NCBI GenBank assembly: GCA_951406725.2
Contig: OX597840.1
Span: 496,001-560,000, forward strand
Source of the DNA: Octopus vulgaris
Taxonomy: Eukaryota
Length of the DNA: 64,000 nt
Direction of reading: 5' to 3'
Shown: piece after piece, positions 1-64,000 of the stretch
Layout of the letters: every line of letters begins with the position of its first letter
How positions within the stretch are numbered: the stretch's first letter is position 1
Notes under the pieces: model-generated
Seen by the model: only the letters and a program-made list of their open reading frames with translations
Databases searched by the model: none
Told to the model about the DNA's origin: nothing
Translations under genes and position numbers: made by a program

Positions 1-60
1 CCAATTAATTGTCCCAATTCTCTACAACACACTAGAACAAATAAGCCAAGCACCAAAATT

Positions 61-745
61 AGGAATCATGATACCCGCTGGTATAACCCAATCTTCGGTT
101 CACATGTTTCAAAGAAGATCGCTACGGAATTTTTTGCCACTTAAGACAAATGTTTCCCTAAATCAAATAGATACCATACTATATTTAATAAACACACTGT
201 GAAGTTATCATACGCTAACACTCAATTTAGAGCTTCACATGCATCGCATTAATGATAGTAAAATGAAACAACAAGTCAATAACCCTCCTACTGGAACTAG
301 CAAGAATATACATCAAAATACCAAAAAAAAAAGATGTAAACCGTAATGAAAAACAGCAGATACGGACAAATCGTGATATTAGCAATAATAGTGATATAGC
401 TAACACGGTAACAACGTGGGTAAATGAAGTCAGAACTGCTATATATACAACTAAATATAATGAATGCTCATGCAGAGAAAAATCAAGATGCCCGTTGATG
501 AACCTCTGTATAGTACAAATCTTGTATATATATGTATTGTACACACAAAGGTAGGACTGTATCTTTATACTGGGGCAACATCTGATTCATTCAAGAATCG
601 TTATCACAACCATGTCGCCAGCTTCGAGACATTCGACAGGGCACATTCAACATCTTTGGCCGATTTTGTGTGGCGATTTAATGCAGGTAAAATTAAGTAT
701 AACATAACTTGGTCCATAGTAAGACACGCTAAACCATATAATTTC
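61..745 (+). mobile_element. Penelope-like retroelement relic: RT C-terminus/linker, Cys knuckle and GIY-YIG endonuclease (pseudogenised)
   Basis: Frame from 61 reads WYNPIFGSHVSKKIATEFFAT*DKCFPKSNRYHTIFNKHTVKLSY (stop at 142-144). Then CSCREKSRCPLMNLC, a frameshift, and LVY..YTGATSDSFKNRYHNHVASF..STSLADFVW..YNITWSIVRHAKPY, matching the PLE GIY-YIG pattern. Confidence 0.85.
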
Positions 746-927
746 CAAGAGATTCCGACACTGCTCCAAGGAATCCTATCTATTCTGCGGACATATACAT
801 ATTTTTATACACGTGCACACAGACACAGAGACACACACGCACACACACAATATATATATATATATATATATATATGCGTATATATATGTTTATATATATA
901 TATATATGCGTATATATATATGTATAT

Positions 928-1073
928 GATTGATTGATTGATTGATTGATTCTAGTTTCAGCTTATGAGTTGTGGCCATGCTGGGGCACCGCCATTTGGT
1001 GTTGCTACTTGGTTTCACTTCACGAAAGCTTTCTAGCAGCTGCATTTGGTGCATGAGAGAGTTCGATGCAGCT
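928..1073 (-). mobile_element. 3' end of CR1-like LINE (short copy), (AATC)n tail
   Basis: Near-identical to 50652-50775 and to the reverse complement of 37690-37815. Confidence 0.75.
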
Positions 1074-1089
1074 ATATATATATATATGC

Positions 1090-1158
<69 letters not shown>

Positions 1159-1548
1159 GTAATTAATAAAATATATGCATACATACAAACATATATGTAC
1201 GTATATCTACATGTATATATACATGCATATATAATAATACATATTTTTACACAGACACACACAGACACACAGACACACACACGCACACACACATTTTGTT
1301 ACAACAGAAGGACAGATACGTGGAACAAGACGAAACGAAAACGAAAATGGGAAAACTGTGCAGCAGAAAAACGAAGTACAGAACATGCTGCACAAGAAAT
1401 ATCCCTTCAAGCAGACACGTGTTTCGAAGGCAGAGACAGAACACGTAAGGTCAAGCTAGGCCTTCCTACAGAATAAAAAAAATAAACTCTTGAGGGTAAA
1501 CGAGCAAGAAAAAATCTAAAAAAAGGGACGTAACTAAGAACTGCACAA

Positions 1549-1600
<52 letters not shown>

Positions 1601-1602
1601 GC

Positions 1603-1640
<38 letters not shown>

Positions 1641-2204
1641 TCACTTGTTTTTATACATGCATGCCTATTTATATAAACAACTTTGTTTTAAAGTTTGTAA
1701 ACCATTTTATATAATGATGGTTCATCATGTAGGTGCGTTTTAGTATGGTAAGCTTTTTTTTCTTATAAATGAATATCTATTATGAATTTTTAATGAGATG
1801 AGTAGGAATAAGGGGATAATAATGAAAATGTACAGTAGGTACGGAAAGTAAATGAAACTGAGAAGAAGAGTAATTTGTCCAGAAAAATTTGTTTTGCGCA
1901 AGTGTAGTTGTCTCCCTACAAAAGAAAAAAAGAAGAAGAAACGGTGAACGCTGACATGTTTGTGATTTTCCCTTCTAAAATCACAAATTATTCGTGCTTC
2001 TGTTTACCTTTATCTGGTAGGATTTTTCTGTAGAAAAACGCTTTTTCTTTACAGTGTTAACTATGGAATATTTTGAGATTCCTCATATGTTTGAAAAACT
2101 CAGCAAATGCCTATTGTAGTGTATTAACGGTGATACGAAAAATATACGCCAAAGCGTATAAATATAAGATTCGAATATCATATACATATGTATATATATT
2201 TATG

Positions 2205-2262
<58 letters not shown>

Positions 2263-2409
2263 TATATATATATATATAGACATATATATACACACAGAGA
2301 TGAATATATATATATATATATATATATACATGCAAAAACACACATATACATACACAAAAACATATGCGTTGCATATGTACAGAGATATGCGTATTTCACT
2401 CTCTTTCTA

Positions 2410-2445
<36 letters not shown>

Positions 2446-2522
2446 GTATGTATGCGTCCATGTTTATGTGAATGTATGTGTGTATATGTAAATGCATGTA
2501 TGTGTGTATGTGTGTATGCGTC

Positions 2523-2557
<35 letters not shown>

Positions 2558-3298
2558 GGTGGATGACATCTCGTTAATCGAGTATGATTCTCCTCAACAC
2601 ACCACTGATAGAGTGCATATATACATAGAAACGTACATAAATACATACTTTCATACATACATATATATATATATATATAAATACATGTATATAAATATAA
2701 ATATAAATATAAACATATATATATTTGTATATATGTGCATATAATATGTAATAATATATAATATAATATACATAATATATATATTATACAAATACATATT
2801 TTCCCTCGTATACAGATATATATATATATATGCAAGTTCACATATGCAATTCAGATCGCATAATTCTCTTTGTTAAGGCGAATTTGTTTCTATTTTCTCA
2901 ATTTGCGACATACCAATATGGCTGACATGTTTTGTTATTTAAATATATTCTCTCAATGGCCAAGGGTTTCAACTTTGTCTGCCATGTTATTTTTTTAATA
3001 TTGATATCGGATAATGTAGTTATAGACAGAGTACGTCTGGATAAAAAGGCGGGATAGCTACGCTGGAGGTTCTTTGATACATAAGTCCCGAAAGATGAAG
3101 GTTAGATCTGTGGGTTAAATAACGAACACAATATTAACAACTGTATCAATAACGTGAACAACAATGGCAGGAATAATGTAGAGATTTGTAATAATATCAA
3201 AAAACGGAGGTAAAAATATGCATAAAAGAAAAAATATCGGAAACAACAAACCTGTAAACATATACACATACTCTGGCATACTAATACATACGTATATA

Positions 3299-3350
<52 letters not shown>

Positions 3351-3385
3351 TGCATTTTCATATACATACACATATATATATATAC

Positions 3386-3464
<79 letters not shown>

Positions 3465-3751
3465 CACATATATGCATTTACATATACATACACATACATT
3501 CACATACACATGGACACATACATACGCACATAAATGCAGAAAAACACACGCTCGCACACACACGGATACACACATAGCACATGAATGTAGTTGTATGATG
3601 AGAAGTTTGCACCACAACGGCCAGGACCCGCGTTCGATCCCACTTCAGTAATGTGTGCGCATGTGTTTTCTACTACATGTGTTTTCTACTACTGAGAGTT
3701 GATTTCAATGACGGAAGATGAAAGAAGCCTCTCGTATCTATCTATCTATCT

Positions 3752-3807
<56 letters not shown>

Positions 3808-3810
<3 letters not shown>

Positions 3811-4087
3811 TAAAACGGTAAGATAACAAAAGAAAGAAAGAGACCTCAATATTATGTAAATAGAGGAAATTTATCTATACAATAATATGTTACATTACTC
3901 GGTAGTCAAGATAAAACTCTGAGTTTCAGATGCCGAAGTGGAAATCGGTTATCTGGCTATTTGAAAACGCGTTTTCAAATAGCCAGATATCGTTTTCAAA
4001 TAGCCAGATAACCGAAGAGATGATGTTGTGGATTTCCACTTCGGCATCTAAAACTCAGAGTTTTATTTTGACTATCGAGTAATGTAT

Positions 4088-4097
<10 letters not shown>
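3808..4097. mobile_element. Family F hammerhead-bearing element, head-to-head inverted pair in (TA)n; both ribozyme copies damaged
   Basis: Same family as 23260-23555 and 37160-37344. Centre palindrome TATTTGAAAACGCGTTTTCAAATA. Left copy has a stem-II deletion; right copy has AAAAC instead of GAAAC. Confidence 0.75.
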
Positions 4098-4153
<56 letters not shown>

Positions 4154-4502
4154 ATGTCTAGTCTATTTTTTTAATTATACAAATCTTTCACTGGAGAGGA
4201 GCCGGTTTCCAATAAAGATACAAGGCTCCATATATGTATATATATGTGTGTGTGTATGCATAGTTGTTCATAAGTCACATGACAGTAAATCGAAATTCCA
4301 TAAATACATAAATATTCAATTTTTTTTTATTCATTCCAATTATGAATGTTCAATAATTGAATGCTGTGAGTTAAAATCACCGTTATTTTTCCCAACACTT
4401 GTCCCTTTATTAGCAAAATTCTCATATAAAATAATATTTTATTTTAATTCTGAAATTTAATGGTATTTTGGTTTACTGTCGAGTGACATTTGACCAAACC
4501 TG

Positions 4503-4769
<267 letters not shown>

Positions 4770-4797
4770 GTGTGTATATATATATATGCATATATAC

Positions 4798-4836
<39 letters not shown>

Positions 4837-5169
4837 AGAGAAGCCAATAGTCATCTAGTGTTTGAAGTACTGTTTCCTATGTCGCAGAGCAGTGCGGAAG
4901 CTATAAAAGTTAATTTCGATGGATATATGGCTTCTTCGGTATCAATGGAAAATTTGAAAAGTCATTAATAGGAATGAAATGAGGATTAAGTGTAGATTAA
5001 TGTTAAGTAAAGCAAAATACATGTTAAAGTATGAGCTATAATAATATCCAGAATATAAGTTAGTTTAAAGAGATATTATGATATTGGTAGTTAAAAATAA
5101 AAATACATTGAGAGAGGTGTTTATACACATACATACATATATACGTAGGTACGTATGTATGCATGTATA

Positions 5170-5206
<37 letters not shown>

Positions 5207-5287
5207 GGTGTGTGTGTGTGTGTGTGTGTTTATGGTGTGTGTCTTGGGTATGTTTTGTATCCACATGTATATAATATGTGTGTGTAG

Positions 5288-5319
<32 letters not shown>

Positions 5320-5504
5320 GGAATTATATATATATATATATATATGTATACATTTACCTGAAAGTGCATAGATATACATAGTCATATATATTCACAGCCA
5401 CACACAAACAGTTATACGTATATCGAACCATTCATATATTATTACATATATACACATATATATACATATATATTATATGTGTGTATATGTATATACATAT
5501 ACAT

Positions 5505-5561
<57 letters not shown>

Positions 5562-5678
5562 CGTTATCAAAATAATTTATAGGCATAACATTTTTACACG
5601 TATTTAAATATAGGTTAATATAAAGGTTGTATTTTGGCTACTTTTATCCTTTAGACGGTTATTTCAACATTTAAATCA

Positions 5679-5730
<52 letters not shown>

Positions 5731-5789
5731 TTGTACATGCATATATATATTAATATATATATATTAATATATATATATATATGTATATA

Positions 5790-5872
<83 letters not shown>

Positions 5873-6007
5873 ATATATATATTAACATGTATGTATGTAT
5901 AATTGAGCATTTTAAAGAATTTTTATAATGTTTAATATACATCTAAATCTAAATAAACATCTCTCTCTCTCTCTCTCTCTCCATATATATATATATATAT
6001 ATATATA

Positions 6008-6038
<31 letters not shown>

Positions 6039-6057
6039 ATATCTATATATATATATA

Positions 6058-6131
<74 letters not shown>

Positions 6132-6401
6132 ATCTATATACCTATCTACACACAGAGTTATTCATATACAGATGCTCGCTCACACGCGCACGCACGCACT
6201 CACAGACACATACACACACTCACACATATATTTATATATGCGCATGCGTGTATATTTGCAAATGCAATATATATCAGTAGATGCTTTATGACTGTCTGCT
6301 GCGAAAAGATCGATAAGAACGCCCCCTGTGGAGTAACAAATAATATTTCACCTTTCAGCAGCTGATTTTCGCCATTAATACGCTTATTACAGATCTAATA
6401 G

Positions 6402-6458
<57 letters not shown>

Positions 6459-6482
6459 CATATACACATATATATTGTATAC

Positions 6483-6514
<32 letters not shown>

Positions 6515-6571
6515 CGCACACCCACATACACACACACATATATATATATATATAAATTTATATATATATCC

Positions 6572-6611
<40 letters not shown>

Positions 6612-6765
6612 GCATTTACTTACTAGAAGATCATGTACATGTAAATCAACCTGTTGTGTGCGTGCGTGTGTCCGTGTATATATATATATATATATATATA
6701 TATTTTTATGTATGGTACATTTACACACACATTCATATGTATATATATATCTATATATATATATG

Positions 6766-6828
<63 letters not shown>

Positions 6829-7340
6829 ACACTACATACACAGCATAACATCGACCAGTGAAGAAGATTGCTCAACATCGCATTGGCGGATGATTATTCT
6901 TTATTTGTGGGTTTCCAAAGCTTCCAGTGGTTTTATATAAAGAAGAATCTCTTTAAAATTGTCTAGCCTACTACATCGGTAAGATGGTGCACCAAGATGT
7001 AGAAGAGTAACATCGTCTCCATTTTGCAGAGTTGATAATTGTTAAGTGATTTCGAGATTTTAGGAGACATGAAACTATTGGTAGCCTTGTTAATAATTCC
7101 CCTGGCAGTGTATTTATATATACAAATATATATATATGCATGTATGTGTCTTTTGTGTGTGTGTATATATGTGTGTATATATGTATGCAGGTATGTATGT
7201 ATGTATGTATGTATGTATGTATGCATGTATGTATGTATGCATGTATGTATGTATGTATGTATGTATGTATGTATGTATGTATGTATGTATGTATGTATGT
7301 ATGTATGTATTATGGAGGGATGGATGAATTGATGTACATA

Positions 7341-8119
7341 CAGAGTGTACGTTCCAAATTTGACCGTTTGCATAGAAGGAAAATTGAACAATATCTTGTC
7401 CAGAAATAAATGCATTTTGAAAAAACGAAATTATGAAATAGAACATTGCTGGAATATAACATTTCACGCAATCAGCTGCGCTCAGCTTGCACGTAGTCCT
7501 CACGATGGCTTCGAAACTTGGCCCGTGCGTCCTTCCCTTTGTAGCTTGGAAGATTTTTGTACACCTTCTTGAACTTGGCCACCAACTTGGTTTCACACAA
7601 AGTAATCCATGGCATTGTAATCTGGAGAATTATGGTTTCCAGAAATTGAAGCCATTGAAATCGTGGAAATTCTGTGATACTCATTGCTGACTCTTTTCGG
7701 ATATCGCAACGAACCAAATCCTGCTGCCACAGATATGGCAGCAGATATGGCCAAGATTCGAACACAGGCTCACGCAGCGTCACGTAGGCATCTGAATTAA
7801 GGCTAAGATCCCGATCTAAGATGTGGTACATAGTCAGAACGCATGCAGTGCAGGATCTTGCCACGACTTCACCTCTCCATGTCACGCCTTAAAAACTTGA
7901 TTGTGTTGACAGAGCAGTGAGCAGCAGTCATGATGTAGGCTTTTTGATAACTCGCTTCACATTTTCAGCTGGCTTGCAGACCTGCATGTTGGCTTACTTT
8001 GTCTAAGCTACAGCTTAAACAGTTTTGCCCTCCAACGCTGTTCACTATTGACCAATATATCAAGCTGTTTCTGATAAAATAAAGGAGACATGAAAAATCG
8101 TCAAACTTAACCCGTTTAC

Positions 8120-8122
<3 letters not shown>
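7341..8122 (-). mobile_element. Internally deleted Tc1/mariner-superfamily (maT/DD37D-like) DNA transposon relic
   Basis: Minus-strand WQQD motif and a C-terminus KLVAKFKKVYKNLP..ARAKFRSHREDYVQAE. Degenerate inverted termini CAGAGTG..AAATTTGAC (7341, after TA) and ..GTCAAACTT..CCTG (8122). Confidence 0.6.
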
Positions 8123-8622
<500 letters not shown>

Positions 8623-9089
8623 TATGTATATATATGATGTCATCTGTTGATTATATATATATATGTCAACATGCAGTTAGTAAAAACTTTTCCCTCCCCC
8701 ATCCCGTTAAACGCTGTCATCACTACAAATCGGCATGTGACATGTAACAATGAATCACATCCATTCTCCTGGGACAAGCCAGCTTCCATATTGTGATAAC
8801 ACTCAACAACAACAATATCAACCAGAACAGCAATAACCTAAATCTTCTCCAGTTCCCTCTCTTCGTCATTCGTTCAACAGTTAAAAACGTGTGATGTTTT
8901 TATGTTATCAATATTACTTTCTATAGTGAAAGTGAAAGTAGACGTAATGTCTCGCTGTGGAAAAAGTGACTGCTTTATAGCATTGCTAGAAATGATGTCA
9001 TCACTAAATAGTCGTAAACACTAGCGTATTCGATTGGTTTCTCAGACAGGTATGCCAACCAATCGCACCGTTTAGAATGATCGTCATCT

Positions 9090-9257
9090 GGCTGGTAGAA
9101 ATGTTAGTAAGTCGGAGAAAATACTTTAGTGGCATTTCGTTCGTCTTTACCTTCTGAGTTCAAATTCCACCGAAGTCGATTTTGCCTTTCATCATTTCGG
9201 GGTCGATAAGTTAAGTACGGGCGTGTGCCTAGAGTAGAAAAGCTTATTATTATTATT
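9090..9257 (+). mobile_element. SINE family B, old-tail type, internally deleted
   Basis: B-box GAGTTCAAATTCC, core GTCGATTTTGCCTTTCATC..GGGGTCGATAA, tail GTGCCTAGAGTAGAAA then (TAT)n. Confidence 0.75.
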
Positions 9258-9738
9258 GATTATTTCTTCTTCTTCTTCTTCTTCTTCTTCTTCTTCTTCT
9301 TCTTCTTCTTCTTCTTCTCCTCTTCCTCCTCCTTCTTCTCCTCCTCCTCCTCCTTTTTCTTGCTCTTCTTCTTCTTCATCTTGTTCTTCTTGTTCTTCTT
9401 GTTTCTTCTTCTTCTTCTTCTTCTTCTTCTTCTTCTTCTTCTTCTTCTTCTTCTTCTTCTTCTTCCGGGATTTGGAATTATCCAGTAATTATTTTACAAG
9501 TTTTTCATCTTTTCTCTTTGTTTTCTCTCCATGTTGCTATATGGACACTTAAGGTGGTTTTCGAATCAGATCATGGCTGCTATTTTCAGCATAGTTGTAT
9601 CTCGTAGGTACCCTACGTCATAATTTTAATAATTATTACCTTTGAATGTTATTTTTTCCATGCTGGCCACTTGATAAGATCGTTATTTTATTTTTAATTA
9701 ACGATCTTATACTTATATATATATATGTATATATATAT

Positions 9739-9778
<40 letters not shown>

Positions 9779-9806
9779 ATCGCCATATATATATATATAT
9801 GTATAT

Positions 9807-9984
9807 CGCCCCACCCCACAATTTTTCTTACCTTGTTTCTCTCCTTGTTTTTTCTGTGTCTCTTTCTGTAGAAGAGCGTAGACTCGAAACATAAAAGACT
9901 TTTTCTGTTCCTGAGCGTTATACTAATACATCTGTTTGTTTTGTACACCACCTGTCTTCGTCTTTTGTTTTTTTCGTGAACTCT

Positions 9985-9988
<4 letters not shown>
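9807..9988 (+). mobile_element. Family E hammerhead-like element in (TA)n, degraded ribozyme at 9861-9898
   Basis: Homologous to 14421-14580 and 33572-33793. Reads CTGTAGA-A-GAGCGTAGACTC-GAAACATA. Confidence 0.7.
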
Positions 9989-10050
<62 letters not shown>

Positions 10051-10562
10051 GCGTGTGTGAGAGGTATTGGTATCTAGAAGAATCAATGTAAGTTCTGTGG
10101 ACAGACCATAGTTAAACTCTCGTTTCGATTATGATGCGAGTGAGGAGTCTAATGCGAGTCTTGTATACGAGATACACAGATACACCTCTGGAAACATCTC
10201 CGTTAGATGTGCAAAACTTCTGGCATACACTGCATTCAAAGATGTGCACACACATATAGGCAGAATAGATGGTAGACGTTCGTTTTCCATGGGGTTCACA
10301 AATGAGATTTCAGCCCAGCAAAAGAAAGGCATGGTCTGTCACAAACTGTGCACAGAAAAATGTATATAGATATATACTCCTATATAGTATGTATACTTCT
10401 TACATAGAAATTGGTTCGTCATTACAGAGATTTTCAAAACAAAAAGAAAAACGAAGGGGAAATATATAACTACAAAGAAAAAATTATACGTATTCCTTTA
10501 TACAAATGAGATATCAACATTCATAGGCATATTAAACACTAATACACACAAAAACACACACG

Positions 10563-10610
<48 letters not shown>

Positions 10611-10805
10611 CACTCATACAAACACACACATATCGTCACGTTTCCATAAAGAAAGTCTTTATAACTCTCATTGTAACTTTAGAGATATTTTTTCTTATCC
10701 ATCTAATATTTTAACAATATTCACTTCCATATTTTTTACGTACATTCATCTGACTATTTTAGCAGTAACAGTTAGTTGCCAATATATATGTACACACATA
10801 TATGC

Positions 10806-10859
<54 letters not shown>

Positions 10860-11171
10860 CATACACTCCCATATATATATATTTATATACCACTACGGAC
10901 ATACACATACACAGGCATATACATGCATATATGTATATATATATACATATATATACATACACAAACACATATATATATATTATTTATACACATATATAGA
11001 TTTATGATGCGTAAAAATACACACACGAACACACATATCTAAGCATATACATGCCTACATTTATACATAATGGGTATATATTTGTATACATATAAGCAAG
11101 AATTATACGTAATAGACATACTTCAATATATGCACTCATACGTCCGTACACACAGATACACCTCTACAAAT

Positions 11172-11204
<33 letters not shown>

Positions 11205-11255
11205 CACATACGCACAGTCACAGGCATTCACAGAGAGACACACACATACACATAC

Positions 11256-11334
<79 letters not shown>

Positions 11335-11714
11335 TATACATATATACATATATGTATGTATATCTATTCATGCAGTTTGATTTTGCTGTTAAAGGTGATA
11401 ATGTTGCTTCTTCTTTTTGTGTTCTTAAGATTTCTTTTTTTTTTGTTTTTTAAGAAATGTAGATTCAAATTTTGCTACCCAGCCTATAGGAGGTCTTTGG
11501 TATACTTAAAGAAAACTAACCTGAAAATGAACGCCTCCGTAGTTTCACGTCAGCGCCATTATCATTGCACGGACGCATACACAGGCATGAATGCGTGCGC
11601 AGACAGGCATAGGCGCTCACACACGCACTCAAACATATCTCTCTGTTCACCACCTCTCCGTTTTTTTATGTATGTGCATGATAATATACATATGTATATA
11701 TATATATTTGTCCA

Positions 11715-11778
<64 letters not shown>

Positions 11779-11846
11779 CATACATATATACATGTATATA
11801 TACATATATAAACATACATATAAGTATTATGTATGTATATAAAAGC

Positions 11847-12008
11847 ATCCACTACACTCTTGGAGTGGTTGGCGTTAGGAAGGGCATCCAGCCGTAGAAA
11901 CCCTGCCAGATTAAGATTCGAGTCTGGTGCGGCCAGACCTCGGTCAAATCCTCCAACCCAAGCTAGCATGGAAAGCGGACGTTAAACTATGATGATGATG
12001 ATGATAAT
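11847..12008 (+). mobile_element. 3' part of an RTE-associated SINE/LINE end with (GAT)n tail
   Basis: TTGGCGTTAGGAAGGGCATCCAGCCGTAGAAA..CCAACCC..GCATGGAAAGCGGACGTTAAA followed by GAT repeats. The RTE assignment is recalled, not searched. Confidence 0.55.
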
Positions 12009-12018
12009 GATATATATT

Positions 12019-12064
<46 letters not shown>

Positions 12065-12066
<2 letters not shown>

Positions 12067-12300
12067 CTATTTTACTATTTTACTCTTTTACTCTTTTACT
12101 TGTTTCAGTCATTTGACTGCGGCCATGCTGGAGCACGGCCTTTTAGTCAAGTAACTCGACCCCGGGACTTATTCTTTGTAAGCCCAGTACTTATTCTATC
12201 GGTCTCTTTTGCCGAACCGCTAAGTGACGGGGACGTAAACACACCAGCTTCGGTTGTCAGGCAATGCTAGGGGGACACACAATTACACACAAACACATAC

Positions 12301-12331
<31 letters not shown>

Positions 12332-12498
12332 CATATATACGACAGGCTTCTTTCAGTTTCCGTCTACCAAATCCACTCACAAGGCTTTGGTCGGCCCGGG
12401 GCTATAGCAGAAGACACTTGCCCAAGGTGTCACGCAGTGGGACTGAACCCGAAACCATGTGGTTGGTAAGCAAGCTACTTACTACACAGCCACTCCTG
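12065..12498 (-). mobile_element. SINE family A (tRNA-like head, internal TA/TG microsatellite, CR1-like tail), full length
   Basis: A-box-like TGGCTGTGTAGT, B-box-like GGTTCAGTCC, tail CCAGCATGGCCGCAGTCAAATGACTGAAAC(AAGAGTA)n; at least 10 copies in the window. Confidence 0.9.
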
Positions 12499-12825
12499 TA
12501 ATATATATATTACACTTACAGAGCCAAATAGATATGGAAGAGTATTTCCCATTTATTATTGATTTTCATTACTTCTCTCCACTGATATGTTTGGGAAGGA
12601 AAAAAAAACATCCAGCAATCTACGTACATGGACACCCACTCACACATTCACACATACATATGGGCACTCCCGCATGTGTATGTGCTTCTGTTGTTATGTA
12701 GTGATTATATATCTATGTGTATATGTATATATATATACAGATATATTATATACGTTCAACCATCTATCTATATATGTGTCTGTATATATATATATATATG
12801 ATGTATCTACATATATTTGTATTTT

Positions 12826-12894
<69 letters not shown>

Positions 12895-13014
12895 ATATCT
12901 ATCTATCTATCTATCCATCTATGTATGTATGTATGTATGTATGTATCTATATATCTATCTATCCATCTATTTATCTATCTATGTATGTATCTCTCTCTCT
13001 CACTCTCTCTCTCT

Positions 13015-13060
<46 letters not shown>

Positions 13061-13746
13061 CATATATATTTGTGTGTGTGTGTGTAAATATATATGTATA
13101 TAACCTCAAATTATGCACAGAAAAAAACGAAAAATAAATATATAATAAGGATTTAAAAGTCGATCTTACATAAGAAAAAATAAAAAATAAAAATAAATAA
13201 AAGGAAAACAAAACGCAGCAAACATGTGCAAAAATGATAAAAAATAAAAAAATAAAACCTGCAAAGATTACTAAATTTTATGAAAAACTAATATCGCAGC
13301 ATGGGTTCGATCCAGCTTCACGGGATAGATATTTCAAAGAATCACTATGCAGGGATATCGTGTGTTCTATTTTTTATGTAAATTTTCTAATTTATATGTA
13401 TACAAAGGCGGCTAAGTGATCTGCGCTTATGTAGTTTAATATAGGTTTTTTAAAATAATGTTCGAGCTTATTTGTTTTCTAGGTTTTTTGCCTATGAATA
13501 TACGCACTGTGAGGAAAAAATAATCATTTACAATTATATACACATGTAGTGCGTGTGGGGGGCATATTTATACATCATAAATATATGCATATGTATTCGA
13601 GCATGGCTATATATATTAAATGCCTCTATTGATATAAATGCTTTTGCGTATATACATCAGATATGTTGTTTTAGCAAACACACACATACATACACATACA
13701 CTCACGCACAGACATATTTTTATGTCTTTATAAGCACTTATGCGTG

Positions 13747-13862
<116 letters not shown>

Positions 13863-14348
13863 GTATATATATATATGTATGTATATTTATGGGATTGCAA
13901 ACGGTGAGAAATCAGAGGCATTTACTGATACACTGTACTGGATATTTAAAAATTTATTGTGAACCAGGAAAATTGTGTATTTTGTAAATTTTCTATCAAT
14001 CATATTCGTGTATAAAGTATTACTTAGGAGTGTCAAACACCGGATTCAACTGTCGCTAGTTTTTCATCTTCAAGACTGATATTTAATTATATTCATCCAC
14101 ATATAAATGTATGTGTGAGTGTGTGGAATACATATGTATTTAGACTAAATGTGCATCACAGTATTTTAAAACGACGTGATATATGTAAACATATGACAAG
14201 TTATCACTTAGAAAGCGTCTGCCTTGGAAATTGCCGGCGATGTCAGTACATCTAGCCTTTTCATGTAAAGCAAGAGAAGATCACGAGTAAACTGTACAGT
14301 TAATGCTCTGAAATATATATCAGCTGGCTTATCTACACAGTACAAACG

Positions 14349-14420
<72 letters not shown>

Positions 14421-14422
<2 letters not shown>

Positions 14423-14580
14423 GAAAAGTTTACGAAAAAAAAGACAAAGACAGGTGGTGTACAAAACAAACAGATGTATTAGTATAATGCTCAGGAATAG
14501 AAAAAGTCTTTTACGTTTCGAGCCTACGCTCTTCTACAGAAAGGGACACAGAAAAAACAAGGAGAGAAACAAGGGGAGAA
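14421..14580 (-). mobile_element. Family E element flanked by (TA)n
   Basis: Homologous to 9807-9988 and 33572-33793. Confidence 0.75.
14508..14543 (-). ncRNA. Minimal type-I hammerhead-like motif, core variant CUGUAGA
   Basis: CTTT-CTGTAGA-A-GAGC GTAG GCTC-GAAAC GT A-AAAG: stem I 4 bp, stem II 4 bp, palindromic ACGU stem III, GUA site. Confidence 0.55.
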
Positions 14581-14793
14581 ATATATATATAATTTGGTGT
14601 ATTGATTAACATGACGTTAATAATATTTACATATACATTGTACATGACAGCTACGTATATCATATATACACACTTGGCCCATGGGAAGCTGCGTAGTTTC
14701 AAGTGCAGTCATTTTATATAGTTGCATGCATATGCCTATATATATATGCATGTCAGTGTACATAGGCACGCAAATACACCGTATATAGATATA

Positions 14794-15119
14794 GGTCAGG
14801 GGTTAGAGCGTCGAGCTTATGATCGTGAGGTTGTGAGTTCGATTTCCGGAACGGGCTGCGTGTTGTGTTCTTGAGCAAAACACTTTATTTCACGTTGCTC
14901 ACAGTTCACTCAGCTGTAGAAATGAGTTGTGACGTCACAGGTACCAAGCTGTATCGGCCCCTTTGCCTTTCCCTTGGACAACATCGGTGACGTGGAGAGG
15001 GGAGACCGGTATGCATGGGCGACTGCTTGTCTTCCATAAACAACCTTGCCTGGACTTGTGCCTGGGAGGGTAACTTTCTAGGTGCAATCCCATGGTCAGT
15101 CATGCCCGAAGGGTGTCTC
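14794..15119 (+). mobile_element. tRNA-headed SINE with CORE-like domain (tail Z)
   Basis: GGTTAGAGCG..GAGTTCGATTTCC head, then TTGTGTTCTTGAGCAAAACACTTTATTTCACGTTGCTC..CAGCTGTAGAAATG resembling the CORE domain. Confidence 0.7.
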
Positions 15120-15307
15120 CTCATATATATGTCTATATACATAAGTATACATATGCACACACACATATACATGCACAGTCACACACACACATACACACAC
15201 GCACACACACATATGTTCAATAATATATTTATTAGTAGATGTATATTTTTAGATATAAGCATCAACGCAATATAAGTTATTCTTGAACAAATATACGAAA
15301 CGACGAT

Positions 15308-15475
15308 GCTGGAGTGGCAGTGTGGTAAGTAGCTTGCTTACGAATCACATGGTTCCGGGTTCAATCCCACTGCGTGGCACCTTAGGCGACTGTCTTCTAC
15401 TATAGCCTCGGCCCGACCAAAGCCTTGTGAGTGAATTTGGTAGACAGAAACTGAAAGAAGACCGTCGTATATATG

Positions 15476-15519
<44 letters not shown>

Positions 15520-15737
15520 TGTGTGTACATATGGTTGTGTCAGTGTTTGTCCCTCCCAACATCGCTTGACAACCGATGCTGGTGTGTTTACGCCCCTGTA
15601 ACTTAGCAGTCCGACATAACAGAACGATAGAATAAGTACTATGCTTACAAAGAATAACTCCTGGGGTCGGTTTGCTCGACTAAAAGGCGGTGCTCCAGCA
15701 TGGCCACAGTCAAATTACTGAAACGAGTTAAAGAGTT
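15308..15737 (+). mobile_element. SINE family A, full length
   Basis: Collinear with the other family A copies. Confidence 0.9.
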
Positions 15738-16409
15738 ATGCATAAGTAACGGGAATACTGATACACGGAAAATTAGTAATTTCGAAGTGTCACCACATAC
15801 ACACATGTAGACAAGCATGCGTTCGATGATGCAATGATGTAGACATAGAGGAATATAAACCAAGTTAGTCACGTTTGGAGTGCCTTCGACTGAAGCCTCT
15901 CTTCCCTAACAGGAATCGTGGATCTAATATTACAAAAAACAGCAGTAACAATGGTAAAAACAATAACTATCGTTTTGAAATTTTAAGGATCAATGGTCAG
16001 AGTTCAATTATGAAAAGGGCCGGGAACGCAGCTGTGGATTTGAGATGCTCATACGACACGAACCAACAACCGTGTAATTCATTAATGAAGCGGTATCTTT
16101 CTTTCTTTGTTTCTTTCTCTCCCTCTTTCCCAAACACACGGCTTCTCTCACTTCCTCTCTGTCACTCACTCGCTCGCTCGTTCGTATGTACACGAGTACA
16201 TTCATACACACACACACACACGTACAAATATATACACATACAGACGCATACACACATGTGTCTATATATTTATATATTCATAGAAACATACATGCATATA
16301 TCTACATATATGCATAAATATATACCCCCACATATTCATACGTTTACAAAAACATACACACATATATAGGCACATTCATAGACACAGACACACACACACA
16401 CATATATGC

Positions 16410-16488
<79 letters not shown>

Positions 16489-16885
16489 AATATACCTACA
16501 TACACATATACATCTTTACATACTTAACCCAAAATGCAGTAAATACTGACATGTATATATACATATATGTATATATATACACTTGTATATTTTTGTATGT
16601 TTGTGTATTGGTATATATTGTAACATAAGTAAAAATTTAAAGTTATTAAAGAATGGAACTGAAGTGTATAAAGACGATTAAACAGGATGGTCACATTGAC
16701 ACACATACCCACGAACACACACACATATATATATATATATATACACAGACTCATAGGTATATATCAAATACGCATACATACAGGCACACGTTTATATATA
16801 GTGACTTACACGTATATATCATGTATACACATATTTATATATACGTACACGCAGGAATACATGCACACACATATATACATACCAC

Positions 16886-16945
<60 letters not shown>

Positions 16946-17136
16946 CATACATATATACACATTATATATACACCCATATATATATATATATACATACAGA
17001 TAGAAACATTCCCATATACATATATTGTGCCATATACTAACAATCATATACGTATATACCTATTTTTCTATTTATCTACCTATCTATCGATCGATCGATC
17101 TATAAATGTATGGGTACATATGTACATACACACTTC

Positions 17137-17175
<39 letters not shown>

Positions 17176-17290
17176 GTCTGTATGTATGTCCGTACGTATG
17201 TGTTCATATGTACATGTACATTACTAATTATATATATATATATACATACATACATACATACATTCATACATACATACATACATACATACA

Positions 17291-17325
<35 letters not shown>

Positions 17326-18462
17326 TTATATATATATATACACACATACATTCAACAATACGTAAATACACATTTACCTCCAAAACATTTTTGTCGTTGA
17401 CGTACGAGTTTCTTAAAAACCTTGTATCTGTGTGTCAGTATATGTGTGTTTATGTGTGTGTTTGTATGCGTGTATACATTTAAGTGTGTCTGTGTTGATG
17501 TAAATGGATGTTTGAAATCAAAGAATTCAACTCACTCGCCCCATTAAAACGTTTAGAAAAGCCGAAATATAAAAAGATGTTTGGGGCCCGAAACGAAGAT
17601 TAATAACCGACTCGAAATGAAACTGCTTGGAATAACGTGTTCGATATTAAATGGTCTGTGAAGGCAATAGAGCTGCTGTTTCTTTTTGACTCCTCTCCAG
17701 TTCTATGGCTCATTAGATAGGAAAGACACAGAGAAACAAGTGAAAAGGTGAGAGTTAGAGAGACGTAGGTGTGTGGGGATTGATCTGACGTTGATGGCTG
17801 AGTGGTGGGGTAGAGTGTGTGAGAAAGAAGGAGCGAGACATAGAGAGAGGCTCGCTCACAAACACATAGAGAGAGAAACAAATCGATAAAGAGACAGTAA
17901 GAGAAGGAGGTTGGGGGAGGAAAGACTAATAGAAGGGTAAAGTTTGGGAAATAGAGAAAAAGGGTGAGAGAGAGAGAGAGAGAGAGAGAAGAAAATAGAC
18001 AGAGAGAAGGAGGCCGAATGAAGATAATTTTATAATAAGCCAGGCAGTTAGAGGTCAGTACATACATAGACACAGACTGACACTCATATTCACACACACA
18101 CATATATATATATACATATACACACACAGATATATATAATAACATAAATATCTATCTAATTATGTATGTATACATGTATGTATGTATGTATGTATATATG
18201 TGTCTCTCTATCGATCTATATATATATACATACATTATATATATATATATATATATACTTGATGTATTAATATCTATATATTAATAGATATATGTACATC
18301 GATACATATGCTATATATACGTTTACGAATTTATGGGGTGGATGCATACATACATACATACATACATACATACATACTTACATACATATATATATATACA
18401 TATATACTTTTCATGTGTCTTGTGTATATACAACCATATATGTACGCCCAGACATTTATCCG

Positions 18463-18496
<34 letters not shown>

Positions 18497-18504
18497 CAAT
18501 GAGG

Positions 18505-18539
<35 letters not shown>

Positions 18540-18567
18540 ATATATATATATATGTATATATATGTAC

Positions 18568-18678
<111 letters not shown>

Positions 18679-18683
18679 CCTCA

Positions 18684-18785
<102 letters not shown>

Positions 18786-19318
18786 GAGAGAGAGATTCAA
18801 AGAAAGAAATAGGTAAGTAAATAAATTGCAAAATAGATTGATGTGAAACCGCAAAAGATAGAAGACATGAGCCTAAGTATGAAACGACAGAGGGTGGTTG
18901 AAGGAGAGTAAGAAGAATGATGCGGGAGAGGATGAGAATACGAGTTTGAGAGGAGGAGAAGATTTGAGGAAGAGGAAGGCGAAGGAGGAAGCGAGTAGGA
19001 GTAGTGAAAGGGAGAGAGAAAGAGAAAGAGAAAGTGGGGTAGAAAAAGACAGACTGGTGTAATATAGTCAATTAGACACGTAGATAAATAGATAGAGACA
19101 TAGAGAAAGAGAGATGGTCAGAAAGGGGAGAGAGAGAGAGTGGCACAGATATAGGGAGAGAATGGCGCAAAAGAGGAGTGAATGAGTGAGGGTCAGAAGG
19201 ATAGAGAGAGGTACAGAAGGGGAGAGTGAGAGAGGCACAGAAGCGGGAAAGAGAGATAAGGACAGAAGGGGAGAGAGGGAGTAACAGAAGGGAAGACAGA
19301 GGGATCAGAAGGAGAGAC

Positions 19319-19352
<34 letters not shown>

Positions 19353-19440
19353 GCACAGAAAGGGAGAAAGAGAAGAACAACAGGGTAGAGAGAGAGAGAG
19401 AGAAATGCTTAATTGAGGGAGTCGTTAGAGAGAATATAGG

Positions 19441-19610
19441 GATAGGCGTGGCTGTCTGGTTAAGAAGCTCGCATTGCAGCCACGAGGTTTCAGGTTCGGT
19501 CCCACTGTGGGAGCACCTCGGGTAAGCGACTTTTACTATAGACCCAAGCAGATCAATGCCTAGTGAATTAGTATTCTAGTAGACGGAAACTGTGCTTAAG
19601 CCAGGTGTAT
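19441..19610 (+). mobile_element. Old diverged SINE family A 5' half
   Basis: GTGGCTGTCTGGTTAAGAAGCT..GGTTCGGTCCCACTG..GTAGACGGAAACTG. Confidence 0.6.
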
Positions 19611-20640
19611 GCTTAGGTATGTATGTGTGTGTGTGTGTTTATGTGTTGAGAGAGCGAGAGGGAGAGTGAGAAAGTCAGAGAAAGAGAAAGTCTGTGTGTG
19701 TGTGTGTGTGTGTGTATAAGGTGGCAAACTGGCAGAAACGACTGTTGATGCTCATAAAACATCGGGCGACCCAGGGCTAAAGTCGAAGAAGATACTTGCT
19801 CAAGATGCCTCGCAAGAAATACCTACAAGCGAGCTTTCATGCGCGTGTCTGTTTGTCTCGGAGTGCGCGAGGATGTATTTGTATGCATGCACGTAGCTGT
19901 GTACAAACCCATCATACACATACAGATCATTCGCTCGTTAAATACACAGACCCCGAAGTACCTAGGGTCCCCTTCTCAGCTGGTTTACGAGCATTTATGG
20001 TAATTAATTAGTTGCAGCATCTAGGCACTTGCTTAAGGACTTTCCGATACTAAACGACTATTTGACTGTGGCAGGAACCAGCATTTTAACTCGGTACACA
20101 GGAAAAAGATCAAATACTACAAAATATTCTGTATAGATTTTAAATATTATATATTTACATTACTTGGAGTTTCGCCAGAGCAGGTCTCTTCAGGTAACGT
20201 GAATTAACTTATATGTTTCTTCTTCCATATTTTTGATCTGTTATCTTTTACTTGTTTCAATCATTGCTAAGTTACGAGGCCGTAAACAACGCCAGCTGAC
20301 ATCGTCAAGCGATGCTGGGTGATAAACACACACGTACACACACACACACACACAAATCTACTAACACAATCTCACACATATATACACATGGACATGTAAA
20401 TGCAATGAGATTCAGTGCCGTTTCCCTTAACCAACCCCACTCTTTAATAACATAATTTATCATTGGCTATAATTCAATCATTATCTTTTTGTTATTGGTC
20501 ATTAAACAAAGGGGTGGCAGGTGATCAATAAATGAATACGCATGCGTGCGTGCGTCTCTATGTTTCTTTACTAGTCTAATGGTAATTAGCTTCTAAATTT
20601 TATAAATATAATTTACGAATTTGACGTATAAGTATATATG

Positions 20641-21128
20641 ATTCTTTATTAGCCACACAGGGCTGCACACAGACGGGACGAATTACAAGGTAGAGCTTTT
20701 CTTTTGGGGATAAAAAAGGGGGGTTGGTTTTCGATCAAGAGGGAACGTAAAAGGTAAGAAACAGGAAAGCAAAGGCCAAAAGAGGGGGGGATAGAATTAA
20801 AGGAAAAAGAAAAAATCGATCAATATGGATCGTTATCACAGAAATGTCAATATAAAGTGTAAAGGGGGCGACAGGTGAGGTTTATCTGTGGAAAGAAAAG
20901 CCTACGGAAAAGACCACGGTAACCTCGGTCAATGAAGTCACATGTTACATTATTTTTTTACAAATAAGTTATTCTCTGTATTAAATTTTTACCGTTCATA
21001 GGATTATACTCAATGTGGCTTCGTCATTCATACGTGCCATCCTTGTTACAGTCACCCATCTTTTTTTTAAACATTTACTAGACAAAACTTGCCTCACTAC
21101 TCTCACTTTCCTTTTCAAGTGATACTTA
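20641..21128 (-). mobile_element. 3' end of a Tx1/L1-like LINE (ORF2 C-terminus plus 3' UTR)
   Basis: Minus strand KYHLKRKVRVVRQVLSSKCLKKRWVTVTRMARMNDEATLSIIL*, then a pyrimidine-rich UTR ending in AATAAAGAAT. The clade call rests on resemblance to Tx1-type ORF2 C-termini. Confidence 0.6.
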
Positions 21129-21397
21129 GAAACTTTGAGAACATGAATCAGTTCCTTTCTCAGAAAAATGATTCTCCACGCAGAAAATTTCTAAATTCTT
21201 ATAATGTCAACAACACACGATTTTCGCTGGCAAGAGTTGTTTCTAAAATGGAGACGGAAATATGGATATTTTTCTTTGCTCCATCGGTAGAACGTTCGTC
21301 ATATGCATGGGAGATGTGGTTTCGCGTCCCATAGGTAGACTTCAAGATTTATTTCTCTCTAAAATAATTTTAAACTCAATATCTGAATGCTATCATT

Positions 21398-21626
21398 GGT
21401 GAGCTGGCAGAACTGTTAGCACGCCGGGCAAAATGCTGAGCGGTATTTCGTCTGCCGTTACGTTCTGAGTTCAAATTCCGCCGAGGTCGACTTTGCCTTT
21501 CATCCTTTCGGGGTCAATAAATGAAGTACCAATTACGCACTGGGGTCTTTGTAACCGACTTAATCCCTTTGTCTGTCTTTGTTTGTCCCCTCCATGTTTA
21601 GCCCCCTGTGGGCAGTAAAGAAATAT
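21398..21626 (+). mobile_element. SINE family B monomer, young (Tx1-like) tail; central region resembles the Nin/Deu SINE domain
   Basis: Head GAGCTGGCAGAA..GAGTTCAAATTCC, core GGTCGACTTTGCCTTTCATCCTTTCGGGGTC, tail TTAGCCCCCTGTGGGCAGTAAAGAAATA. Confidence 0.88.
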
Positions 21627-21791
21627 ATTTATGTCTTTCCTTCGAGTTTCATCGTTCCAAAGAGGAATTAATAATTTAGGAATTATGTAAGAAAACAAAA
21701 TCATTTCATCTAAGTTATTAATTATTCGAAACTCTTTGCATTTGGCTTGCGAGATTCTTGATGTGAACTCGTGAGTTGTATCTCGGGACGG

Positions 21792-21826
<35 letters not shown>

Positions 21827-21866
21827 AAAAAGGAGATGTGGAACACGAGTTGTGATATATAAAAAA

Positions 21867-22137
21867 AGGAAATGAAGAAAATGCTGACAAAATAATTTAA
21901 GTAAGGGAGAGTGTATTTAATTAGGTGAAAGTTCTTTTTACCGGTTGCGCATTTGTTATGCTTATTAAAAGATATTTTTAAAGAGAGATAGAGTTCCTTT
22001 CTGATAGGAACTCTATCTCTCTTAAAAAATATCTTTTAATAAGCATAACAAATGCGCAACCGGTAAAAGGAACTTTCACCTAATTAAATACACTCTCCCT
22101 TACTTAAATTATTTTGTCAGCATTTTCCTCATTTCCT
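21867..22137. repeat. Near-perfect 271-bp palindrome (about 135-bp arms)
   Basis: Arms are reverse complements with about 4 mismatches; centre near 22002; abuts (TA)n. Confidence 0.95.
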
Positions 22138-22180
22138 ATATATATATATATATATATATATAGATAGATAGATAGATATA

Positions 22181-22381
22181 TACGACGGGCTTATATATAT
22201 ATACATATACATATATACGATTGGCTTCTTTCCGTTTCCGCCTACCAAATCCACTCACAAGGCTTTGGGCGGCCCGAGGCTATAGTAGAAGACATTTGCC
22301 AAAGGTGCCACGCAGTGGGACTGAAGTTCGAACTAAATAATTGGTAAGCAAGCTACTTACCAAACTGCCACTCCTGCGTCT
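22181..22381 (-). mobile_element. SINE family A, 5' half
   Basis: Matches head through GAAAGAAGCC..CGTAT; stops in the internal microsatellite. Confidence 0.85.
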
Positions 22382-22586
22382 ATGATAATATATATATACA
22401 TATATTTGTATATATATATTAGAGTATGTGTACATATGTATATATATATGTACATACACACACACACAAATATATATGAAATTTGACTGATGACTAAAAA
22501 GCCACGAATGTTCCGTCCGGGTTTTACTGTCCGTCTTTGTGTCGTCCATCTGTCCGTATGCTTTTATTGTCGTCCGTTCCGTTCTT

Positions 22587-22660
<74 letters not shown>

Positions 22661-22663
<3 letters not shown>

Positions 22664-23083
22664 TCTTTTACTCTTTACTCTTTTACTTGTTTCAGTCATT
22701 TGACTGCGGCCATGCTGGAGCACCGCCTTTAATCGAGGAACTCGACCCCGGGACTTATTCTTTTTGTAAGCCCAGTACTTATTCTATCGGTCTCTTTTGC
22801 CGAACCGCTAAGTAATGGGGACATAAACACACTAGCATCGGTTGTCAAGCAATGCTAGGGGGACAAACACAGACACACAAACACACACACACACACGCAT
22901 ATATACATATATACATATATGCGACGGGCTTCTTTTCAGTTTCCGTCTACCAAATCTACTCACAAGGCTTTGGTCGGCCCGAGGCTATAGTAGAAGACAC
23001 TTGCCCAAGGTACCACGCAGTGGGACTGAACCCGGAACCATGTGGTTGGTAAACAATCTACTTGCCACACAGCCACTCCTGCG

Positions 23084-23085
<2 letters not shown>
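22661..23085 (-). mobile_element. SINE family A, full length, inserted in (TA)n
   Basis: Complete GGCGCAGGAGTGGC start and (AAGAGTA)n tail; TA runs on both sides. Confidence 0.92.
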
Positions 23086-23128
<43 letters not shown>

Positions 23129-23259
23129 GAATAAGGGTAGAAATTGATATTAATCATTTAAAACCAGTGGCCTAGCATATTAAAAAAATCCGAAGATTAA
23201 AATATTTTTCTACATACAATTTTTTTTGTATGTAATTTATATATATATATATATATATA

Positions 23260-23549
23260 TTGATAAAACGGTAAGATAACAAAAGAAAGAAAGAGACCTC
23301 AATATTATGTAAATAGAGGAAATTTATCTATACAATATGTTACATTACTCGGTAGTCAAGATAAAACTCTGAGTTTCAGATGCCGAAGTGGAAATCCACA
23401 ACACCATCTCTTCGGTTATCTGGCTATTTGAAAACGTTATGAAAATATACCGTTAAAAATACCGTTAAAAATGAAGAGATGGTGTTGTGGATTTCCACTT
23501 CGGCATCTGAAACTCAGAGTTTTATCTTGACTACCGAGTAATGTAACAT

Positions 23550-23555
<6 letters not shown>
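23260..23555. mobile_element. Family F element plus inverted partial copy, in (TA)n
   Basis: 23260-23436 is a minus-strand copy; 23474-23555 is an inverted copy starting at GAAGAG. Confidence 0.8.
23359..23421 (-). ncRNA. Type-I hammerhead-like motif, core variant CCGAAGA
   Basis: AGATAA-CCGAAGA-GATGGTG..CGGCATC T-GAAA CTCAGAG T T-TTATCT: 6-bp stem I in exact register, near-palindromic stem III, GUU site. Confidence 0.65.
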
Positions 23556-23595
<40 letters not shown>

Positions 23596-23611
23596 TGCGT
23601 ATGTGTCTTTA

Positions 23612-23812
23612 TGGTTTGTCCCCACCAACACTTGACACTTGGTATTGCTTTGTCCACGTCACCATAACTTAACGGTTCGCCAAAAGAATCAATAGAATAA
23701 GTACCAGCCTTTTCAACAAGAGAAAAATACTGGTGTTGATTCGTTCGTCTAAAACCCTTGAAGGCAGTGCTCCAGCGTGGCTGAACACCAACGTCTGAAT
23801 CATGTAAAAAGA
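23612..23812 (+). mobile_element. Old SINE family A 3' half
   Basis: TAACTTAACGGTTCG..ATAGAATAAGTACC..GGCAGTGCTCCAGCGTGGC. Confidence 0.65.
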
Positions 23813-24172
23813 TAACTGACAGCAGAGAAGAATATACAAAGAAATCGAGATAGGAAATTAAATATTATGAAATTAAATACAAGGAAATTAAACCTATTTC
23901 CTTTGTCTATTTCTTATACTGGCTTAATAGGAAAACGCCAAAAGATTTATGGTTAGGCTGCGATCGTTCTAACTTTATTGTAATCTATAAAAAATTTCTT
24001 TCAGAAATCTATTAAAAAATGAATCTGTTGTAAGACATTATATTTTAGGATTTCCACATATTTCCGGACAGGACAGAATATACATTGTGTAATGATGTAA
24101 TGAGAAAATATTATATCAAGGTTTCAATTTAAAAAGGGGAAAAAAAATATCTGTGTCTCTTTTGTCGATTGG

Positions 24173-24384
24173 TTGTTTCAATTTTCAATTATTAAGACTG
24201 CGGCCTTGCTGGGGCATCGCCTTGAAGGATTATAGCTGAAAGAAACGACCTCAGTACCTATTATATTTTTAAGTCTTGTAGTTATTGCATCGGTCTTTTT
24301 TGCCGAGGAGTGATGTTACGGGGACATAAATACACCAGCACCGGTTGTCAAGCAGTGGAAGGGGACAAACAGACATACACACAC

Positions 24385-24430
<46 letters not shown>

Positions 24431-24597
24431 TCACATAATATTTTATACACGATGGACTTCTTTAAGCTTATGTCTAGCAAGTCCACTATGGAGGTTTTGG
24501 TCAACCCTGGGCTATAGTAGAATGTCACACTGTGGGAATGAACCTGAAACCATGTGGTTTGAAGGCAAACTTCTCATCCCACAGCCACATCTGTGCC
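24173..24597 (-). mobile_element. Old SINE family A, near full length
   Basis: Diverged but collinear, with internal (CA)n. Confidence 0.75.
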
Positions 24598-24657
24598 TAC
24601 ATATTTAGTTTATTAATATTTATATTAATATTGTTTATTAATATTTGACATAAATTG

Positions 24658-24842
24658 GGCGGTAAGCAGACACAAACCTTACAGCGCCGGGCGAAATGCT
24701 TAGATGCATTTCGTCCGCTTTCACGTTTTGAATTCAAATGTCAACGAGGTCAAATTTGCCGTTCATTTTTTCGGAGTTCGACAATACCAGTTGAGCCTAT
24801 CTCCCTAAAATGCTGGCCTTGTGCCAAAATGTAAACCCAATA
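24658..24842 (+). mobile_element. Old SINE family B (old tail GGCCTTGTGCCAAAAT)
   Basis: CGCCGGGCGAAATGCTTAG..GAATTCAAAT..GAGGTCAA. Confidence 0.7.
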
Positions 24843-24848
24843 AGAGTC

Positions 24849-25023
24849 GAGGCGCGTGGCTTAGTGGTTAGGGTGTTGGAGTCATGATTGTAAGATGGTG
24901 ATATCGATTCCTGGACCGAGCGACTCGTTGTGTTCTTGAGCAAAACCCGTCATCTCACGTTGCTCCAGTCCAATCAGCTGGCAAAGAAGAGTCAGCCTAC
25001 GACGGACTGGCATCTTGTCAAGG
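24849..25023 (+). mobile_element. CORE-like tRNA SINE with tail Y start
   Basis: GGCGCGTGGCTTAGTGGTTAGGG head, TTGTGTTCTTGAGCAA core, CCTACGACGGACTGGCATC shared with the tail at 60165-60180. Confidence 0.7.
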
Positions 25024-25412
25024 TAACGAAGACATTTAAATAGTAACAACGAGTGTAATAGGTAGAACTATATACTGATCCGACTTTGTGCGGACTAGTA
25101 TATAGTTCTGCATATTATATTATCCGGTAATCCAAATATAGTTCATAATGTAAAATCAAATTATATTTTAAACTATAGAGTTGTCTATAAATGCTTATCA
25201 ATATAGGATTTCATTATAGGGACAACACTTCTGTGAAACAATCCTAAGATGCTTTAAATACCTAATTCAAAACTTAAACTGTCATATACATTATATATTT
25301 ATACTTATACATATTTACATATATTTTTATACATATTTATATATTTTTAATACAACAAATATTTTTCGCACGTGTATATCTTTCTGAGGAGTTTTCTGAT
25401 ATTGATATCCTA

Positions 25413-25802
25413 ATACTCTTTACTCTTTTACTTGTTTCAGTCATTTGACTGCGGCCATGCTGGAGCACCGCCTTTAGTCGAGCAAATCAACCCCGGGACT
25501 TATTCTTTGTAAGCCCAGTACTTATACTATCGGTCTCTTTTGCCGAACCGCTAAGTGAAGGGGACGTAAACACACCAGCATCAGTTGTCAAGCAATGCTA
25601 GGGGAACAAACACACACAAACAAACACATACACTTATATATATATACATATATACGACAGGCTTCTTTTCAGTTTCCGTCTACCAAATCCACTCACAAGG
25701 CATTGGTCGGCCCGGGGCTATAGCAGAAGACACTTGCCCAAGATGCCACGCAGTGGGACTGAACCCGGAACCATGTGGCTGGTAAGCAAGCTACTTACCA
25801 CA
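25413..25802 (-). mobile_element. SINE family A, slightly 5'-truncated, flanked by a 92-bp direct repeat
   Basis: Flanks 25321-25412 and 25802-25893 match at 89/92. Confidence 0.9.
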
Positions 25803-26184
25803 TATTTTTATACATATTTATATATTTTTAATACAACAAATATTTTTCACACGTGTATATCTTTCTGAGGAGTTTTCTGATATAGATTTCCTATTATTAA
25901 TAATAATATATTATTAAAAAAAATATATCTATATAATCGCTGTAGATAATCGTATTAAATATATAAATACTTTAATAGTATTATTACTTTGATACAATAG
26001 AGCACTCAATGTAAATTCAGTATATAATGTTCTCATTAAATATAATTAACTGAAGATTTATATATATATATATATATATATAGAAGAGATACCCAAAAGT
26101 ATCAGGTAATGCCGAATAAGTGCTTTAGACAGACCATAGTTAAGTTCCAGATTCGGTAATATTGCGAATGGATGTCAGCGTATG

Positions 26185-26426
26185 TATATATGAATTTTTT
26201 GCGTAATGAGATAAAAAAAACTAAGGCTGTATAGATATTAGAACATTTATAGACAGAAGGTCTTCGGAACTAACTCTGACTTAATTTTTCCTCTCACACC
26301 GTCCCTGATGAAGGGATATTATTATTAATTAATATTCTAGAAACAGCTGTAAGACCTATCTATAAATGCTCTAATATCTATATAGCCTTGTTTTCTTTTA
26401 TCTCATTACGCAAAAAATTCATATAT

Positions 26427-26427
<1 letters not shown>
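26185..26427 (+). mobile_element. About 240-bp element: ~80-bp inverted arms enclosing a hammerhead (Penelope pLTR-like)
   Basis: 26185-26264 is the reverse complement of 26351-26427 with small indels. Confidence 0.8.
26301..26355 (+). ncRNA. Minimal type-I hammerhead ribozyme motif with canonical core
   Basis: GTCC-CTGATGA-A-GGGATATT..AATATTCT-A-GAA ACAGCTGT A-AGAC: 8-bp stem II, palindromic stem III, GUA site; first stem-I pair mismatched. Confidence 0.75.
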
Positions 26428-26466
<39 letters not shown>

Positions 26467-26469
26467 ACA

Positions 26470-26689
<220 letters not shown>

Positions 26690-26704
26690 CATACATACAT
26701 ATTT

Positions 26705-27360
26705 ACATACACATCTGTAAATCACAAGAGGCAGGATTCTTAATCTGAAAAAACTCAGTGGGGACCTCAGAAGGGTTCGATGCAATCACTCGAGAATTTC
26801 TGAGTGGACTTCTCATCCACAAACGCGCGAGTTTTCCCTGCATCTTAATGCTTGATAAATAGCAGAAGCTATGAGTATCTCTCTTGGGTGTTAGGTGGTG
26901 ACGGCGTGGTCGAACATAGTTAGTCATGCCAAGGTTATTGTTCACAGCTCTGGTCACTGCGGAAAGGAACACGTTGAATTTCTTTGCAAGAGTTGTCATG
27001 GTTGTGGATGGATTGGCTTTAATTGAGCGTTTGCGACCAGCGAGAAAATTTGGATTGCTCTCGGAATCACATCGAGTCTTGTGTTCTTTCAAATTGTTCA
27101 TACACACGATAAACTGTTGCTTTTGGAAGTGTCGTCAACTCAACAATTTTAATGGCAGTGTGTGCACGACGTGCGCGAAAACAAGAATGGCGGAACGATC
27201 CTGGTGTTCCATGACTTTCTGTTGTGGAATCAGTTCGATATTTACCCCAAAAATAAACATGAGGATCAGATTTTCAAGCAAGCAAGGTTTTGGCAAGAAA
27301 TGAAATGTAAAACCCACTAAGTTAATAGCTTAAAATTGGTCTCAATTTATCTACAAGAAC
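26705..27360 (-). mobile_element. Tc1/mariner-superfamily transposase N-terminal (HTH) relic
   Basis: MEHQDRSAILVFAHVVHT.., then KRSIKANPSTTMTTLAKKFNVFLSAVTRAVNNNLGMTNYVRPRRHHLT; frameshifted. Confidence 0.7.
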
Positions 27361-27543
27361 GTCTCTCTCTCAATATATATATATATAAATTAAATTAGAG
27401 ATAAAACCACTATTAGGCAAATCAAACAGTGAAAAACATAAACCAAAACATAGAAATAAAATTAATTTATATAAAATACAAAATATATAAAAGATATAAA
27501 ATTCAAAATTTAAATAATTTAAATTTAAAATTATTAATTTATA

Positions 27544-27588
<45 letters not shown>

Positions 27589-27627
27589 AAAAAATTTAAT
27601 ATATATAACTTTCAAAAAGTATAAAAA

Positions 27628-27692
<65 letters not shown>

Positions 27693-28659
27693 AAATATAC
27701 ACTGAGCAAAAAATCCCGTTGTTGTCTCTGCCAAATGCGCTCGCTGTCTTTTGTATGTTCTCCGATCACTTGGTCATTCTCAGATTCACACAGTTACTGT
27801 AGCGGTCCTCCAGCTTTCCGAAACCCTGTAAAAAACTTCGGAAGTTTAGGCCTTCAACCAAGCCTTCCGTGATGCCCTTAAATCCAGGTACTTTTCAGCA
27901 CTCCCTTGTAAAACTACACGTTACAAATTTTTCTAGGAATCTCTAAATTTGCCAGAAGCAAACCGGTTCTATATTAGCGAGCATGCTAATAGGTGTAGTA
28001 TTTTGCAAATAAGGAAATTTTCGTTTCTTTTATGTGTGCATAAAATTTTATTTAAATTTGCATTAAATCACTTCTAAGCAAGGAGAACCTTTTGTGAACT
28101 TTAAGAATAACAGCTGAATAGAGAAGAATGAAAACTCGGTACAATTTTGCTCGGAAAGTAGTCATTTCAACACTGAAGTATTTTAATAAATTTAACCCTA
28201 AGCCTTATATAATATTTTAATGGACGCCTAATGTAACCTACAGAAGAGCTAGCGAAGATAATGCGCTGGAAGGCGTTGTTCTTTTTCGCATGAATTTTAT
28301 GAAAAACGAGAATAAAGAGAAGCTAGGTTTGATCTCGGGGCAGAACATTTTTGAAAATTTTCGAAGAGAAACAAACAATTTCAAAAAGAGAACTTCAAAA
28401 TGACGAGGAATATACAATTCCAAAAAGAAGAGGAACAATACCTTCCGGGAGGAAACGTTGCATAATCTAAAGAATATCTCAGAATACAACAATATATTGT
28501 CGTAGGCAGATGAAAAGAAACAAATTTGAAATGAACTATAACTTTTATAATAATCTGCTAACCAAGGGCTTTAAATTATTATAGAAACTACGGCTATTAA
28601 AAATAAACATAGCCTCCAGTTTTAGGATGTACGTAGGAATAGACGTTTAGCATTGAAAA

Positions 28660-29385
28660 ATATTACATTATTCTTGAGGATCATAAATCGTACTTTATGA
28701 ACGATCTCATTATTTTATCGATAAATCAAGTAGAGAGAAAATTAGGATGAATGAGTGACTACAACAGAATCAACAATATCTCATTTTAAGGATAACGTTT
28801 CGGATTAATATTGTAGCAATAATGAGCTGATTTGGAATCAGATATGATAAATATAAACGAATTTTCTTCTCAATCGGATATCATTGATTACTGTCTATTC
28901 AGGACTGAGCCTTAAGAGGGAAAATGGAGGAGGGGAGGGATAAGTGTGGAAGATTGCGTGCGTATCGAAGTCGAGAGCTTAATGAGATCCCAAAACCAGA
29001 GTAAGGAAACCTTGCTGGTGACCGTTAAGAACGAGGGAATATTGACAGCAGAGAAAAAGAGAAAACAACGTACAAAAAGGGCATGAAAAAGAATAGGTAG
29101 GATTGGCTGATAAAAGGAACCCTAAAAAAGAGACAGAGAGAACTATTCTGGCAGCGCAAGACCAAGCTTTGGCCACGAAGTGGAGGATCAATCTTAGAAA
29201 TGAGCAAACGTCTCCGGTGTGCCACGTCTGAAACAGAGTGGATGAAATCATTGCCCATATCACGAACAAATGCCCTAGACTTGCTCAAAACCATTGCAAG
29301 TTGTGGCGACACGACCAAGTAGCGAATGTGCTACATTGGAAACTGTATGAAAAAGTGGGGGTCTAGAGAGAGGCAAGACGTAGTA
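28660..29385 (+). mobile_element. R4/Dong-like (RLE-type) non-LTR retrotransposon relic
   Basis: Degenerate YFMNDL (FMDDL-like) near 28690, then WLIKGTLK/ETERTILAAQDQALAT..PVCHV*..DEIIAHITNKCPRLAQNHCKLWRHDQVANVLHWKL (CCHC knuckle plus RHD motif). Confidence 0.8.
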
Positions 29386-30238
29386 TGCCCCACCTGCGCC
29401 AGCCTCGTTACCCACCCTGTCTCTGATGTAGCGGATGAAGTGGAGGTTGCCGTGGATAGACCTGGTCGGTACGGCGCATTTCTGCGCCTTGCCAATCAGC
29501 TTGTCCACGACAAGCGCCAACCGCTTCGCTAGCACCTTGGCCAAAATCTTCAACTCAGCATTGAGCAGAGTGATGGGCCTAAAGTTCCCTATCTCGTCCC
29601 GCTTGTTTGGGCCCTTTCTCAGCAAAGCCACCATTCCTCGACAAACAAAAGCAGGATTTCTCCCGTTTTGTTGCCAGTTGCAGTAGACGTTGGTCAAGAG
29701 GCCCGCAAACAAGTCTGGCATTGATGTGTAAAGCTTGCAGGGAAGACCGTCTAAACCCGGCGATCTACCTCTCGTGCAGCTTTTCATCGCTTCCTCTACT
29801 TCCTAGGCAGATATCGGCCTTTGGCAGCACTCCGCCTCGCTGGCCGAGAGTTGCAGTAGGCCGTCCAGGTACACACTGAAGTCTGTCCCGTTGTCTGTCC
29901 CACCGTTTGTCCCGAACAGTCGAGCAAAATGCTGCTGAAAGACCGCACATATCTGCTTCGGTTCGGAAACCTCGCGCCCATTCTGGTCTACCAAAGACCG
30001 ATTGGTTGCTTTGTTGCCGCGCTTCGCCTCCGCCACGCGGACCCATCGAGCGGCCTTAGTTCCCTCCCCGCTTACCGAAAGTGCCTTAGCTCTGACAACG
30101 CAGCCTTCGTGTTTGGCGTGAAAGTGTTGATCGAGGGCCAACTTGGCTGCCAACACGTCGGTTGCGATGGCTGCCACACGACACTCGTCTAGTTTTCTAA
30201 CTAAATGCCGCTCTCTTTCCTTTTGTTCTACAGCTAGA
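29386..30238 (-). mobile_element. Tx1/L1-clade LINE ORF2 fragment (linker and RT N-terminal domains)
   Basis: GCVVRAK..HFARLF..*EVGEAMKSCTRGRSPGLDGLP..NFRPITLLNAELKILAKVLAKRL..AQKCAVPTRSIHGNL; one in-frame stop; GC-rich relative to flanks. Confidence 0.9.
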
Positions 30239-30754
30239 TTTGCTGATCGAAAAGGAAAAGATGTAGCGTCTAAAAACGGTTACAATACCAGTGGTTGTAG
30301 GAGCACTTTGGATGATCAAAAAATGAAGTGAATGATCCCTTACATATCATCCATGCTGGAAGTGCAAAAGATAGTCTAAACTGGTATGTCACATGAGGAA
30401 GAGCAATGTCACAGTGAACTTTCTTGCCTTCTTTGCTCTTTATTTTCCTTGCTTCCATTTTTTCATTTTATCTTTGTTTCGTTTTTTTTTTCCTTTTCCT
30501 TTCTGTCTTTCTTCCTCTTCGTCTTCTATCACATGACTTTGTGAATGAAAAATCTGGTGCCTTTCTTTATTTTAATGGCCTAACAATGCATACAGTGAGT
30601 TTCTCTGCCCTAGGTGTTAGGAAGACGCTCAGCAAGAAATGGAAACACAATTGAAAGAGGATAATAATAACAATAATAAAGATAATAATAATAATAATAA
30701 CAACAACAACAACAACAGCAACAATAATAACAATAACAACAACAACAACACCAC

Positions 30755-30830
<76 letters not shown>

Positions 30831-31156
30831 CCCTAGTAATTACTGTCATTATCTGGAAATATTAATTAAACAGACATATAGAAATTTAACGGCTTAGAGG
30901 ACTGGTACAGTAATGGATATGTTGATGTAAATAATTAGTAGTAATTACACATTTTTTTTTCATTAGGAGCAGCCTGACTAATAATAATTCATTACAGTAA
31001 TAATGGTGATATATGCACGTGTTCGTGTGTGCGCGTATGTAAATGCTTATGTTAAGGTATATTTATATTCATATTCATGCATACGTACGTACATATATAA
31101 GCATATATAAATATATGTGTGTGTGTCTATTTGAGTGTATGTGTATATATACATAC

Positions 31157-31187
<31 letters not shown>

Positions 31188-31467
31188 TACATGTCTATGT
31201 GAGTGTATGTATATACATATCTATATGTATATACATAAGTATATATATGTATATACACATATATATATATATATATTTATAAAAATATTTATGTATTTAT
31301 GTATACATATATATATATACATATACTGTATATATATATACATATACATATATATATATATACATATATATACATATATATATATATAGTTATGCAAGTT
31401 TGTATATATTTATAAAAATATTTATGTATTTATGTATACATATATATATATATATACATATATATAT

Positions 31468-31507
<40 letters not shown>

Positions 31508-31676
31508 TTAGGCAAGTGTGTATCTGTGTATTTGCATCAATGTGCCAATATAACTATATATGTATATACATACGAATGCACAATTATTCATACATGCATA
31601 TCTACATACATCCATATATATATATATATCTATAAAAATATATACGTATGTATGAATGTGTTTGTACATGTATGTA

Positions 31677-31810
<134 letters not shown>

Positions 31811-32522
31811 TGTAAGCATATATACTTACATATATGAATACGTACACACACGTACATTTTTGCATTACAATATTAATCATTATTCTCTTCAGAAACATGC
31901 TATGAATGTCACGACTATGCAGTAGTCCGATATCTTCTCGTCACAATAATATTAGTAGTAATATTACTAATACTTCTACTATTAATAATTATGATAATAA
32001 TGACAACAACAACAACAACAACAACAACGTCGACGACGACGGCGACGCTGACGATGAGACGGCGGCGACGGCGGCAAAAGTAACAATAAGCATTTGAGAC
32101 ATTTCCACAAATCAAAATAACAGTAAAAACGCCTGGTAGATATGAGATATTAATATTTTAATTTTTAAAGTGAATTTTTGTCTATGCGTGTTTTCTTCTT
32201 TCTGTTTATGATATTATTGACAAAAACTTCCTGGCTTGAGAATACATAACACGTTTTTTTGTGTCTCTCATTGAGTTCTTTATCTTTCTGTTTTGTGTTA
32301 TTTAAAAATAATTTTCTTCCTAGCAAAATAAATAAATGAATGCCGCCATTTTTCTTTTTCTTTTTTTTCTCTGCAACGACATATCTTCATTTAGATGTAT
32401 AACTAACACCTAATAATTATCTTGTTTTCTATGCGAATGTCGTAAGTAAAGACGTAGAGTCACATAGTTAAACGATGAATAATTGATTCTAACACGGGTG
32501 TATACGTGTGTATTTACGTGTA

Positions 32523-32905
32523 GTGGAGGCGCAATGGCCCAGTGGTTAGAGCAGCGGACTCGCGGTCGTAGGATCGCGGTTTCGATTCCCAGACCGGGCG
32601 TTGTGAGTGTTTATTGAGCGAAAACACCTAAAGCTCCACGAGGCTCCGGCAGGGGATGGTGGTGATCCCTGCTGTACTCTTTCACCACAACTTTCTCTCA
32701 CTCTTACTTCCTGTTTCTGTTGTACCTGTATTTCAAAGGGCCGGCCTTGTCACTCTCTGTGTCACGCTGAATATCCCCGAGAACTACGTTGAGGGTACAC
32801 GTGTCTGTGGAGTGCTCAGCCACTTACACGTTAATTTCACGTGCAGGCTGTTCCGTTCATCGGATCAACCGGAACCCTCATCGTCGTATCCGACGGAGTG
32901 CTTCC
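32523..32905 (+). mobile_element. SINE family C (tRNA head, module C, tail X), full length with 11-bp TSD
   Basis: A box TGGCCCAGTGG, B box GTTTCGATTCC; ATTTACGTGTA at 32512-32522 and 32906-32916. Confidence 0.9.
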
Positions 32906-33231
32906 ATTTACGTGTATGTGTATGAATGCGTATGTGTGTGTGTGTGTGTGTGTGTGTGAAGAAATAATCAACTGTTGAAGGTAAAATTATGCAAAGCTTA
33001 TCTTGCATGACTAATAGAAACACATGTAATAAATTCAAATTATTATTTGGTTTTGTCATTATTCTAATACTTAGAATAGACTCGCCCTGATATGCGCGAG
33101 CAACGGAACCGTTCTACACGCACTCGTAAAGTGTCCAAGTATTTCTCACTCGTCGAATGATGTCGAACACCTGCTGACCCGTGTAGGACAGACTCCGCTA
33201 TCGGTTGATACCATTGTTCTATATATATATA

Positions 33232-33555
33232 CTAGCAGTATCGCCCGGCGTTGCTCAGGTTTGTAAGGGAAATAACTATAAAGCATTTTTTGAGAGTTAA
33301 AAAAGGTGGAGTTGCGTCCCCTAGACGGTCTGTGGTTTGGGTTTCTGATTCTCGACCCCATGTCGAATTTATCGATTTTTTTCAGAACTGGGGGAACTTT
33401 TCAAAATTTTCGCTGCGTTAGTTTTGAATTATGACATTGGGCTATGTGTGTGTCAAGTTTCATCAGAATCGGTTGAAAGCCGTGGTCAGGGTGAGGGTAC
33501 AAGCAAACAGACACACAGAAACACGCACAGACAAACTGCCGTTTATATATAGAGA
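33232..33555 (-). mobile_element. Non-autonomous Helitron-like element
   Basis: Minus strand A|TCTCTATATATAA..CCTGAGCAACGCCGGG hairpin..CTAG|T; related to 55521-55979. Confidence 0.8.
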
Positions 33556-33571
33556 TGTATATATATATAAC

Positions 33572-33793
33572 GGGAAGGTTTACGAAAATAAACAAAAGAC
33601 GAAGGCAGGTTTACGAAAATAAACAAAAGAAGAAGGTAGGTGGAGTACAAACAAACAAATGTATTAGTATGGCGCTCAGGAATAGAAATAGGAAAAGTCT
33701 TTTACGTTTCGAGCCTACGCTCTTCGACAGAAAGATACACAGAAAAGAAACAAGGAGAGAAAAAAAATTGCGTGTAGAGGCTAACGATCCAGG
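33572..33793 (-). mobile_element. Family E element with hammerhead-like motif at 33698-33735 (core CUGUCGA)
   Basis: TCTTT-CTGTCGA-A-GAGC GTAG GCTC-GAAACGT A-AAAGA; also a 31-bp internal tandem duplication. Confidence 0.72.
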
Positions 33794-33852
33794 CACACAC
33801 AGTTATGTTCACGTAAGCAGGAAAATTAGAACTCAAAATGTATAAATACATA

Positions 33853-33944
<92 letters not shown>

Positions 33945-34039
33945 TGTATATATATATATATACAGACACACACAGTTGTGTTGATGTAAGCAGGAAAATT
34001 AGACCTCAAAATGTATAAATACATATCTATATCTATCTG

Positions 34040-34153
<114 letters not shown>

Positions 34154-34162
34154 ATCTATCTA

Positions 34163-34247
<85 letters not shown>

Positions 34248-34880
34248 TATATGCATGTATGTATATATATATATGTGTGCATATGTATATATATGTATAC
34301 ACACACGAATACATATATATAGCGAGCGTGAGAGTATATAGGCTGATATAGTTTGCTACGCTGGCAAAGATGAGTTTGATTAGCATTGAAGTAAACAGAC
34401 AGCAATGAAAGAAGAGATAGTTAAAGAAGTCGATAGAAAAGAGAACAAAATGGAGATAAACGCACACAAGCGACACTCATACACGCACTCATACACACAC
34501 ACACACATACACACACACACACATACACACACTCTCATATACAGAGACAAGCGTATGCTCGCACGTGCAAACGCATAGACACACACTTATTTTATCAGTG
34601 TATCCCTCTCGATGTGTATAAGTGTTTGTATGCTTGTGTGCATCTGTCTATCGACATACACATACACACACAAACCACACACAGAACACACACACATATA
34701 TATGTATGGATGTATATAAGTATACATACATGGATGTATATATGTATATATATATAATTAAATGTGTATATATGTTGGGGTGTACATTCATCTATAAATT
34801 TCGGTACGCATAAGAATACAGATGTATATGTGTGTACGTGTGTGTGTGTGTATGTATGTATGTGAGTATGTATATATATA

Positions 34881-34919
<39 letters not shown>

Positions 34920-35058
34920 ACTCATATGTGTATGTATACATATATATATATATTTATGTATATGTATACATCTATGTGTGTATGTACATATATATATATA
35001 AATATATATATTTATATATGAATATATGCATGTACCTGTCTGTTAGCCTATCTATCTC

Positions 35059-35142
<84 letters not shown>

Positions 35143-35143
35143 C

Positions 35144-35178
<35 letters not shown>

Positions 35179-35179
35179 C

Positions 35180-35234
<55 letters not shown>

Positions 35235-35716
35235 CCCACATATCTACTTGTCTCTGTCTGTCTGTCTCTCTCTCTCTATATATACATTTATTAGTTATAT
35301 ATTATATGTACGCACGTGTCTGCTAGTGTAAGCGTGTAAGCGTGTATACACATGTAAACGTGATAGACATCGAAATTAGATGGATTTTAAAATGGCCGAC
35401 CTTAGAGGGTGGTAAACAGTTATTTATAGGTAATTCAAACGGAAATGGAAGCTTTAAACGTTCGTGCGATAATTATTAGGGGAACTAGCACAACCAGTGT
35501 CCGATATTTCTAATATCACACGACGATATCACTATAGTGTATTGTATACAGTCAGCAGGAGGTGACACATTGTGCCCGACACAGTAGGACGTTCACAAAC
35601 CGTCTATAAAAGTTCAAGGCGTAAACACAAGACGTGTAGAAATTTTGATGATGGCGACCATTATGTAACTTTGATCACAATAACTTATATTTGGATATAG
35701 TTACTACATATAAGTG

Positions 35717-35778
<62 letters not shown>

Positions 35779-36077
35779 TATATACAGAGATGTGTATACA
35801 TATATAAACCTACCTACATACATATATATATATATATATGTATATATATTTATATATATATATATTTATGTATATACTGTGGCTGGAGAGATAGATGTAG
35901 ACATATATTTGTAGAAACTTGTTGACAATGCGATGATGGAATCCATTATATAACTCATGACATTAGTTCAATATATATACATATATATATATACATACAC
36001 ACTCAAATATACACGCACATATATATATATTCGTATACTTATATACATACATACACATATATTTATATATATATGTA

Positions 36078-36120
<43 letters not shown>

Positions 36121-36471
36121 GCATACATATATATATATATATATGTGTGTATATGTATACACACACACACACGCACACATATATATACAGAATATATTTC
36201 TAGAAATCTGACGTAGACAGTCATTATATAATGCTGATAACAATGGCAGACAATCTACTTGTACGCAAGTTTATTACCCTTATAATCATGAAATCATACA
36301 TACATATATATATACACATATTTATATGAATATCTACTTGTATATATATAAATATATATGTATATATATTTATACAAATATATATATATTATATACGTAT
36401 CTATACATACACATATAATTATATATATACATATATATAATATATGTACGTATATATATAGACACACACAT

Positions 36472-36502
<31 letters not shown>

Positions 36503-36879
36503 AAAATATATATACATTACTGTACATATATTCTTTACAACAGGAACACTCTACTCTAAGAAATCGTTTTAAAATATTTAAGTAGTTATATATCCTTCTA
36601 TACGTATGTATAAATATATATGCAAATATTTTCATATATTTGTATTCATATATATTTTACCCCATTATATGCTTTAAAATCAAGCATGCCTGGGAGCGTA
36701 ATAGGAAGGCAATCAGACTTCGAGACAGAATTGTATATAAAGACATTTACGTAGAGAATAGAGAGAAAATATGTATATGCATACAACACACACGTACCAC
36801 AGGAATATACATGCATAGATGCTAACATGAATACATATATGTATACACAAGCTCACACATATACACATATACACACAGC

Positions 36880-37132
36880 CTGAATCTCCCGTTGAAGACG
36901 ACCTGCACAAACGATTTGTAAACTGTGATCAAATGTGTGTCGTACATTACCTCACTCCATCCATAGAATCGAAGTTGCTTGAACAGGGACACGATGTACC
37001 ACCATGGGTCACCTTTCAAATTGATTGCAGAGCAATGTGCGATGGATTGTCTTGCTCAAGAACACAATGCACTACGCGATCTAGAAACTTACCTACGATC
37101 TCATGATCATGAGTACAACACCGTAACCATTA
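36880..37132 (-). mobile_element. Old CORE-like tRNA SINE
   Basis: Minus strand TGGTTACGGTGTTGTACTCATGATC..TTGTGTTCTTGAGCAAGAC. Confidence 0.55.
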
Positions 37133-37159
37133 TATATATATATATATATATTATATATA

Positions 37160-37340
37160 GCGTTTCTTCAGATGGCCAGATAACCGAAGAGATGGTGTTG
37201 TGGATTTCCACTTCGGCATCTGAAACTCAGAGTTTTATCTTGACTATTGAGTATTTGTAACATATCATTTTATAGATAAATTTCCTCTATTTACATAATA
37301 TTGAGGTCTTTTTCTTTCTTTTGTTATCTTACCGTTTTTA

Positions 37341-37344
<4 letters not shown>
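37160..37344 (+). mobile_element. Family F element in (TA)n with intact CCGAAGA hammerhead-like motif at 37178-37240
   Basis: Motif identical to the reverse complement of 23359-23421. Confidence 0.78.
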
Positions 37345-37410
<66 letters not shown>

Positions 37411-37421
37411 AACATAAACAT

Positions 37422-37845
37422 TTGTCCCAAAGTTTGGCATCGAGAGTTACACAAATACTAGAATTGGGCGCCACTGCATAGTGCCAAGGACTCCGAATTT
37501 GTCATCAAGATGTAGAACAAGATACTGTGATAGCCTGGGTTTCCGAGGCCCACAGCTCTTCAATATCCTTCCGAAGGACCTGAGAGTCCTGCATGGGGAG
37601 GATGCGGATGACTTTAAAATAAAGCTGGACCTCTTCCTGTCAGGTGTCTCAGATGAACCAACTTCACGGCAGGAGGTGCAGATGAAGGCAGCTGCATCAA
37701 ACTCTCTCATGCACCAAATGTCAATTGCTAAAAAGCATTCGTGAAGTAAAATCATTTAGCAACACCGAATGGCGGTGGTCCAGCATGGCCACAGCTTGTG
37801 AGCTGAAATTAGATGAAATAAAATAAAATAAAATAAAATAAAATA
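37422..37845 (+). mobile_element. CR1-like LINE 3' end (ORF2 C-terminus, short UTR, (AAAAT)n tail)
   Basis: VPKFGIESYTNTRIGRHCIVP..SLGFRGPQLFNILPKDLR..FKIKLDLFLSGVSDEP..AASNSL; stop at 37742-37744. Confidence 0.85.
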
Positions 37846-38268
37846 TATATACTTCATCCCCTTCTTCTTTTTCTTCTTCTTCTTCTTCTTCTTCTTCTTC
37901 TTCTTCTTCTCATTCTTCTTCTTCTTCTTCTTCTTCTTCTTCTTCTTCTTCTTTTTCTTCTTCTTCTTCTTCTTGTCCATTATTAAGGCGGAGGGCTGGC
38001 AGGATAACTCTCTCATGCACCAAATGTCAATTGCTAAAAAGCATTCGTGAAGTAAAATCATTTAGCAACACCGAATGGCGGTGGTCCAGCATGGCCACAG
38101 CTTGTGAGCTGAAACTAGATAAAATAAGATAAAATAAAATAAAATAAAATTTATATACTTCATCCCCTTCTTCTTCTTCTTCTTCTTCTTCTTCTTCTTC
38201 TTCTTCTTCTTCTTCTTCTTCTTCTTCTTCTTCTTCTTCTTCTTCTTGTCCATTATTAAGGCGGAGGG
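37700..38268. repeat. Tandem duplication (period 306) of LINE end + (CTT)n + SINE B start
   Basis: AACTCTCTCATGCACC at 37700 and 38006; both units end in GTCCATTATTAAGGCGGAGGG. Confidence 0.92.
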
Positions 38269-38610
38269 TTTAATTAGCACACTGGACAAAATGCTTAGCG
38301 GCATTTCGTCCGTCTTTACGGTCTAAGTTCAAGTTCCCAGTAAGCAGTAAATATGATTTTGTAGTGTTTTCATATTTTCCAATTTCCAATGCAAATACTC
38401 TTCTCCCTTATCGTGGCGATGTTTGCATTCGTTTGGTGCCAGCACAGGTCATCCCGAGACGAGATGGCCTATTGTTTCCTCAAATGTATCGCAGAATCTG
38501 CATTTAGGGTTAGAACCGTTTTGAAATAAGATACCTGGTAGTTTTGGGTTTACAAGCCTTGGTCATGTGCCGCCAATATGAAGCCTTCAGATTCTGCTTA
38601 TTATTTTTAT

Positions 38611-38662
<52 letters not shown>

Positions 38663-38663
38663 G

Positions 38664-38695
<32 letters not shown>

Positions 38696-38726
38696 ACTAC
38701 CACTATTATTATTGTTATTATTATTA

Positions 38727-38774
<48 letters not shown>

Positions 38775-38946
38775 GGTTTGTTACTAAGACCGTTGTTAGG
38801 CGTGCATGACTCCAAGTACAGAATCACATTGCAATAATTACTACTGTGTCCTTACAATAGCAATGGAGATAATGCTGACGGCGAGGGAGGTAGTGATGCT
38901 GGAGATGCTCTTGTTCATGACAACAATAACAACAACAACGACAATA

Positions 38947-39000
<54 letters not shown>

Positions 39001-39054
39001 TGATAGCAACAAACAACAGCAACAACAACAACAACAACAATAATAATAATAATA

Positions 39055-39125
<71 letters not shown>

Positions 39126-39643
39126 AATGATAATGATAATAATAAAGAATGTGACGTTGGCGACGACGATGGTGGTAATGATGATGAGGATGATAATGAG
39201 TTAATATAAATGGCGACTGTCAATGTTTAAGGATGAAGTGAACGCATGCGCAAAGGGAAACAGATAATATATACGTACGGGAGCACTACACACACGCGCA
39301 CACACACATCTAATATACATATATGTATAAGTGTGTGACGTTTTGCATGCATGTGTGTATGTGTGTGTGTTTGTGTGTGCAGGTGCGTTTGTGTGTTTGT
39401 GGACAGACACACAAATATGTAGACGTACCGAAATATAAATATAAACGCATCTGTATGTGTATATTTATACATGTATACACGTGCATGTGTATGTAAACAT
39501 AGATATGGATATAAACATGTGTATCTCTCTTTTTTATCTCTCAATCAATCAATCACATCAATCGATCAATCAATGTAGGGACGTATGTACATATCTATCT
39601 ACCTGTCTCTCTATGTACGTATGTATGTATGTATGTATGTTTG

Positions 39644-39684
<41 letters not shown>

Positions 39685-39738
39685 GTCTATCTGTCAATCT
39701 ATCTACCTATTTATAATCTTATAATGTATATATATATG

Positions 39739-39788
<50 letters not shown>

Positions 39789-40906
39789 TAACTACCATGT
39801 ATGTATATATGTATTTATATATGTATATATGAATTACGTATCTATATATGAATTATGTATACATAATTCATATCTGTCAATCTGTCTATCTATAATTTCT
39901 TATATATAATATACAGACATGTATACATGCATATATGTATACATACATACTATGTATGTATGTCTTTATGTATGTATATATGTATCTATCTGTCTATATA
40001 TCCATCTATGTATCTATAATTTTTTATATATAATATACATATATATACATACATATGTGTATACATACATACTATGAATGTATGTATTTATGTATGTATG
40101 TATGCATGGATGCATTCATACATAACTTGTACAGAATGAACAAAAACAACAGAAAGAGTGAAATAAATGACAAAACAGGGGTGTTAAGATACTGAAGTGT
40201 TTAATAAGATAATAATGAAGCAAAAACTAAAACAGCACCAAAATGAACAACAGCAATCCTCTCTACCCAGGCCCATCCCTCAAAAAATATGAATAAAAAT
40301 GAATAAAACTAAATGAATAAATATACAAAAAATACACGAAAACTGAATTGTCACAAAATCAAATGAAAATACAAAATACATGGAAAAAAATTCAAAAATA
40401 AAGAAGCTAAAAAATATAATCAAACTTAAAATGGTGGAACAATAAAGCTAAACGCGAAATACAAGGGGGAAAATTACGCGTAAGAATGGGAAGAATTGAA
40501 ACCCCGCCTCGAATTTGTTCTTACCCAACCATTTATTATTCCTCTATCTGCCCGGGTCAGAGAAGGTCTATCGTGATATAAGGAAATTGGTTGAAATCAA
40601 ATTTTTATTATTCATTTGTGGTATTTGTATTTCATTGCCAAAGTGAAGTGTGTTAAATTGATGTTAACTCCAGAGGTCACAAGATGCTGCTGCTTTTTGT
40701 CTTTTTGTTCTTGCTTTTGTTGTTGTTGTTGTTGTTAACGTTGTAGCTGGTTGTGATGCTTCTGTTTGTTGTGTGTTTGTATATGTTTATGTTTGTGCGC
40801 GTGTGTGTATGTGTGTGTATTTTGAAAGACTTCATTGTGACTCGTACGTATACATATATGTATGTTTGTATGTATGTTTATGTATATGTATATACACATA
40901 TAGGCA

Positions 40907-40979
<73 letters not shown>

Positions 40980-41217
40980 AGAGAAAGAGAGAGAGAAGGA
41001 GAGGGAAATACATTGATAAATAAGTATGAATATAAGGCTGCATACGTACACACACACACATATATATATATAGTTATTAATTTATACATACATACATACA
41101 TACATACACAGAGACTCATATATATATATCTATATATATATGTGTGTGTGTGTATGTGTGTTGCATTTATATACATATATACATATTCATATATATATAA
41201 ATGTCTAAATATATATA

Positions 41218-41303
<86 letters not shown>

Positions 41304-41675
41304 TATTCGTGTGTGAGAGTGTATGATTGTGTGTGCGGATGCGTATGGATGTATTTGTATATGTGTGTGTGATTGTGCGTGTGTGTGTAATGCATTCTTG
41401 CACACACATAGCCTAAATTCTTAGAAGTAATTTCTTCCGAATATAATTTGTCTGAACTGAAGCAATATCACCTCAGGCTTCTGGCTCAATAATAATAATA
41501 ACAACAACAACAACAATTACAAGAACAAGAATAACAGAAACGACAACGATGACAACAACGACATCATCACCGCCCCACCACCACCACCACCAACCCCCCT
41601 ACGATCATCTTCTTCTTCATCATCATCATTATCATCATCAATATATTATTATCTTTTCTATTATTAAAACCAATA

Positions 41676-41842
41676 ATACTTCAAATTTCGGCGCGGGGCC
41701 AGTAGTTCTGACGGTGTGGGTGGGTGGGTGGGGGGTCAAGTCGATTATATCGACCCCCCTACGTTGCAAGCATTTTATTTTATCGATTCCCGAGAGAGGA
41801 TGAAATGCAGAGTCGAGACCTCGGCGGCATTCGAACACTGAG
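41676..41842 (-). mobile_element. Old SINE family B fragment
   Basis: AAGTCGATTATATCGACCCC..GGATGAAA..CTCGGCGGCATTCGAAC. Confidence 0.65.
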
Positions 41843-42069
41843 GAGTAACAGCAACTGGAAACTCCGGGGATAGACAGGGTCCCCCAACTTCTGGCTGAAA
41901 CACCCCTCACAAGTTGCCCATTTAGCGGCAACTTTTAATTTATTAATGTGCAACCCTGAATCAACGTCAAACCTGGAGGCAGGAAAGAAAAACCGTCTTA
42001 ACAACAACAACAACAACAACAACAATAATAATAATAATAATAAATTCTCATTTTTCCTTAATTCTCGTT

Positions 42070-42162
<93 letters not shown>

Positions 42163-42173
42163 GTAGTAGTAGC

Positions 42174-42232
<59 letters not shown>

Positions 42233-42303
42233 TAATAACAATATTAGTAATAATAATAATATTAATAGTAATAATAATAATAATGATAATAATAATTAAA
42301 ATG

Positions 42304-42352
<49 letters not shown>

Positions 42353-42393
42353 TATTAGTAATAATAATAATAATAGTAATAATAATAATAATG

Positions 42394-42451
<58 letters not shown>

Positions 42452-42860
42452 TAATAATAATAATAATAATAATGACGACGATTTCTTTTATTCCCTAATA
42501 GGGCGAAGGATGAAGGGGATAATACAAAAGCAGTCAAGTGTGGAGGTTTACATATAATGAAATGAGAGAAAAAAATATATATATACATATACCAGGTGGT
42601 GCTATTAAGTTAGACATGGCCTGGGCCAATAATGGCCGAAACCTATCAAAGTATCAAAGTATCAAAGTATATATAGAAAGTATACAGAGTACACAATAAG
42701 ACAGAGAAAGGAAGCAATGCGTAGTATACAAAAGTAAAAGTTAAAAAAAAAAATTTTTTTAACGGATAATGATAGTATTGTGCCCCTCATGACAGGAGGA
42801 CCAGGATATCGCTATCATTATCCCGTGTTTTAATTTTATATTTTTTTAATTTAATAATGT

Positions 42861-43062
42861 GTTCCAAATTTTGGCTGAAGTCCAGTAAGTTCGGGGGAGG
42901 GGTTAAGTTGTTTACATTGACCCCAGTACTCGACTGGTACTTATTTTATCGACACCGGAAAGGATGGAAGGCAAATGCGACCTCGGAGGAATTTAAGCAC
43001 GGACGGTAAAGACGTACGAAAAACCGCTAAGCATTTTACCCGGCGTTGCTAACTATTCTGAC
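42861..43062 (-). mobile_element. Old-tail SINE family B
   Basis: GACCCCAGTACTCGACTGGTACTTATTTTATCGAC..CCGCTAAGCATTT. Confidence 0.75.
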
Positions 43063-43100
43063 AAATCAAGGCCGTATGTTTTTATTTAATAATAATAATA

Positions 43101-43259
43101 ATATTGTTGTATTTAGGAATGGTCATTTTGCCAGTTTAGCCAATAAAATTACACGCACTATATATTTGGTGTTACTTTGCTTCAGTAACACCAAATATAT
43201 AGTGCGTGTGCTTTTATTGGCTAAACTGGCAAAATGACCATTCCTAAATATAACAATAT
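43101..43259. repeat. Hairpin: 76-bp inverted arms, 7-nt loop
   Basis: 43101-43176 versus 43184-43259, about 3 mismatches. Confidence 0.95.
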
Positions 43260-43659
43260 ATGTTTCAACATACGATTTCACATCAAAAATCTTGCAAAAC
43301 AAATATATAAACGTAATAATAATAATACTTTGTCACATAGGCAGATGACATGAAATTTGTATCGAAGTGAAGAGTCAAATATCCTGTCTCTAGCACATGC
43401 CATGTACATTACCTAATTGATACCGAAAGGTGAGGTAAATGTGATCTTGGAGTAATTTAAAGTCAGAACTTAAACCGCTGTATGTATATAATGCAAGACA
43501 ACTTGCCTCAGGCTTGAATAATTTTAGGAAATTCTAAAACGAAAGACAACCTGGAATCATGTGTCATTCAGTTGCTAATAATTACTTTAGAACTCCACGT
43601 GGTGTGGCGAGCAGAGATAAGGCGCCACCACGTCTAGTAATCGAATCTACGATCAAATA

Positions 43660-44435
43660 TATTTCTTTACTACCCACAAGGGGTTAAGCATAGAGGAGAC
43701 AAACAGGGACAAAGGGAAGTCGATTACATCGACCCCAGTGCGAAACGGGTACTTCATATATCGACCCCCGAAAGGATGAAAGGCAAAGTCGACCTCGGCG
43801 GAATTTGAACTCAGAACGTAACGACAGACGAAATACCTATTTCTTTACTACCCTCAAGGGGCTAAACACAGAGAGGACAAACAAGGACAGACAAAGGAAT
43901 TAAGTCGATTATATCGACCCCAGTGCGTAACTGGTACTTATTTAATCGACTCCGAAAGGATGAAAGGCAAAGTCGACCTCGGCGGAATTTGAACTCAGAA
44001 CGTAACGACGGACGAAATACCTATTTCTTTACTACCTACAAGGGGCTAAACACCGAGGGGACAAACAAGGACAGACAAAGGGATTAAGTCAATTCTATCG
44101 ACCCAGTGCGTAACTGGTACTTAATTTATCGACCCCGAAAGGATGAAAGGCAAAGTCAACCTCGGCGGAATTTGAACTCAGGACGTAACGACGGACGAAA
44201 TACCTATTTCTTTACTACCCACCAGGGGCTAAACACCGAGGGGACAAACAAGGACAGACAAAGGGATTAAGTCGATTATATCGACCCCAGTGCGTAACTG
44301 GTACTTTATTTATCGACTCCAAAAGGATGAAAGGCAAAGATGGCCTCGGCGGAATTTGAACTCAGAACGTAACGGTAGACGAAATACCGCTAAGCATTTC
44401 GCCCGGCGTGCTAACGTTTCTGCCAGCTCTCCGCC
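43660..44435 (-). mobile_element. SINE family B array: one head plus four tandem bodies, within a single ~14-bp TSD
   Basis: Units 43660-43837, 43838-44021, 44022-44204, 44205-44388; head 44389-44435; TCTACGATCA(A/T)ATA at 43646-43659 and 44437-44450. Confidence 0.92.
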
Positions 44436-44570
44436 CTCTACGATCATATAGTCTTGACTATAACTTACGCATGCACTTACTCAGAAAGAGATGCACGTTA
44501 ATATAAACACTCGTACATGCATAAATACGTCCATAGAAACCTTCCAGGTGTATTATATTTAGTAGCTCTA

Positions 44571-44790
44571 TACTCTCTTTTACTTGTTTTCAGTCAGTTG
44601 ACTGCGGCCATGCTGGAGCACCACCTTTAGTCGAGCAAACTCGACCCCGGGACTTATTCTTTGTAAGCCCAGTACTTATTCTATCGGTCTCTTTTGCCGA
44701 ACCGCTAAGTGACGGGGACATAAACACACCAGCATCGGTTGTCAAGCAATGCTAGGGGGACAAACACACACACACACACATGCATATAAA
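44571..44790 (-). mobile_element. SINE family A, 3' half
   Basis: Tail and 3' body present; truncated at the internal microsatellite. Confidence 0.88.
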
Positions 44791-45094
44791 TATATATATA
44801 TATAAACTTGTTCAAAGTTTATTGATGGCGTTTCACGAAGTTTTGTTAGAGACCAGTTTCTCCTTACAGAAATTGATGAAACAGGATGTATTCTATTGAG
44901 CAGTAAAAAAGAAATAAAATCTTGCACCAACAGACATATACAGACATATACCCATACATAGACACACACACACAAACACACATACACACACACACACTCA
45001 CACATATATATATATATATATATACGTACATATACGTATATATGGAACAAGTATAGTGTTATTGGATGCTCAGGAAAGGAAAGAAAGAAGGAGG

Positions 45095-45129
45095 ACTTAA
45101 CGTTTCGAGCGGAGCTCTTCATCAGAAAC
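45095..45129 (-). ncRNA. Minimal hammerhead motif (canonical CUGAUGA) in a family-E-related element (about 45040-45185)
   Basis: GTTT-CTGATGA-A-GAGC TCC GCTC-GAAACGT T-AAGT; weak stem I; flank ATGCTCAGGAA shared with family E. Confidence 0.65.
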
Positions 45130-45264
45130 ATAGAAAAAGGAAAGGTTCAAGGAATGGAAGACGGAGAGAGAAAATCGCCAACGATACATACACATACATA
45201 CATACATACATACATACATACATACATAATACATACATACATACATACATACATAAATACATAC

Positions 45265-45330
<66 letters not shown>

Positions 45331-45539
45331 GTGCGTGTGTGAGATTTTACCTTGTCACATACACGCGCGCCTGTATACAGTTCCGTTCTATTGAAATCCA
45401 CTCAGAAAGAATTCTTCAAGAAAACGTTTCACCTGGAAGACATTTGTCTGGGAGTCACTTCGTAGGATGATCCGAGGACCCTCGCCGGTGTGAACTCGAA
45501 GTACTTGATAAGAATACCCTCTCAACACGTATAATGGCG

Positions 45540-46238
45540 AGGATGACGATAACTTTGAACGATGGTGATAATGATGATAGTGGAGATGGTGATTTTGATA
45601 ATGTGGATTATGACACCGATGTAGCGGTTGTAGCGATGATGTTACTGGTGATGGTGATATCAATGAAGATGGTGATGATGATGATGGTGATGACATTAAA
45701 GAAGATGGTAATGATGATGATAATGATGATCATTATGATGATGATATTAATAAAGATGATGACGATGATGATAGTGATGATAATGACGACGACGATGATG
45801 ATGACGATAATGATGATGACGATTGTGATTGTGATGATAACGATGGTGATGGTGATGAAAATGATATTGATAATGTTGATGGTGGCTGATTGGTGATGAT
45901 GATATCGACGGTGGTGGTGGTGGTAATGGTGGTGGTGGTGATAAAGATGTTGGTGAAAGATGATGGTGATGGTGATGGTGTCGATAACTTAATGATAGAG
46001 GTGATGATGAGGTGGCTAATGATGATGATGTTGTTGGTGGTGATGATGATGTTGCTGATGATGTTGATGATGCTAATTAAATTGGAGATGACGAATATTA
46101 TACTGATGATGACCAAGCGGACAACGACGACAACGTTGGAGATGATTTTAATGATGAAAATGACGATGGTGTTGATGATGATGATGATGATTATGATGAT
46201 AATGATAATGGTGATGATGATGATGATGGTGATGCTGA

Positions 46239-46270
<32 letters not shown>

Positions 46271-46650
46271 TTGATGATGCTGATAAAGTTGGTGATGACG
46301 AATATTATATTGATGATGCCCAAGAGAACAACGACGACGATGTTGGAGATGATTTAAATGATGATGATGATGACGCCGATGATGATAATGATGATAATAA
46401 TGATGGTGATGATGATCATGATAATGATGATAATGATAATGGTGATGATGATGATGATGATGATGAAGATGACGATAATGATGACGATGACGATAATGGT
46501 GATGATGATGTGATGACGACGACACCAACGATGACGAAGACGACAATGGCGTCGATGAAGGTAGATGAAAAGATGACGGTTATGGCGGCGACAATGATAA
46601 TTAACACGTGTAATGATGCTGCTGATGCTGATGACAACGACGATGAAGAC
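45540..46650. repeat. About 1.1-kb degenerate (GAT/GAC/GGT) triplet tract with an internal ~87-bp duplication
   Basis: 46064-46150 is repeated at 46271-46357. Confidence 0.9.
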
Positions 46651-47126
46651 AACAGCAAAAAAAAGCCCCATTGAAAATGAAAATAAAAAATAAAAATGAA
46701 AACAAAAACAAACACAAAAAGTAATCCACACAAAGAACAAACTGAAAACGTACCAACCCGGCCCACCACCAAAAAGAACAAAGAAAACAACAACAAAAAA
46801 CGAGAACAACAACAACAACAGCATAGCCAATCTTATTTTCGATTATGTCGGGGAGACAGAAAATTAAGTTGCTCTTCAAGCGTACAGTGGTCGCCATTGA
46901 ACATCTTCATCGATATCTTTAGATTATCGGACTGATTGATTATAAATAAATTGTGTTTTTTTTGCTTAGGATTTTTTGTTTGTTATTTTTTTACCTGTTT
47001 CATTTATTTCACACATACGTGAATGCAAATAATACACACAGACATCTTGAAATGTATGAATGTGTGTATGTACGGTTGCGCGTGTATATAGGTATGTATG
47101 AATATATATATACATACATATATATA

Positions 47127-47169
<43 letters not shown>

Positions 47170-47334
47170 ATATATATATATATGTATGCATGTATGTATG
47201 TATGTATATACCTACGTATATACACAAATACACACAATTATATACACATATTTATTTATGCATACGTATGTGTACACATATAAAACATATGTATATGCAA
47301 ATATATGTATATTATTCCACACATTCGTTCTCAA

Positions 47335-47381
<47 letters not shown>

Positions 47382-47619
47382 GTATGCATACATATACACA
47401 CATATATGCACACATATATACATACATATATATGTATGTGTGTGTGTGTGTGTGTGTGTTTGTGTGTATCTGTGTCTGTGTGAAACAAGCTGTTTATTTT
47501 AGAATTCTTTCAGCTGAATACTTAAGTGGAGGTAACATTACTAGTTTTGTAAAATTCATTTCATATACACGCATATAGACATACATATATACGTATATTC
47601 AAACATGCATGTATATGCG

Positions 47620-47658
<39 letters not shown>

Positions 47659-47687
47659 ATATATATGTATATGCATATATATATATG

Positions 47688-47749
<62 letters not shown>

Positions 47750-48062
47750 TATATATATATATCTTCATTTTCATTGTACATTATGCATAACGAACCTTGC
47801 CTTCCTCTGCGGTTGTTCTGTTATACTTTATACTAGAACTACAGTGAACATATTTAGTTGTGTTGCCCAGTGACACACCCACCTCCACTCCCCCTCCCCC
47901 TCCTCCCCCTCCTCCCCCTCCTCTTCCCCTTCCCCTCGTCTTTTGATGAACATCATTCAGTATGACAACCAACATGACCGCCTTTATAACTATCATCAAC
48001 ACCACCACCACAACCACCACAACCATCACAACCATCATCATCATCATCATCGTCATCATCAC

Positions 48063-48144
<82 letters not shown>

Positions 48145-48299
48145 GCCCTCTTCATGATCGTCAGCATTGTATTAAGCGTCGTCATCTTGAACAAAGTACA
48201 GCAATCCATCATCGACAATCCATCATCGTCGTCATCATCACCATTAGATTCATCATCAAACTCGTCGTCACCGTCGTCATACCTGTGTGCAGATTTGTC

Positions 48300-48960
48300 C
48301 GTCGCTTATAAGAACTTGTCGAAGGGCGTCGGTTTCTCTTTCGTATCCAGAGCGCATCACCGGTGCAAATATTTCCCTGAAGAATTCCTCCTGATCAGAA
48401 TTCGTTTGACTAAAGCATTTGGTGTACGACTTGGAAGTCATTTTCCGTAAGCAAATCGAGGACCTTCTACGATTGTCTCTGGATCTTGACAACGGTGTTG
48501 AAAAGGTGACCTTTGAGTTGCGTTCTCATCTTAGGGAAGAGATAGAGGCCCGCGTATAGGGCTGGTGCCGAAACAAAACAATATTGTTTATAGCGGGAAC
48601 CGACGAGTGAAGAGAGCTTGGTGGAAGGTTGCAATGTCGTCGTAAAGAACTCAATTCTTCGCGCTCCACTGATCCGGTCGCATTTGCCGAATGTCCTCCA
48701 TCAAACTCTTCAAAATTTTGCAGTAAAACGCTCGATTTACGGTCTGGCCCTAGGCGATGAATTCTCGACACACAATATAGCGGACGTCGAAAAAACTGAC
48801 GAGCCTCCTCTTAAACTGAGTTGCGGCTCTGTCATACCTTCTTCTGTTCTGAAGGTGGAGGCCTCTTCCATGATGGCGACTGCTGCTTCATCACAGTGGG
48901 TCATATTCGGAGACCCAACACTTGTCGCCGGACATGATCCTCCACATGAAGGATGGCTTA
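48300..48960 (-). mobile_element. mariner (DD34D-type) transposase relic
   Basis: PSFMWRIMSGDKCWVSEYDP..SFFDVRYIV..HQPY..YLFPKMRTQLKGHLFNTVVKIQRQS*KVLDLLTENDFQ; many frameshifts. Confidence 0.85.
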
Positions 48961-49197
48961 CCTCTTCTTCTCCTTCTTCTTCGTCTCCTCGTCGTCGTCA
49001 TCGTCGTCGTCTCCTCCTCCTCCTCCTCCTCCTCCTTCTTCTTCTTCGTCTCCTCCTCCTCCTTCTTTTTCTTATTCGTCTACTTCTTCTACTTCTTCCA
49101 TTTCTTCTTCTTTTTCTTCTTCTTCTCCTCCTCCTTCTCCTTCTCCTTCTACTTCCCCTACTCTTTCTTCTCCTTCTCCTTCTTCTTGTTCTTCTTG

Positions 49198-49229
<32 letters not shown>

Positions 49230-49608
49230 CTTCTTCTTCTTCTTCTTCTTCTTCCAATCAGGACTCACGCCATTAGCCACAAAGAATAATCTCTAATTCG
49301 AGCCTACTCTAAGCTACTAAGAGTGCGTGTGGCAACTTGAAGATCCACCCACCACACGCGATAGACTGGCAGTTGCACGGGCGCGAAAGCTACGTTGTTA
49401 TCCTCATTCCGTAAACGGTGGCTTTTAACGGGTGGAAAGCTGAACCATCCTGGGGTACAGAGGATTCACAATTTAGACTAGGGTCTGAAAGTTAACCACA
49501 CCATAGTGGGTTACACCATGGTTCCTCTGCTTTGCGTCAGAAGTACGAAGAAAGAGTGAGAGAAAGTTGTGGTGAAAGAGTACAGCGGGGTCCACAATCT
49601 CCTCCCGG
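48960..49608 (-). mobile_element. 5'-truncated SINE (module C + tail W) with long GAA/GAG tail
   Basis: 49254-49608 is the reverse complement of 54619-54980; tail spans 48960-49253. Confidence 0.8.
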
Positions 49609-49824
49609 GGACGAACACAAACAGTGACACACATATGCGCGCACATACACGGAACCACATATATACATATACGAAGGACTTCCACATATATTTCTTCTAC
49701 CTGTTGCACTCACAGTGTATTGGTCGGATCATGGCTTTAGTGTAAGACCCCTCTTTAAGGTGAGAAGAGAGTGTGCATCTATTTGCGTGCGTTTGTAGAT
49801 TTCGTTTCTATAATTCTCTACCTG

Positions 49825-50132
49825 GCTCTCCGTCGGTTACGACGACGAGCGTTTCAGTTGATATGTTCAACAGAAATCTCTGCACATTAAATTAACACTG
49901 AAGTGGCTGAGCACTCCACAGACACGCGTAGCCTTAAGGTAGCTCTCGAGGAGATTCAGTGTGACACAGAATGGGACATGGTTGGACCGTTGAAATGTAG
50001 TTACTATTCATTTTAGCAAATCTAAATAAACTAGAGCAGCATGAAATAAGGTGCCTTGCTCAAAGAAATAACACGCCGGAAGGAATCGAACCCTCGACCT
50101 TACGATGCTGAGCTGATTACCCAAACCATTAC
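49825..50132 (-). mobile_element. Old SINE: CORE-like head with tail X
   Basis: GGTTCGATTCC B box, TTTGAGCAAGGCAC core, TGTCTGTGGAGTGCTCAGCCACTT..TCGTCGTAACCGACGGAG shared with 32740-32900. Confidence 0.75.
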
Positions 50133-50630
50133 ACTTCCAGAGTTCATCTTATCGAAGTCTCATGAAATTTCTTAGAAGAAAATTTTATGTTGTTCCTGCT
50201 TTAATCGATTTGCTTATTTTTTTCTTCTTAGCAGATCACAGCCAACTAGAACACGTAGCAGGGCTACTTGAGAGTCCTCGATGTGTTGGGCAGCATTAAT
50301 AAATGTCCTCGAGTATTACTCCTTCACACTCAACAAATTCCTCTTAGAAGCTCATCTTCTACGAGATTCACAATAAACACGCATTGGTTTAATTGTCAAG
50401 ACGTGTCGCCCTTTTAGAAGATTCCCAGTTCCATATTCTAAAGAATCTATCGAGATTCGTGACGTTCATGCCTGATATTTCCCAGTGCCAAAATTTGAGG
50501 CTGGCACTGCCAAAAAAAAAATAATAGTAATAATAATAAAAGAAAATTGTGTTGAGAAAATAAAAGCCAGCCAAGCACCGGATTCGATGTACTCGACTGT
50601 CCCCTCGCCTACAATTTTAAACCTTGTGCT

Positions 50631-50990
50631 TATTTATTTTATTTTATTTTATCTAGTTTCAGCTTACGAGCTGTGGCCATGCTGGGGCACTGCCATTTGG
50701 TGTTGCTACATGATTTTACTTCACGAATGCTTTTTAGCAATTGTCATTTGGTGCATGAGAGAGTTCGATGCAGCTGTCCTCATCTGCACCTCCTGCCGTG
50801 AAGTTGGTTCATCTGGACACCTGACAGGAAGAGATCTAGTTTCATTTTAAAGACATCTATATCCACCCCATGCAGGTCTCTCAGGTTCTTCGGGCGGGTA
50901 TTGAAGAGCTGTGGGCATCTGAAGCCCAGGCTATCATAATATCTTGTCCTACATCTTGATGGCAAATTTGGAGTCCTTGGCACTATGCAC
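50631..50990 (-). mobile_element. CR1-like LINE 3' end
   Basis: PRTPNLPSRCRTRYYDSLGFRCPQLFN..FKMKLDLFLSG; same family as 37422-37845. Confidence 0.85.
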
Positions 50991-51002
50991 TATATTAGAA
51001 AC

Positions 51003-51043
<41 letters not shown>

Positions 51044-51664
51044 TTATTATTGTTGCTGTTGTTGTTGTTGTTGTAGTAGTAGTTGTTGTTGTTGTTGTTA
51101 TTATTATTATTATCATTATTATTATTATTATATTATTATTATTATTATTATTATTGTTGTTGTTGTTGTTGTAGTAGTTGTTGTTGTTGTAGTAGTTGTT
51201 GTTGTTGTTATTATTATTATATTATTATTGTTGTTATTGGTGTTGTTTTGTAATGACTGCAATTTTTTGGGAAAAACAAATTTATCTGAATACGAAGTGG
51301 TTCCCAATAGAAGACAAAGCTTTCGATAACGTTATCAGACACGCTTTACAGTCACGTGACTTCATTCGTTTCCAGCAATCTGAAAAATGGTCAACGTTTG
51401 AAACGTTATACTCATTAACTTTTTCCATTTCCCTGCGCGTGAAACTAATAACATTGCTTGCAAATCTAACTAAACATTCCGTTGTATTTATACTTCATTA
51501 TTGTACTTCATCATATGCATACATAAATGCACTTCTTCACACGCACGCATGCGTGTCTCTGTGCAGGAGCGCGTGTGTAGGAACATGTAACCTGGAGAGT
51601 GCGTTTGTTGGTAAATGTATATAACCTGAAGCTGAAAAATAACTGAATATATTCTTACAAAATT

Positions 51665-51718
<54 letters not shown>

Positions 51719-51817
51719 CACACACACGCACACACATATATATATACAGAAATGCTGTGTGTGTATATATATATATATACGTGTGTATAAATTCATCTGT
51801 ACACATACATGTAAGAC

Positions 51818-51856
<39 letters not shown>

Positions 51857-52675
51857 CAAACCTTTATACGGTAAATATATATATATGCAAATATATGCAT
51901 ACATACACACACATATATACATTATAGATTCATGTACTTGCGCATATACTTACATATACAAACGTATATATATACACACGCATACACATATACACACATA
52001 AATATACATAAACACATATACGCATATATGAATACACACTGTCTCCATATACATACACGTGTGTCCGACTATTTAATAGTAACCTTAATTTAGAAAAGCA
52101 AACACACACACACAAATACTCACGTAGAAACACACATATATACACACATATATACACACACACACATATATATATATATATATCCATATAAACTATATGA
52201 AATAAAATGAGAATAACAATGAAATTAAAACAGACACAAAATTAATAAAACAATTACGCAAATGACAACAACAAGAACAAGAACAACAACAACACAAACA
52301 TACCCTATATATGCAGAGAAAAATAAAATTGTCCATTTTAAATAACTCAGCCATTTTATGTAAAATGATACCTTAAACCAAATGTCATTAATTGTTTTTC
52401 CCCTTACTTATTCGCCACATCATTAATTTAACTATTCTTCTACTTATTCTCATCTTCTTCGTTTTTGTTTTTCTTTCTTCGATTTTCTAATTCGTTTTGT
52501 CTTGGTTCTATCAATTTTTTCTTTCGTTTTCGTTCGTCTGCGTTGTGTGTGTGTGTTTGTGCAATTGTTTGTGTGTCCGTGTGTGAGCGTATTGTATTTT
52601 GTGTGTGCGTACGCCTTTTTTTCTATTTGGCAAGGAAATGTAAAAACAATAACAACAACGACAATAATAATAATG

Positions 52676-52748
<73 letters not shown>

Positions 52749-52774
52749 TAATAATAGTAATAATAATAATAATA

Positions 52775-52941
<167 letters not shown>

Positions 52942-52963
52942 GATGATGATGATGATGATGATA

Positions 52964-53059
<96 letters not shown>

Positions 53060-53239
53060 GTATTAACGGCAGCGTCAGCAAAAAATATCTGAGCTGGAAA
53101 ATGATGGAGAATAACATTGGTTGGTGTTGAAATAACAGCGGTGGAGTGATGGTGGTGGTGGTGGTGGTGATGGTGGTCGTGGTAGGAGGGAGTAGAGATG
53201 TGTGACGACTAAAGAATATTTAATATTTAAAGATATGAA

Positions 53240-53824
53240 GGCGGCGAGCTGGCAGAAACGTTAGCACGCCGGGCGAAATGCGTAGCCGTATTTCGTCTGC
53301 CGTTACGTTCTGAGTTCAAATTCCGCCGTGGTCGACTTTGCCTCTCATCCTTTCGGGGTCGATTAAATAAATACTAGTTACGCACTGGGGTCTATATAAT
53401 CGACTTAATCCCTTTGTCTGTCCTGGGTTGTCAACTCTGTGTTTAACCCCTTGTGGGTAATAAAGAAATAGGTATTTCGTCTGCCGTTACGTTCTGAGTT
53501 CAAATTCCGCCGAGGTCGACTTTGCCTCTCATCCTTTCGGAGTCGATAAATTAAGTACCAGTTACGCACTGGTATATATATATGTAATCGACTTAATCCG
53601 TTTGTCTGTCCTTGTTTGTCCACTCTGTGTTTGGCCCTTTGTGGGTAATAAAGAAATAGGTATTTCGTCTGTCTTTACGTTCTGAGTTCAAATTCCGTCG
53701 AGGTCGACTTTGCCTTTCATCCTTTCGGGATCGATAAATAACGTACCAGTTGCATACTGGGTTCGATCCAATCGACCGACGCCCTCACCAAAAATTTCGG
53801 GTTTTGTGCCTAGAGAAGAAAATT
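53240..53824 (+). mobile_element. SINE family B array: head + two young-tail bodies + one old-tail body
   Basis: Junctions GAAATA|GGTATTTC at 53470/53471 and 53658/53659; the third body ends in GTGCCTAGAGAAGAAAA. Confidence 0.9.
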
Positions 53825-53843
53825 ATATTTATAGATATGAAAG

Positions 53844-54452
53844 CTTGCTTAGCAGCATTTCGGCCGTCTTCACGTTCTGAATTCAAATGACGCCGAGGTC
53901 GGCTTTGTCTTTCTTCCTTTTCGGGGTCAATAAAATAAGTACGCGATGAGCAACGGATTGAATGTAATGGGGTTGACCCCTCCGCCAACATTCCTGACCT
54001 TGTGTCAAACTTTGAAAGTAATATTTATAGATGAGAAAACGGTGAGGTGGCAAAGTCTTTTGCACGCTGGATAAAATGCTTCGTCGCATTTCGTCCATCT
54101 CTACCATCTGGGTTCAAATTCCACCGATGTCGACTTCGTCTTTATTTCGTTACGGTATCTGGAAAAGAAGTATCAGCTTGGCGCTTAAGTCGATTTAATC
54201 CACTTAGTTCCTCATCAGAAATTTCTGGCCTTGTGCCAAAATTTGAAAGCTGTATTTCAGAGATATGAAGGCATCGAGCTGGCAGAATCTTAACACGCCG
54301 GACGAAATACCGTTAAGCATTTTGTCCGACTTTTTGGCCTTTCATCCTTTTCTGGGTTGATAAAAGAAGTGTATGTCTAGGACTGGGACTGATGCCATCG
54401 ACATACCGACGCCCACAAAATTAATGGTCTTGTGTAAAAGTATGAAGCCAAT
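53844..54452 (+). mobile_element. Three further diverged old-tail SINE B copies, head-to-tail, separated by an ~18-bp recurring spacer
   Basis: ATATTTA(A/T)AGATATGAA-like spacer at 53223, 53825, 54021 and 54252. Confidence 0.75.
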
Positions 54453-54458
54453 ATTCAT

Positions 54459-54610
54459 TTATTTTTTATTGCCCACAGGGGGCTAAACATAGAGGGGACA
54501 AACAAAGACAGACAAAGGGATTAAGTCGATTATATCGACCCCAGTGCGTAACTGGTACTTATTTAATCGACCCCAAAAGGATGAGAGGCAAAGTCGACCT
54601 CGGCGGAATT
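54459..54610 (-). mobile_element. SINE family B young-tail body, 5'-truncated
   Basis: GGGGCTAAACATAGAGGGGACAAAC..GTCGACCTCGGCGGAATT. Confidence 0.85.
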
Positions 54611-54618
54611 CCAACTTA

Positions 54619-55426
54619 GGATCCGGCGGGGAGGGGTGGTAAACCCCGCTGTACTCTTTCACCACAACTCTCTCTTACTCTTTCTTCCTTCTTTTGACAC
54701 AAAGCAGAGGAACCATGGTGTAACCCCTTATAGTGTGGTAAGCTTTCAGACCCTAATCTAGATTGCGAATCCTCTGTTTTCTAGGATGGTTCAGCTCTCC
54801 ACCCGTTAAAAGCCACTGTTTACGGAATGAGGATAACAACGTAGCTTTCATGCCCGTGCAACCGCCAGTCTATCGCGTGTGGTGGGTGGATCTTCAAGTT
54901 GCCACACGCATTCTTAGTAGCTTAGAGTAGGCTCGAATTAGAGATTATTCTTTGTGGCTAATGGCGTGAGTCCTGATTGGAAGAAGAAGAAGAAGAAGAA
55001 GAAGAAGAAGAAAAAGAAGAAGAAGAAGGAAGTGGAGGAGGAAGAAGGAGAGGATGAAGAAGTGGAAGAAGAAAATGAAGAGGAAGTAGAAGAAGAAGAA
55101 GAAGAAGAAGAAAAAGAAGAAGGAGGTGGAGGAGGAGGAGGAGAAAAAGAAGAGGAAGAAGAAGAAGAAGAGGAAGAAGTGGAGGAAGAAGAAGAGGAGG
55201 AAGAAGGAGGGGAGAATGAAGAAGTGGAAGAAGAAAATGAAGAGGAAGTAGAAGAAGAAGAAGAAGAAGAAGAAGAAGAAGAAGGAGGTGGAGGAGGAGG
55301 AGAAAAAGAAGAGGAAGAAGTAGAAGGGGAGGAGGAAGAAGAAGCAGATGAAGAGGTAAAAGAAGAAGAAGAAGAAGAAGAAGAAGAGGAGGAAGAAGAA
55401 GAAGAGGAGGAAGAAGAAGAAGAAGA
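54619..55426 (+). mobile_element. 5'-truncated SINE (module C + tail W) with ~445-bp GAA/GAG tail
   Basis: GCTGTACTCTTTCACCACAACT shared with family C; ends CCTGATTG(GAA)n. Confidence 0.8.
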
Positions 55427-55520
55427 CCACAACAAGTGATATGCATTTCTGTCGAAGTTAACATGCATTCTCTCGTCCTTCAAGAAATTGTAACTAAATT
55501 TCCCTCGAATCGTATACTAA

Positions 55521-55979
55521 TCTATATATATAACGCTGAAGCTGTCTGTGTGTGGCAGGTTTGGTAGCCTTCAACTAACACTATCTCCTCCGAGACCCTG
55601 CGACGCAAGTTGAACAAAATTGAGAGTATGATAGAAGAAGGCTTGCTCTTCCTTCCGTAGGCGAAAAAATTCAAATCGGACCTTGTTAACACCAAAAATT
55701 GTTTACATAAAAAGGTTATTTTCTTCCTGAGAAAATCCTTATTTTTTACGATTTTTGACTGCTGTGTCGCCATTTTTCGGTGTATTTCAACCAGAAAAAT
55801 GTTCACTTAAAGAGAATAACTTAAAGAGAATTTTTACTTTTTAAAAATTCCAATTCTAAAAGGTCAAAACAAACTCCAATTCTAAAGGGTCAAAACAAAT
55901 TCCAATTCTAAAGGGTCAAAACAAATTCCAATTCTAAAGGGTCAAAACAAACCCGAGCAACGCCGGGTGATCCTGCTTG
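55521..55979 (+). mobile_element. Non-autonomous Helitron-like element with a 4 x 26-bp minisatellite (55845-55948)
   Basis: A|TCTATATATATAA start, CCCGAGCAACGCCGGG hairpin, CTTG|T end (CTAG variant). Confidence 0.8.
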
Positions 55980-56304
55980 TACTGAATAATGTAATCTACA
56001 TCAATCCAAATTTGAACGAAAAAAAAAAGAAAATACGACGTAGAAACGTCTGGAATACCACCATTGATCATAAGTTTAGTCTGCCTAAGATATCCTAGGG
56101 CGAAACAACGACTACAGGAAAGACAACGATGACGACGATGACGATGTCAGGGATTCAATATGACAGTCTATGTGAGGACATCCAAGTAATACTTATTTTG
56201 AATTCTGTAATTCCGACTTCCGGTGTAGACAGCTAACACATCTCATTCAGTGCGTCGTTCGGTGTTCATCTTCCTCGTTTGAATTACAACTACTGCTTCG
56301 GGTG

Positions 56305-56364
<60 letters not shown>

Positions 56365-56484
56365 GAAAATTCACTGATTATACATACATATACATATATG
56401 TGTGTCTCTGTGTGTGAATATTTGCCTGTATATATATATATATACATACAGACATATGCATTTATACATATAATTCATACATAC

Positions 56485-56575
<91 letters not shown>

Positions 56576-56814
56576 CGTCCTCTTGCATACATATACGGAT
56601 ATACATGCATACATATATATCTATAAACGAATATGTAAACATATCTTCATACATGTAAAGCTATATAAATATATATGCATACAGACACACAGACATACAT
56701 ACTCATATATTTGTACAAACACACACATACATATTACTGAAATCTCTGTATATCTCTGTCGCTCTCTGCATATATATATATATGTATATATATGTTTATA
56801 TATATACATATATG

Positions 56815-56855
<41 letters not shown>

Positions 56856-57598
56856 TTATATGTGTAAGTATATGTGTATATACATGTATGCATATATATA
56901 TATACATATATTTATGTACATATATATATATATATATACATATGTATATATACATATATATATACGCATGCAGATACATACGCATGCAGATATATATATA
57001 TATGTGCACACGCATACAGATACTGAAATTGAAATATATACTATTCATATCTATTTATACACACTTGAACACACATGAACACACACACCTCACACACACA
57101 CACACACACACCACACACACATACACACATACACAGAGAGGAACACACGTACGTATAATTACATTTGTCTCAGACTCTATGTAACTCAATTTTCTGACTG
57201 AGAACCGCTAATTGAAATCGTATGTATTAGAGGTGACTTTTCTTTCAGTGATGAATCATCTCTCAATTCCCTATACTCCTAGATACACAATTCCACACCC
57301 CCATCCACGAGTAGGTTTTCATCAACGCAGTCTCCACCTTTCAAACTCGGACGCCATCACCGTCTCACTTATATCAGAATGTGGATCATTGTCTTTCATA
57401 TTAAGATCCACATAAGTGCACCACTCCCACACACCTACACACACACGAACGCACAGACCCACGCACATAGGTATATATATATATATATATATATGTAAAT
57501 GTATATATGTATATATATATATATTTACATATATATACATATAAATATATTTACATATATCTACATGTATATATATAAATATATATGTATATATATAT

Positions 57599-57651
<53 letters not shown>

Positions 57652-57865
57652 TTGTTCTCTTACTTTATTATCATATGATAATCATGTCATAGTAATGACC
57701 CTTATGACTCGTATTACTACCTCAGTCACTCGAAATGTATATATTTGTCACTACCTGTCATAAATAGCCTTTTTCTATTTGCAATGTGAATTTTCGTTGA
57801 TTTTTCATATTTTACCCTTACATTTCCACGTGTATTTTATATTTTTCTTTTCGTAACATATTTCT

Positions 57866-57920
<55 letters not shown>

Positions 57921-57965
57921 GTGTATATTTGAGGTGTGCTGCGTCAAGAACGTATTAGGGTACTC

Positions 57966-58000
<35 letters not shown>

Positions 58001-58052
58001 TGTGTATATATATATACACACTCATATACATACACACACACAAACACACACC

Positions 58053-58115
<63 letters not shown>

Positions 58116-58117
58116 AA

Positions 58118-58155
58118 CTGCCCGAAGAACGGGAACGTGAAACTCTGAGTAACAT
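58118..58155 (+). ncRNA. Minimal hammerhead-like motif (CCGAAGA core) in a ~150-bp insert between (TA)n runs
   Basis: TGC-CCGAAGA-ACG GGAA CGT-GAA ACTC T GAGT A-ACA: GNRA-capped stem II, near-palindromic stem III, weak stem I. Confidence 0.55.
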
Positions 58156-58258
58156 ATTTTGTGATGTCTTTGCAAATTTATTAATAGCATATATTACTCA
58201 ACCTCCGGTAGTCGAGCGCTATTTTCTCCACCATGTTCCGTATTTTTATGCTTAGTCT

Positions 58259-58309
<51 letters not shown>

Positions 58310-58461
58310 CTTCATAGTACATATATTATTACGTACATAGTTACATATATACATGCGAATATATGTATATACACATACACAAATACACGCATACACACGC
58401 ACACATACACAGATATACGTACACCCTACCTCACACATACGCACACGCACGCAGGCACACA

Positions 58462-58553
<92 letters not shown>

Positions 58554-59130
58554 CTCGCTCAGTTGCATTTATGCATAGAAACACATTCATATACTTGCAC
58601 ACATACACGCACACACACACAGACATGTATTCCGACTCCTAAGCATACATACATAATCACATCCATACACACATACATTTATACATACGTACATACACAT
58701 ACATACAAACATAGATACATACGTACATTTATACATACGTACATACACATACATACATAGATACATACATACATGCATAAATGTATACATACGTAATCAA
58801 ATATATTACATCCATACACAAATGCGTACACACGCGTATACATATGTGTGTGTGTTATTGCAATCACTGATTTGAGAATTGAGCCAGAAGCGCCCTCTGT
58901 GAGATTTTCAACCGAGAACAACATCACAGACTTCAGAAAATTACTATATTAACCCATATTTGTGATGACTCACATTTCTAGATTTGAAATATAATGGAGC
59001 ATGTCTGTCTGTACATACACACACACACACATAGTATTTAGAATTTAGGGACAACTACGCGTCCTTGAAAACAAACAATACTTCTAAAGCGAGCTACAGA
59101 TGTGACTGGTGCAAAGAACTTCCATGGGTG

Positions 59131-59690
<560 letters not shown>

Positions 59691-60079
59691 TTATATATAA
59701 TATATACAAATATTACGGAGATGTACTTGCATAGCGAGTGACTTGATCTGAGATCGTGTGAGGGAACGAAAACAATTGCAGCGTGGAAGGTATTTATAAG
59801 CAAGCCATTTAAGAAACACACAACAATCGTATGGCTGCGCAGTGAGGTTAGAAGGTTTATCATCTTCAGATTTAAAGCACGGGACAGGTTGGGTATGGAA
59901 CTGGAAGGGTAGCCGGTTCCTAAACTATCTATCCATCCAAAAGAAGAAAAGTGTCCTTCATGCCAACTTCAACCTGGGCAATTTCAGTATCATCGTCAAC
60001 GTCTGAAACAGAGACTGAAAGCGAACGTTAAGAGTTTGTAAAATTAGATAAAGAATCCACACAAACAAGGAGAAAGTAT

Positions 60080-60380
60080 TGTTGTTCCATCTCGAGCCAT
60101 GCCTGGCTCATAAGGGCCGGTTTTTCCGGATTCTTTGGCGTATAGGTTCCTCACCTGGACGGGACGCCGGTCCGTCGCAGGTGAGCTGCAAGTAGCAGGA
60201 GAAAAGAGTGTGTGAAAGTTGTGGCGAGAGAATCAGTAGAAGTTCGTCATTACTTTCTGCCGGAGCCGCGTGGAGCTTAGGTGTTTCGCTCATAAACACA
60301 CACATTGCCCAGTTTGAGATTCGAACCCGCGATCCCTCGACCGCGAGTCCGCTGCTCTAACCACTAGGCCATGTGCCTCC
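60080..60380 (-). mobile_element. SINE family C head + tail Y, 15-bp TSD
   Basis: Head nearly identical to the one at 32523; ACAAGGAG(A/G)AAGTAT at 60065-60079 and 60381-60395. Confidence 0.9.
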
Positions 60381-61498
60381 ACAAGGAGGAAGTATAGCAA
60401 AACTGGAACTGAAACTAAGTTAGTAATATCCTCCAAGCTATCAACCCAAAAGGCAATAACATTTAGTCGAGAATTATCTGAAGATGGACTCAATGTGGAG
60501 TCTTCTTCCCAATCTGGTATTTACAGATCATCTATGAGAGAAGCTGTTAAACTAAAAAAGAAAATGAAGAAAAAGCTACATTTAGAAAACTGGTCATTGC
60601 TTTTTGATGGTAAACATTGTTTATCAAGTGCTAGTTATAAAGAATGAATAGAGGGAAGTTAAGTTAGAAGCAATCCAATTACCATAGGGAAAAGCCGATA
60701 CTGTTGTGAAAGGAATAACAGCTATTTTAGATGAATACAATTTATGGAACTGTGTAAAGATGATTGTCGCTGAGACAATGAGTGTGAACCCTGGGAAAAG
60801 AAATGATGTTGTCATTCAGTTGCAAAGACTGTTTGCTCAAAAGGGTTTGAAAGATCTGCAATTTATTGGTTCTCAGCATCATATCCTTGACAGAGTTCTT
60901 CGTGTTGTGATGGATAACAAACTTGGAGAAAAATGTCATCTCCCAATATTGAATATATCTTCATCCCAGAGCTTCTAACTAATTATGAGAAATTTCAGGC
61001 TAATTTCAACAATGGTAAAGAAAAGATTACTGAATCAACAGAATGGCGAGATGACATAAAATTTCTATATCATCTGACCAGTTTTACATTTCTTTGAAGA
61101 AATTGACAAATTTCCTACTGTAAAGTTTCAAAAAACTTAAGAAAGGCAAGATGGAATTCTCGAGCAATTCTAGCTCTTTTGGCATTTACTCTTCTACCAG
61201 GAAAAGTGATTTGCTTCTCAATGCTTGTCGATTCATCTCTAACAGCTGAGCAGGTTTTTGGTTTATTGAGAAAATGTTCAATGCACATGATTATCAGAAG
61301 TTATATGGTAGCCCGCAAATTCATAAAAAAAAAAGCATTGAGCTCTGTTAATAACTTTTGGAGTCGAGGACCATCAAAACTGGAAATTCCCAAAACAAAT
61401 CAGAGTGCAGAATGGGCAATCAATTGCCTTCAAGATTTTTATGATGCTTGTAAAAAGGAGAAACTTTAGCTTCGATATATTTTATCTAACGAAACATA

Positions 61499-61660
61499 GG
61501 CGCAGGAGTGGCTGTGTGGCAAGTAGCTTGCTAACCAGCCACATGATTCCGGGTTCAGTCCCCTGCGTGGCATCTTGGGCAAGTTTATTCTGCTATAGCT
61601 CCGGGCCGACCAAAGCCTTGTGAGTGGATTTGATAGACGGAAACTGAAAGAAGCCTGTCG

Positions 61661-61723
<63 letters not shown>

Positions 61724-61937
61724 TTGTGTGTCTGTGTTTGTCTCCCCAACATCGCTTGACAGCCGATGCTGGTGTGTTTACGTCCCCGTAACTTAGCGGT
61801 TCGGCAAAAAGAGACCGATAGAATAAGTAATGGGCTTACAAAGAATGAGTCCCGGGGTCGATTTGCTCTCGATTAAAAGCGGTGCTCCAGCATGGCCGCA
61901 GTCAAATAACTGAAACAAGTAAAAGAGTAAAGAGTAA
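61499..61937 (+). mobile_element. SINE family A, full length
   Basis: Complete head to (AAGAGTA)n tail. Confidence 0.92.
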
Positions 61938-62329
61938 CCACACAACACGTATCCTGAACACCCCTTAGATAATCCCAAACAACCCTATTGGACTTTCCAT
62001 TAATTTTTTAACTCTCCAATCCTGTTTTAATTGTTTAATGCTACATATATGCGTACGTATGAGGATGTAACTTGCTGACCCATTTCAATGCAGAAATAGC
62101 ATACCTGGAATTTCAGCTTTCTAGTTGAAGTATTTTCGGAGTTATGCGCCTTTTAAGCTTTACTCACTAGGTGGCACTAGATTTACACTTCAGTATTTCC
62201 GCCGCCTAAATCCTTGTAAACGCAAGTGAGATGAGGAATAAAAATGTACCTACATATTTTAAAGATTACTGATTTGAAATTAGCGTAATAATAAATCCCA
62301 GAGCGAGTTATAAACAGTAGCTACAACAC

Positions 62330-62693
62330 ATCGTGACGTATATTTGTCATTTAAATATGGCTAACCCTTAAGGGTGGATGCTACTGTAGCTTGTAGCTCC
62401 AGGAGGACACCTCCTCCAGCTGGCCATAGACACTTTCTGTGCCCTATCAGTATTTGCAAAGTGAAGCCATCCTTCCCGTCTTCAACTTATGATACACACG
62501 GACTCGAGTTTCTGAGTATTGACCTGTCATCGGCGTGTGACAATCACAGTTGTCGATGAGAAGTAGGTTCCCTTCACAAATACCTTTTTCCAGTATCGAT
62601 AGACACTGATATCGAAAAAGTGTGGGCAACAAACTACAGTGGCATCCACCCTTAAGGGTTAGCCATATTTAAATGGCAAATATACGTCATGAT
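62330..62693. mobile_element. MITE-like element with ~65-bp terminal inverted repeats
   Basis: TGACGTATATTTG(T/C)CATTTAAATATGGCTAACCCTTAAGGGTGGATGC(T/C)ACTGTAG at both ends, inverted; no clear TSD. Confidence 0.65.
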
Positions 62694-62890
62694 TTCAAAT
62701 TGCTCTATGCAAAGGTTTAAAACTAGGCTATTTAAAGAGAAGCCATTACAAAAATTCGATAACATACAACATTATAAACAATACATATTTTTAACTTTAT
62801 AGGTTTAATTCCAATTTTAAATAACTGTATTAAAAAAAGGGTGCTGAATGTTAGCAACTATTTAAACATAACTAAGAATTAATATATACA

Positions 62891-63273
62891 CTTTTACTCT
62901 TTTACTTGTTTCAGTCATTTGACTGCAGCCATGCTGAAGCACAGCCTTTAGTCGAGCAAATCGACCCCGGGACTTATTCTTTGTAAGCCCAGTACTTATT
63001 CTATCGGTCTCTTTTGCCAAACTGCTAAGTGACGGGGACGTAAACACCAGCGTCGGTTGTCAAGCAATGCTAGGGGGACAAACACAAACATACACGCACA
63101 CATATATATACATATATACAACGGGCTTCTTTCAGTTTCCGTCAACCAAATCCACTCACAAGGCTTTGGTCGGCCCGAGGCTATAGTAGAAGACACTTGC
63201 CCAAGGTGTCACGCAGTGAGACTGAACCCGGAACCGTGTGGTTGGTAAGCAAGCTATTTACCATGCATCCACT

Positions 63274-63274
<1 letters not shown>
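62891..63274 (-). mobile_element. SINE family A, near full length
   Basis: Collinear with the other copies. Confidence 0.9.
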
Positions 63275-63307
<33 letters not shown>

Positions 63308-64000
63308 CCATACTTCTATATACTAATGCACATAAAAAATCTCTCACACACACATGCGTGCACATACACACAAACACACACATACAGACACATGTATATT
63401 TATAAAAGCTCGGGGCCAACAAACACACATATTTACACAGCTATACAAACACACATATACACACATGCAAAGACACGCGCGCACGCACACACACACACAC
63501 ACACATATATATGTATATATCGAGAGGGAGAAGTTCCTCTATAAGTATAGATAGAGATGTACTTACATATGATAACATCATTATAAAAACAAGATGTCAG
63601 CCTTTGAATTTTACATCGACAGATATATTCGGTGAAGTGAACAGTTAATGCGTTATTCCCGTTATATCATATTGTAAATATCCGGTTTGCTATAAAATTT
63701 CCGGTTTGTTTTATTGTTTACAATCAATAAATCAATCAGTTGCCCTCACATTATTTTAGCTTGACAGTAAGAATTTAATATCCTGTTGACACTAAATGAA
63801 AATGTCAGACGTCTTAAATAAAAGAGATGAATTATTTAAAATGTGGTACTTCTCGGCAATACCTCAAGGCTGTAGCTACTTTCACTTAGAGAGGCAGATA
63901 GACAAATGCACTTATATATCTGTTGTTGTTGCTGTTCAGATTGAAGTCAGCCTTAATCCAACTGCCTAGAGTGAAATGTAATATATCGTTCGCTATTCTT

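What the first reader, a model, noticed from the sequence alone, without database searches (positions are those of the whole stretch)
20641..20690. Young SINE B tail matches the 3' end of the Tx1/L1-like LINE in the same window
Seen: the LINE end CCTTGTAATTCGTCCCGTCTGTGTGCAGCCCTGTGTGGCTAATAAAGAA aligns with the SINE B end CCTTGTTTGTCCCCTCTGTGTTTAGCCCCTTGTGGGTAATAAAGAA (about 39/46 columns plus a 3-nt gap, by hand). Older B copies have an unrelated tail. Established: SINEs borrow partner-LINE 3' ends, and many Tx1-clade elements have sequence-specific endonucleases targeting small-RNA genes or other repeats. Inference: a tail swap recruited Tx1 machinery, which could explain the fixed insertion site in the SINE head. 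Caveat: this LINE copy and some SINE monomers lie at non-SINE sites, so any specificity is not strict.
Basis: partly seen in the sequence, partly recalled or inferred. Interest (0 to 1): 0.75.

Follow-up and report, generated by a model that had tools for sequence, protein, structure and literature searches.

The report
Octopus SINE borrowing a LINE's tail
A short jumping DNA element of an octopus-like animal has swapped its tail for the end of a larger L1/Tx1-type jumping gene, a rarely reported pairing, and its copies often stack up at one fixed spot in their own head, though whether the larger element's cutting enzyme aims at that spot is still open.

Summary
20642-20690 (-) is the 3' end of a 5'-truncated L1/Tx1-group LINE: an ORF2 C-terminus lies 357 nt upstream, one public ORF2 matches both it and the RT piece at 29.4-30.2 kb, and the piece is high-copy in two organisms' contigs. 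It matches all 8 young SINE tails (33-38/46 columns), not 6 old tails tested. A tail swap to an L1/Tx1-group partner is likely (~0.85), though the true partner may be a sibling family. Five of 8 young tails abut head position 49, the first base of a hairpin's 3' arm; this joint recurs in over 1,200 contigs per run. One array is bracketed by a 14-bp target duplication; another ends in an old-tail copy. Repeated insertion into the head with homology-guided joining fits best (~0.45); multimer read-through plus local duplication is a close rival. The decisive test, LINE ends enriched at the head site, could not be run: 0 of 1 in the window, no such joint among 15 of 412 shown. Tx1 versus L1 is unresolved. 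Known kind (SINE/LINE tail pairs; crocodilian SINEU/Tx1-Mar), new variant: rare L1-group tail plus headless self-nested arrays.

The parts
20642..20690 (-). LINE 3' terminus shared with the young SINE tail (49 nt, includes an AATAAA hexamer, no poly(A) or repeat tail)
   Evidence: contig depth drops at this end and the window's letters at five LINE-versus-SINE positions are the majority
20642..20995 (-). LINE 3' UTR
   Evidence: between the ORF2 stop and the end; contig depth above single-copy level in every bin
20996..21140 (-). ORF2 C-terminal remnant (codons at 21127-20999, stop 20998-20996); 5' truncation near 21140; no anchored target duplication found
   Evidence: tblastn to P0002 residues 871-912, 58% over 43 aa, E 2.7e-7; depth falls to single-copy level after 21144
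29386..30246 (-). ORF2 linker plus RT N-terminal fragment of the same LINE lineage, one in-frame stop, cut at both ends, not joined to the 20.6-kb piece
   Evidence: (61% over 289 aa to P0002)
33093..33218 (+). third small ORF2 fragment (region next to the cysteine-rich domain) of the same lineage
   Evidence: 51-58% over 43 aa to P0002, P0026, P0028
21395..21625 (+). young-tail SINE monomer at a non-SINE site, followed by TATTT
43660..44436 (-). array 1: one head plus four young-tail units, units 2-4 starting at head position 49 (44204, 44021, 43837)
44437..44450 (-). upstream copy of the 14-bp target-site duplication of array 1
   Evidence: 1 mismatch, abuts the element; 3 of 20000 random pairs reach 14
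43646..43659 (-). downstream copy of the 14-bp target-site duplication of array 1
44377..44404 (-). head hairpin (12-bp stem, 4-nt loop as RNA); the array junction is the first base of its 3' arm (44388)
   Evidence: (z -2.36 for the 72-nt head, 3 of 200 shuffles)
53240..53658 (+). array 2: one head plus two young-tail units
53659..53824 (+). last unit of array 2: old-tail SINE body starting at head position 49
   Evidence: 17-bp near-repeat at 53223-53239 and 53825-53841, ambiguous because a similar linker follows other old copies
54460..54619 (-). 5'-truncated young-tail copy, tail-to-tail with an old copy

Best explanation
A tRNA-type SINE of an octopod had an older tail. One lineage replaced it with the last ~50 nt of an L1/Tx1-group LINE (this family or a close sibling), and since then that LINE's ORF2 protein has recognised and copied the SINE RNA (tail homology shown; partnership inferred, ~0.85). 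New copies are put in by target-primed reverse transcription with ~14-bp duplications (shown for one array). A favoured target is the SINE's own head, at the first base of the 3' arm of its long hairpin (junction shown; targeting inferred). Because the incoming RNA carries the same head sequence as the target, the cDNA end pairs with the upstream target DNA instead of adding a second head, so repeated rounds give head + unit + unit + ... + original copy (inferred). The preference is loose, and may come from the endonuclease, from pairing of read-through RNA with the nicked head, or both; later unequal exchange may add units.
For: Tail homology at both 3' termini, absent from old tails. LINE identity of the end. 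5 of 8 young tails at one exact head position; loose ends with SINE-tail consensus before that position in 1222 and 1569 contigs of two runs from two organisms, and tail-to-head joints in 7 and 6 contigs. Array 2 ends in an old-tail copy, as expected if young copies entered an older resident; joints from the young tail to position 21458, just past an old-type diagnostic base, in 9 and 11 contigs point the same way, though the letters between are not known. Units within arrays differ by 7-12%, near the 9-14% between arrays, so they are not recent duplicates. A 14-bp duplication brackets array 1. In run X23, 40-44 reads show tail + 13 nt of the head site + 5'-truncated tail, the duplication-sandwich pattern that Kojima reports for tandem SINEU-3, but that run's origin is doubtful. 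Precedent: Tx1-Mar and SINEU share a target in another transposon.
Against: The only LINE end in the window is not at a head site (0 of 1), and no LINE-end-to-head joint or loose end was among the rows shown (15 of 412 joints; 18 of 1398 loose-end rows). No array has a duplicated head (0 of 5 junctions), so homology-guided joining must have happened every time. Units of one array are somewhat closer to each other than chance (0.098 vs 0.110, 17 of 420 permutations; among array units alone 2 of 15, not significant), which suits duplication or a shared source. No clear age gradient within array 1 (8-10 substitutions in every unit). The head of array 2 is young-like (1 of 40 from the array 1 head) though its last unit is old-type. 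LINE and SINE tails are only ~85% alike and neither folds better than shuffles, unlike textbook stringent tails.
Confidence: 0.45

Rival explanations
1. Tail swap is real, but the fixed junction arose once or a few times and was then copied: RNA polymerase III reads through headless units from the single head, multimeric RNAs are retrotransposed whole, and unequal exchange between units expands or trims arrays locally. No target preference is needed.
For: 6 of 8 young units and the majority sequence lack a TTTT run, so read-through is possible. The target duplication brackets the whole of array 1. All 5 junctions are identical and no head is duplicated. Units within arrays share variants (18 informative columns; 17 of 420 permutations). 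Multimeric SINEs and SINE-derived satellites are known.
Against: Array 2 ends in an old tail, so it could not be primed through the young tail. First units of the two arrays are no closer to each other (11.5%) than to others. Units are 7-12% apart. Some founding event must still explain the site.
Confidence: 0.3
2. Concatemers form within one insertion: SINE RNAs cut at the hairpin loop start at position 49; the reverse transcriptase runs off such a 5' end and jumps to the 3' end of another SINE RNA, several times, ending on a full-length template.
For: The junction is exactly the loop/3'-arm boundary of an RNA hairpin that is stronger as RNA than as DNA in the young copy. One duplication around the whole array and shared variants within arrays fit a single event. 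End-to-end template jumping is cited for R2 in PMC4494074.
Against: Needs very frequent jumping (5 of 8 tails). Array 2 would have to start on an old-tail RNA. No stand-alone copy truncated at position 49 was seen in the window (0 of the copies).
Confidence: 0.12
3. The tail match is convergence or chance (pyrimidine/TG-rich sequence plus a polyadenylation hexamer), or the LINE picked up a SINE tail; the SINE's partner is another LINE.
For: Part of the match is AATAAA; a different SINE family in the window has a weakly similar TG-rich stretch (E 0.04-0.5); identity is only ~85%.
Against: Composition-preserving shuffles do not reach the scores; the match is terminal in both elements; the SINE body is constant while its tail exists in two forms, which places the swap in the SINE.
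Confidence: 0.07

Closest known systems
SINE/LINE pairs with a shared 3' end, L1-clade cases: maize ZmSINE2 and ZmSINE3 with LINE1-1_ZM, Chlamydomonas SINEX-3_CR with L1-1_CR (Ohshima 2013, PMC3747384; passages and table)
   Same: tRNA-type SINE sharing about 50 terminal nucleotides with an L1-group LINE.
   Different: That survey lists only 3 L1-tailed SINEs among 58 pairs, in plants and a green alga; this one is in an animal, has no poly(A) or simple-repeat end, and showed no significant stem-loop.
Crocodilian SINEU-1/2/3 with Tx1-Mar LINEs (Kojima 2015, PMC4494074; introduction and parts 2-4 of 5)
   Same: SINE moved by a Tx1-type LINE, preferring a site in another repeat with 13-90% strictness; tandem copies from sequential insertion.
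   Different: SINEU heads are snRNA-derived, end in poly(A), share no detected tail with Tx1, target a Mariner element, and tandem copies sandwich a duplication; there LINE enrichment at the site was shown. Here the tail is shared, the site is the SINE's own head, heads are not duplicated, and LINE enrichment is untested.
Tx1L of Xenopus, Keno, Kibi, Koshi (as described in PMC4494074)
   Same: L1-group ORF2 architecture in relatives (endonuclease, RT, zf-RVT).
   Different: Membership of Tx1 proper and any target sequence of this family are not established.
Tail exchange in SINE superfamilies, e.g. MetaSINEs (Nishihara 2016, PMC4824008; section 9 and passages)
   Same: Conserved tRNA head and central domain with exchangeable LINE-derived tails.
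   Different: Partners named there are L2 and CR1; superfamily of this SINE was not tested (its central domain resembles the Meta domain only by recall; papers name octopus OR1 or OR2 as CORE-SINEs).
SINE multimers (Dip, B2) and SINE-derived satellites of squamates (PMC8466645, PMC10702118; passages)
   Same: Head-to-tail tandem SINE units.
   Different: Dip and B2 multimers are full-length units thought to arise in tails or as dimers; here units lack exactly the first 48 nt and recur at one head position across loci and two organisms.

Membership tests
L1 group non-LTR retrotransposon (L1 plus Tx1) | RT domain closest to L1 ORF2p among known RTs | tested here: met
   Pfam RVT_1 weak hit on the fragment; full-length relative P0029 matches human L1 ORF2p at E 9e-69 against 5e-16 for R2; tree joins P0001, P0002, P0027 with P0029's group, 100/99
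L1 group non-LTR retrotransposon (L1 plus Tx1) | N-terminal APE-type endonuclease and C-terminal zf-RVT in ORF2 | tested here: inconclusive
   Present in ~42-44% relatives (PF03372, PF13966); P0002 has zf-RVT but lacks the N-terminus; no endonuclease region was found in the window
L1 group non-LTR retrotransposon (L1 plus Tx1) | The 20.6-kb end is the LINE's own 3' terminus | tested here: met
   ORF2 C-terminus 357 nt upstream on the same strand; high contig depth through 20638-21144 in two runs
Tx1 clade | RT phylogeny with named Tx1 elements | not testable with these tools
   No named Tx1 protein was returned; the tree has no named reference
Tx1 clade | Target-sequence preference of LINE copies | tested here: inconclusive
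   0 of 1 in the window; no LINE-to-head joint in 15 of 412 rows, tables truncated and incompletely counted
tRNA-derived SINE (SINE2) | tRNA-like head with A and B boxes | tested here: inconclusive
   Box-like motifs seen by eye in the alignment; ARAGORN 0 genes and Rfam no tRNA hit
tRNA-derived SINE (SINE2) | Dispersed short repeat with target-site duplication | tested here: met
   Many dispersed copies, very high contig depth, 14-bp duplication at array 1; none anchored at the 2 monomers tested
Stringent-type SINE/LINE pair | Shared 3'-terminal sequence | tested here: met
Stringent-type SINE/LINE pair | Conserved stem-loop in the shared tail | tested here: not met
   LINE end z 0.19; three SINE tails z -0.32 to -0.92, with differing folds; single-sequence folding only
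Stringent-type SINE/LINE pair | Mobilisation of the SINE by the LINE protein, dependent on the tail | not testable with these tools
   needs a retrotransposition assay
MetaSINE or CORE-SINE superfamily | Central domain aligned to the superfamily consensus | not testable with these tools
   Consensus letters are in figures not held; 2 of 3 supplements searched gave no hit

The most novel reading that the evidence does not exclude
The SINE guides itself: RNA read through from a nested unit ends a few bases into the next head, and that end pairs with the nicked strand of any other SINE head, priming reverse transcription by the borrowed L1/Tx1 protein. Each insertion then makes a new template with the same self-targeting end. 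The SINE, but not the LINE, would be enriched at head position 49, and the family would use its own very many copies as safe landing sites. Hints: both intact non-head ends are followed by TATTT, the head site has TATTT two bases in, TATTT is a reported polymerase III terminator of other SINEs (PMC8466645), and in array 1 the downstream duplication copy has TATTT where the upstream copy differs.
Probability: 0.2. Interest if true: 0.75.

Novelty: new variant of a known kind. Interest (0 to 1): 0.5.

Why it matters
SINEs are about 12% of the Octopus vulgaris genome and most families are unclassified (PMC13282606); naming a partner LINE for a major young family explains how it spread. SINEs with an L1-group tail were reported as rare (3 of 58 pairs, none in animals in that 2013 table), so an animal case gives a handle on sequence-specific RNA recognition in the L1/Tx1 group. 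If head-site insertion is confirmed, it is a SINE that targets itself, with a simple genome-wide test to separate endonuclease preference from RNA-primed targeting. It does not imply a new class of element or a host function.

Tried and rejected
No whole genome is held for the window, so flank tabulation could not be done. A degenerate tail pattern found 0 loci in metagenome, prokaryote-genome and viral contigs. A scan of metagenome contigs with P0026 returned 80 loci at 23-49% identity, none with DNA like the LINE 3' piece or the SINE. The two raw-read runs laid only 9 and 180 of 12.9 million reads each and none on 20833-21378, so they give no LINE flanks. No RNA holder listed. A search for chance open frames across LINE-end junctions gave 0 hits among 1.84 billion proteins. 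Folding gave no significant tail stem-loop and no stable hairpin at the tail-head junction itself. An age gradient within array 1 suggested came from a misaligned deletion and vanished on pairwise alignment; rejected. Other AATAAAGAA/AGTAAAGAA hits (5 sites) are not LINE or SINE ends. The protein atlas gave only unnamed RT clusters. Four look-ups of earlier scan findings returned nothing. Ten paper searches listed no paper describing this pair or these arrays; Repbase, Dfam, SINEBase, the O. vulgaris repeat library and Ohshima and Okada 1994 could not be consulted, so a prior database entry is possible.

Full report
Setting. The window is AT-rich, microsatellite-rich animal DNA without tRNA genes. 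No genome is held for it. The only named close relative of its LINE protein is from Argonauta hians (68% to P0002; 67% over 112 aa to the window's fragment), which points to an octopod; that it is Octopus is my inference from this and from recalled repeat content, not the result of a call.

The observation. The stated string lies at 20642-20690 (-). It matches all 8 young-tail SINE units found in the window at 33-38 of 46 columns with one 3-nt gap, and their majority at 38. Scores of 25-45 stand against shuffled means near 15; 6 of 8 tails were reached by 0 of 2000 shuffles and 2 of 8 by 3 of 2000. The match is terminal in both elements. Six old-type tails score 12-16; three further old or cut copies (9091, 38274, 41836) were not scored. 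Old copies are more diverged from each other than young ones (heads 12-17 of 40 apart, against 1-5 of 40), so 'old' is justified. About 49 of the roughly 62 young-specific tail bases are shared; the bases upstream differ.

Is the end a LINE end? Yes. On the same strand, 21127-20999 encodes an ORF2-like C-terminus. P0002, the best relative of the RT fragment among 11 hits, matches both the RT piece (61% over 289 aa) and this C-terminus (58% over 43 aa, E 2.7e-7), plus a third piece at 33093-33218. In contigs of two public runs from two organisms, summed depth is 2,200 to 3 million in every bin from 20638 to 21144 and 22-64 in the outer neighbouring bins (one intermediate bin at 20599-20637), so this is a high-copy repeat cut near 21140 (depth is not copy number). 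At five positions where LINE and SINE tails differ or vary, other letters are under 1% of the depth, so the LINE-type end is a family of its own; at 20680 over 99% differ from the window, which removes one mismatch to the SINE (40 of 46 by hand). No listed contig spans UTR and end together. The RT piece and the end are therefore one lineage; whether one family is not shown. O. vulgaris has 80 L1-Tx1 consensus sequences (supplement of PMC13282606), so the real partner may be a sibling with a closer tail. A full-length relative is nearest to human L1 ORF2p among solved structures (E 9e-69; R2 5e-16) and sits in a supported group with the window's fragment (25 of 138 proteins used). Tx1 versus L1 could not be decided.

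The head junction. Five of 8 young tails are followed at once by head position 49; the other three are followed by TATTT (2) or AT-rich sequence (1). Array 1 is one head plus four young units, bracketed by a 14-bp duplication with one mismatch that abuts both ends (3 of 20000 random pairs reach this). Array 2 is one head, two young units and an old-tail unit; a 17-bp near-repeat brackets it, but similar linkers follow other old copies nearby. No head is duplicated at any of the 5 junctions. Position 49 is the first base of the 3' arm of a 12-bp RNA hairpin in the head. The junction is not local: loose ends before this position number 1222 and 1569 contigs in the two runs, with a SINE-type tail as consensus (agreement 0.61 and 0.58), and tail-to-head joints appear in 7 and 6 contigs. 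Joints from the young tail to 21458 (9 and 11 contigs) begin just after a base that marks old-type bodies, which suggests young tails in front of old bodies elsewhere too; the letters between are not known.

The untested step. The single LINE end here is followed by unrelated sequence. In one search no LINE-to-head joint was among 15 rows shown of 412, and no loose-end row at the LINE end was shown for the contig runs (18 of 1398 rows shown; the tool warns that counting was incomplete). LINE-end depth is roughly a fifth to an eighth of young-tail depth, so equal enrichment could be hidden. The result is inconclusive, leaning slightly against. The raw-read runs were unusable (9 and 180 reads laid). 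In one of them, X23, 40-44 reads show a tail, 13 nt of the head site and a 5'-truncated tail in tandem, and 14 reads show a tail, about 20 other bases and a truncated tail; these resemble duplication-sandwiched tandem insertions, but an internal deletion fits as well and the run's relation to this genome is unexplained.

How the arrays most likely form. Sequential target-primed insertion at the head with homology-guided joining (0.45) explains the fixed site, the outer duplication, the old last unit and the 7-12% distance between neighbours. Against it: no duplicated head, slightly closer units within arrays (0.098 vs 0.110; 17 of 420 permutations; 2 of 15 among array units alone), no age gradient in array 1, and a young-like head on array 2. 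Copying of read-through multimers with local duplication (0.3) explains those points, and 6 of 8 young units lack a TTTT run, but it fits array 2 poorly. Template jumping from RNAs cut at the loop (0.12) fits the hairpin position but needs a high rate. These processes can act together. Chance or reversed direction for the tail match is unlikely (0.07). Shown: homology, LINE identity, junction, one duplication. Inferred: partnership, insertion order, joining mechanism, any endonuclease preference.

Comparison with what is known. Tail sharing and tail exchange are established (PMC4824008, section 9 and passages). L1-clade tails are rare: 3 SINEs among 58 pairs, from maize, sorghum and Chlamydomonas (PMC3747384, passages and table). 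A SINE riding a target-preferring Tx1 is known: SINEU-3 is flanked by Mariner-N4 in 313 of 347 copies, Tx1-Mar shares the target, and tandem copies sandwich a duplication (PMC4494074, introduction and parts 2-4 of 5). Multimers of full-length SINEs and SINE-derived satellites are known (PMC8466645, PMC10702118, passages). I also saw passages of PMC4758252, PMC8967140 and PMC11203168 and part 1 of 3 plus passages of PMC13282606; none of these passages describes this pair.

Verdict. Real, and more than a local accident. It works like SINEU/Tx1-Mar and like stringent SINE/LINE pairs, without meeting all tests of either: no tail stem-loop, Tx1 membership and LINE targeting unproven. New variant of a known kind; interest 0.5. 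The boldest reading not excluded, RNA-primed self-targeting of SINE heads, has probability about 0.2 and would merit 0.75.

Noticed in passing
window 54301-54328: An old SINE copy has the loop of the head hairpin inverted between its arms, a sign that the head palindrome is recombinogenic in DNA.
   Followed up: partly
window 53842-54450: Three old-tail SINE copies lie head to tail, joined by similar AT-rich linkers, directly after array 2: an older clustering habit with a different junction.
   Followed up: partly
window 21626-21630, 43655-43659 and head position 51-55: AATAAA followed about 6 nt later by TATTT recalls the polyadenylation signal plus terminator layout of mammalian T+ SINEs (PMC8466645); TATTT occurs at 0.4% of window positions; noticed after the fact.
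   Followed up: partly
window 33093-33218: Third small ORF2 fragment of the same LINE lineage.
   Followed up: partly
window 21868-22136: A long near-perfect inverted repeat of about 270 bp, possibly a small fold-back DNA element.
   Followed up: no
window 12101-12499, 15295-15735, 22688-23085, 25429-25799, 59254-59633, 61489-61917, 62907-63274 and others: A second abundant SINE-like family with an internal microsatellite, 7-9 overlapping self-hits per copy.
   Followed up: no
runs X22 and X23: Listed under the same species label as the best holders, yet only 9 and 180 of 12.9 million reads laid; X23 shows two short tandem units built from the young SINE tail. Unexplained.
   Followed up: partly
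proteins P0026, P0028: Metagenome-derived proteins 81-85% identical to P0002, probably host DNA carried in environmental samples; their contigs were not recovered.
   Followed up: partly

Follow-up and report, generated by a model that had tools for sequence, protein, structure and literature searches.

How does a SINE come to stand in tandem behind a single head, with every unit joined to the next at the same base? This question is raised by an array in Octopus vulgaris (assembly GCA_951406725.2, contig OX597840.1), which occupies positions 43646–44450 on the minus strand of the 64,000-nt stretch that we analysed (contig positions 496,001–560,000; hereafter the window). The original prediction had described one head and four bodies inside a target-site duplication (TSD) of about 14 bp, an identical junction in both arrays of the window, a 6-bp inverted repeat at the junction, and a 3′-most body that is the most decayed. 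We recovered all of these features when the coordinates were re-derived (Table 1), the two TSD copies differing by one mismatch. The array consists of one 47-nt head and bodies of 184, 183, 184, and 178 bp, and TRF reported a period of 184 with 4.0 copies and 90% matches. The window contains exactly five occurrences of the junction 14-mer (at 43830, 44014, and 44197 on the minus strand, and at 53465 and 53653 on the plus strand), the chance expectation being 0.88 matches even at two mismatches.

The divergence of units 1 to 4, determined at non-CpG sites of positions 68–231 of the 231-nt SINE (the numbering used throughout), was 4.5, 3.0, 1.5, and 5.5%, respectively. Unit 1 is thus the second-most diverged, and the array shows no steady gradient. 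Body 4 is likely the original element. Judged by its alleles, body 2 may possibly, though not certainly, be a chimera of units 1 and 3 that arose by local unequal exchange. Two contigs from sequencing runs labelled with other organisms match this locus: one (X2) covers the 3′ end of the array at 43300–43681 with one difference, and another (X17) covers the head and its flank at 44406–44570 with 12 differences. A second, unrelated high-copy repeat with very high contig depth lies just to the right (44588–44745). In the array at 53.2–53.8 kb, the third body carries a different, older tail type and had been overlooked in the original prediction. Its two young-tail bodies likely arose by local duplication, as suggested by their allele comparison. 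At least six SINE pieces of mixed ages and both orientations are crowded into the 1.4 kb between 53240 and 54620.

Table 1. Features of the two SINE arrays, in positions of the window.
Feature	Position	Strand	Remarks
TSD of the four-body array, 5′ copy	44437–44450	−	13 of 14 identical to 43646–43659
SINE head, single copy (element positions 1–47), A-box-like motif	44389–44435	−	box assigned by eye against the consensus
Body 1 (positions 48–231; B-box-like motif, core, LINE-shared tail), 184 bp	44205–44388	−	
Body 2, 183 bp	44022–44204	−	allele table: 59C in common with body 3, 195C/199G with body 1
Body 3, 184 bp	43838–44021	−	lowest divergence (1.5%)
Body 4, 178 bp	43660–43837	−	highest divergence (5.5%), two small deletions
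TSD of the four-body array, 3′ copy, 14 bp	43646–43659	−	one mismatch to the 5′ copy
Head of the second array	53240–53286	+	young-type 43G/48C variant
Two young-tail bodies of the second array	53287–53658	+	three rare alleles in common (allele comparison)
Terminal body of the second array	53659–53824	+	older tail type (O1)
TSD of the second array	about 53223–53239 and 53825–53841	+	

The element itself is a short, non-coding, dispersed SINE of very high copy number. A TSD was detected at 49 of 73 young monomers, compared to one in the null, with a mean length of 16 bp. The last ~40 nt of the SINE closely resemble the end of a LINE family. The head may be tRNA-like, to judge from A- and B-box-like motifs that were read by eye against the consensus; ARAGORN reported no tRNA anywhere in the window, and Rfam gave no relevant match. 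The core presumably resembles that of Meta and Sauria SINEs. The consulted part of a published account lists no MetaSINE for octopus (PMC4824008). The majority sequence is free of any run of four T residues, and such a run is present in unit 1 of the window array. Folding placed a stem-loop at positions of about 31–58.

Genome-wide, the 18-mer spanning the junction gave 44,881 exact matches and its reversed control gave none. A pattern leading from the tail to the B box with a free gap of 0–30 nt, which covers breaks at about positions 40–70 only, gave 45,955 matches. Among the matches listed, 93 of 100 had the canonical spacing, six kept the junction but had an indel or a tail repeat close to it, and one belonged to another class. 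Thus, the break is fixed, and the scattered breakpoints that would have spoken against the predicted self-insertion were not found in this range. A second class, in which the tail is joined to head position 15, amounted to 2,278 exact matches; 26 of its 33 parsed chains terminate in an old tail type. The suggestion that the inverted repeat, or a GAAAUA/UAUUUC pairing, aids the joining was not supported, as the position-15 junction contains no inverted repeat and the hairpin does not form in the folded 80-nt junction. Most of our loci came from one contig (C1) and were chosen by exact patterns. Sixty-seven junction-selected arrays comprised 46 dimers, 13 trimers, six tetramers, and one array each with five and six units. 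In the flanks of loci, which are not fully unbiased, the position-48 junction follows 23 of 45 T-variant tails, exceeding the 20% at one target that is taken to mark the SINEU type. Tandem arrays that contain the SINE with periods of 264 and 196 bp, unlike the 184-bp arrays, were observed at C1:7184653-7186034 and C2:183811798-183812319.

Insertion into genomic copies was seen directly. Head positions 49–58, followed within 20 nt by a new head, were found at 257 exact genome matches, and we read 29 non-overlapping double-head loci of this kind. At 22 of them, a duplication of at least 11 nt from position 48 flanks the new copy, and at 11 of these 22 both copies of the duplication carry the same non-majority letters (only a common CpG change in three cases). 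Five of the 29 loci had no downstream junction, and two remained below the threshold. The new copy sits in an old head in 16 cases, at an existing inner junction in ten, and in an unclassified context in three; the outer TSD of the old element was retained in five of the 16 old-head cases. Insertions at position 48 thus duplicate about 11–20 bp of the target, starting at this position. We conclude that the SINE inserts into head position 48 of existing genomic copies, and the prediction that new copies enter an existing head time and again at one fixed site was borne out, the target being duplicated around the new copy. The ten inner insertions show that the site is reused inside arrays and not only at their head end. 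Unit 1 was not younger than unit 2 either (3.3 vs. 2.9% in 38 arrays of three or more units), so that the predicted growth at the head end only has to be given up. In one further locus (L029, 1152–1560), a young copy lies reversed inside about positions 43–64 of an older SINE head, and between this copy and its TSD stand ~29 nt that belong to a second unit.

If arrays form by insertion into existing copies, what is their last unit? In 27 of the 67 junction-selected arrays, it has a different tail type from the units before it. Exact matches to the commonest old tail type, O1, were preceded by a junction in 2,186 cases and by a head in 631, the two patterns differing somewhat in strictness. The core of terminal O1 units diverged by 6.2%, compared to 3.0% for the first young unit (terminal unit older in 75 vs. 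14 of 95 pairs, p = 1e-12), which equals the 6.8% of O1 monomers (p = 0.55). Even in all-young arrays the last unit was older than the first (4.3 vs. 2.7%; 45 vs. 21 of 68, p = 0.0004). Clades were absent among terminal O1 units, only four of 3,003 pairs having at least three rare alleles in common. Two or more rare alleles were common to the units in four of 140 dimers and in 16 of 3,000 random pairs. Thus, the last unit of an array is an older, independent SINE copy. Positions 56–60, which lie outside the search patterns, were the better conserved in terminal O1 units (5.9%, against 12.6% in O1 monomers; p = 0.005), and past position 100 the two groups showed no difference in conservation. 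Measured against the core, run X11 (another organism) had lower junction and young-tail bins than runs X2, X16, and X17; this is a weak hint, from contig depth and not copy number, at a smaller young burst in the X11 lineage.

Since the units of dimers are independent and of different ages, both rolling-circle synthesis and a multimeric master are excluded as the origin of dimers. The original prediction had offered the former, besides template-jump reverse transcription, as its alternative: a circular 184-nt RNA, closed by the 6-bp inverted repeat, would be reverse transcribed repeatedly. The exact joint between the end and position 48, as well as a few headless arrays of near-identical units (L001, L037), would suit such a circle; the different tail type at the end of many arrays and the position-15 junction, which has no inverted repeat to close it, would not, and we regard it as hardly credible. 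If a single ancestral dimer had given rise to copies that dispersed and lengthened through unequal exchange, the invariant junction would be a matter of inheritance. Whole arrays can indeed move, and local duplication is real in 16 of the 38 longer arrays. Terminal units of several tail types, twice as diverged as the preceding unit and not grouped into clades, argue against this reading, as do the scarcity of common rare alleles in dimers and the double-head insertions, which recreate the junction anew. Overall, a dimeric master appears very improbable. Units that are always each other's closest relatives, or arrays that all descend from one multimer, would have contradicted the prediction of independent insertions; neither was found.

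An insertion at position 48 should leave two heads, and yet double heads are rare. Outside the selected set, a SINE piece lies just upstream in five of 177 headed arrays, so that about 97% are single-headed. Thus, a step that joins the new cDNA to the old head would have to be very efficient. To examine the origin of the single head, we compared 82 young+O1 arrays, 77 young monomers, and 47 O1 monomers, excluding loci selected for an exact head; all p-values of these head tests are nominal. The young-type 43G was found in 37 of 74 young monomers, 22 of 78 young+O1 arrays, and one of 47 O1 monomers (p = 0.008), and the young-specific 48C was scarcer in young+O1 arrays than in young monomers (p = 0.014). 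At head positions 3–22, divergence was 6.2% in young monomers, 8.5% in young+O1 arrays, and 10.8% in O1 monomers (p = 0.017), the bodies being equal. Outer TSDs, compared in a fixed window, contained 1.06, 1.51, and 1.62 mismatches per 10 nt in young monomers, arrays, and O1 monomers, respectively (p = 0.031); free alignment gave 7.2, 8.5, and 12.1%, which places the arrays nearer to the young class. Position 19 gave no significant old-head signal (p = 0.36), and 43G, counted by eye in genome listings, did not differ clearly (31 of 99 vs. 36 of 100). Position 27 was rejected as an old-head marker: its p of 0.03 in small samples was gone against a matched control (54 of 1,165 vs. 5 of 100). Inheritance of positions 48–63 of unit 1 from the target fitted few arrays.

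These data bear on joining at the level of RNA or cDNA, in which reverse transcriptase on an old transcript would stall at the hairpin near position 48, or the RNA would be cut there, and switch or be ligated to a young transcript, so that the chimera inserts only once. Such joining would account for the prevalence of single heads, and the stem-loop lies over the right positions. Heads are mostly young-type at positions 43–64, which exceeds the prediction from annealing at the cut end alone, one of the TSD estimates looks young, and some arrays moved whole, as in L072 and L087, where an inner duplication brackets the entire multimer. However, chimeric RNA cannot yield the order of old head, inner TSD, new head, and outer TSD, and under it heads should be young throughout and TSDs young as well; the observed heads and TSDs are both shifted towards the old state. 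It would also leave the tail-specific second site and the target bias in unique DNA (see below) unexplained. We therefore consider it unlikely; the evidence leans towards a DNA-level origin for a large share of the arrays, mixed with arrays moved whole.

Longer arrays have an additional source. At least two rare alleles were common to neighbours in 16 of 38 arrays with three or more units, in disagreement with the earlier view that tandem duplication plays no part. In middle units, the 5′ part tends to match the next unit and the 3′ part the previous one, which is the mark of unequal exchange. Longer arrays in which neighbours share no such alleles look like products of further insertions. At one locus (L088, region of C1:194001253), three tandem heads spaced by 65 nt precede four or more near-identical bodies, a local duplication of head plus TSD.

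What, then, picks the site? The nucleotide at position 219 distinguishes two tail variants. T219 is carried by 160 of 180 tails ahead of the position-48 junction, and C219 by 26 of 33 parsed position-15 junctions and, by eye, by 85 of 100 among the matches listed. The variants are also followed by different bases in unique DNA, where GG stands after 36 and AG after one of 85 T-tails, and GG after three and AG after six of 37 C-tails, at a background of 3.8% for GG and 5.5% for AG. For these counts, GGTA-selected loci were left out, and 40 of the loci were hand-picked non-SINE ends, with some TA runs and duplicates skipped. Non-junction ends inspected by eye among the genome matches listed gave about 38 GG and no AGA for 72 T-tails, and about six GG and 24 AGA for 78 C-tails. 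The upstream, pre-existing TSD copy starts with GG in 13 of 29 cases (one of them an old SINE head); thus, the GG bias resides in the target as it was before insertion. The 29 pre-insertion sites have no shared motif upstream of the site. Two tail variants with two sites, whose matching bases are also favoured in unique DNA, point to RNA–DNA pairing as the guide. The matching bases would be supplied by read-through RNA that pairs with the nicked target, as proposed for R1; a sign of read-through was found at two of 27 loci, which end 26–31 nt into a second unit before the TSD. TA runs take a large share of the insertions of both tail variants among the matches listed. Under a read-through model, they would be a third self-reinforcing class of targets.

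The LINE family that shares the SINE's last ~40 nt comprises 4,617 candidates, and its matches include named Argonauta sequences. The copies in L225, L056, L371–L400, and L461–L470 are broken and about 85–88% alike. Relatives of this LINE encode endonuclease, RT, and zf-RVT domains, and its motifs suggest that it may belong to the Tx1 clade. Presumably it mobilises the SINE. Neither GGTA nor the SINE head site follows any of 30 LINE copies, so the LINE does not have the SINE's target; the bases behind the copies are mostly CATATC-like and usually belong to a TATC-type microsatellite. This partner might nevertheless recognise the head sequence itself by its endonuclease, as target-specific Tx1 elements do, and RNA pairing would be dispensable. 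SINEs mobilised by target-specific Tx1 elements exist, according to the consulted part of Kojima (2015, PMC4494074), the domain layout of the partner is compatible, and a cutting preference would likewise produce the GG bias in upstream TSD copies. On the other hand, a single endonuclease should neither send two tail variants to two unrelated sites nor leave its own LINE copies in front of other bases. The site is also reused in both head and junction contexts, and the pre-insertion sites offer no common upstream motif to be recognised. Targeting by the endonuclease is thus about as doubtful as joining at the RNA level. Alternatively, two different partner LINEs may act with different endonucleases, one per tail variant.

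Taken together, we propose that, at tens of thousands of loci, young SINE copies came to occupy position 48 of older ones. Target-primed reverse transcription is the likely route, and pairing of the nicked target with the RNA just 3′ of the SINE tail is the likely guide. We assign this reading a probability of roughly 0.6; we are more confident of self-insertion at a fixed site, and less so of guidance by RNA and of the way in which a second head is lost. In such a scheme, the LINE with endonuclease, RT, and zf-RVT would mobilise the SINE through the common tail. As the majority SINE has no T4 run, Pol III would read through into the next unit or the flank. In RNA from an array, the tail would then be followed by the first part of the next body; insertion at position 48 duplicates the target from that position. 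Since this 3′ extension matches every SINE head, arrays would seed more arrays, and the second tail variant would do likewise at position 15. The new cDNA would join the old head by homology, either at insertion or by later deletion, resulting in one mosaic head inside the old TSD. Some longer arrays subsequently grew by local duplication, and some arrays moved whole, as seen at the loci described above.

Parts of this scheme have precedents. For R1 and R2, LINEs of the 28S rDNA, the consulted part of Stage and Eickbush (2009, PMC2718515) describes a proposal that the RNA 3′ end carries flanking target sequence and pairs through it with the cut bottom strand, which leads to invariant 3′ junctions; off-target copies at target-like sites, precise 5′ joins due to upstream target sequence in the RNA, and a 14-bp TSD are reported as well. 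The likeness lies in the proposed mechanism, that is, a target-matching RNA 3′ end that pairs with cut DNA. The octopus element differs in being a non-coding SINE with its own head as target instead of a host gene, in having about half of its insertions elsewhere, and in using two tail variants for two sites. SINEU-3 of crocodilians, mobilised by Tx1-Mar, targets the Mariner DNA transposon; the LINE has the same target, the choice of which is attributed to the endonuclease, and SINEU-3 tandems are full-length, as far as the consulted part of that paper states (Kojima, 2015, PMC4494074). Both SINEs use a fixed site inside another repeat and form tandems by sequential insertion around a TSD. In contrast to SINEU-3, however, the octopus SINE targets itself, its LINE does not have that target, and the second head is lost.

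Squamate SINE-derived satellites (PMC10702118) and the TSD-(SINE)n-TSD arrays of the clam S. broughtonii (PMC11481361) resemble the octopus arrays in their tandem partial SINE units at many loci, longer terminal units, and a single TSD. The consulted parts of these reports describe the units as internal segments and attribute them to unequal recombination, the first clam unit having a cut tail. In octopus, by contrast, the exact 3′ end is preserved in every unit, the two units of a dimer are independent of each other, and an array is short, with 2–6 units. Units of a SINE-derived satellite stem from local amplification and resemble their neighbours, which applies to the few dimers and the 16 longer arrays with common rare alleles only. 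Head-to-tail multimers of rodent B1/B2 and the jerboa Dip SINE, which make up to half of the copies, mix families, and have been suggested to arise by nested insertion, are, in the consulted part of PMC8466645, full-length units joined at the tail with no fixed head site. Nor did we find the position-specific monomers of equal age from few masters that characterise Alu-like dimeric SINEs. The literature searched, which extended to sources other than Repbase, Dfam, and subscription papers, contained no report of a self-targeting SINE or of such arrays, and a repeat library may already include this structure. By analogy, the octopus arrays would combine an R1-like mechanism with a SINEU-3-like outcome.

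The role of RNA–target pairing at LINE and SINE 3′ ends is described as unsettled (PMC13295347, consulted part of section 4.1). With two tail variants, apparently one LINE tail, two sites, and tens of thousands of events, the octopus SINE makes the pairing question directly testable. Somewhat short of even odds, we suggest that the bases which immediately follow the SINE tail serve as a guide that is passed on by inheritance, comparable to the primer-binding site of a prime-editing RNA. Target choice would then be inherited and self-reinforcing: two lineages would have locked onto two sites in their own head, and about half of a very large burst would have ended up in self-nested arrays, by which older SINE families are overwritten and a working promoter is restored wherever an array forms. 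For the SINE, inserting into itself would provide a safe harbour; it would also offer a way for dispersed copies to become tandem repeats, and the resulting mosaic copies would confound the annotation and dating of repeats. If the RNA is the guide, the partner LINE would be a naturally retargetable inserter.

What the first reader, a model, noticed from the sequence alone, without database searches (positions are those of the whole stretch)
53223..53842. Mixed-tail array: two young bodies nested inside an old-tail SINE
Seen: head + young body (184) + young body (188) + old-tail body, bracketed by ATATTTA(A/T)AGATATGAA. The spacer-to-spacer distance of 602 minus 372 gives 230, matching the 231-bp period of the neighbouring unexpanded unit (54021 to 54252). 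Inference: a complete old SINE was expanded by insertion at the head site. A single rolling-circle event cannot give two tail types, so this favours nested targeting.
Basis: partly seen in the sequence, partly recalled or inferred. Interest (0 to 1): 0.7.

Follow-up and report, generated by a model that had tools for sequence, protein, structure and literature searches.

The report
Octopus SINE trimer with mixed tails
A short jumping-gene copy in an octopus genome is built of three parts from two sister families of the same age, joined at one exact hairpin position and probably inserted in one piece; similar multimers are known in clams and reptiles, but the mixing of tails is unusual.

Summary
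The anatomy is real: one head, two bodies with tail Y (184, 188 bp) and one body with a different tail B, bracketed by a 17-bp direct repeat; the arithmetic is right. But the last body is not old: its core is as diverged as the two Y bodies (7/103 each) and far less than the neighbouring units (20-26%). It belongs to a sister subfamily seen in Octopus bimaculoides gene models. The bracket is a target-site duplication (TSD); a Y-only tetramer 9 kb away has its own. All 5 internal junctions are identical and fall on the first base after the loop of the head hairpin. In both arrays the last body looks like another lineage than the inner ones. Best reading (0.5): one read-through chimeric SINE RNA, copied from a composite source or formed by template switch, inserted once into the pre-existing TSD of an older SINE cluster. 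Nesting into a resident tail-B copy remains possible (0.27). The 230/231 match does not discriminate. The empty allele and genome-wide survey could not be run. A new variant of known SINE multimers; moderate interest.

The parts
53223..53239 (+). Left TSD / spacer S1 (preceded by a 7-nt partial repeat of its own start at 53216-53222)
53240..53286 (+). SINE head: box A-like at 53250-53260, 5' arm (53270-53282) and 4-nt loop (53283-53286) of a 13-bp hairpin
   Evidence: 3 substitutions from the tetramer head, 2 of them a compensatory pair
53287..53470 (+). Body A, 184 bp: 3' hairpin arm, box B-like (53314-53323), shared core, tail Y
53471..53658 (+). Body B, 188 bp (4-nt TA expansion), tail Y; shares 3 real variants with A
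53659..53824 (+). Body C, tail-B subfamily from its first bases; tail B from about 53777; same core divergence as A and B
53825..53841 (+). Right TSD / spacer S2
53842..54020 (+). U2: old 5'-truncated tail-A copy (20% diverged)
54021..54251 (+).
54252..54451 (+). Spacer S4 plus U4: old copy with internal deletion (23% diverged)
54460..54619 (-). I: inverted, 5'-truncated tail-Y copy abutting a probable fifth spacer remnant (about 54451-54459)
   Evidence: the spacer remnant is inference
43646..44450 (-). Comparison locus: head + four tail-Y bodies (Q1-Q4) bracketed by a 14-bp TSD (44437-44450 and 43646-43659, 13/14 identical)
21398..21625 (+). Comparison locus: stand-alone tail-Y monomer M (no clear TSD)
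9084..9243 (+). Comparison locus: stand-alone tail-B copy with internal deletion, followed by an ATT-like repeat

Best explanation
The trimer is one retrotransposition product. Only the head has box A, and no run of four T lies between the head and tail B, so RNA polymerase III can read head-Y-Y-B as one RNA (inferred). That chimeric RNA, either transcribed from a composite source locus or assembled when the reverse transcriptase, starting on a tail-B RNA, paused at the head hairpin and switched to a head-Y-Y RNA, was inserted by a LINE enzyme into the 17-bp sequence that was already the TSD in front of an old SINE cluster, duplicating it once more. Shown: one TSD pair around the whole, no target remnant inside, equal divergence of the three bodies, identical junctions at the hairpin, C of another subfamily. 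Inferred: transcription, partner LINE, whether the chimera pre-existed (I favour a composite source, about 0.35 of the 0.5) or arose in this event (about 0.15).
For: Single TSD around each of 2 of 2 arrays. A, B, C each 7/103 diverged; TSD copies 1/17 apart. 5 of 5 internal junctions identical, GAAATA|GGTATTTCG, whereas 2 of 3 terminal Y ends read GAAATA|TATTT: a copied, not freshly made, junction. Junction = first base of the 3' arm of a 12-13-bp hairpin. One box A, one box B per body; the only T4 run in the trimer is inside tail B at 53802. A and B share 58C and 179A, absent from all four tetramer bodies (2 of 56 arrangements, my hand count), so they came together. Head G pairs with the first base of A (C), while C begins with G. 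Arrays are 2 of the 4 tail-Y loci with a core in 64 kb, a high rate for secondary hits.
Against: No second copy of this trimer was found: none in the window and no Y-tail-then-B-body junction among 87 proteins examined (weak test, it needs an open frame across the junction). The last body looks like a different lineage in both arrays, which is just what nesting into resident monomers predicts. A tail-B monomer of O. bimaculoides has the same head peptide as the Y tetramer (P0005), so head type cannot assign the head. Equal age does not exclude nesting if the two families were active together. One T4 run lies in the first body of the tetramer (may postdate insertion).
Confidence: 0.5

Rival explanations
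1. Nested retro-targeting at this locus: a tail-B monomer inserted first and made the TSD; later a head-Y-Y RNA that ended in the first bases of a next unit (GGUAUUU, a weak polymerase III stop) primed at the matching site in the resident head, and its cDNA head annealed to the resident head, giving a seamless join.
For: Last body differs in both arrays: at Y column 158, 5 of 5 inner bodies have G, 3 of 3 terminal Y bodies have A, and 10 of 10 usable diverged Y-tail peptides imply A (one false regex match dropped). The head site contains TATT, as do the starts of 2 of 3 TSDs. TATTT is treated as a SINE terminator in PMC8466645 (passages). Precise 5' joins by annealing to upstream target are described for R1 (PMC2718515, passages). 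The switch to tail-B type lies within 16 nt of the junction.
Against: No age gap between C and A/B, nor between Q4 and Q1-3 in the core. The column-158 pattern is post hoc (1 of 56 for the column; rank 4 of 56 on summed shared variants). Needs efficient second hits. Head appears to come with A.
Confidence: 0.27
2. DNA-level repair: a break in the resident tail-B monomer at the hairpin was repaired from a Y array elsewhere (ectopic gene conversion), copying head-Y-Y in.
For: Mosaic copies exist: I is A-like in the core and M-like in the tail; P0003 has tail B with Y-type 5' body letters. Gives the same sequence as nesting.
Against: A homology-driven exit could fall anywhere in about 125 shared bases; it falls in the first 16 (about 13%, my arithmetic). 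Does not explain how the junction arose.
Confidence: 0.12
3. In-place growth: a head-Y-B dimer expanded by unequal crossover between its own cores, as proposed for bivalve and reptile SINE arrays.
For: In the tetramer Q1/Q2 share a 3' variant and Q2/Q3 share 5' variants, with a divergence minimum of 8/184 in a shifted register.
Against: It predicts C-type bases in the 5' part of B; B has Y-type bases at columns 14, 16 and 99-105. Units within arrays are not closer than between arrays (9.7% vs 11.3%; permutation 292 of 840). Cannot create the second tail.
Confidence: 0.05
4. Assembly chimera joining a Y array to a tail-B copy through the shared core.
For: The core is shared by very many copies.
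Against: Left and right flanks carry the two copies of one TSD, which a mis-join of two loci would not preserve.
Confidence: 0.03

Closest known systems
Bivalve SINE multimers TSD1-(SINE)n-TSD1 (Scapharca broughtonii; PMC11481361, section read)
   Same: One TSD pair, first unit with complete head, later units all truncated at the same head position, last unit with a different 3' end.
   Different: There the inner units have a truncated form of the same tail. Here the inner tail Y is complete (it ends stand-alone copies) and unrelated to the terminal tail B.
Bivalve TSD1-(SINE-TSD1)n arrays (same paper) and R1 tandem arrays made by insertion into an existing TSD (PMC2718515, passages)
   Same: U1-U4 are each preceded by a copy of one spacer; a young element re-used the TSD of an older one.
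   Different: Bivalve units are highly similar; here they are 29-43% apart and of two or three tail types. R1 is an autonomous, site-specific element of rDNA.
SINE-derived satellites of squamates (sSat; PMC10702118, parts 1-4 of 5 read)
   Same: Repeat unit shorter than the SINE, starting inside the head and holding box B; longer leading or trailing unit.
   Different: Here 3-4 units, TSD-bracketed, no homogenisation within loci, and two subfamilies in one array.
Dimeric/multimeric SINEs such as Alu and the B2/Dip multimers (PMC8466645 passages; PMC3531059 passages)
   Same: Same open question: insertion of one SINE into another versus copying from a multimeric template.
   Different: Those multimers are of full-length units joined through tails; here units lack box A and join at a hairpin inside the head.
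Animal non-LTR retrozymes (10.64898/2026.07.22.740005, abstract only)
   Same: Short tandem units, proposed rolling-circle copying.
   Different: No hammerhead core or Rfam ribozyme match here; a polymerase III head is present.
Octopus OR1/OR2 SINEs (Ohshima and Okada 1994; not read, seen only as cited)
   Same: tRNA-like octopus SINE; likely the same or a related family (recalled lead).

Membership tests
tRNA-derived SINE | Short, interspersed, many copies | tested here: met
   9 separate loci in 64 kb; matches in named O. bimaculoides gene models. Genome copy number not counted.
tRNA-derived SINE | Internal polymerase III boxes A and B | tested here: met
   Box A-like in each array head, box B-like (one extra base) in every body; sequence match only.
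tRNA-derived SINE | At least 60% identity to a tRNA | tested here: inconclusive
   ARAGORN 0 genes; no Rfam tRNA match; no direct tRNA alignment was possible.
tRNA-derived SINE | Variable-length TSDs | tested here: met
   Significant in 4 of 9 elements tested (17, 14, 15, 12 bp); not found in 5.
tRNA-derived SINE | 3' end shared with a partner LINE | tested here: inconclusive
   No tail match to a LINE in the masked self-comparison; one RT fragment at 29278-29802 shows no link.
Octopus OR1/OR2 (CORE-SINE) | Identity to the published consensus and CORE domain | not testable with these tools
   Supplements unavailable or without the motifs.
Bivalve TSD1-(SINE)n-TSD1 multimer | One TSD pair, full head first, same head truncation after | tested here: met
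Bivalve TSD1-(SINE)n-TSD1 multimer | Inner units carry a truncated version of the terminal tail | tested here: not met
   Tail Y vs tail B local score 13, background; tail Y is complete in M and Q4.
Bivalve TSD1-(SINE-TSD1)n array | Units separated by the same TSD | tested here: met
   S1-S4
Bivalve TSD1-(SINE-TSD1)n array | Highly similar units | tested here: not met
   29-43% core distances among C, U2, U3, U4
SINE-derived satellite (sSat) | Unit shorter than the SINE, from part of it | tested here: met
   184-bp unit lacking the first 47 nt
SINE-derived satellite (sSat) | At least four middle monomers, within-locus homogeneity | tested here: not met
   1 and 2 middle units; within vs between 9.7% vs 11.3%
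Non-LTR retrozyme | Hammerhead ribozyme in each unit | tested here: not met
   0 CTGANGA cores on either strand of either array; Rfam to E=10: 0 matches in 53220-54630 and 1 irrelevant match in 43640-44460

The most novel reading that the evidence does not exclude
The inner tail-Y body is a promoter-less passenger lineage that never ends an insertion: it propagates only inside other copies of its own SINE superfamily, entering at one hairpin position either by targeting the head sequence of resident copies or as a circular or array RNA that the reverse transcriptase switches onto after starting on a normal monomer. That would be a SINE parasitising SINEs, building arrays whose last unit is always a different, stand-alone subfamily.
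Probability: 0.22. Interest if true: 0.72.

Novelty: new variant of a known kind. Interest (0 to 1): 0.42.

Why it matters
SINEs are about 12% of the O. vulgaris genome (PMC13282606, passages), and arrays are 2 of the 4 tail-Y loci with a core here. For mammalian SINE multimers it is stated as unknown whether they form by nesting or are copied from multimeric templates (PMC8466645). Mixed arrays with unrelated tails and one fixed junction label each unit by origin, so that question can be settled from public octopus assemblies alone. They would also show tail exchange between SINE subfamilies caught in the act. No function for the host is implied.

Tried and rejected
Single-sequence protein search with the frame spanning the B|C junction: no candidates. 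Rfam: only microsatellite noise, nothing on the SINE. Retrozyme model rejected (no hammerhead). My first argument that the head is 'young-type' was dropped after P0005 showed the same head on a tail-B monomer. Clustering of units by array was not significant (292 of 840 permutations). Column 108 sharing is an alignment artefact and was left out. P0009 (repetitive, no SINE anchor) was left out. U2-U4 as an ancient duplication of one unit could be neither shown nor excluded (36-43% apart, as far as dispersed copies). Ten paper searches found no description of these octopus arrays; subscription papers, Repbase/Dfam entries, SINEBase alignments and bioRxiv supplements were not visible and may describe them.

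Full report
Setting. The window is microsatellite-rich animal DNA. A profile of chance translations of the repeat matches named Octopus bimaculoides gene models P0001-P0005 and P0008, so the window most likely comes from an Octopus species; I did not identify the record. The repeat occurs at 9 separate loci in 64 kb, with one core and three tails: A (old copies, 16-26% diverged), B and Y (2-8%).

Observation. The layout and numbers are right: repeats at 53223 and 53825, 602 apart; bodies of 184 and 188; 230 left over; neighbour period 231. The repeat pair is 16/17 identical, abuts the head and lies 2 nt after the tail; 0 of 300 random 35-mers scored as high. It is a TSD, since a second array of four Y bodies at 43660-44436 is bracketed by its own unrelated 14-bp repeat (1 of 300) and an old monomer by a 15-bp one. 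5 of the 9 elements tested gave no TSD.

The last body is not old. At 103 core columns where Y and old majorities agree, A, B and C each differ at 7; U2 and U3 differ at 21 of 103 and 26 of 101 (C vs young p=0.49; vs U2+U3 p=2.4e-4). The sample is small and C's figure includes subfamily-specific bases, so it is an upper bound. C is a tail-B copy from its start: in the minus-strand frame it reads KDRRN where Y bodies read NGRRN or NDGRN, as do 3 of 5 named tail-B copies (P0001, P0002, P0005); P0008 has the K and then leaves the repeat; P0003 reads NGRRN, a mosaic. The 231-bp neighbour is tail A and 33% from C. The length match therefore only says that head + one body + TSD is one monomer long, which every model predicts. 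A level of about 6% fits the SINE/LINE burst at JC 0.065 reported for O. vulgaris (PMC13282606, passages), if the species is close.

The junction. Bodies begin inside the tRNA-like region; each has a box B-like motif, and only the head has box A. The head folds into a 12-13-bp hairpin with a 4-nt loop, and bodies start at the first base of its 3' arm. All 5 internal junctions of the two arrays read GAAATA|GGTATTTCG; 2 of 3 terminal Y ends read GAAATA|TATTT. Local recombination through the TATTT or GAAAT microhomologies would give other junctions (inference), so the junction is inherited or made by a very exact process. Against the tetramer head the trimer has three substitutions, two of which turn a T-G pair into G-C (about 1% by chance, my estimate). 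The C of that pair is the first base of A; body C begins with G. This ties the head to A, unless units are counted one base later, which cannot be excluded. Head type as such is uninformative, because tail-B monomer P0005 has the same head peptide as the tetramer.

Relations among units. Within-array distances are not smaller than between-array ones (9.7% vs 11.3%; shared variants 292 of 840 permutations). Yet A and B (and copy I) share two variants that all four tetramer bodies lack, so A and B probably came from one donor. B has no C-type bases, which rules against growth from a head-Y-B dimer in place. The last unit is the odd one in the tetramer too: at column 158 the 5 inner bodies have G and the 3 terminal Y bodies A, and 10 of 10 usable diverged Y-tail peptides imply A (11 matches, one false one dropped).

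The spacer level. The same spacer precedes U2, U3 and U4. These are old tail-A copies 36-43% apart. The young trimer cannot be their duplicate, so it inserted into an existing TSD, as R1 elements do (PMC2718515, passages). An inverted Y copy abuts a probable fifth spacer. P0005 shows a tail-B end directly before the head of another tail-B copy, so such tandems occur elsewhere. Nested targeting is thus well supported for the spacer and unproven for the head site.

Outside evidence. Of 88 proteins held, 87 were screened for module order. None shows tail Y directly before a tail-B body, a weak negative. P0041 shows tail Y at the same site but without the GG. Four unnamed, strongly diverged hits (P0026, P0063, P0064, P0074) show tail Y after about ten codons of head, a second register. 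Two (P0005, P0024) show tail B upstream of another unit, but with a head between. These are chance translations and of unknown species where unnamed.

Mechanism. Best (0.5): one insertion of a read-through chimeric RNA, head-Y-Y-B; the only T4 run in the trimer is in tail B. A composite source is the economical version, since one rare chimera is then amplified, and it explains one TSD, equal ages, identical junctions and the high share of arrays; a template switch at the hairpin during this insertion is the other version. Rivals: nesting into a resident tail-B copy by an RNA ending in the next unit's first bases (0.27; TATTT as terminator in PMC8466645, passages; annealed 5' joins in PMC2718515); ectopic conversion (0.12); in-place growth (0.05); assembly error (0.03). 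The first three give the same sequence at one locus and need the ortholog or the genome survey.

Known systems. Both architectures, TSD-(SINE)n-TSD with a fixed head truncation and TSD-(SINE-TSD)n, are described in the blood clam (PMC11481361, section 15 read, passages), and SINE-derived tandem repeats in squamates (PMC10702118, parts 1-4 of 5). It works like these but fails their tail and homogeneity features. It is not a retrozyme. Identity with octopus OR1/OR2 is a recalled lead, untested (PMC4758252, PMC4824008, PMC3531059, PMC5804259, PMC12988792: passages only; supplement searches gave nothing, and one file was not searched). Ten searches found no account of these arrays in octopus; the library lacks most subscription papers and repeat databases.

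Verdict. Real feature, partly misread; new variant of a known kind; interest 0.42. The boldest reading left open, a promoter-less passenger body that lives only inside sister SINEs, has probability about 0.22 and would deserve about 0.72.

Noticed in passing
window 43646-44450 (-): Four-body Y array with its own 14-bp TSD; the last body Q4 is of a different Y lineage, and Q1-Q3 show a mosaic sharing pattern suggesting later exchange between neighbours.
   Followed up: yes
window 53223-54619: Five or six SINE copies of three tail types and two age classes piled on one spacer sequence, an insertion hotspot.
   Followed up: partly
window 53216-53222: The first 7 nt of the left TSD are repeated directly in front of it.
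   Followed up: no
window 24838-24980: An old tail-A copy is followed within 10 nt by the head of another tRNA-like repeat (related copy at 14798-14916).
   Followed up: no
window 12101-12498 and about ten other loci (e.g. 25419-25799, 62893-63274): A second abundant dispersed repeat of about 390 bp with an internal CA/TA microsatellite between two conserved blocks.
   Followed up: no
window 54627-55028 and 49206-49607: Inverted pair, 92% alike, of another repeat (third copy near 32641-32901); it truncates the inverted SINE copy I.
   Followed up: no
window 29278-30279 (-): Broken reverse-transcriptase fragment (weak RVT_1 match).
   Followed up: partly
window 9084-9243: Tail-B copy whose core is only 8% diverged while its head differs at 20 of 59 positions from the trimer head; unexplained.
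   Followed up: no
proteins P0026, P0063, P0064, P0074, P0041: Chance translations suggest a second array register about 30 nt further into the head, and a junction variant without the GG.
   Followed up: partly
proteins P0001-P0004: Named O. bimaculoides gene models (an aminopeptidase-like, a kelch-like, a PLAT-domain protein) contain antisense SINE-derived peptide stretches: exonisation or annotation error.
   Followed up: no
window 43115-43245 and 23333-23553: Long near-perfect inverted repeats, probably small DNA-transposon derivatives.
   Followed up: no
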